DNA of 64,000 nt from Lophium mytilinum (Eukaryota): positions 1,736,001 through 1,800,000 of the forward strand of contig MU004181.1 in the NCBI GenBank assembly GCA_010093605.1, written 5' to 3'. Shown in pieces: positions 1-64,000 of the stretch; position 1 is the stretch's first letter, and every line of letters begins with the position of its first letter. Under the pieces are notes generated by a model. The model did no database searches. It was given only the letters and a program-made list of their open reading frames with translations, and was not told the DNA's origin. The position numbers were made by a program, and so were the translations under genes.

Positions 1-131
1 CACGCTGCGTACATATATTTAACGAATACACTTTTGAGAACATCTTCGACTATCACTTTCCACTTCCTACATACTATATACCTCCCAACCAACCCACGCC
101 CAGGAACCTAACCCAATTCAACCCGCCCACC

Positions 132-747
132 ATGCCAACCTGGGGCCGCGGCGGCGCTGGCAATATTGTCAGCGATGAGCAGGTGCAAGAAACCACACGT
201 CGAGTAGCTGAGGTTCGCTTCACCCCATACCTACTGGCCTAAACCATACTAAGAACCCAATCATCTAACCTATCACCCTACTTTCTAGGACCTCGAAGCC
301 AACCAACCCACCTCCATTCCCACCACAACCACCGCCGCACCCCCCTCCTACACAACCCAAGACTACGCCCATATGGGCCGCGGCGGCGCAGGCAACTGGT
401 TCGTCCCCGCCGACGAGCCCGCCGCCCCTCCCCCCTCGGAGACCGCCGATCCCACCCCCGCGCCGCAGACGACGGCGAAGCCGCAGGTCTCGAAGCCGTG
501 GACGCCGCCGAACACGGAGCTGCCGATCGCACGGGGCGGTAGGGGCGGCGCGGGGAATTTCGTGTGGGAGAGCGAGGAAGAGAAGCGGCGGAAGGCGGAG
601 GCAGAGGCGCGGCGGCGCGAGGGGGTGGAGCGGCGAGTGGTTGCGGATGTAGAGAAGGGGTTGAAGATGCCGGAGAGGGCGCGGTTAGGGGGTGGTGGGA
701 GTAGAAGTGGGGGAGAGCTTGAGGCGTCGGGGGTTTTGGGGTTGTGA
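132..747 (+). CDS. Small GRGGAGN-repeat protein (DUF3602-like); exons 132-212 and 289-747
   Basis: ATG132 MPTWGRGGAGN; GTTCGC...CTAAC...TAG intron 213-288 keeps frame with ORF 373..747; three GRGGAGN motifs. Confidence 0.8.
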
Positions 748-2310
748 GTTTGGGGACATCAAGACTGGAGGGTTACACCACCCCAATGTGCACCTTACCC
801 AACCCAACCTGCGCACATCATCCGGCGCCGCTGTGGCTGAGTTCGGCCTAAGTCCCCTCAGGTCTGCTCACCCTTGCTCTCCCACAATCGCAACACCATG
901 ATGTCCCCCTCCTCTATTGATACCACCACGGCTAGTCCCCATCCTTCTTTCCCTCCAATCCAATTTTTCTTTTTCCCGACCTTCTCAATCACGCCTACAA
1001 CACTCTGGATAGTCTCCTTCAGCTTCAGCGGATCATTTCTCTTCTTTTGAATAAAAATTATCAACTTTATTCCCGTGATACTACTCTTATTCCCAAATTC
1101 CGTATCCCACTGAGCGAATAGTTGAACTCTAGGTTTCATTTCGTCGACAAAGCCAGACGGATAGATTCGACGGAGCAGGAGCGCAACTTTACCATACATC
1201 CTTAGCCACCAGGATTTATTGCAGATAGGACTTGAACCTGGCCTCTCGTGGAGGAAGCTCACCCCCATAGCTTTCCGCGAGCATCAGCGCGAGTAGAGCG
1301 CGGTCCGTTGCTTGAAGAATAAGCGAAACGTTAGTTACTCCCCAGAAAGTTCTGTAAGGTAACAACGAAAGCAGTCTTTATACACCTGCCCATGTCAACT
1401 ACTGCCCGCAAGTACTGTGCGTTATTCTGAGAATTCCGGCGGGGATCATCAGACGCATAACCCAATTGCGTCTGATGCTTGGGGAAGTCGTAGGCACCAC
1501 CCATCGTGAAGAAGATGAAAGTTTAGAGCTTGAATCAACGAGAGCGTAAGGTCGAACCTTAGTCTTAAACTTTCACCTGCTTTCCATCATAGATTCTCAG
1601 TCGGGGATGGAGCGTTTGTTACTATGCACTAAGGTGGGCTAGGTCATGTTCTTGACCGCAGCTCATCACCAGGTGCATTAAATTCTTACAAAGCTATTTG
1701 CATGAATATTTCTGCGGGCGACGGGAGCGTTCTAGGCTCATGATAGCTTTTCTGGGCTTGGAAAGGGGACAATGGTGAGGCAATGCATTGGAGGAGGCTT
1801 TTTAGCTGCATTAGGAAATGCGTAGACACAAACTCGGCTATATTGATTCGCGAAAGCTAAGCGTTGCTATTCATACTTCGCCTCCGCGCAGCGCCAAGTC
1901 AATCCATGATAGGTTATAGGAATTGATCCGATTCGCCTTCTTATGATTGCGTTAGTTAAGGTTCCAGAGTGCGGGGTACATACAAGTAGGGACGCAGAAT
2001 GTGAGCTGACTTCTGATCGTAATTTCATATGCTAGGGCTAGACAAAAACAAAGAAAGGGTGCAACAACTTTGACTTCAGCCATCAGGGTGCGGGGTACGG
2101 AGCTAGTCCAGGATCGTATGAGTAAATAGTGCGGTCCAAAAAAGACGGGGCCTGGATGACATGCACTGTACTTTTAGGAAATGAAACTGCTTGGGTGCAC
2201 ATTGAGGTAGTGTACTACCTGTTTCTTGGGTCTGTTTGAGGGCGGGGGAGTTTGGGATACCCAAGCGGGAGGGAGGTATCTATATGTCTAAGTTTTCTAT
2301 AGGTATGTGG

Positions 2311-3870
2311 CTATGCGTTTGTGTCTAGGACTCCTGAGGACTGGACTATGGAGGCTGGCCACGATTTCATGGGGCTGACGGCGTCTGCGCGCTCTAGTGA
2401 TGACTCGACTAGGGACCAGAAGTCTCCTACTTTCAATGTTCTGGGAATCCGCACGCCGCCTTCTCCTGCCTTGACTAGCACTGCTTTCGTGCGTCCGAGC
2501 TGTCCTACTGCGGCTTTATCGTCTGTATGCACGCCTTCGGTTACAACCTCCACCGAGAATCTTTCACCACCCGCATCGTCAAACATGTCTGGATACAACG
2601 CCGCTGCTACAGTGAGCGGATCATGGAGAGGCGGCCCAGCGGTGAGTGCGAAGACTTCGGCGTAGGTGTGGGCGAAGAAGACAAGGATTTGGGTAAAGAG
2701 GGCGCGGAGAGCGGTTGGGTAAGTCTTGGAAGAAGGGGGAGAGGGGCCGTAGAGGAGAGTGTGGCGGATGGACGCCGTGGCGAGGACTTGGTGGGTTAGG
2801 TCCAGGGGGATGAGGACTGTTTTGGGCGCCAGGGTGGGATTGGTGAAGATGGAGGCGGCGGCTTCGGGGTCACACTGTTGGGGAGTGTTAGGAGGAGTGA
2901 TGGGAGTGTTTCATGCGAAAGGGGAGCTCAATAGAGACTTACGTATATCTGTGGAGTGGTTAGCTGTTGTTCTAAAAGTGTGTTGCTCATTAATCATGAG
3001 AAGCACTTTGGAAGGGTGTTTTCAGGGTAAAATCTCGTAGTTTTGAGGCTAGCAGACCTAGTACGTACATTAAACTCCGCATAAGGTGTCCAATTCCCAA
3101 AACGCTCGCCCTCGCCCTTGACGGTGCCCATTGGGGCGTCACTGAAACCACCTCCGATTGCACCGCCCATGATGCTCAGGCCCTTGATGTGTTCGGCTAG
3201 GTCAGGGTATCTTTGGAACAGAAGTCCGATGTTTGTCAAAGTGCCGGTGGAAATAAGCCATGCGGTGTGCACAGGCGTGGCTATCAGAGCACTGTACATC
3301 TTTTCCAAAAAGTCGACATTATCGGCCGCGGGCTGCACAGGCTGTACGGGTTCCGGAAGGAGAGTCACGCCGTCTAGCCCAGACTCGCCTGTGATTGCTT
3401 AGAAGGGTCGGAAGGGTGGACTCAAGTGGCAAACAACCTACCATGAATGTCGGCCGCATGAACAACTTCTCTTGATATGGGCTTTGCGGAGCCGGGGTAC
3501 ACTACAATATCGCGTCGACCTATGGCTTCGAGAATGCCCCTAGTGTTGTAGGTTGTGTTTGGTAAAGACGCGTTCCTATTGTGCGCATCTTAATACGTCG
3601 GGCCTAGAACCTACATAAAAGTGAGTGACTCACCCGTGAACCGTAGTGACGCCTAAAAGCTTTGCGTTTGGGTCGTGAGCAGCTATGAGAAGGGCGAAGG
3701 CATCCTGGGGAGACACTGGATGAGCCATATGGAGTTGATTAGGTAGAAGTGTATTGGCCTACATCGTGTCCTATAGTAGGTCTATCAGTCTTACATTTAC
3801 CATTTGTGGGAGAGGGTGTAGACTAACCTGTATCAACATCGAGCCAAAGAGGGACTGGATCCGAAGCCAT
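2311..3870 (-). CDS. URH1: Inosine/uridine-preferring nucleoside hydrolase (URH1-like), multi-exon, including 8-nt and 6-nt micro-exons
   Basis: Spliced N-terminus MASDPVPLWLDVDTGHDDAFA (DxDxGxDD motif); TVHGN, HGESGLDG, GTLTN, IMGG and AEFNIYCDPEAA motifs; C-terminus in ORF 2311..2598. Confidence 0.9.
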
Positions 3871-4197
3871 TGTGTCTACTTCTATTTCGAAACTGTCCAG
3901 CTATTATTTTGAGATGGAAGAACTTCAAAAGATGTAAGAAATGCTCAAATAACCTGCAAAGCTTATCTAAGGATCAGTTCTTGCTGTGAGTGAAAGACCC
4001 AAAAGTTTCCAAAGGTGGGATGTTGTCGAGAGATAGTCTTGGCATCAGCGAAACTGAAACTCCCGCAGGTCGAAATCCAGGTACGGGCGGCATGTTCCGC
4101 TCCGATACCCGGATACCAGGCCGATTCAGACGCATGGATCATTTCCCACTCGCGTTGACTGCTTTGTATACATTGATGGTTGTCAACATTGTGAACG

Positions 4198-4223
4198 TTA
4201 GTCGACCTTATTAGTCGACCTTA
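4198..4223. repeat. Perfect 13-bp tandem duplication (TTAGTCGACCTTA)x2
   Basis: Seen directly in the URH1 / ferric reductase divergent intergenic region. Confidence 0.9.
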
Positions 4224-4417
4224 GGGTCCCGCATTCGTCCTACGAAGTACCACTCGCCATTTCGGCGCATTGTTGGTGCCGACAACACCTCGTGCTTACA
4301 TCATCCTACTTCTTCAACTCCAACGTGGCCACGTCCTCTCGAATGGGTGATGAAAGTTAGAGTTACAAGCAACTAAAGCAATCGAAACCACTCTCCAGTC
4401 TCGCCGTGGAATAAACC

Positions 4418-6364
4418 ATGGCTTTCGGATACAGCTTCGTGAACCTATCAGAGGCCGAGAAATCGCAGAGACGGGAACTGCTGGACCTATATGCAGCCAC
4501 TGCACAATGGTCTATCCTGATCGTCTTCGCCGTCTTCCAATTATCCTTTCTTCTGTCTTGGATGCTCGAGCCCCGTGCGGAAGAACGTCCCAAATCGCCT
4601 TTTGGGCGACCGCCAAAACTTAAGGGGCCAGGGTGGATAGCAAAGGCTCAGCATCTTCCTCGGAGCTTTTCTTGGTGGGCTGCGGCACCTGTGGCTGAAG
4701 GTTGGGGAACTAGAGCAGAATGGATAGCAGGTTTGGTATGGACTGCCTGGCTACTATTTTTATCTTTCTATCAGACGGGCAATGGTAAGTAATGTCTTTC
4801 ATTAGTCTCAATTTGGGCCAAACCCCCGCTACTCTTGGAGAAGCCACTCCAAGTATCTATCATTGGCTCCTTTGCGCAGCCAAAGAGTCGTTCTGAAGTT
4901 GCATCACGGTTTCTGCACCCGCTCTGGGGCTTGTGGAGTCTTCCCTCAGTATGAAAGTGTCTTGACCATCTCTCAGATTACTTGCACCTTACAAAGCGTT
5001 TCGGAATTGTAGGCGCTTCACAGCTACCGCTTCACTATCTCTTGGCGATCAGGTCTAGATACTCTCCTCCCCAGTTGCTCACGAGGCTGTCTCACGAGCA
5101 AATAAAGACCGCACACCAAATTCTTGGTCGCATAATCACCTTCATGTTCATTCTGCATGCTAGTTTCTACCTGAACTTCTTCGTCATGTCGGGATTTCTC
5201 CAAAAGCGCATCAAAGATCTCGATGTTATTTTCGGGGTCGTAAGCATCATTATGTTCATGGCCATGAACACGACGGCTTTGAGTATTGTTCGTAAGTGGA
5301 GCTACAAGGTGTTTTATACAATGCACATCGTCTTTGCCAGCCTCCTTATCATCCCGCTCTACTTCCACGTTCACCATATCCGGAAGTACGTCTTAGAAGT
5401 GTGTGTTATCATCGTTCTGAACCAAGTGCTTCGCGCTTACAGCCTCCGAACTTACTCGGGCACAATCAGCATGATCCCAGGAACCAATCTCGTCCAGGTT
5501 AGGGTCCCACTGATATCCCCGAACAAGGAGACGAAGTGGAGACCAGGACAACACGTATATTTAAGCCGTCCAACCGGTGCACCAACCTCTTTTGGAGTTT
5601 ATGAGATGTTTGTGTTGCGGAATCAAACGAATCCTTTCACCATTGCTTCGCTTGCGGAGCAGGATAAGCACCTCCTTCTGGTAGCGCGGACTTTGAATGG
5701 AAATACGAAGCAACTCGCAAAATTGGCTCGATCGCTACACTCTCAGGATGGGGTGGAGGTACCGAGCATTCCAATCGCACTCGAGGGCCCGTATGGAAGC
5801 ACATCACGGCTCCCAGACCTTACCAAATTCGATCGTGTGCTGCTTGTCGCGGGTGGTGTCGGAGCGACGTTCATCGTACCAATATATCGCAGCCTCGTCG
5901 AGCACGAAGGCCATTCTTTCCGAAATTCTCAGCCCCGGTTCGTGTGGGCTGTACGAAAGTTCGCGGAGACTCAGTGGGCCTTCCCCGCGTCCCGTGGCGA
6001 AGAAGACGCCGAATTTGGATCTGAAGGGGTCCAAACCGATAATGAAGTTGAAGTCTGCGTAACCCAGCCGTCTGGGTCAGATCTGCAGGGCGAGAATGCA
6101 GATGATGGGATGGAGCTCGCGGAAGCCGAGCACCTTATCCCGTTTGAGGAAGAGATGGAGAAGCCGAGAAAGGGTATGGTTCTTCGTGCTGGCCGGCCTG
6201 ATGTCCACGCGATTGTTGATGAGGTCTTCACTACTTCTGCTGGGAGTGTGGCAGTGATTACGTGTGGGCCAAGGGGAATGACGAAACAATTGAGGGAGAG
6301 CGTTGGGAGGTGGGTGAGGCAGGGCCGAGAGGTTTATTGGCATAATGAGACATTTGGGTGGTGA
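4418..6364 (+). CDS. Ferric reductase-like transmembrane oxidoreductase (FRE/NOX family, AIM14-like); intron 4785-4976
   Basis: Splicing gives DYLHLTKRFG; heme-ligand His in HQILGR/LH and MH/FH; NPFT FAD motif; EGPYG, LVAGGVG, TCGP and HNETFGW NAD(P)H-domain motifs. Confidence 0.9.
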
Positions 6365-7825
6365 AGACATGGAGACCGGTGTCCATACATGACTCCGAAC
6401 AGTCAAATAGAAACACTGTTAAGAGGAGGGTATAGAGGCACAGTGTACAGAATGCGTCGACGGCCATTTAGTCTCATTCGTATACAACGAGGGTTTAGAC
6501 TACATTCTCAAAATTATCACTCTTGTGAGAAATTCTACAAGCACATCACAGGGTGTTCGATCGACGTGCTCTTTGTTGAATCTCGCCGCAGGTTACGAAG
6601 CTTACCTACCTTTGGGAGACGAGATGAAGATCTCATCGACGGCTTGCTTTAGCTCTGGCGTTCAGTCCGCCGCTTGGTCTTTCCGCGAGCGGAGCATGGA
6701 GCCGACAAGTCAGTCTGGCCTTGGTGGCGCAGTCACATTGAGGCTCGGTAGGCGTTTGACATCCAGATCCACCTGTCACTGTCTGCGGCGCGCAAGCCAT
6801 GTCTTGCCAACAAACTCACCATGACATGCGAAAGGGACTGTTCACTTCCATCCACCCCCTGGTATCAGTGACGCAATTGTGGGCAACTCAATCGATAGCT
6901 TGCAGATGGCGGATGCAATACAGAGAGTCACCGCGGACTGTTACTAGTCGATATCAGGACGGCTATACCCGATACCGTACAGGGAAGCTGGCGAATGGTA
7001 CAGTGACCAGGGATGCGCCAGCAGGATCTAACGGTTATCATGGTCGTCTCGGGAGATAGAATACGTGTGAAACATTGAGGTTGATGCTTAGAGAGGACTT
7101 TTCAGGGGTAAAACAGCCCAACATGGCCGCCACCAAGGCGACAAGTGTGGTTTGCGGCGACGTTCTCAGGCTCCCCAGCGTGCTGCCACCGTTCCGTGCC
7201 CTCAGCACCCGTTAGTGCTCCTGGTTTCGGACGGACTGCCCGAGCGTGCTGAAATTGCTGCACAGACCGGCTCCAATCACCAGCACTGGCCGTGAGAGAC
7301 AGGCGACGGCTGCAGGCCTCCTCAGCAAACACACCCACGTCGCGCTGCCTCTCCAGCTCAACTCCTCCACGAATTGGCCACCGGAGCGGCGCTCTTGCCC
7401 CAGTCGCAGACTTTACATTCACCTCGCGCCGGCCATTGGCTCCCGACCCGTGCCCTCGCTTGCTCCGCTGCCGCCGTTGCATCTTGCAGGGGATCGAACC
7501 GCATGCTGCGTCTGTCACGACTCCAACACCGCCCGCTGCACCTCCATCGCTACCCCGGATGGCAGTGCTCTTACGCCCGCATCCTTAATCATCGTCTCCG
7601 AAGCCTTGTTCATCCACCACGCGCACCGCCACGGACGGACCCGTCTTCACATCAAACGCAACCGCAGCTCCTGGAGACCCGCGCCGCGTTCAAGCTTCAT
7701 CACCAACCGCAATTAACTCCATACAGCTTCGCTACCACCGTGGGACTACCTTTACGCTCTTTGCTAGTCCGCTGAGCAAAGCGATTTGAGCCCAGCAGCA
7801 GTTACCGGGGATCGTCGCGTGTCTG

Positions 7826-9702
7826 ATGGCTGTGGTTTCCCCCCCCCGGCCGCAAACACTCACTCCTCCGAGCAGCTCGCATGGTGGGCGTGGGCAATGG
7901 GATTTTGCCGTGCCTCTTAGCAGCGAGGTATGTCGGGTTGAAGTTCGCGGGATTACTTCGCTCCCTAGACCTGTTGCACTCCACTCCACTTTGTCCACCT
8001 TCATTGCGTCATTCAACCAGACTACTTCAACGGTCGAACCTTGAAAGACCCTGTACTAACAAGTTCCGAATAGCCTGAGAACTCCGCAGTCCCTGACCCA
8101 AAGCCTTTCATGTCTGAAGACGCCGCTGCGAAGCCTTTTGCCCATTCTTCCCGTCAGCCCCTCGCCAATGGCACAAACAAGCCCCCTCCCCAACAGCGCA
8201 CAAATACCTTCGATTCACAACGCTCGTCCAAGTCAAACCAGCTCGAGGAGCCGGAACACTTGGTGCCGAGCAGAGTTGGCTTACTACAACGGAAGACCAG
8301 CGACATTAGTGCTACCAGTGACGCAGACAGCCTGCTAGATTATTACAAGCAGCCCCAGAGTAGGGCCATGAGCAGAAACCCTTCGCAAAGTGTGGGGAAT
8401 GGAGACAAGAGGAAGCCCAGCTTGGGCGCTTCGGCCGACTTGGAAAAGGACGCTTCGTACTGGATTCACCGAGACAAACTGGCACAAATTGAGAGAATTG
8501 AGCTGGAGGCAGCGGGATATCGCGTGGGACGTGCGAGCCGGTCTGGCAGCAGATCAGCTAGCACGACCAGACCAGCGCGAGAACGCAGTTCCTCAGATCA
8601 GCACCGCGAAAGTCAAGGAAACGGAGACGACCGGCCCACCAACCATCAGGAGAAGAAGCAACGTACTGTATCACCTATACCGGCAGAAGAGGAGGATGTG
8701 GATGAGGGGCCAACGACCTGGGATATTCGTACTCCCGAAGAAATTGCTGCGGAGCAAGAGAAGGAGAACATGACACCGCGTCACACACTACGCCCGAGCA
8801 ATTCGCGAATACCGGTCGCGAAGACGAGCCCTGTTCCTGTGCCCTTCACATTTGTCGAACGAGACTCGCCATTGCCCAGGAGCCGAAAGGGAAGCAATGC
8901 ATGGAGTGGAGACGCAATTGCTGTCAACGGCGCCCGGGCTAGAAGCGGCAGCATTGGATCACAGGTTTTGTTAGACGACACGGAAAACATCGAGGATGCT
9001 CGTACGCCCGTACGCCCAGAAGCCAACTATTCTGCATCGCCCGCTGAATCTCCACCAAAAGCAAAAGTACCTGGAAAAAACAATCTCACAGCGGGAAACC
9101 GAAAAGTTAGTGCAGCCCGGGGCACTTCTCAGAAACCACGCACTGCATCTACAACTACTTCACCGGTAAAACGTCCTGGAACTAGCTCAGGAGCTTCCAG
9201 ACCGACAACGAGCCATACTAGACCTGAAGGACAGGCGCCTTGGCTTGCGACCATGTACAAACCAGATCCTAGATTACCTCCAGACCAGCAGATAATTCCC
9301 ACACATGCCAAGCGAATGCAGCAAGAGCAGTGGGAGACTGAAGGACGGGTTGGATCGATGTACGACCGGGAGTTCAACATGCTGAACACCGAAGAGTTCA
9401 ACAAACCCGAGAGATATTCAAGGGACCTTCAGCCCTTCGAGAAGAAGGAGGATGACAACGAACAGTGGCCGCTTCCAAGTCCAACGAAGGTTGAGGGTGC
9501 TAACGGCAGGCCTGGTACTAGCAACGGAGAGCAAGGAAATTACAAGCTCACACCCCGGATAGCAAGCCCTCAACTGCACTCACAGCGGAACTCGGTGACC
9601 CGCAACGCCACGTCACCTAAGCCAGCCGAACCAATTCGAATCCAAGAACCCCCCGAAGAAACAAAAGAGAAGAAGGGCTGTGGTTGCTGCATCGTTATGT
9701 AG
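7826..9702 (+). CDS. teaR: Cell-end marker receptor TeaR (Mod5-like), prenylated; exon 1 7826-7927, exon 2 8074-9702
   Basis: GTATGT...TACTAAC...TAG intron keeps frame; WIHRDKLAQIE and PWLATMYKPDPRLPPDQQIIPTHAKR blocks; C-terminal CaaX CCIVM. Confidence 0.8.
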
Positions 9703-10659
9703 CGTTCTGTCTTATACCCCAATTCCATTTATTTTCCAGACTCAAAAGACGCATGGCTTTCAGGCAAGGTGACTTCGAGCAAACAATTCTGTACAACGGG
9801 CCTTGCCAATCTCATTTGTTCCGGTTTAAGGGCGTTTTCGGGGTTGAGCTAGGGTTTGCTCATACATCTTTGGCACACGCCTTATCTTGCTTCATTAGGG
9901 TTGATAGCGTATAGCGGCTTGGTGTTTTCTCGAGTGCAAGTTCATTCCCTGCCTGCCAGCTACCCGAGATTCCTTTTCTAGTCATTGCCGGGCCCTTCTT
10001 GTCTGTTGATGAGGGCCAGCCTAGCCTCTACTCCTCGCTTTTCAGAGGATCAGATTTCTCTTCCTGTTTGTGTTTTACTGGGCGATATCCGCCAATGTCG
10101 GCTTGTTTGTTTGTTGGACTGCTTCTTACTACGGATGGTGAAGTGGTGTTGAGGGGTTCTAGGTTCGTCGCAAGCGGGTCGCTGCGGCCAGAGTGGATAG
10201 TTTAGTGCCAGACAGAATGTGATTTATCAAGAGTTTCGAACGAACCAGCTCCATCTCTTTGCCTGTGAATGACTGCTGTGCCGGGTATTTCAGTGAGTAG
10301 GAGGCACCGTCGACAGTGCAGAGTAATGGTATCACGGAATAAGATGATGGTGACCTTAGATAGTGGTAAGTAGTAGTGTAGAGGTTTTCGTCCTGCGCTG
10401 TGAGCAAGACCCTGCATTTCCTGGGCAGCATGGTCTTCACACTCCATATGCACCCATAGATAGGCGAGAGACTAGTCTCATCCCTGATATTCTGAAACCA
10501 TGTGGATGTCGGAGAGAACCACGTGACGCCAAGACTTCTCTCGCTTCTGACGCACAGAAATTGGTGGCAGGCCAAAGCCTCCGACATCTCCTCCCTCTCC
10601 AATTTCAACCCAACACAACTCTTTGAGGACAGCCGACATCAGCCACTACACAAGTCAAA

Positions 10660-11319
10660 ATGGTACGTCTCCAAACCGTCTCACCCGAATCCTAGGCTCT
10701 CCCCTCAATTTCCATCTACACCCCCGCAATGCCTCTCACCTTCGAACCATACCTAACACCCCCTCCCAGTCGGACGGAGAAGAGCCCACCTCCCCCATCG
10801 CCGAAGAGACCGCCGAGGTCGAAGTCAGCGCCGATGCCTCCGCAGGCAAGGGCCAGATGTCGGTGCTCGAAGCGCTCAAGGGCGTGCTGAAGCTCGCGCT
10901 GATCCACGACGGGCTGGCGCGCGGCCTGCGCGAAGCGTCCAAGGCGCTGGACCGGCGCCAGGCGCACATGTGCGTGCTTAACGAGGCATGCGAGGAGGAG
11001 GCCTACAAGAAGCTGGTCGTAGCGCTGTGCTCGGAGCACAAGATTCCGCTGATCAAGGTGCCGGATGGGAAGCAGTTGGGCGAGTGGGCGGGTTTGTGTA
11101 AGTGCTGCAATCTTTCTTTTTGGAGGGAGGCGGGGACGATTAGAATTCAGAATGGGAGTTTCTGAGGTTGGATTGGGGCTAATGGACTGTGCAGGCCAGA
11201 TCGATCGTGAGGGCAACGCCCGCAAGGTCGTCAACTGCTCGTGCGTTGTCGTCAAGGATTGGGGTGAAGAGTCCCAGGAGCGCAGCATCCTCCTCAACTA
11301 CTTCCAGACCGAGCAATAG
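10660..11319 (+). CDS. RPS12: 40S ribosomal protein S12 (eS12); exons 10660-10662 (ATG only), 10770-11097, 11195-11319
   Basis: [27 protein letters not shown]...[34 protein letters not shown]. Confidence 0.97.
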
Positions 11320-11628
11320 ATGCAAATCGACTCGCGCGCCTCGATTACCGGCTCTCCAGCACGTTTACGACCTCCGACTGTTCCTACGATGGACGAATTG
11401 AGGATGGACGAGTTGGCGGAAGGAAGTGGGGGCAAGAGGGAAGAAGCATGGACAAATGAAAACCCTCAACATGGATGCATAGAGCTGGCTTTTATCTAGA
11501 CGATCTAGCCAAATCAAAGCCAATCGACATGTTAGTCTCACTGCCGTCTGCAGTCATTGGAAGTGGAACGAACGGAAAGATGCCTCTAAAGGCCCATCCC
11601 GTTTGCTATGCGGGAATGCTACGTGAAC

Positions 11629-12987
11629 TCACTCCAATCTAAAGCAGTCGTCCCCCTTGTTCTCCGGCCATCCCTTCAAAGGTCCATCTTGCCCCTTAAC
11701 ATCCGCTTTCACAGCACTCCGCCAATCCAGCAAATCTAAATTCTTCGCATCCTGATATTGCAATGCCCTCCCGATCCCCAACAATGCAGGAACTGCCAAC
11801 ACCGCCGCCAAATCAGCTACTGCTTTCCACGTGGATTTCCTACATATTCTACTAGCTCCACGTGGGTCATACTGTTTACGACCCTGGAGTACACCACCGA
11901 TCAATGTCTCCTGAAATTTCGGCGTATACACCGCGCTGATATTAGACGGGACGGGCGTCTGGGACGGCTCAACGCTGCGTCGTGAATATGCGAACTCTTG
12001 GTTCACAGGGCGCACTTCGAAGGGCTGGAATCTATATCCTGAACCTCCGGTTTCCCATCTTGAGGTCATTTCAGGGGTAATGCCAGCCATGCGCCCCGAG
12101 GGCCCGAATGCGCGGGTGATGGCAGACGGCACATGATGGGAAGCTGGGAGAACAAGAGTCGAGAGGTAGGCATTACGCGGTGAGACGAGGAGAGACGTCA
12201 CGGAGGAAAGAAGAGATGTTGTCTGTGCCAGAGCAAGCTTGTCGGTGCAAGACTTGCTGAGAGTGGGCGGAGCATCAGTGCGTGACGGCTTGAAGCGGAC
12301 ATGGCCAAGTAGTGAAAAGTTGGCGCGTCCACGAAGGCCAGTGGGAGGATGTTCTAGATCCTGCGAAGATGGGGGAGGTACGGGCCAAGGAGTTGCGTCG
12401 TCCTGGGCGTCCATGACGAGCTCCATACTGGCATCTCCGCAGGGCGCTTCGGAGCTGTACATGTGAATCTGCACGCTCTCTTTGAAGGTGAAGGGTTGGT
12501 GCTCCGCTCTCGTGATCTCGGCCTCTTCACGGTGGCGGAGGAAGGCTGATGAACGGAGGCCAGAAGCCGCGAGGTCGGCGCATTCTTCGACGAGGTAGCG
12601 GTTGAAGGCGCGAATGGCTACGATTTCGGCGTGCCAATCGTGCAGAATATTACCATGGGCGAGAGGTAGTTTGGAAGAGGGAAGGCATTTCATGCCCGTC
12701 CTGTTGCATCGTGAGCATGACTGTCTGGCTGGATACTGTGTCTAAGAAGTGCCGAGTTGCGTACCCTAAAGAAGCACATGTCAAGGCCCCGCCGTCTTCA
12801 CTAGGCGATTGGTGAGCAATTGCCACTTCAAGGAGCGTCGTAAGAGGTGGAGTATACCGTCAGACAGCACTATGCCGCTCAGAGGAACCCATTCACGCGT
12901 GCCGTCGCCGCGTCGCCGGGGCTTGCGCTTCGCAGGCAGGGCAGCAAACGCGGCCAACACGCAGGCGGCAATGGCATCAGCAGACAT
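11629..12987 (-). CDS. TAD1: tRNA-specific adenosine deaminase 1 (A37; ADAT1/Tad1), 3 exons
   Basis: Spliced LTCASLGTGMKC; zinc motifs HDWHAE, PCGDASM, SKSCTDK; no dsRBD. Confidence 0.92.
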
Positions 12988-13244
12988 GGAGAAAGCTGCT
13001 CTTGTGCCGGGGAAGGTTGCATCACAGCATCGACATTGGTGTTGTTCACTGATAAGTGGCTCGCATCAAGTTAGAATGCTTCGGATCGAGTCCAAGCTCC
13101 TATCCCCGCGACCTCCGTCATTGTTGGGTAGGTTTGCCTGCACACCTGCCACACATTCACCCCGGATCCGGACGTCGCAACCCAGGTGCAACCGGCCTCC
13201 ACTTCACTGGCTATTTGTACTTCTGAGATTCCTCGTCTTCCACC

Positions 13245-14590
13245 ATGCAGGCTTTTGGTGAGAAATGTCGCTCCGGCGGGTGCACGCGATTGCGGCCCAT
13301 ACGCTGACCTATGCAGTGCCCAAAACGCGCAGAGTAAGCTTCGCGCCCTCTATGGACCCTGTCGAAATATATTGCTAACTTTCGCGAAGCCTAAATTTGA
13401 TATAAACCTCAAAGTAACAACCTCGTTTCTTAAATTCAAGCTTTTCATTAATGTTAGAGCTAGATTGTCGACCTCACCAACGTTCCGCTCGTTTCCGGAT
13501 CCTCCTTTGTCAAATGGCACCTCCCACACTCTACCGCTGCCGAGCACCGTGGCCGAACCGACAAGAGCCCTATTAAAGACCACAAAGTCGCCTACGACTA
13601 CGAAAAGACGACGTCTGTGAGGCTCACTGTCGACAAAAATGGCATGCTGCAGGAATCATGGATACACTTTGAGGTTGTACAGGAATACTCAGTCGGCGGC
13701 CGGAGCGAGCGGATTGCTTTGGGGAACGTCAAACTAAATCTGGCCGAGTACGTGGAGCAAAGCGAGGCAGATGGCGAAGAGGGGGTGTGCAGGAGGTACT
13801 TGATGCAAGAGAGTAAAATCAACAGCACGCTGAAGGTGTGTACTTGTGTTTCTCACGCGCTATGTATAGCCTTGGACTGACAGGTTAAACAGATCAATAT
13901 CTATATGAAGCAGACTGAAGGTGACAAGAACTTCATAGCGTAAGACGACTCCTTTACTGTGTTACGCGCAGTCACTGACTGGACCAGTCCTCCGCTGAAA
14001 ACTGCACAAGTGTTTGGCGGAATAGCCGGCATTATGTCTGCCGAACAAGGGGATTCAGACGATGTTGGGAGTATATCTCGCCACTGATTGTCTGCGGTAT
14101 ACTTCTCTGACAGCTGTTAGGCACACCGGCACTGAGCAGTAAATCTGGAGAAGCAGGTGAACTGCAGGACATGTACAGGCGATCACTCGCAGCATTCTGG
14201 GCAGCACAACCCGGCGAACTCAAAGCCGATGAGTGTATAGAGGACATATTCTCAGGCGGTGATGGATGGGGCGACAGGGATAAGGCATACGATATTCAGA
14301 CCAATACGAAGACTGTAAGTGGTGGCCAAAGCAGTGATTCCCTGAGTGAGAGCGACACGCTTTCGTCCCACAGGAGGATACATAGAGGGGAAAATCTCAG
14401 GAAGTCACATGAGACTCTTAGACCTGGCGATGGAGGTCACGGTACGTCTGGGGGCGTGCGAGGAAGAGGGAGCTTAGAGCAGCAAGCAATTCACATGAAA
14501 GTAGACGCGGAGAGGAGGCGAGCCAAGTCTACTCGTGAGGTGAACGAGTTCGAGGTGAGGGAGGACTTACGCAGCTGGAGACTAAGTTAA
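13245..14590 (+). CDS. NT-C2 (EEIG1/EHBP1 N-terminal C2) domain protein, many short exons
   Basis: Spliced N-terminus MQAFVPKTRRPKFDINLKIVDLTNVPLVSG...VKWHL; LGNVKLNLAEYV; RYLMQESKINSTLK; ADECIEDIFSGGDGW; EDLRSW. Confidence 0.85.
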
Positions 14591-14787
14591 GCCTATTATA
14601 CCAATCGCTTCATGATCCGCACCTATAAGGTCAATTTCGAGTGAAACCCTTTGTAGTTCTTCTAATGCATCTGTGACGGATGAAGTCCTGATGGGGCATG
14701 GTCACGTGGGCGGTGAAGCGCATCTCCAAAAAGTCGTACTGCGTAAGTCTTCGCCGTCCCACATCGCAATCCGCGCAAGTTCTCCCC

Positions 14788-17540
14788 ATGTTGGCGCACC
14801 GGACCTCTGGTGCCTTTATCTGTATCCAATGTCGACTCCGAGCCATACCCTTCCAAAAAGCCCGATCAATCCGACACAGAGGCCCGATTGCGCGCTTCTC
14901 GTCCACTCCTTTACGCCCCGAAGGTGACGAGGATCTCCCAGAAGGACAACTTCAGCGTCCCTCCCCCCCCATAAGGAAGAACTTCCGGTCGCGAAAACTC
15001 CGAGGAAACCGAGACGGGAGTTTCTACAGTGAAGACGCTGAGCCACTGAGCATCGCGTCCTTAGGCACCCCATCTGAGATCATTGTTCTTCGGGATGCTG
15101 GTCGAAACTACAAGTTCAAGACATCAGAGGGCGTGGCCAACTATAATAAAGATAACGAAAAAGATGAGAAACCAAAAGACGGAGGAGAAGAGGCATCAAA
15201 GCAGGATGATATCTTTGCCTCGTTGGTAAGGGAGGATGCGACTCCCGAACAAGAGGAAATAAATGTGCAAATCGAGAGCCTACGACCTGAAACAGCCACC
15301 GACCTCAACGGGCATGACGAACCCGTCTATCTTACCAATTTGGAGTTTAAGAGGATATACGACGACCTATGTACCGGCTTTACAGGGCCCCAACTGTCTC
15401 GATATATTGCGGACAGCACTGGAATCGTGAAAAGTGGTGAAGATGGCAACATTGTGCAGGGATTGATCAAGGCGTCTGGCTCAAATTCAGCGCAAAGGGC
15501 GCGCTTTCAAACGGAATGGTTACCCGGAATCAGCCCAATTTCTTCGCGATTACCCGCAGGAGATGATGCCGTATTGAGTCGGATATCGAAGCAGAGAGGC
15601 GGCAGCAAAAGATTACTGGCAAATCAGATCTTACGGGTGGCATGGCATATAACTTTGTTGGAGGAGATTGAGGCACCGGGGGAGCTGGAGATATCGTTGA
15701 AGCGATGGCAGCTGTCTTTGTTATTCGCTGGCGGTAAGCCACACATATCTTCGCATTGGACACCGCTAACATAGTACAGAAACGCCAACTCCACTTGATA
15801 GAATCGGAAAGGATCGAAAGGCCAAGATCGAGATATTCTGGCCGCACAGTGTGCTTCGAATAACCGCGGACAAGAATTCTGCCGAATATGCTGCACGAGA
15901 CGTGGAAGCAATGTTGAAGGATACCGAGCGTTTACCATTCGACCTGGAGCCTTGGAGACCCCTCCTCCTTCTAAAACCAGCACCAAAAGACCTTACTGAA
16001 CTCTACAAACCTGCCGATTTTACATTGGTAGAAAAGATGACAGGGGCTGTCGTGGAGAAAGGAACTCAGAGCACTGTGAGTATTGCCCTTTGATTCGTCG
16101 AGGTATGCTTATTTGTTCTAGCTTATCATCCGTGGGTTGAGCAACACCCAAACTGCAGACGCTTACCGTAGCTTGTTGACAATGCTCAAACTCGATGACC
16201 GGACTTCTAGGATGGCCATCACAAAGTTTAGATCAAAGAGTGATAGGAAGGAAGGCACATTTGTTCGGACATCTTCTAAGAATGCGTTGGAATATAATCA
16301 ACGCAATCTGGACCTAGTTCGTTGGACTCAGCCTTTCACTAGATCCGAGAGTTCGAGCAGACAATATGCCAAACTACTGGAATCGTCATTTGATGATGAT
16401 TCCCAGATTGAGGACATAACGAGAGCTGCCGGGCTACCGGAATCGTCATTTGATAATGGTCTCCGGGCTGAGATCATGACGAAATTGGGTAAACCGACAC
16501 TATTCTCCGCAATAGCTCAGCCACCACTTGCAAGCCAAGACGCAAAGATTAAACGCCCAAAATGGTCAGACCATGTGGAAATGCAGACTACTGCTAAGCT
16601 GGGACACATTCTTCATCCCTTCCAGACTAGGTCATCAGTTCTGTCAAGATTTGATGACAAAGGGGTGGACACATCGAATTCCATGGCTGTCTTTTCGAAT
16701 ACTACCCCGGGAATATCCCACCTACTTCAAACCTTTCGCGCGCCATCGGCTGAAATCAACCTCGAGAATACTCTAGAGTACCATTTCGTGGCATCACCTC
16801 TTCCAGGAAGTGGTTTCGACGTCAAGAACAAATATCCGAGATTACGCCTTTTAGTCACCATGACGCGCGAAGGCGGTGTCAGGCTAGGAGGTGTTAGGCT
16901 TGACCTCCACGAAGATTATATCGATGTGCTACTTCCGGACCAGGCCAGCGATATACGCTTCCGACGACGGCAATCAGCATATCTATATCGGGCAGAAGGC
17001 GAGGGGCACGTTGTTTCATTCTTCAAGGCTATTGCGGAAAACATCGAAGGCGGCGGGAAGCTTTCCGCCCCTTCGTCCCTCAAACTCGCAATCCCGACGT
17101 GGACCGTCATCAGCCCAACCCGGACTCCCTTTAAACGCTTCAAGCAAGATCCTCTCCGGACCGAAACTGTCAACTTCATCTTCCTCGGTATTCAGCACCG
17201 CCAAACGGTCTTGATGCCATTCGGCAAACACGCCACCGAGAACCTGCCCTTCAGCCCCCACAGCCTCGCATACTCTGGCGTCGAAGCAGGCCAGCTTTCC
17301 GGGAAATACGGCGAGATCTCTTTGAAGTACAGCAAACGAAATAAATCCAAAGATATCGACCCTAAGCTGGCGAACGGCATCCTCGCGCACTTTGTCAAGT
17401 CTGCTTTCAAAGCTGTAGATCGCATCTCGTTAGGATCGCTCAACCCGATTCAATTCTCGGACTTCCGACCAGGCGGCAAGCGTATCCGACATTCGGTTAC
17501 TTTGGATAAAAAGCTGGAGGCAGAGATTGTGCGTCTGTAA
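14788..17540 (+). CDS. Mitochondrial inner-membrane regulator SLS1/Rmp1-like protein, 2 short introns (~15734 and ~16075)
   Basis: Presequence-like MLAHRTSGAFICIQCRLR; SLGTPSEIIVLRD, GFTGPQLSRYI, ILRVAW, DVLLPDQASDIRF blocks; three consecutive long ORFs. Confidence 0.7.
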
Positions 17541-18411
17541 ATTTGTTACGTTCAGCATCATGCAGATTCATCGGATGCTCCATTTGCTCTGAAGCTGAGC
17601 TGGAAGTATGAACAACCGGGTAGCGCGTTGTACATATACCACACAACTGTATCTGATCGGATTTGTGCTCTCTTGCATCGGTGGCGTTGGAGAAAAGGAT
17701 AGATGGGAAAGGCTCTTGTATTATATCTGTAGTCAATCGCATAGCCCAGCATTGTATGTACCACAATAATCGTTGGGCTCGAGCCGTGTCTCTACCGCTA
17801 TCGTTTGAGTCACCCTACGCTCATGGCCAACATGTAAATGACTTGTGAAGGAACAAGATTCAGACAACGATCCCGCGGTGGCGTTTTACACAATTCCGTA
17901 AATCGCATGACCTGGCTGGCAGTAACAGCTGTTTGCGACTGTTTGGGGTGCCTCGGCGCATCATCACGAAGTTAGAAAATAGGACTGTGTTGTGAGGGTA
18001 TGATGGAGGCCAGTTTTAGAACGCCGTTGTACAGTGTCTTGCCTAGCTGAGATACCTCTTGAGATCAAATTCAAGGAGCAAAACGAATGCCGGTGAGCCC
18101 TGATTTGGGCGACCAGCAACTTGGGTGCTGCGGTGTGAGTTCATATCTTCACGGTGATGAGTAGCAACTGGGCGACGATTGCACGTCCCGATCATCACAG
18201 CAGTAAGGTTTGTGTGCCCACCCATTGAATTCATTAAAAAGATCATGATTCTATGGAAATGAGCAACGCCAGTTCGCCCCCACCTTCATGCATGACCATT
18301 GACTAGAGATAGACCCTAACCACCACCACATCCCAAACATCCCCAAACATCCCCAGAAATCCTCCTTCCCACCATTTTCGGATCGAGATTGTCGAAGCAG
18401 GCGCAAGCCGC

Positions 18412-20248
<1,837 letters not shown>

Positions 20249-22235
20249 GGTTGCGGTATTGAGTTGTTTTTTGGACTGGAAGTTGAAGTGAAGTAGGTTG
20301 AAAGCTCCTAGGCGCTGTCAGTGATGGCGATGATGGTGCAGAGTGCGGTGTTCTTACAGGCACAAATACTTGATTTGAGGTATGAGGACAAAGGTGAGAA
20401 GAGGGTCGAGGGGCGGACGAGAATTTGTATCGGCCGTGGAGGGCGCTAAAACGGAGTAGTAAGCGAGAGCCAGGGTTGCCCGCCAGGCCCCGCCGTCAGA
20501 GCCAGCAGAGCTTTCGGGCAGGTTCTCTCTTGCGGCGGCCCAACCTTGCTTCAGGTGAATTATTACGGCTAGCTATGCCTGCTTCTGCCGGCCAGCTGGC
20601 CTTATGCCGGCCCCAGATTTCTGGCTCTACACCGCAATTCTGGCGTGGTTGAGCTTCGCCACCGTGGTTTGAGGGCGTGATAGCCTCAAATTTCTGGCAT
20701 CAAAACAAGCCCCACCATTCCACGTAAACACAACTTGAAACACTTATCCGCCCCGAGTATATCCTGAAAGCCTTCAGTATCATCCTCTGACTATACTATC
20801 AATAAGTTCAATATACAATTCTAGATCACTGCACCTGACTACCTTCCGAAACAAACTCCACGATAACCATCGGTACAGCCTGAGCCAACCCTTCAGGATT
20901 ACTTCGGCTCCGAAATCACGCAACGAATCACAAGGCTCTTTTTCTAGTGGGTACTGCACAAAAAGGCGATGGGAGTCATCGAGTTCCATTATTTTATCCG
21001 AAGCAAAGCGGCGAGACTCATCAGGAGATATTCACTTCGACACAGCTCTAGATGTACACTCAACAGAGCGAAGGCAACAGACTTCAGTGTAGAGGCCTAG
21101 GCTCAGATTTAAACGGAGACACGTCCCAATCGGCAAACCGTTATAGTCAGACCAGGTAGAAGGTTGGTTGCCACACGTTTCTCCTATGGTTTGTCGTTCG
21201 TTTCATACCTTATGTTGATCAATTGCAAACAACTTTCTATGCGAACCGTTGATCGAGACTCATCTCATATATTGCTTCTCTCTCTTTTGTGATTGCAATC
21301 TCGTAGTTGTTCGATATTGAGCATTCATCAGTCGCCATCTGGAACCTAGACTAGCAATAACGAGATATTACACCTTCCGAGCAAATCAACTCATTTATTT
21401 TCTCTTACGTTTCTATCTCAGCAACCAACGCATAAGTGAGAAAATGATTTTTCTCCTAGACGCATCCAATTTCGAGGAATTAGGAAGCTTGGTGCCCACA
21501 AGAAAGGAAATCTGCAGGTTGATGATGGAGCGACCGAAGTTTGTCGCTCATCGAATCGCCATCAGAGCAAGAGTCGAGAGTGAACGGGATCTCAATGCCT
21601 ATGGCTATGGCCGCTTCCTCCAGAACCAGGTAGCATGCTAGCCACGTTGTTCGTAGATTTGGTAGGGCGAAGTGGATGAGGCTAGGTGTAGGTTGACAAA
21701 CGAAGCACAGTACATGCTTGATCTCATGAAAGCAGTCTCGGGCCCATACCAAGCTCAATGTTTGGAGCGTGGTATATTGGAACTTTCAAATACAAAGTCA
21801 GGTGACAACGGACGTAGGTGAGACAATCTCGATTCATAGCTATAATAGATTCCGTCAGGCAGTGTCCAGAGAGTATAGATGTTTCGCCATTTGGAAGATC
21901 TTGTGATAGAGTTAAGGTGTTTGAGCTACTTAACGAAGCTGTGAGTTATCCACTACAAGGGCGGAGGCTCGCCTGAAGGGCGGGCTCCGCCCTTCTATTA
22001 CAGTTGCAGCGTACGAGATTCGCTCGTAGCGCTCTCAATACCCTGTTTGGCTCTTGTGCTTGTATAGCCTCAGGTATCACTTCTTGCTGAGCGGCTTGCT
22101 CAGCTGTTGCTGGGTTGGGAATCGACCTGGCCAATATTCTCAGATAGAGTGATTTCTGAATCGATCCATCTAAATAGACCTTTCGTTGGGCGATGCCAAT
22201 AGAACATCACAGTTGGTAGGAGTCGAATCTCTATT

Positions 22236-22449
22236 GTGTGGAATTTGAGGCGGGAATTCACGCTATGGATGTGCAAGAAAGGTTCTGGGCAAGCAAAAGG
22301 AATTTGGGCACGGCATCCGAACGCAGGACCCTCGCCTACGCCAGCGGCGGCATGCCTGATGTCCTCCGCCATTCGAAACTTCAAAACAAGACAGAAAAAG
22401 ATTTTGAAGCTACTCTTTGATAAAGCGTATCATCCTTAGTGCAGGGGCC
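22236..22449 (-). pseudogene. Inverted 5'-truncated copy of the U6 gene (3' half plus downstream flank)
   Basis: Reverse complement of 22401-22449 matches 23065-23113 at 48/49 nt; T5 follows; gapped similarity to the U6 downstream flank continues to about 22236. Confidence 0.85.
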
Positions 22450-22876
22450 GCGGTTTCGCCAGTGAAAGGTGTATAGGATGGACTTCCTGTGAAAGGTAGT
22501 CTTGTGTGGGCTGGGAGCTGGACGCTGGCCCTACCACCAGCACAAGGATGATATCGGAAGTACGTCTCTACTCTGGGTCTCCCTTCTCATGCATAGCATG
22601 GTCCTAAGCGACATCACGGAGAAGCGCATAGTCCGATTTCGTCACACATGTTGTCGTGATGCCGGTGAAGCTGCCGCTAGTGGGAGGGATGTCCTCGTTC
22701 GCGGTACAGCGATGGAAAGACAACATCTGGAAAGATGCGAGACTGTCGCATAGGCCGAGGAAACGCTGCGCGAGAGGAAGGATCGAAAGCCTAGGGGTTA
22801 TGCGCTTTGCAAATCTCGTTGACGAGGCTTGGTTTGATGTGGTGTGGTGGGGAGGTCTCGAGTGGTGAGGGCTGCG

Positions 22877-22909
22877 GGCGGCTGGCGGCTGGCGGCTGGC
22901 GGCTGGCGG
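22877..22909. repeat. Heptamer tandem repeat (GGCGGCT)x4 plus a partial unit, upstream of U6
   Basis: Seen directly. Confidence 0.95.
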
Positions 22910-22965
22910 GGTAGATTTACTGCGCCCCGCTTCAGTACTTAGGTGGCTTAATTTTCTCCGCCTTC

Positions 22966-23120
22966 GCCTTCGGGCATTTGGTCAATTTGAAACGATACAG
23001 AGAAGGTGTGTACCATCCCCCCCCCATCACTCAGCTTCAAAACTAATATCTTCCAGATTAGCATGGCCCCTGCACTAAGGATGACACGCTTTATCAAAGA
23101 GTAGCTTCAAAATTTTTTTT
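22966..23120 (+). ncRNA. snu6: U6 spliceosomal snRNA gene with a spliceosomal intron; exon 1 22966-23005, intron 23006-23056, exon 2 23057-~23117
   Basis: 5' GCC-TTCG-GGC hairpin; CATTTGGTCAATTTGAAACGATACAGAGAAG | ATTAGCATGGCCCCTGCACTAAGGATGACACGC; ACAGAGA 22997-23003; AGC triad 23060-23062; T8 terminator 23113-23120. Confidence 0.97.
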
Positions 23121-23174
23121 ATGTTTTATTTTGAAGTTCTGGAATGTGGTCGGCGGCGTAGGCAAGGGTTCTGC

Positions 23175-23185
23175 GTTCGAATTTC
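23175..23185 (+). promoter_or_regulatory. Candidate downstream Pol III B-box for U6 (GTTCGAATTTC)
   Basis: Resembles the GTTCRANYC consensus about 55 nt past the terminator; A-box-like TGGTCAATTTG inside exon 1. Confidence 0.55.
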
Positions 23186-23541
23186 CCGCTTGCAATCTTT
23201 TTTGCGCATGCAGACTGTGAAATCCTGTCCCGCCTCCAACTCCCCCACTCGGAAATCAACGAGAAGTTAGGTGAGTCGTCGTGCACTGCTTCGTCTCCGC
23301 CTGTACCGTAGAAGGGAAACTGCGGGCGTTCTTGATTTTGGAAGGTATATGATCCGGATGGCTAAGTATGCATGGTTGCATTTCCGTTCAAGCATCACAT
23401 ATTAGCATGAACAACCGAGGGAAATATCAAGTGTGAAGATTCAGATATATTACTATTCAAGAAGTATTCAATCATGTGTTGCAAAGACTACATCGCCAGC
23501 GACGAGTCCGAACCTCTCCCACCCAATACCGCCCCAGACAT

Positions 23542-24285
23542 CTATCTCACAGCCCACCCCTTCTTAAACGTCCTACTCTCCTCATCCCACCCATCACTCC
23601 TCCGCCTCCGCCCCTGATATCCCCCTCCCGGCATCTCACTCCGACTCCTCTTCTCCGCATGCTTCTTCCCTCCATACGCGCCCAACAAGAGCCCCGTCGC
23701 CGTCCCTAAACCCGGGAATATCAAATCCCCCACCAGCGCGCCGCCGCCCGCACCGAGGAAGGTATCGCGGTTCTTGTACGCGACGTCGCGCTCGCCGTTG
23801 CGCTTCGGCCGCGACTGCGACGACGAAGAGTGTTTCCCATGGCTCCCATGATGGTGGTGTTTCCGCCCCCGCCGGTCATCGTCGGAGGAGTAGTATTCGG
23901 GCTGAGGTTGTTGGAGGGGCGCGGCGGGTGTGGAGTGCGCGCGATTCGGGCGAGGCTGGGCAGGAGCGGCGAGGTATTGTTGTGAAGCGGCGGGATGCGG
24001 GAGAAAAGGGGCGTTGGGGTGTTGGTTCTGGGGGTATGGGAGTGTTTGAGGTTGCGGTTGAGAGTGCGGGTAGGGCGGTTGTTGCTGAGGCCGTGGAGGG
24101 TATTGTGGGTAGTTTTGCTGTTGCTGTTGCTGGCCGCCTGGCGGCATCAGGCTGTATGCCGGTGGCGCATCGTCGAAGGGTTGAAATACTGTTGATGGAG
24201 GCGGAGGATGGTGCTGTTGAGGGTAGGGTGTTGCTGGCTTTGGCTGGGTGGCTGCGGAGCCGTAGTAGTATTCTTGCGCTGCCAT
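23542..24285 (-). CDS. Pro/Gln-rich protein with C-terminal glycine-zipper (2TM-like) segment
   Basis: MAAQEYY start; P/Q/Y-rich N-half; DTFLGAGGGALVGDLIFPGLGTATGLLLGAYGG. Confidence 0.8.
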   Translation of the reverse strand: MAAQEYYYGSAATQPKPATPYPQQHHPPPPSTVFQPFDDAPPAYSLMPPGGQQQQQQNYPQYPPRPQQQPPYPHSQPQPQTLPYPQNQHPNAPFLPHPAASQQYLAAPAQPRPNRAHSTPAAPLQQPQPEYYSSDDDRRGRKHHHHGSHGKHSSSSQSRPKRNGERDVAYKNRDTFLGAGGGALVGDLIFPGLGTATGLLLGAYGGKKHAEKRSRSEMPGGGYQGRRRRSDGWDEESRTFKKGWAVR

Positions 24286-24860
24286 TTTGCGGTCGATTAG
24301 GAGGAATTTGGAGATTGTAGGAGGGAAGTAGGCTGCCACTGTGACAGGGCTGAGGATATACTAATGTCTATAATCACGAGTCGTACATGATTGGCAGCTG
24401 ATGCCCTCGTCAAGCGTCGCTTCGGTCACCTGCAGCAAATCGCCGTCCACCCCGCCTACGTCACCGGGATCTTTGGTGGCGGCGAGTCGGGCTGGCCGGC
24501 TCGGCGAAGCCGCGGCACGCTTTGCATGTAGATATATTTAGATATCGAGTTGAACGATATTTAGGGACTTCTCGGAGTATTACCGAGATCTCCATACCTC
24601 AAATTGGCTAGCACCATTTGGCTACCTCTCATCTCAGTGTACTGTACATGCGGCATGCGAAATAACGAGTGAGTATTATTCTCGCACGAAGGTATATATA
24701 CATTTCGTGCCAAGCCATTATGAACAGTAGAAGTAATACCAAGAACGCAGCGTCTACTAGTATCGCATAAGGAAAAGTCTGTCCGACCAGTGATTAAGAG
24801 TTTCATCATCCAACGCTATCCGGTGCCGTCCTCTCCGAGTGGCCGAGCTTCCATGTCTTC

Positions 24861-26515
24861 CTAGACTTTGGAGTATCTGCTGGTTTCTCGCTCGACGGCG
24901 TTGGCTTCGTTCTTCTCTGGTCCCAACACTTGAGCCTCCACATCTTCAACACTTTTTGCGATCCCTGCAGGCACACCCTCGACCTTCTTAATCAAATTGC
25001 CTTCGTGAAACATCATGATACCGCCCAAACCAGCTACGATACAGCCAAAAGCGACAAAGGTGCCTGTGGCCCAGGATGGACGTTGATAACGATTGAAGTG
25101 CCACATGAAGAAGCAGAGAACGACCTGCATGAACGTGTTCATCGCGTTCATATGCACAACGAAATCCATCTTCCAGCTCGAAGTCGGTGTTGCCCGTACA
25201 CCTGTTGGCGGAGGGTCTGGGATCTTGGATGGCGGGATAGGGACCGCTGGGTTGGTAGGGTCGGCGGCTGAAGGGGCTTGAGTTTGGTCTAGACAATCAG
25301 ATCCGGGAAGTCGGAACCAGCCTCGATGGATACCCGCTAGCCTTCGGATACCAGTCATGGTGCGCTTGGAGCCGCCTAATCTCCACACCGCCCACCAGTA
25401 GAGATCTCTGAACCTCCAGGGAGCGAGACCAAACCCGGTAACACAAAAGAGGCCGTTCACAACCTGGGAGTCGATTTCAATCCATATCCGGCGGGGAGAT
25501 TGAATGTCGTCGCACGTTGGGTGACACATGGCAGGGCTGGCATTACATAGCAATAAGAAGAGCATACCACCCCAGGCAATCACATTCGCGCCGTAGACAG
25601 TAATAAGAAAGCCGGCTGGAGTCAGGAACCATTTCCAGAAGGACTTAAGGCCAATGACGGTAGAGGTGGTCCATGGAAGCTTTGGCGGCGGGACGTAGCC
25701 ATTTGAGAACTAGTTCCAAGTTAGTGACCTTAATTGGTTATTGCAAACGTTGCAATGTGAGAGGGTTCTGCACGATTCAACGACATGGCACTGACCTTTC
25801 GCTGTGGCTTGTGATGCATGTGGGGGTGTTTGTGAACATGCGTCTCAGAATCAACAGAGCTAGGATTTGATGGCTCAATTTCTTTCTCCTCCGCAATCCC
25901 ATCATTGGCCACATCGTAGTCTGGAGTCTTCCACGTTGGGTGATTATGGCTTGGTTCTTCTGGTATGGCATGCATCTCCTCCTCCGTCACCGGCGGGAAT
26001 GGCTCCGTGCCGACTTCAGGAGAGCCGATCGAGCTCTTTCTCTTCCCCTTTGTCAACCCAGGTGTAGCATCATTGGTGCCTGCTGTACTGAGTGCCGAAC
26101 TCGTCCTTCTCAATCGCCACCTCTTGTTGCCGCCTTCCTCGGCCTCGCTTGCCCGACGTTCTCTACGCTCTGTATACGCCACGCGTTGCCCATCATCGCA
26201 CCATCCAGCATTACTGAACGATCCGCTACGGATCTCGGGAAGCGTGGGCGCTTTAGAAGCGTGTGCTGCTGTCGCTGCCCACATTCCGGGCGGTGGATCT
26301 GCTTCTAGAATCTTGATGGACGCGGCCCGGATGCGATTTCCAGTCGAGACTATCGATGCGGTTGTGGAGGTTCTGGAACGTTTGTTGGGAGTGCTTGGTG
26401 TTGAAGGAGCTGGGTTTGAGTCTGAGGGAGGTCGATTCGTTGAGGAGGCGGTATCAATGTTCTCGAGGAGCGGGAATGGCACCGGCGTCGGTGTCTTGTC
26501 GCTGGAGGAGGCCAT
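24861..26515 (-). CDS. DUF2985-family membrane protein; intron 25795-25710
   Basis: Splicing joins ORFs 25730..26743 and 24861..25583 via FSNGYVPPPKLPW...FWKWFLTPAGFLITVYG; RRIWIEIDSQVVNGLFCVTGFGLAPWRFRDLYW. Confidence 0.85.
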
Positions 26516-28132
26516 GACGGGTGAGTACGGCAGATGGTATGCGCGATTGCGCCTGGTGTTTCGGGGACAATTCCAGTCCTCTTGATGCGCTGGAAGCGAC
26601 AATCGAGAATGTTGTCGCAACGTGCCCGACGTCAAGGCAGGACGTTGGTTAGGCTTTCGCCACCTTTCAATTCTAGACGGGTTTCCAGAACTGATCTTGG
26701 ACGAACAAGGAGAATGAATAGCAACAATAATAAATCGTGACAAGCGACGGAGGGAAGAGAGGTGTGAAAGAGAGATGGAGACAACGGTAGCATGTGGAGT
26801 TCGGCGATTCGGTGCGGATGGGGGATTGCCTCCAGGGACTGGGTTCTCGGGTACTAACTACAACAGGCGAAAGGCCGTGGGGATTTCGCTGACAAGTGGA
26901 CAATCTGTGCTGACCGACGCGCTAAAAGTCTTTATGTAAGTCCTGGACGCCAACATTTACTTCCGCCAGTGCTTAATGCATAACGCTTTGGCCGTTTCGG
27001 CGATTCTGTCAGCACTCAATCTGTATAGCACGCCTGATAACAACTAACTAATCACGTGTGCCGTACCCTCAAAGCAACAAGAGCCGTTCATGGCCCCCAG
27101 GCCCCTGAATGAGGAAAACGTCCTACTGTAGGCTTCATGCTCCTGCACGATGGCCTTGGGTTGTCGTTACGATGGCCCCTTGCACTGTGAAGCAAAGCCT
27201 CCGACGAAGTCGAGAACAAGCAGAAGCTCCAACAAGTCCAGTGCCGAGGTCTTTGGCAGGTGGTATGATGATGAACACAATGGATATTTGAGCATATCCA
27301 CTCTTCTATGATGTTACGTAACAGAAGAACTCTGCACCTTCAATGGCATGCAGACAATATCCATCCATCGGCAGTAAGCAATTATCACATTTCTATTGAA
27401 CAATCACAAAAAGCCTGGTAAAATCTAGTCTAGCCATCCGTAATGGCACCACAAAGTCGCGCTTCTCATTGCTAAAACTTCAGCGCTCTTGGACCCTTTT
27501 TATTACAATTTCTTCGCATACTTGGGGAATAACACTCCACGTTCCTCCATCAAAGCATCTCAAGTTCATGTCATGTCACAGAAACATAGTCTAGCTAAAA
27601 ATCATTGGCTCAATATTTTCACTCTGCAGGTTAATCATAAGGACCAAACCTTTACCTCCGCGTCTAAACATAAGTGAGTCCCATTGCAATCCAGACTAAG
27701 AGTGCAGTTAAGCGGTATTCAACCGTCTGACGACATCGACAACCTCAACCAGGGGTAGCTACCATCCTGCATGCACGAGGCGGAGTTTCTTTTCACCGGC
27801 AACGACAAGCTAGAACATGCTGCTTCCCAAATACAAGCAAAAAGCATAATAGCCAAATATGTTCAGGCTCTAGACACTCAGCTTAGTTGCCGAACTTTCA
27901 GTACTATGCGAGTTCGACCACAGTCAATACCATCGGCAGGTGTAGCGGGCATTCGGTCTTAGACCATTCAAAAATGGGAGGATAACCAAAAGCAAAAGAG
28001 GCGAAGGTGTCAGTCGAATTGTGCAGATACCATTAAGCTCAAGCTAGAAGGAAGAGCATGGCATGAGCTATTGGTGGTGGAGTGTTGATTATAGCACTCC
28101 CCCACCAATCTTATTCTCAGCATTCTCCGTAT

Positions 28133-28615
28133 TCACGAGCCCCTCCTCTTCGTGTCCCGCCACCGCGCACCCAACTTATTCCCATCTCCCTTCCGGTTGA
28201 CGTACCCCTCACTATTCCAATAACAAGCCGAACCACCCATTTCAACCGAATAAAATGAGCTCAGATGACCGTCCTTCCAATTAAGCTTGCCCCCGGTGTG
28301 GAAATCATAACTCTCTCCCGACAGCTCATCGCTCGGTACAAATTTAAACCAGTCTCCCGCCGCGACGCAGGTTAATTTACCGTTATCCGCAGTGATGTTG
28401 AAAGTGTTGTTGTCGCCCTTATCTATGACTGGGGCAGTCTTCGAGTTTATGTGGCCGTCAAGGTCTATTGCGAGTAACGTGCGCCCACTTTCGGACACTT
28501 TGGTGCAGAAGTTGAGACCCTCTTTGGGATAGCCGCCGTAAAGCCAGGCAAAGATAGCGCCAGGCTCCGGCTGTGTGCTCCACTTCTTTTTCAAGTCTTC
28601 CCAGCTGTCTGGCAT
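28133..28615 (-). CDS. Hypothetical 160-aa protein rich in Gly/Trp/Asp
   Basis: Clean ORF with globular-protein composition; CAG directly before the ATG suggests an upstream intron; TATATAA about 170 nt upstream. Confidence 0.6.
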   Translation of the reverse strand: MPDSWEDLKKKWSTQPEPGAIFAWLYGGYPKEGLNFCTKVSESGRTLLAIDLDGHINSKTAPVIDKGDNNTFNITADNGKLTCVAAGDWFKFVPSDELSGESYDFHTGGKLNWKDGHLSSFYSVEMGGSACYWNSEGYVNRKGDGNKLGARWRDTKRRGS

Positions 28616-29325
28616 CTGTGAAGAATGTTAAGGCAGGCACGGTGAGGCGGGGACTTGAAGCTTATGTACGGTTGCTTGTCTGTACTAGTACAGCTTTATT
28701 TGTAATGTTATTGTGTCGGATTTGGGAACGGAGGAGGATTTGGACTTGTGAAATAGAAACGTACTTGGGAACGGAAAGGGATTATATATCTCGAAGATAG
28801 GTATGCCAGCACACGATGATATCACTCTTGATATCATTGTTGATCATGTTGAGATCCGCCGATCTCTCTTGACTTAAGCTCTCGATCTAAGCATTAACCT
28901 CCCGCCTAGCGTGAACGATACACGTCATATCAGCCCATTGCGAGCAGAAAAAAGCAAATATGTTGACAGTTCCGTCATGGTATGGCGAAATTTGACTCTG
29001 TAGAAGGTTAGCCTTCCCGCGATTGATAACGCATCCTCTCCCCTATCGAGTCTGTCTCCCCAATCGTGCATTTCCTTGTGCTCTGTCCAGGGTTGTACAT
29101 CGGCGATTCCAAAAGGGACCGGCGAGGTTTACATACATGCACTGTGCGCTGTGACGTGGGGTTTACACGCACTGATTGGCGAGCTACTCAAGTGGCTACT
29201 CTCCACAGCTACCACCACCATACCCCTAGCACTAAGCTATCAGGATCCGCTATGGCGTAATCTTCATTTCTGCCGGCTCTTGCTATGTAGCTCTCGCTGG
29301 TTTTCTTTTGCTCTCGCCGACCATC

Positions 29326-30085
29326 TTATCTCCGCTGAGGCTTCCTTTGTGGGCTACTGGAGGTAGTACAAATTTCAGCAACAGCGGTGACGCAATCTAT
29401 GATCTCCTCTTGCTTTCGCCCAGCTTCAATTGCTCTTGCTAAGCATCCAGTTGCTCTTTCTCGGCGTCCTGTTGCTGCTATGTCATCTTTTGCTCTCTCT
29501 GAGCTTCCAGTTGCTCTTTCTAAAACTGTGTTGCTCTTGCGGGGCTTTGATTCCCTTGCTAAATGTTCTCTAGCTCTTGCTGGGTTTTCTGTCGCTGAGA
29601 CTTTGCTTGCTCTCACTGGTCTGAACTCACTAGCTCTTGCTAGGTCTTTTTAAAGGATGCTTTACTGTCTCCAGATGTGGCTGGCTCTCGCTGAGGCCTC
29701 TTTGGCCATCGCCGAGGCTTCGCGGGCTAGCTTTCGATCGCTGTCGCTAGCTGTCTCTGAGGCCTCGTTGGCTGTCCCTGGTAATCGCTAAGTCTTCGTT
29801 CGCTGTTGCCGATCCTTACTGCGACGTGTCTTGCTGTCGCTGTCCCTATCCATCCCTGGCTCTTGCTGAGGCTTCTTTGATTGCCGCCAGCTATCGCTGG
29901 TCTTGTTGGCTGCCCTCACCAAATTGGGCTTGCTGGCTTTTCCTACCATCACTGACAGACACTGAGGCTTCCTTTGCCCTCGCCAGCCATCGCCGCGTTG
30001 CGCTGAGGCTTTTGCTATGGAAGTGCCATGTCTTGGTCTTGCCAAATTTCATCGATCTCACCGGGACTTCCCTTGGACTATTCAA
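29326..30085 (-). pseudogene. Degenerate low-complexity repeat gene remnant (AKEASAR-like units)
   Basis: Six CTGAGGC-cored repeats (29335, 29691, 29757, 29866, 29962, 30003); in-frame stops at 29893, 29848, 29818; frame changes between repeats. Confidence 0.45.
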
Positions 30086-30578
30086 ATTACTCTCGCTAAG
30101 ACTGTTGCTCTACAGTGGACGAACAACAGGAGAAGAACGAGGTGAAAATATCGGGCGGGCTCGGGGCAGGCTATCTAGACAGGCCAGCTCGCTTATAATA
30201 AATAGTGCACGGCCCTCAGTTCTTTTGAAGATTTCATAAAACTTAGGGGCAAATAAGTTGATCGGGGGTATACGCATAGAAGGGACCTGAGACGGATGTG
30301 CTGTTTATAACATCTGCTAGATCATGTTGACGGCTTGCGTACAGGCTTAGAAAATCTCGTAATCGCAATAGCTCGGGACTATGCCCCGATTGGCTTTAGC
30401 ATGACTAAACTTAGCTGGGTGGATTGGTTTCTTCCAATTGCACGCCCTACGACGACTAGCAGATCGTCGTTAGTAAAGACATTCTTATACGAGCTCCTGA
30501 ATTCCCGGTTTCATTCTTTTGCCATCCGTGTCATCTTCATAGGCTCACGCTTAGGTGCAACCGCAAGTAGCACTCCAA

Positions 30579-32061
30579 ATGACTAGCCTAGAATGAAGAG
30601 AACCGGAGCAAGACGAGAGCAGAAATATATTCCAGGCTACATCTTCTTTACACGGCCATGAAGGTCAACAAGAGTTCTCATTACCTCCAGTAGATGGCGG
30701 GAAAGACGCACGGACGTTTCTCGCTGCTGCGTTCATGGTGGAGACTTTAGCATAGGGTATGTCAATGCTGAAGAGTCCTACTCTCCAAATCCTAATCACA
30801 GACATCTAGGTTTTCCTTTTGCTTTCGGCGTGTTCCAGGAATACTACAGTACGCATCCCCCCTTCCAGGGCTCGGGAAACATAGCGGTCATTGGAACCTG
30901 TGCTATGGTGAGTACTCTGCAGTCGCTTTATTAGAACTACATCCTTACCACAGTGTTAGGGTATCATGTATGTCAGCGCCCCACTTGTATTTGCTGGTCT
31001 CCAAAGATTCCCCAAAACCCAAAGACCCGCAATTGGGTTTGGGTTAGTAACAATGTGCCTCGCTTTGGGACTGAGTGCGCTCTCCACGACCACGACGCAC
31101 CTCATTATCACACAAGGTATATTCTATGCTCTCGGAGGCTCGTTAGTGTACTCATCTACAATCCTTTTCATGAACGAATGGTTCGTGAAAAGAAAAGGGC
31201 TGGCTTTCGGAGTCATGTTGGTGAGTAGCCTTCCTTTCGTCTGATACCTGCTTTAGAGTCGCTCATATTGTTGTGAAGGCCGGTACAGGATTAGGTGGCG
31301 TCACAATCCCACTCTTACTCCAGTTCCTTCTCGCCAAATACGGCTACAAAACGACCCTCATAGTCTGGGCCGTCATCCTCTTCGTGGCCGCCGCGCCCCT
31401 CAGCTACTCTCTCCGACCCCGGCTGCCTGTCTCCCAGGCTTCCCGTCTCCGCCCAGTCGACTTCTCGTTCCTCTTGACCCGCAATTTCCTCTTCCTGCAA
31501 GTCGGAAATATCCTCCAAGGCCTGGGCTACTTCATCCCATCAATTTATCTGCCCACTCACGCTAGAATGCTCGGAGCGTCCCACTCCATCTCTGCGCTCA
31601 CCATCGTCCTATTCAACCTCGCGATGGTATTCGGCTGTCTGGCCATGGGCGCATGGATCGATCGGTATCACGTCACGACCTGCGTGCTCATCTCTTCAAT
31701 CGGCTCTACAATCGCTGTGTTCGTGCTATGGGGTCTTTCCTCGAGTCCTCCTGTGCTTTTCGTCTTCGCCGTCTTTTATGGCTTTTTCGCGGGCAGTTTC
31801 TCGAGCACATATCCAGGCATCATGCGCGCCGTCAATTTGGAGACCCAGCGGGACCCCAATTTCATCTTCGCGTTCCTCTCGGCTGGAAGGGGCATTGGGA
31901 ACATGGCGTCCGGGCCGGTGAGCGAGATACTGGTGCGGAGTGGAGCGTGGAAGGGGGAAACTGGCGGCGCGTATGGAAGTGGTTATGGGAGCTTGATTGT
32001 GTTTACTGGGGTGACGGCTGCACTTGGGGGGTTAGGGATATTTGGCAGATTGATGAAGTAG
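30579..32061 (+). pseudogene. MFS monocarboxylate-type (MCH-like) transporter with two in-frame stops in exon 1
   Basis: Exon 1 reads MTSLE*REP...QEFSLPPVDGGKDARTFLAAAFMVETLA*G; after intron 30757-30809, FPFAFGVFQEYY; EWFVKRKGLAFG; remaining exons open. Confidence 0.75.
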
Positions 32062-32118
32062 GTAGAACCGCGACTATTGGGCACGTCGAGTAGACGGACT
32101 GGCAATTGAGAACATGGT

Positions 32119-33388
32119 CTATAGTATCGTCCAGTACCTAAAGTAATCGCCTAGTGACTCCCAAGGCCTCATTAGAGGGGGAAGGGGTCCCTTTTCGTTA
32201 GTTCTACTCCATTCAAGTGTTTTCTCTTCAGTAACGCGAGCAACTTCATGTTGGTCCAGCAAGCCGTACGGACTTACTCGAATGACATTCTTGGGTTCCC
32301 AGCCTTCGAAGTCGATGAGATGCCAAGCATCAAGACGCTCCTGGTCCCAGAAGAAGAACCCTAGGTTGCGGAAATGGCTTATAAATATAAAACGCTCGAT
32401 GTCATGATGCTGCCTGGCCTCGTTAAAGAATGCCCATCCGGAGTTTGGGACATTTGAGAGAGGCCAGTCTATCCAGGCCTTGAACGGGGTTTTTGCGACT
32501 CTTTCTTCCAAAGCCCACAGGCCGTCTCCTACGATGTTTTGTCGGAGCACATCCCAGAGCGCATTTCTGGTCATAAAGTGGCAGTTTTGGCATCACAAGG
32601 GCTCTCGGCTACCGCACAAGTAATGTGGATTAGTCAATCCAGGACAGGGAGGATTGTGTTGAGCGGTGCTTGACACATGTCTACAATCCCGGACTGTGAA
32701 CTGGTATACCGAGAGCATCTCATCAATCTCCCAAGGACAGAGTCGATGAAAGAAAACACTTGCGGTAAAACCTGGCCCCTCACCCGATGCAGACTGGAAG
32801 TCCGCAATCAATAATACAAACTTGGCCGGATACTCATAGAAAAGTACGCCGTAGAACCGGAGCTCCAACAGGCGCGGGATATGCGATGTCGCTCGAAGCT
32901 TGAGAGTAAGAAAGTGGCTTCTACTGCACCAGGGTTATCAAATAGACAAACTCTATTGTAGATTACCTTCGAGTATTCCTCCACTAGGCCCTTCACGTCA
33001 GTATGGAGCAGCTGGAGGTCCTTCAGCACGGCGACTGGATCAGTGTCGTGTGGGACTATTGTGCCAGGATGCTCGGTGTCGAGGGCTCGAGAGAGAAATT
33101 GGTCTAGATGCGTGAGATCATGTGGTGCCTCTCTACGAATGGCCTGTAAGATCTCAAGAGAAGCTATTGTGAGGTTGCGTATTTGGAGGCCTTCCTGGCT
33201 CACGACATCCCGAAGGACTATTTCTGGGTATGCACGGTATAGGTCCCTTGTCCTTCGGTCCATGTCGACAAGTTCGTAGAGGGTTTTAGGATACAGGTTT
33301 CCCATTACTCTTGTAGTTCTGGAGGCAGGTCGAATAGGGGGAATGTTCGAGTCGATGCTTTCCGTAAAGGTTTCGAGCGGCGAGCCAT
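32119..33388 (-). pseudogene. F-box-like protein pseudogene (two frameshifts, one in-frame stop)
   Basis: ATG33388 MARRSKP...FPLFDLPPELQE*; frame change at ~33307; ERHRISRA / LRFYGVLFY frame change at ~32868; TGA 32595-32593 in frame with ORF 32119..32574. Confidence 0.7.
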
Positions 33389-33948
33389 TTCAAGAGGGCT
33401 ATCTAGGTTTCCTGTGGGTTTCAGCGCCGTAGTGTGAGTTGGGTAGAGTGGTCTAAAGGAAGAAGTAGCTTGAGCCTCACAGCCTCACTCCAGGCAGCAT
33501 CCGGAGAATCTCTGGGGCGAGGTCACGTTCCGGCCCCCACATTAACAACATCCACCTGCAGACTAACAAGTCTTGAATAGCACATTCTTAACAGCACCAC
33601 GGCACTCTGATACGAAACATCTGGGAGTTATCGCAGCCCATGGCTGTCTGAGCTGGCCCAGGAAACTCACAGGTTGTTCAAACCACGAATACGTGTCTCT
33701 CATAAATACCTAGCAGAGCGTCCAATTACACTCACAATAGCAAGAAATTATGCATATTCAAGACGAGGCATCACAGACTTTGCACGTTCAAATGCAGCTT
33801 CCCAAAAACGTTACAGAAATGAAGGCGCGATCCCCAAATGGAGGCAGATTAGAGTAGATAGAGGAGATGAGCTTGCGCTGGTAATATACATCTCTATTCC
33901 GACTGTGCCTCCGAGGCTACCAGGCAAATATCACTTTGCAACACCCTT

Positions 33949-35617
33949 CTATATCTTAGCCCCGATTCGTTTCGACAAATTCAACTCTTGCCTGACGGCT
34001 AGATCGGAGATGATCTCCTCGCTCCCACCTCCAACGACGAGCATACGCAAATCTCTACCAATCTGCTCGACACTACTTCCAACACCGCCCTGCTGGTATC
34101 CAGCACCACCCAACACCTGTTGCGCCTCTCGGTTGGCAAATTCCAGCATTCGCCCGCCTAGGACCTTTGCCAACGCAAGTCTACTCGCCAGGTCATCCGT
34201 CCATCCATTGACCTTTACATGGTACGCGAGCTGCTCGAGCCACGCCCAATGCGCTTCGACGTCTTTAGCAATGTTCGCAAACTTGGCGCGTATAACTTGA
34301 TTTGCGATTAAGGGCTGACCAAACGTAACGCGTTCGTTGGCATATGCGAAGGCAACACTAAGGCACGTCCGAGTCTTTCGGTTCTTTCCCCGTGCTGTCA
34401 GTTATTCAGATTCGCCCAGTTAGGATTCTCTGGCTCACCATTGCGACGGCGATCGAAAAGCGCTCCTTGTTGAAGTCTGCATCGGTGTTAGCTGTTGTGT
34501 AGTAAGTAGGAAATATATAAAGCCTTACTGGACATCAGAACCTGAAACCCTCGGTTTTCTGTCCCAATAAGATTCTCCACAGGGACTTGAACGTTTTCCA
34601 AAGTCACCCAGGCGCTCCCTTCAGGTCAAAGTTAGTCATATACTCGAAGGGTTCGTCATTTCGGGGCTTACCTCCTGCATTTGCTCCAGTGTTTTTGATC
34701 TTCTTTGTCGAAAATCCTGGCGAATTCGTCGGTATAACAAGCACAGAAACGCCAGCGGCTCCTGGACCACCTGTTCGGACTGCTGTTGTCATGTGCGTGC
34801 TTGTCAAGACACCGGTTATCCATTTCTAGTAAGCAAATTAGAGAAGCCAGACATGCTCACACCCGTGGTACTGACTTTGTAGCCATTGACAATATAGTAC
34901 TTGCCGCAATCTGACTTCACCGCCGTCGTCTTCAAGTTAGCCAAATCTGATCCGCCAGTAGGCTCAGTAGCGCCGAGGCAGAAAACAGTTTGGCCAGTAA
35001 AGACACCAGACAGCCAGGCATCTTTCTGTTTCTCCGTTCCGAATTTTGCAATTGGAGGAACTCCGATACCAGAAGCAGTAGAAAGGCCAGCTAGCACTCC
35101 ACTTTCTACCCGTGCCCGCTCATCTTGAAGCACCAAATCATGAAAGGGATCCCAGTCTATAACATCGTCAGCGTTTCAGTTGCCATATAGGAGTTCAATA
35201 GATCTATGCAACCTTCTTCAGATATTCCGGCTGGAAGGCTAACGCCAGGGCGATACTTTGCGGGGATATCCTCTACGAGATAGTTAGCACATATTGCTGG
35301 ATGTTTGATGGAGCGACGGACGAAATGCTAGGCCTGCTCGCGCGAATTTGATGGTCTCCTAATCAAGCAAGACTCAGAATCTGTTCCAAAGTGTACATTG
35401 ATGAGGTCTGAAATACCTCTCGCGGAACCTCTCCCTTTTCCTCCCACTCCTCTGCGAAGTCCAACACATTCTCATTCATATACTCTCGCACAAAGCGACG
35501 CAGTTTCCGGTGGCTGTCATTGTAATATGGCGATGAAAGAACGTTATACCATGCTGGCTCGGCCCATGGGTTCAGGTCCCCAAAAGTCTCTGTTCTCGGG
35601 GATTTTCTTTGAGACAT
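33949..35617 (-). CDS. Acyl-CoA dehydrogenase, multi-exon, C-terminal AKI (PTS1-like)
   Basis: PWAEPAWY...SPYYNDSHRKLR; CLGATEPTGGSD; YIVNGYKKWITG; REAQQVLGGAGY; VGGGSEEI. Confidence 0.93.
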
Positions 35618-35734
35618 GTTATGATCGATATCGAAAAGATTATGGAAAGAAACCAAACTTATCAACTAGCCACCCATAGATATCTACCTTCTGAGAGGCT
35701 GCCCCAAATTAGCAAGTTCATGCTTAGTGGCTCG

Positions 35735-35740
35735 CCTCGG
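35735..35740 (+). promoter_or_regulatory. CCTCGG, FarA/FarB(Ctf1)-type binding site in the divergent promoter
   Basis: Exact hexamer about 120 bp upstream of the ACAD ATG, between two fatty-acyl genes. Confidence 0.4.
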
Positions 35741-36201
35741 TTCGGTTATATGAGATTACGTGGGAATCTCTGACTATCCCCTTAGCATACTACCACCGCC
35801 GTGTCTTTCCAAAAGCGACATGCAGATACCCCATAATATACCCCGCGCCCCACATAGTCACCGTTCCGGAACTTTAAATGTCCAAAGATATGTAAAAGCA
35901 CCGCAAACATGGGGGGCTTGCATCGGGGTTGATCCTCCGGTAGGAACGCGGTACCCGGCAACCTGACTGTACCCCAACTTATTCTTGGGATGCCCATTAA
36001 TCAACGCGTCCCTGATGCGCAATTTCCCCGATACTCACAAGTAGGCTGAAGCAACGCAGCTTCGTCTGCTACACAAGTTACCAGCCAAAAGTACTCCTCG
36101 AACTACGCGAACCTATCCCACGTCATACACCATAGAAACATTAGCCAAACCCATAATTCAGACAATTTGTACTTCCAATCAGCATTTGCATGATAATCAG
36201 G

Positions 36202-38307
36202 ATGGTTCCCCGAATATACGAATCCATTATTCCAGAAATTCACGTTCCCACGAACCTTTCAGTCCACCAATTCCTCACGCGGTATAACCCCGAGGATGTT
36301 GCTCCGGACAAGGTTGTATGGGAAGAGGCGGACGGAGGGCGAACAATGTCACATGGTGGTGTCCGAGACGAAGCTGCTATAGGAGCCGCTTGCCTCACTA
36401 GTGCTCTGGGACTGCACCCAGGAGATGTTGTCGCAATTTATGCGCCCAACAGCATCAACTATGGTATTGCCGCTCATTCGGTACTATGGTTTGGCGGAGT
36501 TATAGCGTAAGATCATACACCTAGGAGTACTGAGAAGCTGAGTTAGCCAACTTATTTGCTTTGACAGGGGCATCAACCCAATGACTTCGCCTTACGATAT
36601 GGTCCACTATCTCGCATCTTGCGAGCCAAAAGTCATCATCACCACTCCAGAGTTACGAGGCCGAGTCGATGAAGCACTATCAAAAAGCAAGAACCTTCCC
36701 TTTCAACCAATCATTGTTCTGCTTGATGAGACATCCAACGCACTTGTAAGTCCCCACACTAGGAAGCAACTAAAGTTCATACTAACATGCATCGTCCAGT
36801 TCCCAGAGTTCTACGGAAAAAAGAACTACGGTCGTCATCAGATTCCTCCGCTTGACCTCACAGGCTCGGATAACCGCAAGCATATAGCAGCCAATATGTT
36901 CAGCTCTGGGAGCAGTGGAAAACCTAAAGCAGTACAATGGAGCCACCATACAATTATTGCGCACTTTGTAAGCGTACGAGCTTCGCAGCCAGAGCAGAAT
37001 AGCCGACTCACTCGGGAAGTCCTCTTCGTGCCTTGTATAGTTATCCTTTCTTTGAAACCCCTCATAGCGGCAAGCCGACTAACCCAAGTAGTTGGTCATA
37101 TGTTTGGTCTCGTTGCCGCCGTCCTCAACCCGGTCCATTGTGCCTCCCATGTGGTCATCATGAAGCAGTTTGAATACCTGAAGTACATTGAAGCTTCCGC
37201 GAGACTTCGAGCCACGATAATGAGAAGTAATCTAGCCACTTTAGCATGAGAAGAGGCTTCAATCTAACCTCTCTAGTGGTCCCTCCCATAGCGCTGGCTA
37301 TCGCCAAAGATCCCAACATAGCGAAGTATGACTTAACCAGTGTAAACGTCATCATGTGTGCTGGGGCTACGCTCCAAGCCGAGATCGTGAACCAGCTTCA
37401 AACGATCATGGGCGGCTGCGACATCTTACAAGGTTACGGGTGCGAACTCTCCATCCTCTGTCCCCACTTTACAAAGTGCTAATCATCGATGAATAGTTTG
37501 AGCGAAGCAGCTGTTTCGGCGTTGAAACCGGCGAAATCAATTGAGAGGTCGGGATCAGTGGGACGACTCTTTCCCAGCCAGTGCGTTAGCCTCACCAATG
37601 ATATTTTATCTTCTCACCTCTCGCAGTACGCTCCGTGTAGTGGACGATAACTTGAATGACGTCGAAGTAGGGCAGCCTGGAGAAGCTCTCGTCAAGGGCC
37701 CGACTGTATTTCTGTAACGTTCCGCATCCCTTTCTCAAGACCACAGCACCTAACGAAACGTTAGTTCCTACAAGAATAATCCCATCGCTACGAAAGAAGC
37801 GTTCCACGATGGATGGCTGCGGACCGGTGATGTTGTAAAAGTAGATGAAGACGGCTACATCTGGTTCCTCGATAGGAAAAAGGAGATGATCAAATACAAA
37901 GGGTACGTATCTCACTCCTAAAATCTTTCAGCTCAAGAAGCCACCAATTGACTCCTCCCAGCAACCAAGTCGCTCCCGCGGAACTCGAAGACCTTCTCAA
38001 CTCGCACCCCTCCGTGGCCGAATCAGCCGTCTGCGGCATTTTCGACTCGTCGCAGCAAACTGAAGTCCCCGTCGGCTACGTATGTCTGAACGACTCAATT
38101 TCGGAATCCGAACGATCGAAGGTATTGAAAGAGATCCGGCAATGGGTGGACGGCATAGTCTCCCCATCGAAGAAGCTGCGCGGTGGCGTGTTCTACATAG
38201 CACAGATACCGAAGAACCCCACAGGCAAAGTGCAACGGATGCTGCTCCCCGCTAGGTTAGAAGCTGCGGCTAAGATAGCTGCGGAGAATCGGCCTTCGAA
38301 GCTTTGA
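36202..38307 (+). CDS. 4-coumarate-CoA-ligase-like acyl-CoA synthetase, peroxisomal (PTS1 SKL), multi-exon
   Basis: FSSGSSGKPK, QGYG, GWLRTGD, DRKKEMIKYKG|NQVAPAELE, IPKNPTGK; ends RPSKL*. Confidence 0.93.
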
Positions 38308-38922
38308 TTAAAAATGTCGTTACACTAGAAACGGGGAACCTCAGGACAGGCATGTATTTGCTATGTAGCAACTGAAGCAACGTCAAATTCTACACTATTT
38401 CAGTACATATCTCACCACCTCACCTCCTTCTCCTATCCCCTTCTCACACCCATCTAGCTCCCCCATACTCGAAACACCCCGTCCCACAAGCACCACCACA
38501 CGCCGCGTGCCACGAGTACAACGTGGTCGCTGTCAACTGGGCGCCACCACGTACCCAGACCCGCGTCCATCGCGTCCCGCTGCTGTGCGATGGTGCACCA
38601 TAACGGCCGCCAAAGGGGAGTTGGACCAGCGCCGCATCTGTGCGCCGTGTCTCCTGATACCGGCGTCTTGGTACCACGGCCAGGAGATGAGACTCGGGCT
38701 GGGTCAACTCTGCCGGGTGATGGCGTTGGGTGACTGCTTTTCCCAATTCAACTCATACGGCGAGTGAAATCCCCTCACATGCTCTCATTCGAATCCCCTA
38801 TCTTGGTGGGTACATTTTGGATAACTATTGTGCTGGATTACTGGTGCGAGTATAGTAACTACTGAGACACAGATTTGGGTTCGTCGATTTTTGATCCTCA
38901 GAATCTGCCATGAATCTGTCGC

Positions 38923-39110
38923 CTAATCTGGGGCCTCCGACAATAATATGCCCAAATCGACTTCAAATCGCACGGACTGGCTCCCGTTTGTACATCTCCC
39001 AACCTCAAAATCAAGCCTATTTCCACGGGCTAATCTGAAGCGTACTCCAATAACATGCCCAAATCGACTTCAGATTCCACGGACTGGCTCCCGTTACCAC
39101 ATCTCGCACC
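38923..39110. repeat. Degenerate tandem duplication with a 107-bp period
   Basis: CTAATCTG at 38923 and 39030; ATGCCCAAATCGACTTCA at 38948 and 39055; CACGGACTGGCTCCCGTT in both units. Confidence 0.9.
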
Positions 39111-40135
39111 ATCCAAATTCCCCTTATATCTGTAGTCTGATTTAAATGGTCTGCATTTCGCTTCCAAACAGACACCGAGAATCGCATAGGGAGCGGATTG
39201 GAAGCCCTTTCACCGATTTTACGCTGTTTTCCATAAGATATCCTATTAGACTCACTGTGCCAGCTCCCAGAAATCTCAACACCGCTTTCTCTTTGCTCTC
39301 ACGAGAGTTGGAAGTAATTGGAAGTAGTCCCAAAATTGGTTCTCACGCAAAGCTGGGCTCCCCATCACCGTTCCCTCTTATCCACCTCTACACAACCTCC
39401 AACTCCCTACTCTTCATCCTCCTCTATCAACTCAACCTCCTTTCTCACACCTCCTACCCCCGCTGCGCGCGAGGACACTGAGATCGGCCCATAGTTCAAA
39501 AACCGAAATATCACCTCGTCATGGAAATGAATGGTGCAAGGCTCGATGCTGCTTTTGTCGAGCTCGGGTGGGCGACGATGGGCAGGGCGGAACATTGGCG
39601 GCATTTTTGGTTGGGGTAGTTCCAGGACTGGTGCATGGGGGAGGACTATGTAGTATTATGTTCTTGTGTATAACTTGTCTGTCGTCGTCAAAAATACAGC
39701 TAGGAGGAGCCTTAGGTCGGCACTCGCGGGACATTCAGGATCCTGAAAGTTCGTTTGCTGATCTGATCTTGATAGCGGCGTCCGCAAGGGGACGCAGTTT
39801 GAAAAGGCACATACAGGTAGTAGGAGAATGGAGTAGCAGAGTATACTAATAGTATTGACCCGGCAGTGTATCAAGTCAAGAAGCCCTTCCCACATTATCG
39901 ACTGCAATCCCGTACAGCCTCCAAAAGCCCAGCCCCGTAACAACCCTCCAAAACTTCCGACACACGAGAAGATATACCCCGTGAGTGCCAGAGAAGCATT
40001 GAGAATCAAACAGCCTAGTATACATCCTAACAACCACGTTTAGTGGTGAGGCCCGGGAACTCCAACTGTATGTACATCGAACCGCCCTTCCACCTCCAGC
40101 TTCAGCAACACCGAGGTAACAAATCGACTAGCATT

Positions 40136-41514
40136 CTAGGGGGTCGCGGAGGCGGTGACGGAGGCGGAGCCGTTGGCGAGGGACTGGTAGGCGACCCACG
40201 CGGCATCGTCCATGTCCATCAGGGACTGCTCTGCTGTGTCTTCAGTCTCGGCATGACTAGCTTCAGCCTGCATGAGCTGAACTCGAGCGTTGAGGACTGC
40301 GTTCTCCGACGCTGCCTGCTTGTTCGCCTTGCGGAGGACCTTGTTTCTGGCGAGGACCTCCTACGGGTCAACCGGTTAGCATAGATCAGATTGGAGCACG
40401 CGAATGGCTTACTTCAATCAGCTCATTCAACCCTGCCTCCTTCTCCGTCCACTTTGTCTCCTTCTCTGACCACTCTGTCTCAGCACGGAGGACCTGGCTC
40501 ATCTTCAGTTCGAACTGCTGGATCTTCGCACGAAGCTCGGCCTCGACACCCTCCCGAGCACCATTCTCAGACTTGAGTGCCTCTTCCTGCTCAAGCTCAA
40601 GTTGCTGGAGCTTAGAGCGAAGTTCGGCCTCCGCGCCCTTCTGAGCCTCAATCTCGGACTTAAGGGCCTTGACTTCCGTCTTTGCGATGGTCCAGTCCTG
40701 TGCAGGTTAGTAATGACTCATAGAATGGAGCCTGACGGTGCCACCGTACCTGATGGACGTTTCCGAACTCCCTAGCCTGTAGCTTATACCTCTCGAGTTG
40801 GCCGTCGTATAGATCGGAGACACGATCGATCTCCTTCGCGCGATTGACCGACTCGGTTCTCAAGGATGCGATGGCCTTCTCAAGATCGAACTTCGATGCA
40901 AGAAGGCTGGCAATAGTCGCGGAGGAGCTTTCTTGGCCCCTGCTGCTCTTCTCTGCATCTGCCTGAAGCTCCCGGACCTTGGAGTGACATTTGTGCAACT
41001 CGCTCTTCAGAAGCCCTCTGTCCAGCGTCAAACGCGAGACCTTCTCACTTGCTTCGCCCATCTCGATCAGCTTAGCACTAGAATTGGCCCTGTAATCGTT
41101 GAAGGCCTTCTGTTGGCCCAAGATGACGTCGTTCTGGAGAGACAACTTCCGCTGATAGGCCTCTATCTCAGCAAATGAAGTCCTCATTGTCTCCTGGATG
41201 GCGGCTTGGAGCTCGAACTTGTGGTTCTCCTCCTGCGTACTGAGGACGGAGTGTCTGTAGGCTTCGAGCTCGGTGGAGAAGCGGGAGAGCTTTGCGATCT
41301 CATACGACATCTTGTCGATGGCTTTCAGCGCCCTATCTTGATTCTGCTCCGTGACGGCTTGGTGAACTTCCTCGTGCAGAGCACGAAGGTTCGTCATGAC
41401 CGACGAAACCTGCTTCTCATAGCTCATGTTCTGTATCGAAGCCTCCGTACCAAAGACGGCTTCGAACTTCACAACGTCACCCGAGGTGCCATCGATGCTG
41501 GTGAAGGCGTCCAT
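40136..41514 (-). CDS. Hypothetical coiled-coil protein, 3 coding exons, with a 5'-UTR intron ending just before the ATG
   Basis: MDAFTSIDG start; E/K/Q/L heptad-rich; GT-AG introns near 40749-40697 and 40412-40361; last exon EVLARNK...SATP*. Confidence 0.75.
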
Positions 41515-44500
41515 ACTGGATCGCGCGTTAGAGGTGACAAGGGAAGGATGAGGCACAAGCTTACCTGTGTGCAGAGTGTGTGTAGAGAGGGTGCGTGGGT
41601 GTGATGTGATGAGGTGAGGTGGAACAGGCAAGAGGTTGAGATAAACAACTCGCCCTGACGTTTTAGGCGTGCCCGTGATCCGTGACTGCCCAACAAAACA
41701 CCCCGGCACTGCCGCTGGAGGTGCGTGCCCTAGCGGGATAAAGGACTATGCAAAATGATGAAATCTCCACCTCGGAAAAGTATGCTAGAGTTCCTCATGT
41801 TGCTGTAAGAAGGTACACGAGCCTCACCATGCAGGGCCTGAGGGTTGCCGAGCAGCATCGCTAGTAACTAATAGAGAACAGAGCACGTCGCGTCGAGATG
41901 ATCCCTCGGCAGATTGGGACCGGACAAAACGCCTCACCGCCAGAGGCGCTACAGGAAAGTTGTGGACGGTACAGAATATAGAATTTTCTACTTCCTGAAA
42001 GCACCTTGAAGATCCTCATGTACTGCGAGAAATTTCACAAGCCTATGAGAGACACTTAAAGTATCGAAAGGAACTCGTTGAGGTTTCATCATGGTTCTGT
42101 GTAAACGCTGGTCTGCTACGAAGCAATGCTAGTCAGCGCCGTCTGAAGCGCTCTAGTAAGTAGATGAACTGTGCAAAGCGATAGATGAACATCCCGTGAA
42201 GGTACCTTGAGGCCCCTCATGCAGCGGAAGAAGGTATATACGATGACGTGTCGACCTTCTTCATTCATAGCGACAGGAAAGAAACAGCAAAATGAGATTC
42301 GTCGTGTTGCGGATTGCCTCTCGGAGTAGGCGGGTGCACTCTTCTGTTACTGCCTGTGGCGCCTCAAGCTATTTCGGGATTCAACGTATTATTCTAGGCT
42401 ACAACGGTCGGAGGTGGCCCATTCTACAGGATATTCAGGGCAAGCAGAAAATCTAGCAGCGTCACCATGGCACCAACGTACTGAGAAGTATTTTTAGGTT
42501 TGCATTTTTCTTTTCAAAAAGGATGATGGATGACACTATAGAATGAAACTACCCTCAGCATAAACAGCCTGGCACTTACCTTCCTACCTTGTGGTGATCA
42601 ACGCCTCCTGGATACCAATTGCAGCAGGGAAGCTTATTTGGACGTCACAACGTCTCGCGTCCTGCGCCGACGATTCTAAAACAAATGGACAGAATGGCTG
42701 AAGGATGCCACGCACCTTATAGGTCTCGGTATCACCGGTTACTCGAGGTAGGACATCCCGAGCACCTCACAACGACGTGTGATCCACTGTGGAGTAATGC
42801 AGGGCATGGCAAGTTGTTTTCCGTGTTTCGGACCCCGGACGACTCAAGGAGCCTCCCGAATTGCCGTACGAGTCGCTCGTAGTAGTGACACAAACACCGC
42901 GGGGGGTTGGGTGGGTTCATCAGCAGGCGATGAAGGGTGTCGGAGATCAGTAGCCACGAGTCGCCGGACTGTCGAGATCGGCAGGAAGGTTGGGCGTAGT
43001 TGGAGGTGAGATGAATTGCCGTCGGACAGGGAGCGAAAATAAGGTTGCTCGAGGACGGAGGATTGGCTGTGGTGGAGAACGTGGTGCGCTGCCCATGCTA
43101 ATGCCGCGTCTGATAAAATCACAGGCCCCATTTCCTCGAGTGCTGGGTTACGGACACGGTGACCGAAGGCACGGCTGGGAAGTAGATTAGAGTGCTGCAA
43201 TGCTACGGGGCACTGCTGCCACGCAGGCATCAAGCAAGACGGAAGGCGCGGAGGGTCGTGAGGGTCGTGAAGGGTGGTGGATAGAGCAGGGCGTGTTCAT
43301 GGTGGCTGCTCAAGGGAGTCTCCTGTCTCTGTCGGCCAGACTCGATGCTCACGACGCAAAACTCAGGTGGAGGTCGGGAGCGGTGCGTCGGTGCGAGAGG
43401 TGAAGGCGCCCCAACCCTTGTTTCACTAGGATGGCCCCGTCCCCGGTCGAGTCGTACATACGGACGACGATGGCGCACTGTATGGCGTGCCCGACTCTGC
43501 AGGCGGCCACAAAGGATGCGCGATTGGGACGGACGACGGAGAGTCCTTTGGATGCCCAGAGGAGGTTGGAGTAGTTGGTTTCTAGACAAGTCGTGCAAGA
43601 AAAAGCAACGTCTGGCGCTGCCAGACTAGGCGGTTGTAGTTATGTAACATACGCGGGCTAACCGTCCCGAGAAGGTTCCAAGGTTGACAACAAGACCGGG
43701 TCTCTAGCGCGGGTATGGAGAGGTCGAGCCGAGAGCTCGTGAGGATAGCGAGAGGCTTGGCTGGGGACGGGGGACGCTAGGGAGGCTCCTAGGTACAGTA
43801 AAAGCTCAGTATAGCGATAGCGGTGTATAGTGTTACCTTACGTTCTGTATACTGATACAAGTCGCCGGATTGTCTGATATGCCTGCAATGTCACCAGCTC
43901 TCTGCCTAGTACGATATTGTATGAGAGGAAGTTAGTAATACAATACTAAGCAAACTGCATTCACAGTGCATTTTGAATCGGAAAGTGGTCCGTAGCACCC
44001 CAAACGCCCCTTTCTTGGGCTGTTCTCTGGCGTTTTGGAACAGCTGCGCTCACCAAGCGAGGACACGTGACTCTACATACGGTGATGGATTCAATACAGT
44101 AATACACTCCCTAGCCCCGACGCACGAGTTATACCGAGGGGTTACTGCACTGGGCTCGCTGGGACGCACCAGGGCCTCTGCAGCAGATGACAGACCGGGG
44201 ATCCCGTCGATATCTGCCGCGGGCCTGGCTGTGCATGTCCCGCCGAGTCGGTGGAGTCGGGCGTGCTGGGTTGGGTGCATCGGCGGCCTCAAGCCAGTCG
44301 CGGGCAATGAAACAAGAGCTGCTCTCTATGCCTCTGTAGGCTAGCCGTCCGGTTCCCTCTGCTCGGGGCGGCTGCATGGGAAAGCGTGCCGCCGCCGAAG
44401 CCTCTCTGCCTTTGCGCGAACGCTATTCCTGCCCCAGCTACCATTCCTCCTACAGAGCGCACTAATCTTATCGTGCACCCCTCCCGGAATCCTTAGACTG

Positions 44501-44578
44501 TCCCAGAGCACGCCCGACTCCACGCGCTTTTTCTTCTCCTGTCCGCTTCGTAGAGTCCCCAATTCCCTAATCCTTAAT

Positions 44579-44610
44579 CCCCAGTTCCCAGTCCCCAGTC
44601 CCCAGTCCCC
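44579..44610 (-). repeat. GGGGACT-type repeat; G-quadruplex-capable motif upstream of the G-alpha gene
   Basis: Five G3-4 tracts with 3-4 nt loops on the minus strand. Confidence 0.8.
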
Positions 44611-45067
44611 ACGACGCTGCACCCACCTCCGCCGCGCAAGACATTCGATTGTCTCCTGTGCGCCACCAGCACGCACGCAGCGCCCTCCACCCTCTGCTGC
44701 GACATTGCTCACTGCCCGCTGCCACATCGCCGCCAAGCACTCGCTCCGTCTCGCGCTCCCGCCGTCCCAAGTCCTCTCACTCGCTGCTGCTCTCCCGCTA
44801 CCGTCGAGGTTCGCCAATCGCTCCACCCCGACTCCCCGAGCTACGGCCTGCTACACTACCTACTATTCTTAACGGCTTCAGTCCGCCTCTGCTTGCCCTC
44901 TCGGCCCGTCCCTCCTTCGGTACTATTTGCTGCTGCTGTCTCATTCTATACTAACCGCTAAGTGCCCTCCGTAGTCCCCGCCGCCGTCGACCCTGCCCGT
45001 TCCTTCCTCTGCTCACCGGGCCACTTTCTTTGACCACCAACTCGCGTACTTCATGGCCCCAGGAATA

Positions 45068-46341
45068 ATGTGTTTTGGCAAGAAACCCGACGACCCGGAT
45101 TCCAGGAAGAATGAAGAGATCGAAAAGGGCCTGCGCGCCGACAGGAAGCGCCAGGAGCGCGAGGTCAAGCTGCTGCTGTTAGGTACCGCTCGCCGAGAGA
45201 CTGCTTTGTCGGCCACCGTCACTGACCACGACCTGTGTAGGAGCCGGAGAGAGCGGCAAGTCCACAGTGCTCAAGCAAATGCGAGTGATACACGCCGGCG
45301 GATTCAGCAGAACCGAGCGAAAGCAATGGCGTGCCATAATATTCAATAATCTGGTCACCGCCTACCAGACAATCTTCTCCGCCATGCAAGAACAAGAGAC
45401 GAACTTCGAAGACGAGGACAATGAGGTGGGTGCTGGTCTGGATTGACGATAGCTATTTGCTGACAATCTCTCTGCAGGCATACGCAAACCTCATAAACGC
45501 CGACCCAGAGATTGGCCTGGAAGACCCGATGCCTCTAGAATGTTTGACGGCCTTCAACAGCCTGTGGGCCGACAAAGGAGTGCAGCTGGCTATCCTGAAG
45601 GGCAACCAATACGCGCTTCACGACAATCTCAGCTAGTAAAGTTCTCGTACGAGCGTCTCGTTCAATGCTGACCCCTCCTAGCTTTATTGGTGACATGGAC
45701 CGCCTCTTCGCCAAAGACTACATGCCCACCGATCAAGATATATTACGAACTAGGTTAAGGACGACGGGAATCACCGAAACGATATTCGACCTCGGAAACT
45801 TGACCTACCGCATGTTCGATGTGGGTGGTCAGCGGTCGGAGCGAAAGAAGTGGATACACGTATTTGACAATGTGCAAGTTGTGCTCTTTTTGGTGGCTAT
45901 CAGCGGCTATGACCATGTTCTAGTGGAAGATCGAAACGGGGTAGGCTGCAATGGCGGAGACCCACTAAGATTTGACGCTGACTACTCCCATAGAACCAAA
46001 TGCACGAAGCCCTCATGCTGTTCGAATCGATATCGAACTCGAGGTACTTCGAGAAGTCGGCTCTGATCCTGTTCCTTAACAAAATCGATCTGTTCAGGGA
46101 GAAAATATCAAGTGGCATGAGCCCCATCAACAAGATATTCCCAGACTACACAGGCAAGATTACCGATATTGAAGCCGGCCAGGAGTTCTTCGCAAACAAG
46201 TTTAGAAACCTCGTGCGGCAACAGAAGAAGGAAGTCTATGTCCATTACACCAACGCGACCGATACCGACTTGCTTAAGAAGACCATGGCCTCAGTGCAGG
46301 ACATGATTGTACAACGAAACCTCAACGCGCTGATACTGTGA
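45068..46341 (+). CDS. gna-2: Heterotrimeric G protein alpha subunit, group II (GNA-2/GanA type); alternative in-frame ATG at 45053
   Basis: MCFG N-terminus (no Gly2 myristoylation site); [35 protein letters not shown]; ends QRNLNALIL. Confidence 0.93.
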
Positions 46342-47137
46342 GTCGGCTTAAACGCATCTTGTTGGTTACGTCTCTACGCAAACCTCAAATATCTGGCCAC
46401 GCCTTGACCAACCAGACCGACTTAGGATACCCGCGTAACCACCGCATTTCCGAACGCCCTGCAGCCATACCACAGGGCACAGTGAGCCGAGGAACCCCCT
46501 TCGACCCCCGCTCTTAAGCGATGTGGCATACGATTTATCACTACCGCCGGACGACTCTCCGCTTCTTTATGTTGTTCGATAGGGATGATGTGACGGCTAT
46601 TGGGCTCGGCGCGTTTGGATGATTTTAATAGCCCCGTATTTTATGGGCGAGATGGAGAAAGCAGGAATACCAGGTTGGCGCTTCTGAGCATTGGTGTCGG
46701 TTGTATTGAGATTTGAAAGGCATGGGGAGGCTATCTCTTCTTCTTACCTTACTCATGTTTACCCTATTGTCTACAGCGCTTGAACCAAAACGCGAGTGGT
46801 AGCCAGCCTCGCTAGATATCCAGCCCAATGATCTGCATGAAACAGTTACTACCCGGACAGAGTATTACCCTCATGGCCCCATGATATAATTTCTAGCTAG
46901 ACCGTTTAGTGTAGTGTAGATATTAGTTCTATTCCCACAAAGCCATCGCACACGTAATATGTGATAGGCATGCTGAATCATTGGAACAGTCACCAGCAGG
47001 TGGGCAGAGTGGAATGCCAAGAGATATCGCCAAGCAAAATCATTAGCGCCTCTTCGACTTCGCCGTCTTCGCCATCACCGCTCCAACGCCGACAAAACAC
47101 ACCTCAACCCTCTTCCTCGCCTTCCTTCGAGTCGGCA

Positions 47138-48286
47138 ATGTTTTCTCCCGCACTAGGCAGGGCTGTCCGCTCCACCTGCGCCATCTCTGCCGGCCCCGTT
47201 TGCACTGCGCGGGCAGCAACAGTCGCCTCGATAAGCGCTGCATCACAGCCCTTTTCCCGAAGACCCCATCAGCGGCGGCCGTCATCTTCAAAGGCCTCAA
47301 TTCCTCCGGACGGGTCGAACGGCTCGAGTTCACCTCAGCAAACAGCAACAACGCCTGCCACGAGAACTCCGGAGAAGAAACTCGCTGCTCGAGGACGGAA
47401 GAGAGCCTTGCCATCTCTTTTGAACGTGCCTCACGTGCCGCCTACAGATCACCTACAACAACTAGGTTCGTAGCTACTCAGTACCATTCAAGGTCGAACA
47501 TGATCAAGTTAACAAATCCTAGATGTGAAGATATCTTCCTTCTTTTCCCTTCACCGCCCTATATCTGTCACAACACCTATTCCTCCTACAGCCACTGAGG
47601 CTTCCTTCGGCGCGATATTCGAACCGCGGCTATTAAACAACCGGAACAAGTTCATCGATGTCCTGAACACGCTCTCGAATAGCGTAGACACTCTGGAAGC
47701 GGCGACTTATGGCAACGAAGAGAGTGATCTGCGCGCGGAAATACTAAACCACTCTGCGTCAAACTCAGGCGATGTCATGCATCTCGATGAACTACCTCAG
47801 GAAAAGATTGATCGAATGATATCCCAACTTGTACCTTTCAGCCCTCCGCCCGCACCGGTGCCTTTCGGCGAAGCGCAGGCGGCAAAGAACCTATCCTTAA
47901 AGGAACGGAGTCGGGATATGGCCGCGGCACAAACCTCGAAAACAAAACAGAAGGCATGGACTACTACCGTTGTGGTCACCGAGTCGACCGACGCTATGGG
48001 AGAGCGGACGTACTCGGCCTCCACTTCCCCGATGGTTGAGATAAAAGTCCCTGAAGGGAAATCAGAACAGTCCAGTGAAGTCGAGATCCGCCAGCCATTC
48101 CTACACCGTATGGGAATACGGGAACGGGCATATATCCAGTATCTTGACGATATGGCGGGCAAAAAGCGGGGTTCATATTTGCTGATCAGCACCAAGAGGC
48201 GGAGATCACTAAAGATGAAGAAGCACAAATACAAGAAGCTGATGAAAAGGACGCGTCTATTGCGTAGGAAGCTGGATCGGACATAA
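47138..48286 (+). CDS. Mitochondrial mS38/COX24 (DUF1713) domain protein; intron ~47467-47523
   Basis: Presequence MFSPALGRAVRST; SSFFSLHRPIS; C-terminal ISTKRRRSLKMKKHKYKKLMKRTR. Confidence 0.88.
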
Positions 48287-49195
48287 TGCATGGTAAATGC
48301 CGTTGCTTTGAGTTGGTTCTTTTTAGGACTGACCTTCCCTTTTTGTTCTGTCCATAGCCTCGGCCACCGGATCATGAATGCTCCAGTCGTTCGCGATCGG
48401 GTTTTCCTTGGCCTCTAGCATAGTTTTGGGCGCATAATGGTGCTAGCCTTGGCACTTGCGGTTTCTTCGCAATATCACACTCGAACACTACCGCGAGTCT
48501 CTCCACTTCTTGCATAAAGTCAAAATATGGACAATCACATCTGAATATTTACATATTGATCTTACGATAGGATATGATATGCTATTGATTGTCTCGGGTC
48601 GCATGTTGGCGCAATCCCTCCTCATAGCGGCTAATGTTGTTGGCAGAAGGCGTGAAACTGTCTTGCGACTCCAAGGGTCGCAAACCGCCACCCAGGATTC
48701 CACGCGAACTTAACCTAGATCCCTCGACATCCTTGGAAGCGGTCTTAAGTGTCTGTATTAAGTTGTTCCGATGTCACAGGCTGCAAATCATAGTATGGCC
48801 AGCGCGGCACCATAGTGTTACCGCATAAGTTTCCTACCTAGCTACCACCTGGTTCATAACATCGCAAGATTTTCCACCACTTGGCGCCAGACCTCTTACT
48901 CCTCGCCTGCAGATGCCTAGGGCACGAGACAGGAGTGAATAGTGGCGCCTGGATTTCGAAGGTGTACAGCTTCAACATGTATAAGATAGCAATCTCCCGC
49001 AGGCGGGTAAACTCCTGCAACCAGCTCTCACAGTTCTCGACTACTTCACATTCATTTGTTTTGTTATCTCGCCGTTCTTCCTTTCTTACCTACATTCGTT
49101 ACCCGCCGGTCGGTCGTTTACTCTTGAGCTAGTCTCTCTTTTGACATATACTACGATTACGCTTCACGACTTTGCTCTGTATATATATCATTACA

Positions 49196-50463
49196 ATGCT
49201 CTCGCGTACCATTCTCATTGCGGCCCTAGTGGCTATGGCCCAGGCTCGGTAAGACTCATGCCATGCTTCAAATAAGCCGTCCTCGCTAAATAGAAGTAGT
49301 TTTGGCCAAGAGCAAATTCCAATTGCTGCAATTGCAGCTGTGAAGGGTGGAGCTCCAGGACAAGCTCCCACTATAGCCGGCGCCGCCGTCAGCGATCTTC
49401 TCGGTGCTGCAAATGCCTGTGCTAAGGTTTGTGTCACATCTGTTACTTTGTCCACCCAGCTCTAACAAGGACCAGCTCGTCCGCGCCGACCAGATTATCA
49501 CCGAGCTCGGGACTGGCGCCGACTCAATCGCTGCAGCCATCGGCATGGTGTCTGCAGAGAAGAACTTCAACAACTTCGCCACGGATATCCCTACCATTTG
49601 CAATGATCCCACACTCCCGGCCTCTAAGCAACTTCGCGGGATCACTCCTTTGATTGATCCTGGAGTTGGGGGATCTGATGTCGCCAACGCGCTCTCTGCT
49701 TCCTCTGCCAAAACACCCCTTGATGCTACGGGAAAGAGTATTGCGGACCTCCTTACCGCTAATGGCTTCACGAACTTCACGGGACAAGCAGCTGATGGCG
49801 CGGCGGGTGCTACCCCTACTGCAGGCGGGAACGCTGGCAACGCGGCTTCGAGCGCTGTTTCGAGCGCTGTGGCGGCTTCATCTAGTGCTGTTGTCGGTAC
49901 GTTGTACCAACTACCCTCTTGGATTCACAAAACTAACCTAACTCCCAGCCGACTGCGGCGCTTCTCCGGTCGCCGCAACCTCTGCCGCCGCCGTAGTATC
50001 CTCCGCCGTAGCAGTCTCCTCCGCTGCAGTAGCCACAGCTACGGCCGCCCCGGCAACTGGAGGCGTCCAGCAATCCACAATTGCCGGCCTCGACTTTGGC
50101 CTCTGCGTGCCCACCATCAAATTCGAAGGCGGGCTCGGCGGGCGCCCAGCCACCGAGTTCACCTTCCAGCTCATCGATCCACTCGCGGGCAAAGGGCAGC
50201 AAGAGGCCTTGAATCCGAATATCATCACCAACCGCGTGTGCGACCAGTTGACGAATGTTTGCCAGGCGAATGCTGCGGCGAAGACGGCGTGTACGGCTGC
50301 TAAGGCGCAGATTTCGGCGCTGGGCACGCGGGATAAGAGTACCGCGGATGCGTGGAATACGGCGCTGGGGTTTGCGGGCACGGTGACGAATCCGGATGGA
50401 GGGCCGGAGAGTCCTGCGGCGAGTCCTGCGGCGGCAAAGAGGGGGGTTAGATTTTTTGCGTAG
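49196..50463 (+). CDS. Secreted Ala/Gly-rich, Cys-containing protein, 4 exons
   Basis: Signal peptide MLSRTILIAALVAMAQAR|FGQEQ; AEKNFN, ICNDPTLP, LRGITPLIDP; C-domain QQEALNPNIITNRVCDQLTNVC. Confidence 0.85.
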
Positions 50464-52284
50464 AGGAGAGAGGCATAGGGTTAGGAAGGGGAGATGAAAG
50501 TAGACGGGTTGTGGTATGCGGACTATGAGAGTAGGAGAAGTGGAAGAGGTTGATGGTGGCATTGCCGACGACTCATAAGGCGGAGAAAGGTCTTGGGTCT
50601 TGTATCATAGAGGAAGGGGTAGAGTGGTGCGCATCATCAGTGTTCCTCAAAGACACAACTTTCGAACCTAATGGTGGGACACTCTTTCTAACTACCTATT
50701 GACCTACCCTCACGCTCTATCTTCGTGAAAACATTCTCAGTCTCCAATTCCCTAACGCGGTAGAACAATCGCAAACGTACGGAGTATAGAAACCCCACTC
50801 CCACATTACTATCACATGCGCTGGCCCAACTAAGCATTCCACAGCTGCTCTTAGAACAGACTACCCTTCCAGCGACTCCCTCGCCCACCCTAGATCCATC
50901 TTAACTCCAGCCCCCCGTATCTCACATGGCCCCCAATTCCCAAAGTCTAGACCTTTCGCCTGCTTCCTCCTCGCTTCTCGCGTAGACACACTCCCATCCA
51001 TCCTAGCACAGATCCCCGCCAGTTTCGTTTCGCGAGCCGCCGCGTAGACGAGCCCGAGCCGCTGGGCCTCTTAACACCAGCGCTGGACTGTGATTGGAGT
51101 CGCACTCATACGCTCTGCAAACGCATGTGGGTCTAGGGAGGGCATGTGGTTGCTTCCAGCGAAAGCGCTAGCGTTCAGGGGTGAGAATGAGGATGAACTT
51201 GGCTGTGTAATGAATAGGTTGCGGAGGGATTCGCGGAAGCGGTATATTGAAGTTGAACTCCGGTGCCAGGGTACGGCTGGGGTGGTAGTGGGGCGGGTAG
51301 GGGTGTTGGATTGAGGGTCTTTGGAGGATTTGGAGCTTAGGGAGAAAAGAGGTGTTTTAGCATCGAGACTGGATTCGGATGTTGGTTCTAACGGTTTATG
51401 GCATAGTGTTCGCTATACGAGACATCTAAACTCCTTTTCAAAGTCGCGCAAGTGTGTAGAATTGAGGTGGGAGAACTGGTGGCTCATGCAAGTGTGTGGT
51501 GAAGTTGAAGATGAGATGAGCAAACCCCTACTCACGAACGTCATCCCGCACCCCCTTCGTGAGAAACTCACGCCATAGTACTGTATGTGCCTGTCTGATC
51601 TTAGATCATCCTAACAGTTTCTCTGCTTTGCAGCATTGCATATCCGCCCGCCTATCCACCCTTGTCCGTACCCATGCCCATGTTCATGTACATACATACA
51701 TACGTACATAATCGTTCGTCGATCATCTTCGGCACTCTCGGCAGTGATGCCCCCTTTCACCTTTCGATGACCGAAACGATATTTGCGATATTTTTCTTGT
51801 CTTGTCTCGGCGGATGCTCCTTCTCAGGTCATGTAGATCCTCGCGGAATGAGGCGTGTGCTGCAGGCGCGGGTAGCGGGCCGCTTCGGTACCGAGGACTG
51901 AAGGGGGATGCTAGGCCGGGACCGTGTCTGTTTTGCGTCAGTTGGAGATGCAATGGGACGGTTAGGCCGCGGAGAGGCATAGGCTTCCCTATTGATAGTA
52001 GGTGTTATCTTGAGAGAGGGTGGCGATTTCCGGAGTGGAAATACGTTTGAGACATGCCTAAAGATGTTGTGAGAGAAGATCGCTCCACCCATCAATATGA
52101 AATCTATAGAATAGCGTATGTCGTAGTGTTGTATGCCATTGCAAACCTAGGCAAATTTTTTCCCCATAAATGGGCTTTCAGCGTTGAACCGATCTCCCTG
52201 AATCAGCCCTTGGAGGTACTCAATCGTGCTCAATCGTGCCAGAGTGCCCAGCCCCAAAACCGCTCACCACGCCATGATATCTCC

Positions 52285-53367
52285 TCACTTGATAGCCCTA
52301 ACTAGCTCTCTCAAGTCTCCGCCCTCGACCCACGGCGCCGCGGCACCTCCCCCGACACTCCCTAGTCCCCCACTACTCGAACCTCCAGTACTAACACCCC
52401 ATCCCTCTCCAACCTCTCCCACTACCCTCGCTGGCCGGCCGGCAACAACGGAGCCCGAGGGGATCACCATGTGAGAGGGGACGATGGTGTTTGGGAGGAT
52501 TTTGACGTTCTCTTTAACAATGGCGAAGGGTTGGATGACGACGTTTTCGCCAATGTGGACGTGGGAGGAGATTGAGATTGCGGAGATGATTGAGCCGGGG
52601 CCTAGAGGTGGTAGGATTAGTAAACGGTTCAGTACGTATTCGTGCGATAATGAATGTAATGTTGCATTGTCTTGAGATACAGTGACAACACACTATGTAT
52701 CCACTTTATGACCCTGAGATACAACTACGAATACAGAAAGTATAGATCTTACCGACAAAGACGTTGTCTCCAATCTTCATGGGATAGTAATGTACGGCTC
52801 CTCTGCTAATTCTGCTGGGAGGTTTTATTACAGATCCGGTCGATATCACGGTGCATCGGCCGATGCTGATGGAGGTAGATGGTGCTTCTGGTTTCGATGA
52901 GCTGGTACTAGATGGCATAGCCCGGGTTGGGTGAAGATCTCCTCGAAGATGGACATCGGATTGAATGACGGTGCGGCCGCCGAGGGTGATGTTGGCGGTT
53001 CCGGTGATGGCGGCACGGCGGGAGACTTTGTTGCCCGAGTCCTACAGTTCGACATGAGCTAAGAAGACATTGCGGCCATTCAGGATATATTTCGATTTGG
53101 ACTAAAAAGCACGGACTGAGGCGAAAGAGTAGTAGACTTTGGGAGGAATGCAACATTTGCGGTGTGGATGTTTTGCAGCGAAGATAGTCGACTTTAGAGA
53201 ATAAAGAGAGAACGAATCGTAGGAACGACGTAGTTCATTGCGCTCATACAAGGTTGAGGAGGATTTGAGGATGAAGCCTAGCACTGATATCCACAAGAAG
53301 CTCACAAACGTACCGTCTCTATGTACTCGCCTTTCGGCGCCGGTCTACGAGTGCTAGGTCGAGACAT
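52285..53367 (-). CDS. DCTN5: Dynactin subunit 5 (p25), 3 exons
   Basis: KGEYIET|DSGNKVSRRA...NITLGGRTVI...LRGDL; hexapeptide beta-helix repeats; VVAGRPARVVGEV. Confidence 0.92.
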
Positions 53368-54421
53368 CCTTGAGGGGCACCTCTGGAGCAAGCAGACATA
53401 GGTCTATACAAATGAGCGGGACTAGCTTGATGCCCCGCGTGATGGTGGAGCTGTTAGAACAGTAGTGGCTGCAAAGGGGACCTGCAGGGTTGCGATGAGG
53501 TCGATTATGACGGAAGGTATAGCCGAGATCACGTGTGATACTACAGGATTCAAACGCTCCACTTCCATCCGCAAATTGAGTGCGTGAATGTTCTTTGTAG
53601 TTGAAAGTTCAAGCGAAATCCTGTAAAGGACGAAATTGTTCGATTCTAGGACTGCAAGAAGGCTTATAATAATTCAATTTTGTATGATCAACGTCAGGGG
53701 CCTCTTTGCAGTGGCGCATAGAGGCTCCCAAAGCTCCGAGTAGAACAGCACACTCCGACTCCCTGCGAGCCTCTCGGTGTGTATACTGTAGTCTTGGAAT
53801 GTTAGGTGGAAAAAAGAGGCCATGGAGAAGATTAATACGCGCAGCCACAACGCCACATACCGCCACGAAAAGAATCTCAGGACAGGGTAGAATTCGGACC
53901 CCAAAAAACTAGAGCATGTGCAAGACACTGTAGTAAGGTTATGTGAGCAATTCACCCGGATCCACATGCACCCTACAAGGCCGCTACAAGGGGAGCAAAC
54001 TGTGACCTTAGCAGGTGTCGTCACACGCAGTGTATTTAAAGCAGCACGATGGGCAACTCAAGTGCCCGATGTAGCTTAGAGCTGGGTCCCTGAGCTTCTT
54101 TTAAGCTTGGCATCTGCAGGGCTGGGGCTGTGAGGTGGAGGCGTCCTGGGCGTGATCCACTGCGTACCTCGTCGTCGGCCTCAGCTGTGCCTCAGCATAC
54201 GAATCACTCAGCCTCTTCTCTTCACGCCCTCAGCTATTGCTCTATAACACCGCTGCCGCCTCCCAATTCCCCGTCTCGCGCTATCAACCCAAGACTGTGC
54301 TCGATCCAGTCCACTTTCGCTTCCCCTGACACCGTCGCTACAACAAACACGCTCCTCTCATCGCTCACCAGAAATCTGTCCTACCGCAGAGACTGCTTCC
54401 CCACGACATCTCTGGCCCAAG

Positions 54422-56143
54422 ATGGCCGCGAACGACTATTACAACGACCCTCCTCTCCGAATCAATCAACCTCTGCCACCCGACCCCCATGGACCAAGGC
54501 TTAACAACCCCCTCCCACCGACGCCGCTCAGCACGAGTCCCCACCCTCGTCCTACCGGCGCGACGCCCATTTCGCCCGTAGCCTCGCCCTTCGACGACCA
54601 CACATACCCAGACTACCCAATCAACTCTAAACCAACACCCTCAAATTACGGAGATACTGGCTACCATGGCGCCGGAGGGGGGTATCAACCAAACCCGTAT
54701 CACGACAGCTCAGACCCCTTCACAGACCAAAATGCTATCCCGCTGCACTCTCAGCACTCACAAGGGAAATTGGATGGCAGCCCCACGCGGTACAACGCAG
54801 ACCCCGAATCGAGATTCCCCGGGCAGCAGAAGAAAAAGGGCTGGTTTAAAGGGAAGATAACATGGGTAGTTTATATCCTCACTACGGTGCAAATAGGCGT
54901 CTTCATTGGCGAATTGATTAAGAATGGTACACATTGGCTCTTTCTTCTCCCCCAACTCCACAAACCTCGACCGCCAATCAACTACATAATGCTAACACGC
55001 CCCCAGCCATCCTCACCAAATCTCCTATCGAAATCCACCCGCAATTCAACATCATGATCGGCCCCTCCCCCTACGTCCTCATCAACATGGGCGCCCGATT
55101 TACTCCCTGCATGCACAACGTGCACAACGTGACCGACTTCCAGCTCGAGCTGCCCTGGCAATGTCCCAACTCCACCACGAACGACGCTGCGTGCACCCTC
55201 TCCCAGCTCTGCGGCTTCGGCGGCGTGCCTTACCAGAAACCCGGCACGCCCCTCTCCGACCGCTCGCACGAGCCAAACCAATGGTTCCGCTTCATCGTCC
55301 CCATGTTTCTGCATGCCGGGATCATCCATATCGGCTTCAACATGCTGCTCCAGCTGACCCTCGGCCGTGACATGGAGCTAGAGATCGGCTCCCTCCGCTT
55401 CGCCGTGGTCTACTTCTGCAGCGGCATCTTCGGTTTCGTGCTTGGTGGGAACTACGCCGCGCCCAGTATCTCATCCACCGGTGCTTCGGGCTCCCTGTTC
55501 GGTATCCTCGCGCTCGTGCTGCTGGATCTGGTTTACAACTGGTCCACCCGGCGCAGCCCTATCAAAGACCTTCTCTTCATCATCCTAGACATCGCCATCG
55601 CCTTCGTTCTTGGCCTGCTTCCCGGCCTGGACAACTTCTCCCACATCGGCGGTTTCCTCTGCGGTCTCGTCCTAGGCATCTGCCTCCTGCGCTCGCCACC
55701 AGCGCTGCGCGAGCGTGTGGGTGCCGACGAGCCGCCATACGCGGCCGTTGATACGACGCCCCTCGTCGACGGTGAGGGCGGCGGAATCAAGAAGTTCGCG
55801 AAGCAGCCGCTCGGCTTCTTCAAAGGGCGGAAGCCATTCTGGTGGGTGTGGTGGTTGTTCCGCGCCGGATGTTTGACCGGAGTGCTTGTGGGTTTCATCC
55901 TACTTTTGAAGAACTTCTACGTGTGGCGGAACGAGTGCTCGTGGTGTAAACATCTTTCATGTTTGGTAAGTTACTCCCCACGAAGTTGAATTCTGTCCTC
56001 AAAGCTAATTCCTATCTCAGCCCGTAAGCAACTGGTGCGACATAGGGGCTATCCGCCCCGAAATCGTGACTACGAATACCACCAGCAAGCGCGATCTTTT
56101 CGGCCTCGATGGCCTCGCGTCTTTGCCTCTCGGTGCCTTTTAG
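54422..56143 (+). CDS. Rhomboid-family intramembrane serine protease, 3 exons (last 56021-56143)
   Basis: NQWFRFIVPMFLHAGIIHIGFN; catalytic GASG and SHIGGF; CSWCKHLSCL|PVSNWC. Confidence 0.93.
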
Positions 56144-57039
56144 TTTTTCAAAGCGGCATTAGCCTATCGTAATGAAGTGCATTCTTATTGCAATCACGCA
56201 CGGACGCCCAACGCGGGCACAAAATTTAGTAACTCTACCTTTCATGGCGTTGGGTACTGGGTGCTTATGGATAGCATAGCCCATTCGGCGTTTACGGCAT
56301 CGTATACAGGATATTGAGCAGAATTAGCCGTTGGTCGGGCGGATACCAGGTCGAGATTGATGACTTTTGCAATGTTTGCTATTCGGCATTGAAATGTCAT
56401 GATGGAACGGACCAGATTCAAGAGCTGATTGTAGGACTCCCAGCATCACAGCAGACTGGATCAGGCATGGGAATGAATATACTACCTAATAGATTTTTTG
56501 AAATACAGGTGCTACTTTTGCTGGATTGATCTTCTGATCTGACCATGGTGTGACCCTCGTCGAGGATGTTCAGGGCAGTGCTGCCATAAGATGATGTCGC
56601 AGGGTGAAGAGTGTAGTGAAGTCAGGGGAAGGAAATGAAAGTAGGTCTAATTTGCCGTAAGTGTGTGAAATGAAAAGAAAGAGGACAGAAAGCAGAGTAG
56701 AAAAAAAGAACCGAAGTTGTCAAGTTTTGCCAATCTCATACCTCGCTGAGCCATCATAGAGAACGGCTAGCCGGTGTACGCACGTGTGACTGGAGGATGT
56801 TGTTCGAGGGATAGTTAAGGTCAAGGGGTAACAGAAAAGAAAGTGGATCGAAAGCAAAGGTGAACGCATGTGTTCAATCTTGACTGGCTTCACACTACAC
56901 TGGGCCACTGCAGAGAGCGACAGTCCGGTGTGTGCAATTATGACCCAACGGAATACTGCATCATATCAAGTGAGGGATAAGGCCAAGTGACGACCAAGAT
57001 GTGAGAACCCGTTGAGCTGAAACTCCTGAGCGAAAGCCC

Positions 57040-58567
57040 TTAGATCGTCCACTTAAGATAGTCCAGCTCCGAGCCTGGTTCCACCCAGTCCGGGGGCTTA
57101 GTCGCCTCGTATTGATTGTACCCCACAGGAATCGGCTGTTTTTCGACTTGGTACTTCTCCCCGGTAATAGGGTGCTCAAATTCCTCGATTTCGGGATTCT
57201 CGTGTGGAACATGGTCGGGGCGGATAGTGTATGTTGCGCCTAAGAAGCCGCCGGAGAACTCGTCCAGAGCTTGGGTGAATTTGTCACTCTTCGAAAGGTA
57301 GCAACGGCTGTTCGGAGCCTCGGAGTGCGCAATCAATGCTGCACTAGATTTGAAAAGCTTGCAGCAAGACGGGCACCGCTGATCCTTCATACGGTGAATA
57401 TGGAGGATGTGCGTTTCCAGGTCGAAGTCATTCGCGAACTTGTCCCTATGATTAGTTTAGCAAGCTTTCGGTTCATAGGGGCCACACAGGACTTACTCGC
57501 AATGAGGAAACGGACATTGGTACGTCATGAGGATCGGATGAAAGAACCGCTGAGGATCAAAGTCCTTACACGTAGGATCCCAAAACCTATTCTTGAACAG
57601 GTTTATCTGGTTGTTTTCATCGACCAAGTCACGCGCCCTTATTTTATACTTCCATGCGTCGTCAACCGGAGTCTCCTTGGCTTTCGGGAAGAGTGTCTTC
57701 GAGACTCCGGCGCCAGACCAAGGATTCTTGGGCTCGAAAACACCTAGGTCAGCGATGTTGGAACCAACAGTTGGCTGAGAGGTTGGAGAAACGCTCATCT
57801 TGGCAACACGCGCCATCACACCGTCCATCTCGGGTTTCCCCTCCGGCTTCGACGACGGCAAGGCAGGGAAGCTTTCCCCGAGTCGGGGTGTGTTAATGGA
57901 TTCAGGCGTCTTCTCTGGCTCCAAAGCTTCGTACTCAAGCATGGGGCCTTGACAGTCATCGAGCAGAGCAACACCCCCTCCCTCGTCGTCATCTTGGGCC
58001 GCTTCTGCGTAGCCTGCGAGGGCATTTATCTTCGATAGCTGCTCCGGGGACTTGAGAAGTTTCGTGACGATAGTCTTGTGAGCTAAATGCCCAGCGAACT
58101 GAGCGGCACTGATTTTCGGGCACTGTCCTTTCTCAAGGTGATTGATCATCTGTGATGCTCGTGCGAACGTTTCGCCGCACCCGATGCATGGGACGTTCTG
58201 ATCAACAGGGTGGGACTTTACAAATGTTAGCACGTAGTGTTAAGCACGAGAGTTTGAGGGGTAAACTTACGGCGTCTAGATGGCGCTTCATGCCACTTAT
58301 CGACCCAAACTCCTCCCCGCAAACCCGGCAAGCCGCTGGATGCTGAAGAGGCTCCTCCGACTTGTGTTTGACGTAGGCTGCCCAATCCGGGAAGTCTTTG
58401 TCGCATTTGTAGCAGTAATCATGATCGTCTTGATACTTCTTATGGCGCCTTAGGTCTTTATAGGTCTTGAACTTCTGGTTGCAGGGATGACCGGTTTCCA
58501 AATCTGTGTAGCCGCTGCATTGATGTTTGTGAGAGGCGGCGAAGCCCGTCTCGTTTTCACTGGCCAT
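57040..58567 (-). CDS. C2H2 zinc-finger protein, 3 exons
   Basis: Multiple CxxC...H motifs (CYKCDKDF, CRVCGEEF, CIGCGETF, CPSCCKLF) across three ORFs joined by GT-AG introns. Confidence 0.85.
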
Positions 58568-59457
58568 GACTGCCGTGCTTGGAGGTTCGAACGGAGGTCT
58601 GGTGGTGGCGTGAAGATGATGTTTCTGGCAAGTTCACTGAGGTGGAGGCTTCAGCCAAGCTAGGAAGCTGTGAGGGTGTGATTGATCGATGAGGTGAAAG
58701 AGAGAAAGGCCAGCGAGATAGTTTTGAAATTTTGACCCTGACTGTCGGCCAAAGGAAGCGGCTGTGTTCACGTTGCCGTTCCGCTGCGAAGAGGCCGCCT
58801 TCGTCGGAGTTAGTTGAGCTGACGAAGAGCCCGATGAGGTAGAAGGGAGATCTTCAAGAAGAAGGAGGATAGTGCCGAAGAAAAGCCCAATAGGTTGAAT
58901 AGATGACAGGTGAAGTTCGTGAAGTCGAAGAGGAAGTGAGGTTGACGTCTGAGGTTGAATCGAATCTGGAAGTCGCGCTAAGACCTACCTAGTTTTGACG
59001 TCTTCCGCAACTGTGAAAAAAGCTGAGTGCCAGGAAGGGTTTGCATCAGAGTGGAGCTAAGCTGAAGAATGGGATGTCCTAGTCGAGCCTCAGACAGTGT
59101 CAGTGACGCGCAAGTTACTATATTAGATGCTCGCAACACCGTTGTCGAGGATAGTCTCGCGTAGGATACCATTGGGTAAAGATAGATTATTATCCACAGC
59201 AAAAACAACGTTGATTACGCAAATGTAAGCTTTCGCTACTGCTCTGGCCAGTCTACCATACCAAGGTTTATTGGATGCCACAGTATATCAGTCTTCAGCT
59301 TCACAGCAACTTCTTTGCACCATGAAAAGTCGTTGGATCATATTAATTGGAGTGGGTTTCTTAGTTTCTTTAATCAAAACCAGTACTAGATTCAAATCCT
59401 CGTACTACCAATGGAGGACCATACATGCGCCCCGAGGTAGTTTTTGTTTCTTGTCGT

Positions 59458-60175
59458 CTAGAATCGCGAGTACGGAAGCCTGGGGAGGTTAGAAGAATCA
59501 TAATAGTAACACGGAGGGCTCACCATTTGCCCCTGAGCGTAATGACAGCCCAGTCACCCTTCTCATCCGTCTCCTTTTCCACTTTGGTCGAAAAACTGAT
59601 CGCGCTCATGATGCCATCGCCGAACTTCTCATTCAACACAGCCTTATATGCGTATCCATAGTTTTGTACAATCTCGAAGAGTCTGTAGATCAGAGGTTCT
59701 CTTGGAGGCATGTCCAGCGTACGGCCGCGATCTGGGATGCCAGAGAGCTGCGACTCCAACTTCTCCGAGGGTATTCCGAGTAGCTCTGATAGGCCTTTGA
59801 TGTCCTCTGCGGACGCCTGCGCCTGTCCGTAGAACAGGGCTGCGACGGCGACCTCTTCGCGGCCAATGTGCTTTGCAATAGCCTCAAAGGTCAAGTTCTT
59901 TTGCTTCTTTGCTTCAAAAAGAGTTGGGGAGGACTCTGGTAGGCGGGGGATGAGGGATGCCTGTTGAGTGCGTTAGCATGGTTCAAGAAGCTGCACAGAA
60001 GGAACTACTGTCCACGCACATCCAACGTTACAATGCGATTACTAGCCATCTTCGTGAAATGGAAGGCGCGCGCTTGCTGGAGAGCTGTATATGATATTTG
60101 TGGACGGGTGAAGGTGGACGCGTAGGGTACAATGGCACGTTTCGCGAGTCTGGTGGAGATAGCAAAGGCAGACAT
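59458..60175 (-). CDS. cyn1: Cyanate hydratase (cyanase); conserved start 60049, upstream in-frame ATG 60175; introns 60019-59961 and 59523-59480
   Basis: [55 protein letters not shown]. Confidence 0.96.
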
Positions 60176-60448
60176 AATGGCTCGAAGAATGGAGCTATAT
60201 ATACTGGTGGGCGGATCAATGGACGACTTGCAACAATGGAGGGGCCTACTTGTACGTGATGCGGGGAGGCCCCGAGAGATGACCGAGTGCAGCATGTCAT
60301 CGATGACCATCGGCACGCCGAGAAGATCGTCGGCACGGCATATCTGGGGCTGATTCTTGATGGGATTAGTTGCTTTGATTATCTCACGGGCCGCGAAGTC
60401 TAGCGTCTCTTCTCCGCGGTGAATGGTGTTGGTGATGAAGACCATCTA

Positions 60449-60858
60449 CAGTCTTTTGACACGTCCGGTGACCCAGCGCTAAACTGAGTCGATCCTGGTA
60501 TTCCTCTTTTCCGGGCTAGAACTTAAGCGACTCGAGAATTGGTTGGTCAGAAGGGTGCTATTCCTCCCTAAAGGCGCTCGGAGTCGCTCCTTTACAGCAT
60601 CTTTGTACGTCCGGTGACTTAGCGCGGAAACTGAGTCGACCCCTGAAAACTCCCTTTTCTGGGCTAATAACGAGCTGGCTTGAAGAATCATTGGCTAGGC
60701 AGCTGTTATTCCCCCCTAAAGGCGTCCGGAATCACTACCTTATAGGGTAAGTTTGTGGCTTGATTTTGACGCTAGGTCACCGGACGTACAAAGATGCTGT
60801 ATACGGTAAGTTTGTGGCTTGGTATTAGAGAGTGTCCACCGGACGTGTCAAGAGGCTG
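60449..60858. mobile_element. Outer (older) MITE, Tc1/mariner-type, ~203 bp after removing the nested insert
   Basis: TA at 60447-48 and 60859-60; 22-bp TIRs CAGTCTTTTGACACGTCCGGTG / CAGCCTCTTGACACGTCCGGTG (20/22). Confidence 0.88.
60595..60799. mobile_element. Inner (younger) 205-bp MITE of the same family
   Basis: TA at 60593-94 and 60800-01; 30-bp TIRs CAGCATCTTTGTACGTCCGGTGAC(T/C)TAGCG (29/30). Confidence 0.92.
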
Positions 60859-61057
60859 TAGACTTCCCATCACCGCTAGGGCTCCATGCAGCGGATCCTG
60901 CAGGGATGTCCCTCAGCCCTGAGAAATCGCTCCAGCTGAGACGCGGGGGGCTTTGCCAAGCCTGATTGCCCTCCACTACGACACTGAAGCATTGAAGCAT
61001 TGAGGAGCGCCTCACACTGTCCATGGACCTAATCTGAGAGATACCCGGCTTGTGCAA

Positions 61058-64000
61058 ATGTCGAATCACAACGACGACCCTCTCGCCTACGGCGACTACC
61101 ACGACGGAGGGCAGCAAGGCGAGGAGGGAGAGAGGGGCATTATCGGGGACGTCACGAAGCGCTTCTTTGGCAGAAAGCCTCAAGCACAGCAATCGGTAGG
61201 GACTTTCATACTATTGATTAGATTCTATATCTTGGGCCGTTTAGTTCGCACTGCTTTGGAGCTCTTTGGATTCAGGTTCGTCAGTGAAGCTATATGTTCT
61301 ATAGTGCTGCATCTGCCATCAATTTCCATATGTTGATCTCACTCTACTAGAGATATCCTGAAAGCTACATTGAACTGACACCAAAACTTCAGAACGTCAC
61401 TCAGACTTATCAGCCTCACCTCCAAGGTCAACCGACTCAAGGCCAACCGCCGCCAACCCAGTCCTCAGCATCCTCCTCTGCCGGCGGAATGTCATTCGTA
61501 TTTGATAAACTACACACCTCGATACATGCCATCGGCAAAGAGGTCAAGAACCGGATGTCTGCCCCCGGGGACAGTCATAGCCACACCCACGAAGCCGGCG
61601 TCTGTAGCGAAGGCACACATGATGAACATCAAGACCATCGCTTCCTGAGCTTTGCACCGCAACGAGCGATTGGGAATGATATAAAGTGGTACGTGGATGC
61701 CTGTGGGTATATGTGGGCTGTCTCAATCGCCCTGGAGCGGGCAAAGGAATCTATCTGGATTCTTGACTGGTGGCTGTCGCCAGAACTGTATCTTCGAAGA
61801 CCTCCTGCTAAACATGAGCAATATCGTCTCGACCGAATGCTGGGAGCGGCAGCTGCGCGAGGCGTCAAAATCAATATCATTGTATACAAAGAGGTCACGC
61901 AAGCCCTTACCCGTAAGTTGATAAATCCAACATTACCCGATTATCTTCACTCCCTTCTCCCCGAGTCAACCGATCCGATCACGAAGTTCCTTACAAAAGC
62001 GGGCCTACATGTTACATTCAAATCACTCGAAAAAGTAGAAGAAGAGAATCCACTAATCGCGCCTCCTATATCAGTTTGTTCGGCACACACCAAGCATGCA
62101 TTAGAGGCTCTACATCCCAACATTGCCGTCTTCCGCCACCCCGACCATCTACCTGACCGTCAGAATCTCACATCATCTTTCGTTTCATCCCTGCAAAGCA
62201 TGAACTTCTCTACTGCATCACTATCGAAGCTGCCCGTGGATAGCTTGAAAGCGATATACGGCATGAATGACGATGCTGTTCTTTACTGGGCCCATCACGA
62301 AAAGCTTTGCCTAGTCGATGGACAAATTGCCTTCATGGGCGGTCTAGATCTCTGCTATGGCCGATGGGATACCAATCAACATTCCATTGCCGATGCCCAC
62401 CCAGGAAACCTTGACGATATTGTCTTCCCCGGACAAGACTACAACAATGCGAGAATAATGGACTTCCAGGATGTCTATCACTGGCAGAACAACAAATTGG
62501 ATAGGACGACAAGCTCTCGAATGGGCTGGTCAGACGTCTCGCTCTCACTTAGCGGCCCAGTAGTTAGGGACTTGCAGACTCATTTCACTCAGCGGTGGAA
62601 CTTCATCTACGATGAGAAGTACACAGTCCGAAAAGACGCCAGATATCATAAGTTTCCCGTCACCGGAGATCTCTCAACTGCTGGATATCCACCTTCGCAG
62701 CCTTCGAGAGGCATCGATGACGACGAACGTGGACTAGAGTATGGGGAGGAAGGAGATCGCGGATTCTCTGGTGGTCGCGACGGCGCTGAGTCAGGCGGGT
62801 TTCGACACAGGTTCCTCGACAAGGTTGGCGAAGGAATGCAACGACTTGATCAGCGATACGGCCAGCACGGCAGCTACCAAGACCAACAAAGCTATCAAGG
62901 TGCTCAACAAGGTGGTGTTTCTTGTCAGCTCACCAGAAGCTGTGCTAAGTGGAGTCACGGCGTTGCTGTTGAAGTAAGTACTAAAGCTCATCCGTCACGA
63001 TACAGAACCGTGCTAACATCTACAGCACTCGATCGCCAACGCTTATATTGAGGTTATAAGAAACAGCCAGCACTTCGTTTACATCGAGAATCAGTTCTTC
63101 ATCACCGCCACTGTCGATAACCAGAAACCAATCAAGAACAAAATCGCCGCTGCTATTGTCGAGCGCATCGTTCGTGCAGCAAGAAACGGCGAGAATTACA
63201 AGATGATGGTCATGATACCGGCCATCCCAGCTTTCGCAGGCGATCTGAAGACAGATGAAGCACTGAGCACTCGCGCTATCATGGAGTTCCAGTACGATTC
63301 TATCAACCGGGGTGGACACAGCATCTACGAGAGCATTGCCCGCGAAGGTTTCAACCCCATGGACTACATTCGCTTTTACAATCTACGCAGCTATGACCGT
63401 ATCAACGCTAGCGGTGCCATGCGCGAAGCAGAGAAGCAGAGTGGAGTATCTTACGAGGAGGCCCGTAGTCAGCATGACGTCGCGGTTGGTGGTGTATATG
63501 ACGGTGGAAGTAATCCGGAATATCAAGCCTACCAACCCCCTGGATCCCAGCCCCCACCACCATTACCAGTCTACGAGATGGATGCTGGCTATGGCCAGCC
63601 CCCGGCACCAATTCCCACTGCTGCCTACCAGCAATACCAGCAACAAGGAGCCGCCAAGGTCGGTGGGCCCATGGGAAGTGGTCGCTGGGACTCTGTCAGC
63701 GAATGCTACATGCTCGGCGGCGAAGACATCAGGAACGTGCCTTGGGAAGGCGGCGGAGTGGACGAGATCGACGCTTTCGTCAGCGAAGAACTCTATATAC
63801 ACAGCAAAGTAAGCCTCCCCTCCTGATCTCCCAACCCCTCATCCCGCTAATATCTCCCAAGCTCCTCATCGCTGACGACCGCATCGTAATCTGCGGTTCC
63901 GCCAACCTAAACGACCGTTCTCAGCTCGGTGACCACGACTCCGAAATCGCCCTCATCATTGAAGACCCCGCGCCTCTCGACTCCTACATGGGCGGCCAGC
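61058..64000 (+). CDS. Phospholipase D (two HKD motifs, no PX/PH domain seen); runs off the window end
   Basis: [69 protein letters not shown]. Confidence 0.95.

What the first reader, a model, noticed from the sequence alone, without database searches (positions are those of the whole stretch)
22966..23120. U6 snRNA gene interrupted by a spliceosomal intron in its catalytic core
Seen: the U6 sequence stops after ACAGAGAAG (23005) and resumes at ATTAGCATGG (23057). The 51-nt insert has a GTGTGT donor, ACTAAT branch site (23042-47), short pyrimidine tract and CAG acceptor, and its removal restores a canonical U6. It sits 2 nt after the ACAGAGA box and 3 nt before the AGC triad, so the unspliced RNA should be unable to form the active site. 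Known: mRNA-type introns in U6 occur in Schizosaccharomyces, some Rhodotorula/Rhodosporidium and scattered other fungi, usually explained by reverse splicing. Inference: a Pol III transcript here needs the spliceosome to make the spliceosome's own catalytic RNA, a possible feedback loop, and this may be an independent lineage-specific gain.
Basis: partly seen in the sequence, partly recalled or inferred. Interest (0 to 1): 0.78.

Follow-up and report, generated by a model that had tools for sequence, protein, structure and literature searches.

The report
Intron-split U6 snRNA gene in fungus
A filamentous-type ascomycete fungus carries a U6 spliceosomal RNA gene cut in its catalytic centre by a 51-base mRNA-type intron, a real but already documented peculiarity of fungal U6 genes.

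Summary
Rfam's U6 model matches 22966-23116 (+) end to end (61.4 bits, cut-off 44), with one 51-nt insertion. Read by the GT-AG rule, the insertion is 23006-23056. Removing it joins ACAGAGAAG to AUUAGC, the model consensus.

The insert has GTGTGT, CTAAT with its branch A 10 nt before the 3' end, and CAG. That matches four TEF1 introns of the same window. Only 3 of 127,900 51-mers of the window carry such signals. A T8 terminator and a B-box-like GTTCGAA 55 nt downstream fit a live Pol III gene.

Splicing could not be shown. The one read-laying run gave no cover over the intron, even in the source DNA run.

That call did show intronless U6-like paralogues in the same genome. So the "spliceosome must make its own U6" loop is not obligatory here. 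No relatives could be fetched, so an independent gain is untested.

mRNA-type U6 introns near the catalytic core are known: S. pombe, Rhodotorula, and the 145-genome survey of Canzler 2016 as summarised in PMC5855946.

Verdict: a new member of a known kind, of modest interest.

The parts
22966..23116 (+). U6 snRNA gene (pre-U6, 151 nt; mature form 100 nt after intron removal)
   Evidence: cmscan RF00026, 61.4 bits against gathering 44, model 1-105/105
22966..23005 (+). Exon 1 (40 nt): 5' stem-loop GCC-UUCG-GGC, then ACAGAGA box at 22997-23003, ending in AG
23006..23056 (+). 51-nt mRNA-type intron: 5' splice site GTGTGT 23006-11, branch CTAAT 23043-47 (A 23046), pyrimidine stretch, CAG 23054-56. 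It contains no B box.
   Evidence: Insertion in the cmscan alignment. The signals match four TEF1 introns of the window. 3 of 127,900 51-mers pass the same test.
23057..23116 (+). Exon 2 (60 nt): AUU, AGC triad 23060-62, internal stem-loop region (loop one nt longer than the Rfam consensus), 3' tail
23113..23120 (+). T8 run, the expected RNA polymerase III terminator
23173..23186 (+). B-box-like element (core GTTCGAA at 23175-81), 55 nt after the T run and outside the intron
   Evidence: GTTCGAA occurs only 4 times on the + strand of the 64 kb. The block is partly kept in the inverted partial copy. Its role as a TFIIIC site is inferred.
22315..22449 (-). Inverted, 5'-truncated U6 copy. It holds the 3' half from GGCCCC (equivalent to 23065), a broken T run and about 65 nt of 3' flank. 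It lacks exon 1, ACAGAGA, the intron and AGC.
   Evidence: blastn 55 nt at 96%; cmscan 25.5 bits, below the cut-off; alignment A1; inverted repeats I1-I3

Best explanation
This is a genuine RNA polymerase III U6 snRNA gene of an ascomycete fungus, with a 51-nt spliceosomal (mRNA-type) intron between the ACAGAGA box and the AGC triad. Pol III would transcribe a 151-nt precursor ending at the T8 run, probably directed by the downstream B-box-like element. The existing spliceosome would then remove the intron using GTGTGT, the CTAAT branch point and CAG, joining ...ACAGAGAAG to AUUAGC... and giving a canonical 100-nt U6. The insertion site AAG|A looks like an exon-exon junction. [quoted passage not shown] The gene is one member of a small U6 family that also has intronless and truncated copies, so splicing of this copy contributes to U6 supply but is not the only source. 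Shown: gene identity, the exact insert, the splice signals, the terminator, and the existence of paralogues. Inferred: transcription, splicing, the origin, and the share of cellular U6 made from this copy.
For:: full-length U6 match with one 51-nt insert and all conserved blocks intact. GT-AG boundaries restore the consensus junction exactly; the four 5'-proximal TEF1 introns of the same window are GTAAGT/GTAAGC/GTACGT/GTATGT ... CTGAC/CTCAC/CTAAC/CTAAC ... CAG/CAG/TAG/CAG, and two of them are about 51-56 nt, so the U6 insert has the host's intron size and grammar; 3 of 127,900 window 51-mers pass the same signal test; a T8 terminator, plus one of only four + strand GTTCGAA cores, 55 nt downstream; the 3' flank with this core is shared at about 78% with a second, truncated U6 copy, so the gene sits in a duplicated U6 gene unit rather than at a random retro-insertion site; loose ends of paralogous contigs show B-box-like GGTTCGAG/GGGTCGAG right after their T runs, so this family uses downstream B boxes. 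Precedent: the S. pombe U6 intron is spliced by the spliceosome (review passages; legend; searches show northern detection of intron-containing and mature U6).
Against: No spliced-junction or precursor RNA was seen. In one search the bin 23015-23055 has depth 0 in the source DNA run X1 and 0.13 in X3, so the data are blind there. No clear TATA box lies at -30; the only A/T-rich stretches are at about -18 to -9 and -54 to -47. GTGTGT is not among the four TEF1 donor hexamers. Intronless U6-like paralogues exist in the same genome, so selection need not keep this copy functional. The run X3 is only guessed to be RNA.
Confidence: 0.7

Rival explanations
1. Inactive copy: the intron-bearing locus is a silent or unspliceable member of the U6 family, for example a leftover of a reverse-splicing event. 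Functional U6 would come from intronless paralogues.
For: tables 5 and 5c. DNA run X1 holds a 6606-nt contig at single-copy depth (145.9) that passes from ACAGAGAA to AGCAUGG with four letters between and no intron, so an intronless copy with an intact core exists. A second contig (521 nt) is also intronless at this site. There is no clear TATA box and no RNA evidence.
Against: The exons show no decay: every conserved block matches the Rfam consensus. By contrast, the truncated copy in the window has a broken T run, the second intronless paralogue carries seven extra T that would terminate Pol III inside U6, and a copy in X3 has a mutated ACAGAGA. All splice signals, the T8 run and the B-box core are intact.
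Confidence: 0.22
2. The 51 nt are a chance insertion, a small mobile fragment or an assembly artefact in a U6 pseudogene, not an intron.
For: None specific. The source run's contigs did not cover 23015-23055, so the insert was not re-seen independently.
Against: The insert has exact GT...AG ends that restore the consensus junction, a branch site at the host's usual distance and the host's usual short-intron length. Only 2.3e-5 of window 51-mers do as well. There is no target-site duplication and no terminal repeat in the insert (one search lists no repeat there). X1 holds 0.98 of the sampled words of 18000-25000.
Confidence: 0.03

Closest known systems
Schizosaccharomyces pombe U6 gene (snu6) intron (Tani and Ohshima 1989; seen here only through the review PMC5855946 and through PMC8917221, PMC10484740 and bioRxiv 10.1101/226894)
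   Same: A Pol III U6 gene split by a short mRNA-type intron next to the catalytic core. It is removed by the spliceosome and explained by reverse splicing.
   Different: In S. pombe it is the sole U6 gene, and the B block lies inside the intron. Here the intron has no B box, a B-box-like core lies downstream of the terminator as in S. cerevisiae SNR6, and other U6 copies exist. The review places the S. pombe intron 'immediately adjacent' to the AGC triad; here it is 3 nt upstream. I could not check whether the sites coincide, because the primary papers are not held.
Rhodotorula hasegawae / Rhodosporidium dacryoidum U6 introns (Tani and Ohshima 1991; reference lists only)
   Same: mRNA-type introns in the conserved middle of U6.
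   Different: These are basidiomycete yeasts, with up to four introns per gene. Here there is one intron in an ascomycete. Their exact positions were not available to me.
Fungal U6 intron survey, Canzler, Stadler and Hertel 2016 (RNA Biol 13:119). The paper is not held; its content is known to me only as summarised in PMC5855946.
   Same: Many fungi have unrelated U6 introns with canonical 5' splice site, branch site and 3' splice site. They are concentrated near the ACAGA box and the ISL. U6 is multi-copy (mean 2.3, up to 20 per genome). TATA, A-block and B-block content is flexible. This locus fits every point.
   Different: Whether this species, or this insertion site in its lineage, is in that catalogue is unknown to me. 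The review notes that experimental validation of expression and splicing is still needed.
[quoted passage not shown]
   Same: It shows that a filamentous ascomycete U6 gene with an intron is already in practical use.
   Different: I saw only a table entry. The intron position and sequence were not seen.

Membership tests
U6 spliceosomal RNA gene (Rfam RF00026) | Covariance-model score above the curated cut-off over the full model | tested here: met
   61.4 bits against 44, model positions 1-105/105
U6 spliceosomal RNA gene (Rfam RF00026) | Intact ACAGAGA box, AGC triad and ISL-forming sequence | tested here: met
   All are identical to the model consensus in the alignment. The ISL loop has one extra nt, which is also present in the truncated copy.
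mRNA-type (spliceosomal) intron in a fungal U6 gene | The insert interrupts a conserved U6 sequence, and its removal at GT...AG restores the consensus | tested here: met
   23006-23056; the junction GAAG|AUUAGC equals the model consensus
mRNA-type (spliceosomal) intron in a fungal U6 gene | 5' splice site, branch site and 3' splice site like the host's pre-mRNA introns | tested here: met
   Compared with four TEF1 introns of the window; chance rate 3 of 127,900
mRNA-type (spliceosomal) intron in a fungal U6 gene | Precursor and spliced RNA present in vivo | tested here: inconclusive
   no contig of any of the 4 runs laid covers the intron or bridges 23005|23057. The tool warns that a filter drops contigs, and the spliced form would be the most human-like.
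mRNA-type (spliceosomal) intron in a fungal U6 gene | Intron shared at the same site by related species (dates the gain) | not testable with these tools
   No genome is held. The metagenome scans gave 0 hits and then 2 chance hits.
Pol III type gene with downstream B block (S. cerevisiae SNR6-like) | T-run terminator and a B block downstream of it | tested here: met
   T8 at 23113-23120; GTTCGAA at 23175. This is a match to the consensus core only; function was not tested.
Pol III type gene with downstream B block (S. cerevisiae SNR6-like) | TATA box about 30 nt upstream | tested here: not met
   No TATA-like run lies at -30. The review says fungal U6 genes may lack one.
U6 pseudogene | Decayed core, truncation or lost terminator | tested here: not met
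   Not met for 22966-23116. Met for the partial copy at 22315-22449.

The most novel reading that the evidence does not exclude
The fungus keeps a mixed U6 family: one canonical copy that can mature only through splicing, intronless variants, and many 5'-truncated 3' halves. Splicing of the intron-bearing copy would act as a homeostatic valve that couples new U6 supply to spliceosome capacity. In addition, the intron would be a recent, lineage-specific reverse-splicing gain at the junction-like site AAG|A.
Probability: 0.1. Interest if true: 0.55.

Novelty: new member of a known kind. Interest (0 to 1): 0.25.

Why it matters
U6 introns are the classical footprint of reverse splicing at the spliceosome's active site. 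Each new, well-placed example adds a data point on which U6 phosphates are exposed to the excised intron; this one lies between the ACAGAGA box and the AGC triad, at a junction-like AAG|A. A genome that holds intron-bearing and intronless copies side by side would allow a direct test of the suggestion in the U6 review that splicing may regulate U6 levels. On the practical side, anyone using this fungus's U6 promoter for guide RNAs needs to know where the intron and the downstream B box lie. The phenomenon itself is well documented, so the finding is confirmatory rather than surprising.

Tried and rejected
(1) Whole-genome search for U6 paralogues: no genome is held for this window.

(2) RNA evidence. 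The run search listed 24 runs, of which 3 hold half of the words or more. I laid X1, X3, X4 and X6 on 22400-23600. There was no cover over 23015-23055 in any run and no 23005|23057 joint. X6 laid nothing, and X4 gave one low-depth piece. This says nothing for or against splicing: the tool's filter removes contigs, and a spliced U6 is highly human-like.

(3) Relatives. A metagenome scan with the exon-GT...AG-exon pattern gave 0 hits. A scan with the exon 1 end plus GT gave 2 loci, L001 and L002. Neither is U6 by eye or by cmscan: 0 of 2.

(4) Literature. Canzler 2016 is not held by PMC id or by DOI. Potashkin 1989, Takahashi 1993 and Frendewey 1990 are not held. Five full-text searches found no paper in the library that gives U6 intron positions for filamentous ascomycetes. 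I therefore cannot say whether this site or this lineage is already in print. The supplement of Canzler 2016 would settle it.

(5) Earlier notes of this scan: nothing on this genome, and no look-alike of the U6 stretch.

(6) The MFE fold of free mature U6 and of pre-U6 was not used, because free-U6 MFE folds are not informative.

(7) tRNA origin of the B-box region: ARAGORN finds 0 tRNA genes in the window.

(8) Organism. I could place it only as 'Ascomycota' with a TeaR-like protein, plus eEF1A, SLS1 and other fungal families. I did not try to go further.

Full report
WHAT IS THERE

I read the stretch and scanned the whole 64-kb window against Rfam 15. One family reaches its gathering score: U6 spliceosomal RNA (RF00026) at 22966-23116 on the + strand. 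The score is 61.4 bits against a cut-off of 44, E is 4.7e-13, and all 105 model positions are matched. The alignment holds one large insertion of 51 nt.

Read by the GT-AG rule, the insertion is 23006-23056:
- Exon 1 (22966-23005) ends ...ACAGAGAAG, with the ACAGAGA box at 22997-23003.
- Exon 2 (23057-23116) starts AUUAGCAUGG, with the AGC triad at 23060-23062.
- Removing the insert gives exactly the model's consensus junction.

IS THE INSERT AN INTRON?

It begins GTGTGT. It has CTAAT at 23043-47, with the branch A 10 nt from the 3' end, followed by a short pyrimidine stretch, and it ends CAG.

For a host-specific yardstick I located the 5' exons of the eEF1A (TEF1) gene of the same window (18412-20248, minus strand; Pfam) and read its four introns:

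| Donor | Branch | Acceptor | Length |
|---|---|---|---|
| GTAAGT | CTGAC | CAG | about 105 nt |
| GTAAGC | CTCAC | CAG | about 54-56 nt |
| GTACGT | CTAAC | TAG | about 247-249 nt |
| GTATGT | CTAAC | CAG | about 51-53 nt |

The U6 insert has the same length class and the same grammar. Its donor hexamer GTGTGT, however, is not one of these four.

Of the 127,900 51-mers of the window on both strands, 3 combine GTNNGT, CTRAY 6-30 nt from the end, and YAG. The boundaries here are fixed independently by the U6 alignment, so a chance origin is excluded for practical purposes. The site AAG|A also resembles an exon-exon junction (read directly from the sequence).

IS IT A LIVE GENE?

- **Intact core.** The exons are undecayed.
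- **Terminator.** A T8 run follows at 23113-23120.
- **B-box-like core.** The core GTTCGAA starts at 23175, 55 nt after the T run. It is one of only four occurrences on the + strand in 64 kb. The intron itself has no B box. The layout is therefore that of S. cerevisiae SNR6 (downstream B block) and not that of S. pombe, where the B block lies in the intron (review PMC5855946).
- **TATA box.** I see no clear TATA box at -30. The same review says fungal U6 genes may or may not have one.
- **tRNA genes.** ARAGORN finds none in the window.

A U6 FAMILY, NOT A SINGLE GENE

A sensitive Rfam scan (3 matches with E up to 1) and blastn show a second U6 piece in the window. It is an inverted, 5'-truncated copy at 22315-22449 (-). 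It starts at GGCCCC, equivalent to 23065, and runs through a broken T run and about 65 nt of 3' flank that includes the B-box-like block. Identity is 96% over 55 nt and about 78% in the flank. It lacks exon 1, the ACAGAGA box, the intron and the AGC triad. The duplication was therefore at the DNA level and included the flank.

No whole genome is held, so I used the single run search and the single read-laying run. Run X1/X2 (DNA, probably the source of the assembly) holds 0.98 of the sampled words of 18000-25000. X3 (guessed to be RNA, another organism label) holds 0.66. I laid X1, X3, X4 and X6 on 22400-23600.

In X1, 38 contigs were laid. Summed contig depth is 14,911 over 23056-23096 and 1,225 over 22974-23014, against about 158-163 in the flanks. 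The tool warns that this is not a copy number, but it does show many U6-like contigs, mostly 3' halves.

Two X1 contigs at single-copy depth cross the intron site without the intron:
- One (6606 nt) has four other letters in place of the four between ACAGAGAA and AGC. That is two substitutions, with the core intact.
- The other (521 nt) is canonical at the junction but has seven extra T after AGCA. That would stop Pol III inside U6.

X3 holds an intronless copy with a mutated ACAGAGA box, at depth 5.3. Loose ends of paralogous contigs show B-box-like motifs directly after their T runs.

WHAT COULD NOT BE SHOWN

No contig in any of the four runs covers 23015-23055 or joins 23005 to 23057, not even in the source run. 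The tool states that a filter drops contigs. A spliced U6 would be the most human-like form and so the most likely to be dropped. Expression and splicing of this copy therefore remain open.

Relatives could not be fetched:
- The first metagenome scan found nothing.
- The second found two loci that are not U6.

The claim of an independent, lineage-specific gain is untested.

The organism can be placed only as an ascomycete. The evidence is a TeaR-like protein whose nearest Atlas clusters are Ascomycota, eEF1A, SLS1, ferric reductase and rhomboid genes, and short introns.

COMPARISON WITH WHAT IS KNOWN

From the passages I read in PMC5855946:
- The sole S. pombe U6 gene has an intron next to the AGC triad that the spliceosome removes. 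It is the classical argument for reverse splicing.
- A survey of 145 fungal genomes (Canzler et al. 2016) found on average 2.3 and up to 20 U6 genes per genome.
- That survey found many unrelated introns with canonical signals, up to four per gene, concentrated near the ACAGA box and the ISL.
- The review adds that expression and splicing still need experimental validation, and that splicing might regulate U6 levels where paralogues differ in intron content.

Intron-containing and mature S. pombe U6 are seen on northern blots (PMC8917221; PMC10484740) and in spliceosome profiling (bioRxiv 10.1101/226894, legend). [quoted passage not shown]

I could not read the Canzler paper itself or the primary papers of 1989-1993. 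Five full-text searches found nothing on U6 intron positions in filamentous ascomycetes. I cannot say whether this exact site or lineage is already catalogued.

VERDICT

The most likely mechanism is a Pol III precursor that is spliced to a canonical U6 (confidence about 0.7). The main rival is a silent copy backed up by intronless paralogues (about 0.2).

This is a new member of a known kind. It is of interest mainly as one more mapped insertion site between the two catalytic motifs, and as a natural mixed family in which the regulation idea could be tested.

Noticed in passing
window 22315-22449 (-): An inverted, 5'-truncated U6 copy 516 nt upstream of the gene: the 3' half from GGCCCC, a broken T run and about 65 nt of shared 3' flank. 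It forms a 55-nt, 96% inverted repeat with the gene (615 nt between the arms).
   Followed up: yes
window 23056-23137, seen through run X1: Summed depth of X1 contigs over the U6 3' half is about 95 times the flanks, and about 8 times over exon 1. At least one further contig, like the window's own partial copy, starts its likeness at 23065. There may be many 5'-truncated U6 3' halves with a shared breakpoint, for example carried by or produced by a mobile element that targets U6. The tool warns that depth is not a copy number, and this is unexplained.
   Followed up: partly
window 23079 to about 24334 (-), run X3 (record 14): A 1256-nt contig at depth 423 in the RNA-like run covers the P/Q-rich ORF 23542-24339 (-) and runs on at least 463 nt past its stop. 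It reaches into the B-box region, the terminator and the last 38 nt of U6 on the opposite strand. If X3 is RNA, a convergent mRNA 3' UTR overlaps the U6 gene's 3' end.
   Followed up: no
window 22877-22909: A (GGCGGCT) microsatellite of about 4.7 units, 57 nt upstream of the U6 start. X1's contig breaks there (record 1 ends at 22899).
   Followed up: no
window 18412-20248 (-): eEF1A (TEF1) gene with four introns in its 5' part, used here as the yardstick for the host's intron signals. A gene-poor spacer of about 2.7 kb (GC 0.41-0.51) lies between it and the U6 gene.
   Followed up: partly
window 23071-23079: The U6 internal stem-loop has a loop one nucleotide longer than the Rfam consensus (an insertion in the alignment). 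The same letters are in the truncated copy, so this is the lineage's normal U6.
   Followed up: partly
window 58541-58625 (+): A weak cmscan match to the plant microRNA family MIR7729 (25.2 bits against gathering 92, E 0.34), taken as chance. A GGTTCGAA motif lies at 58584.
   Followed up: no
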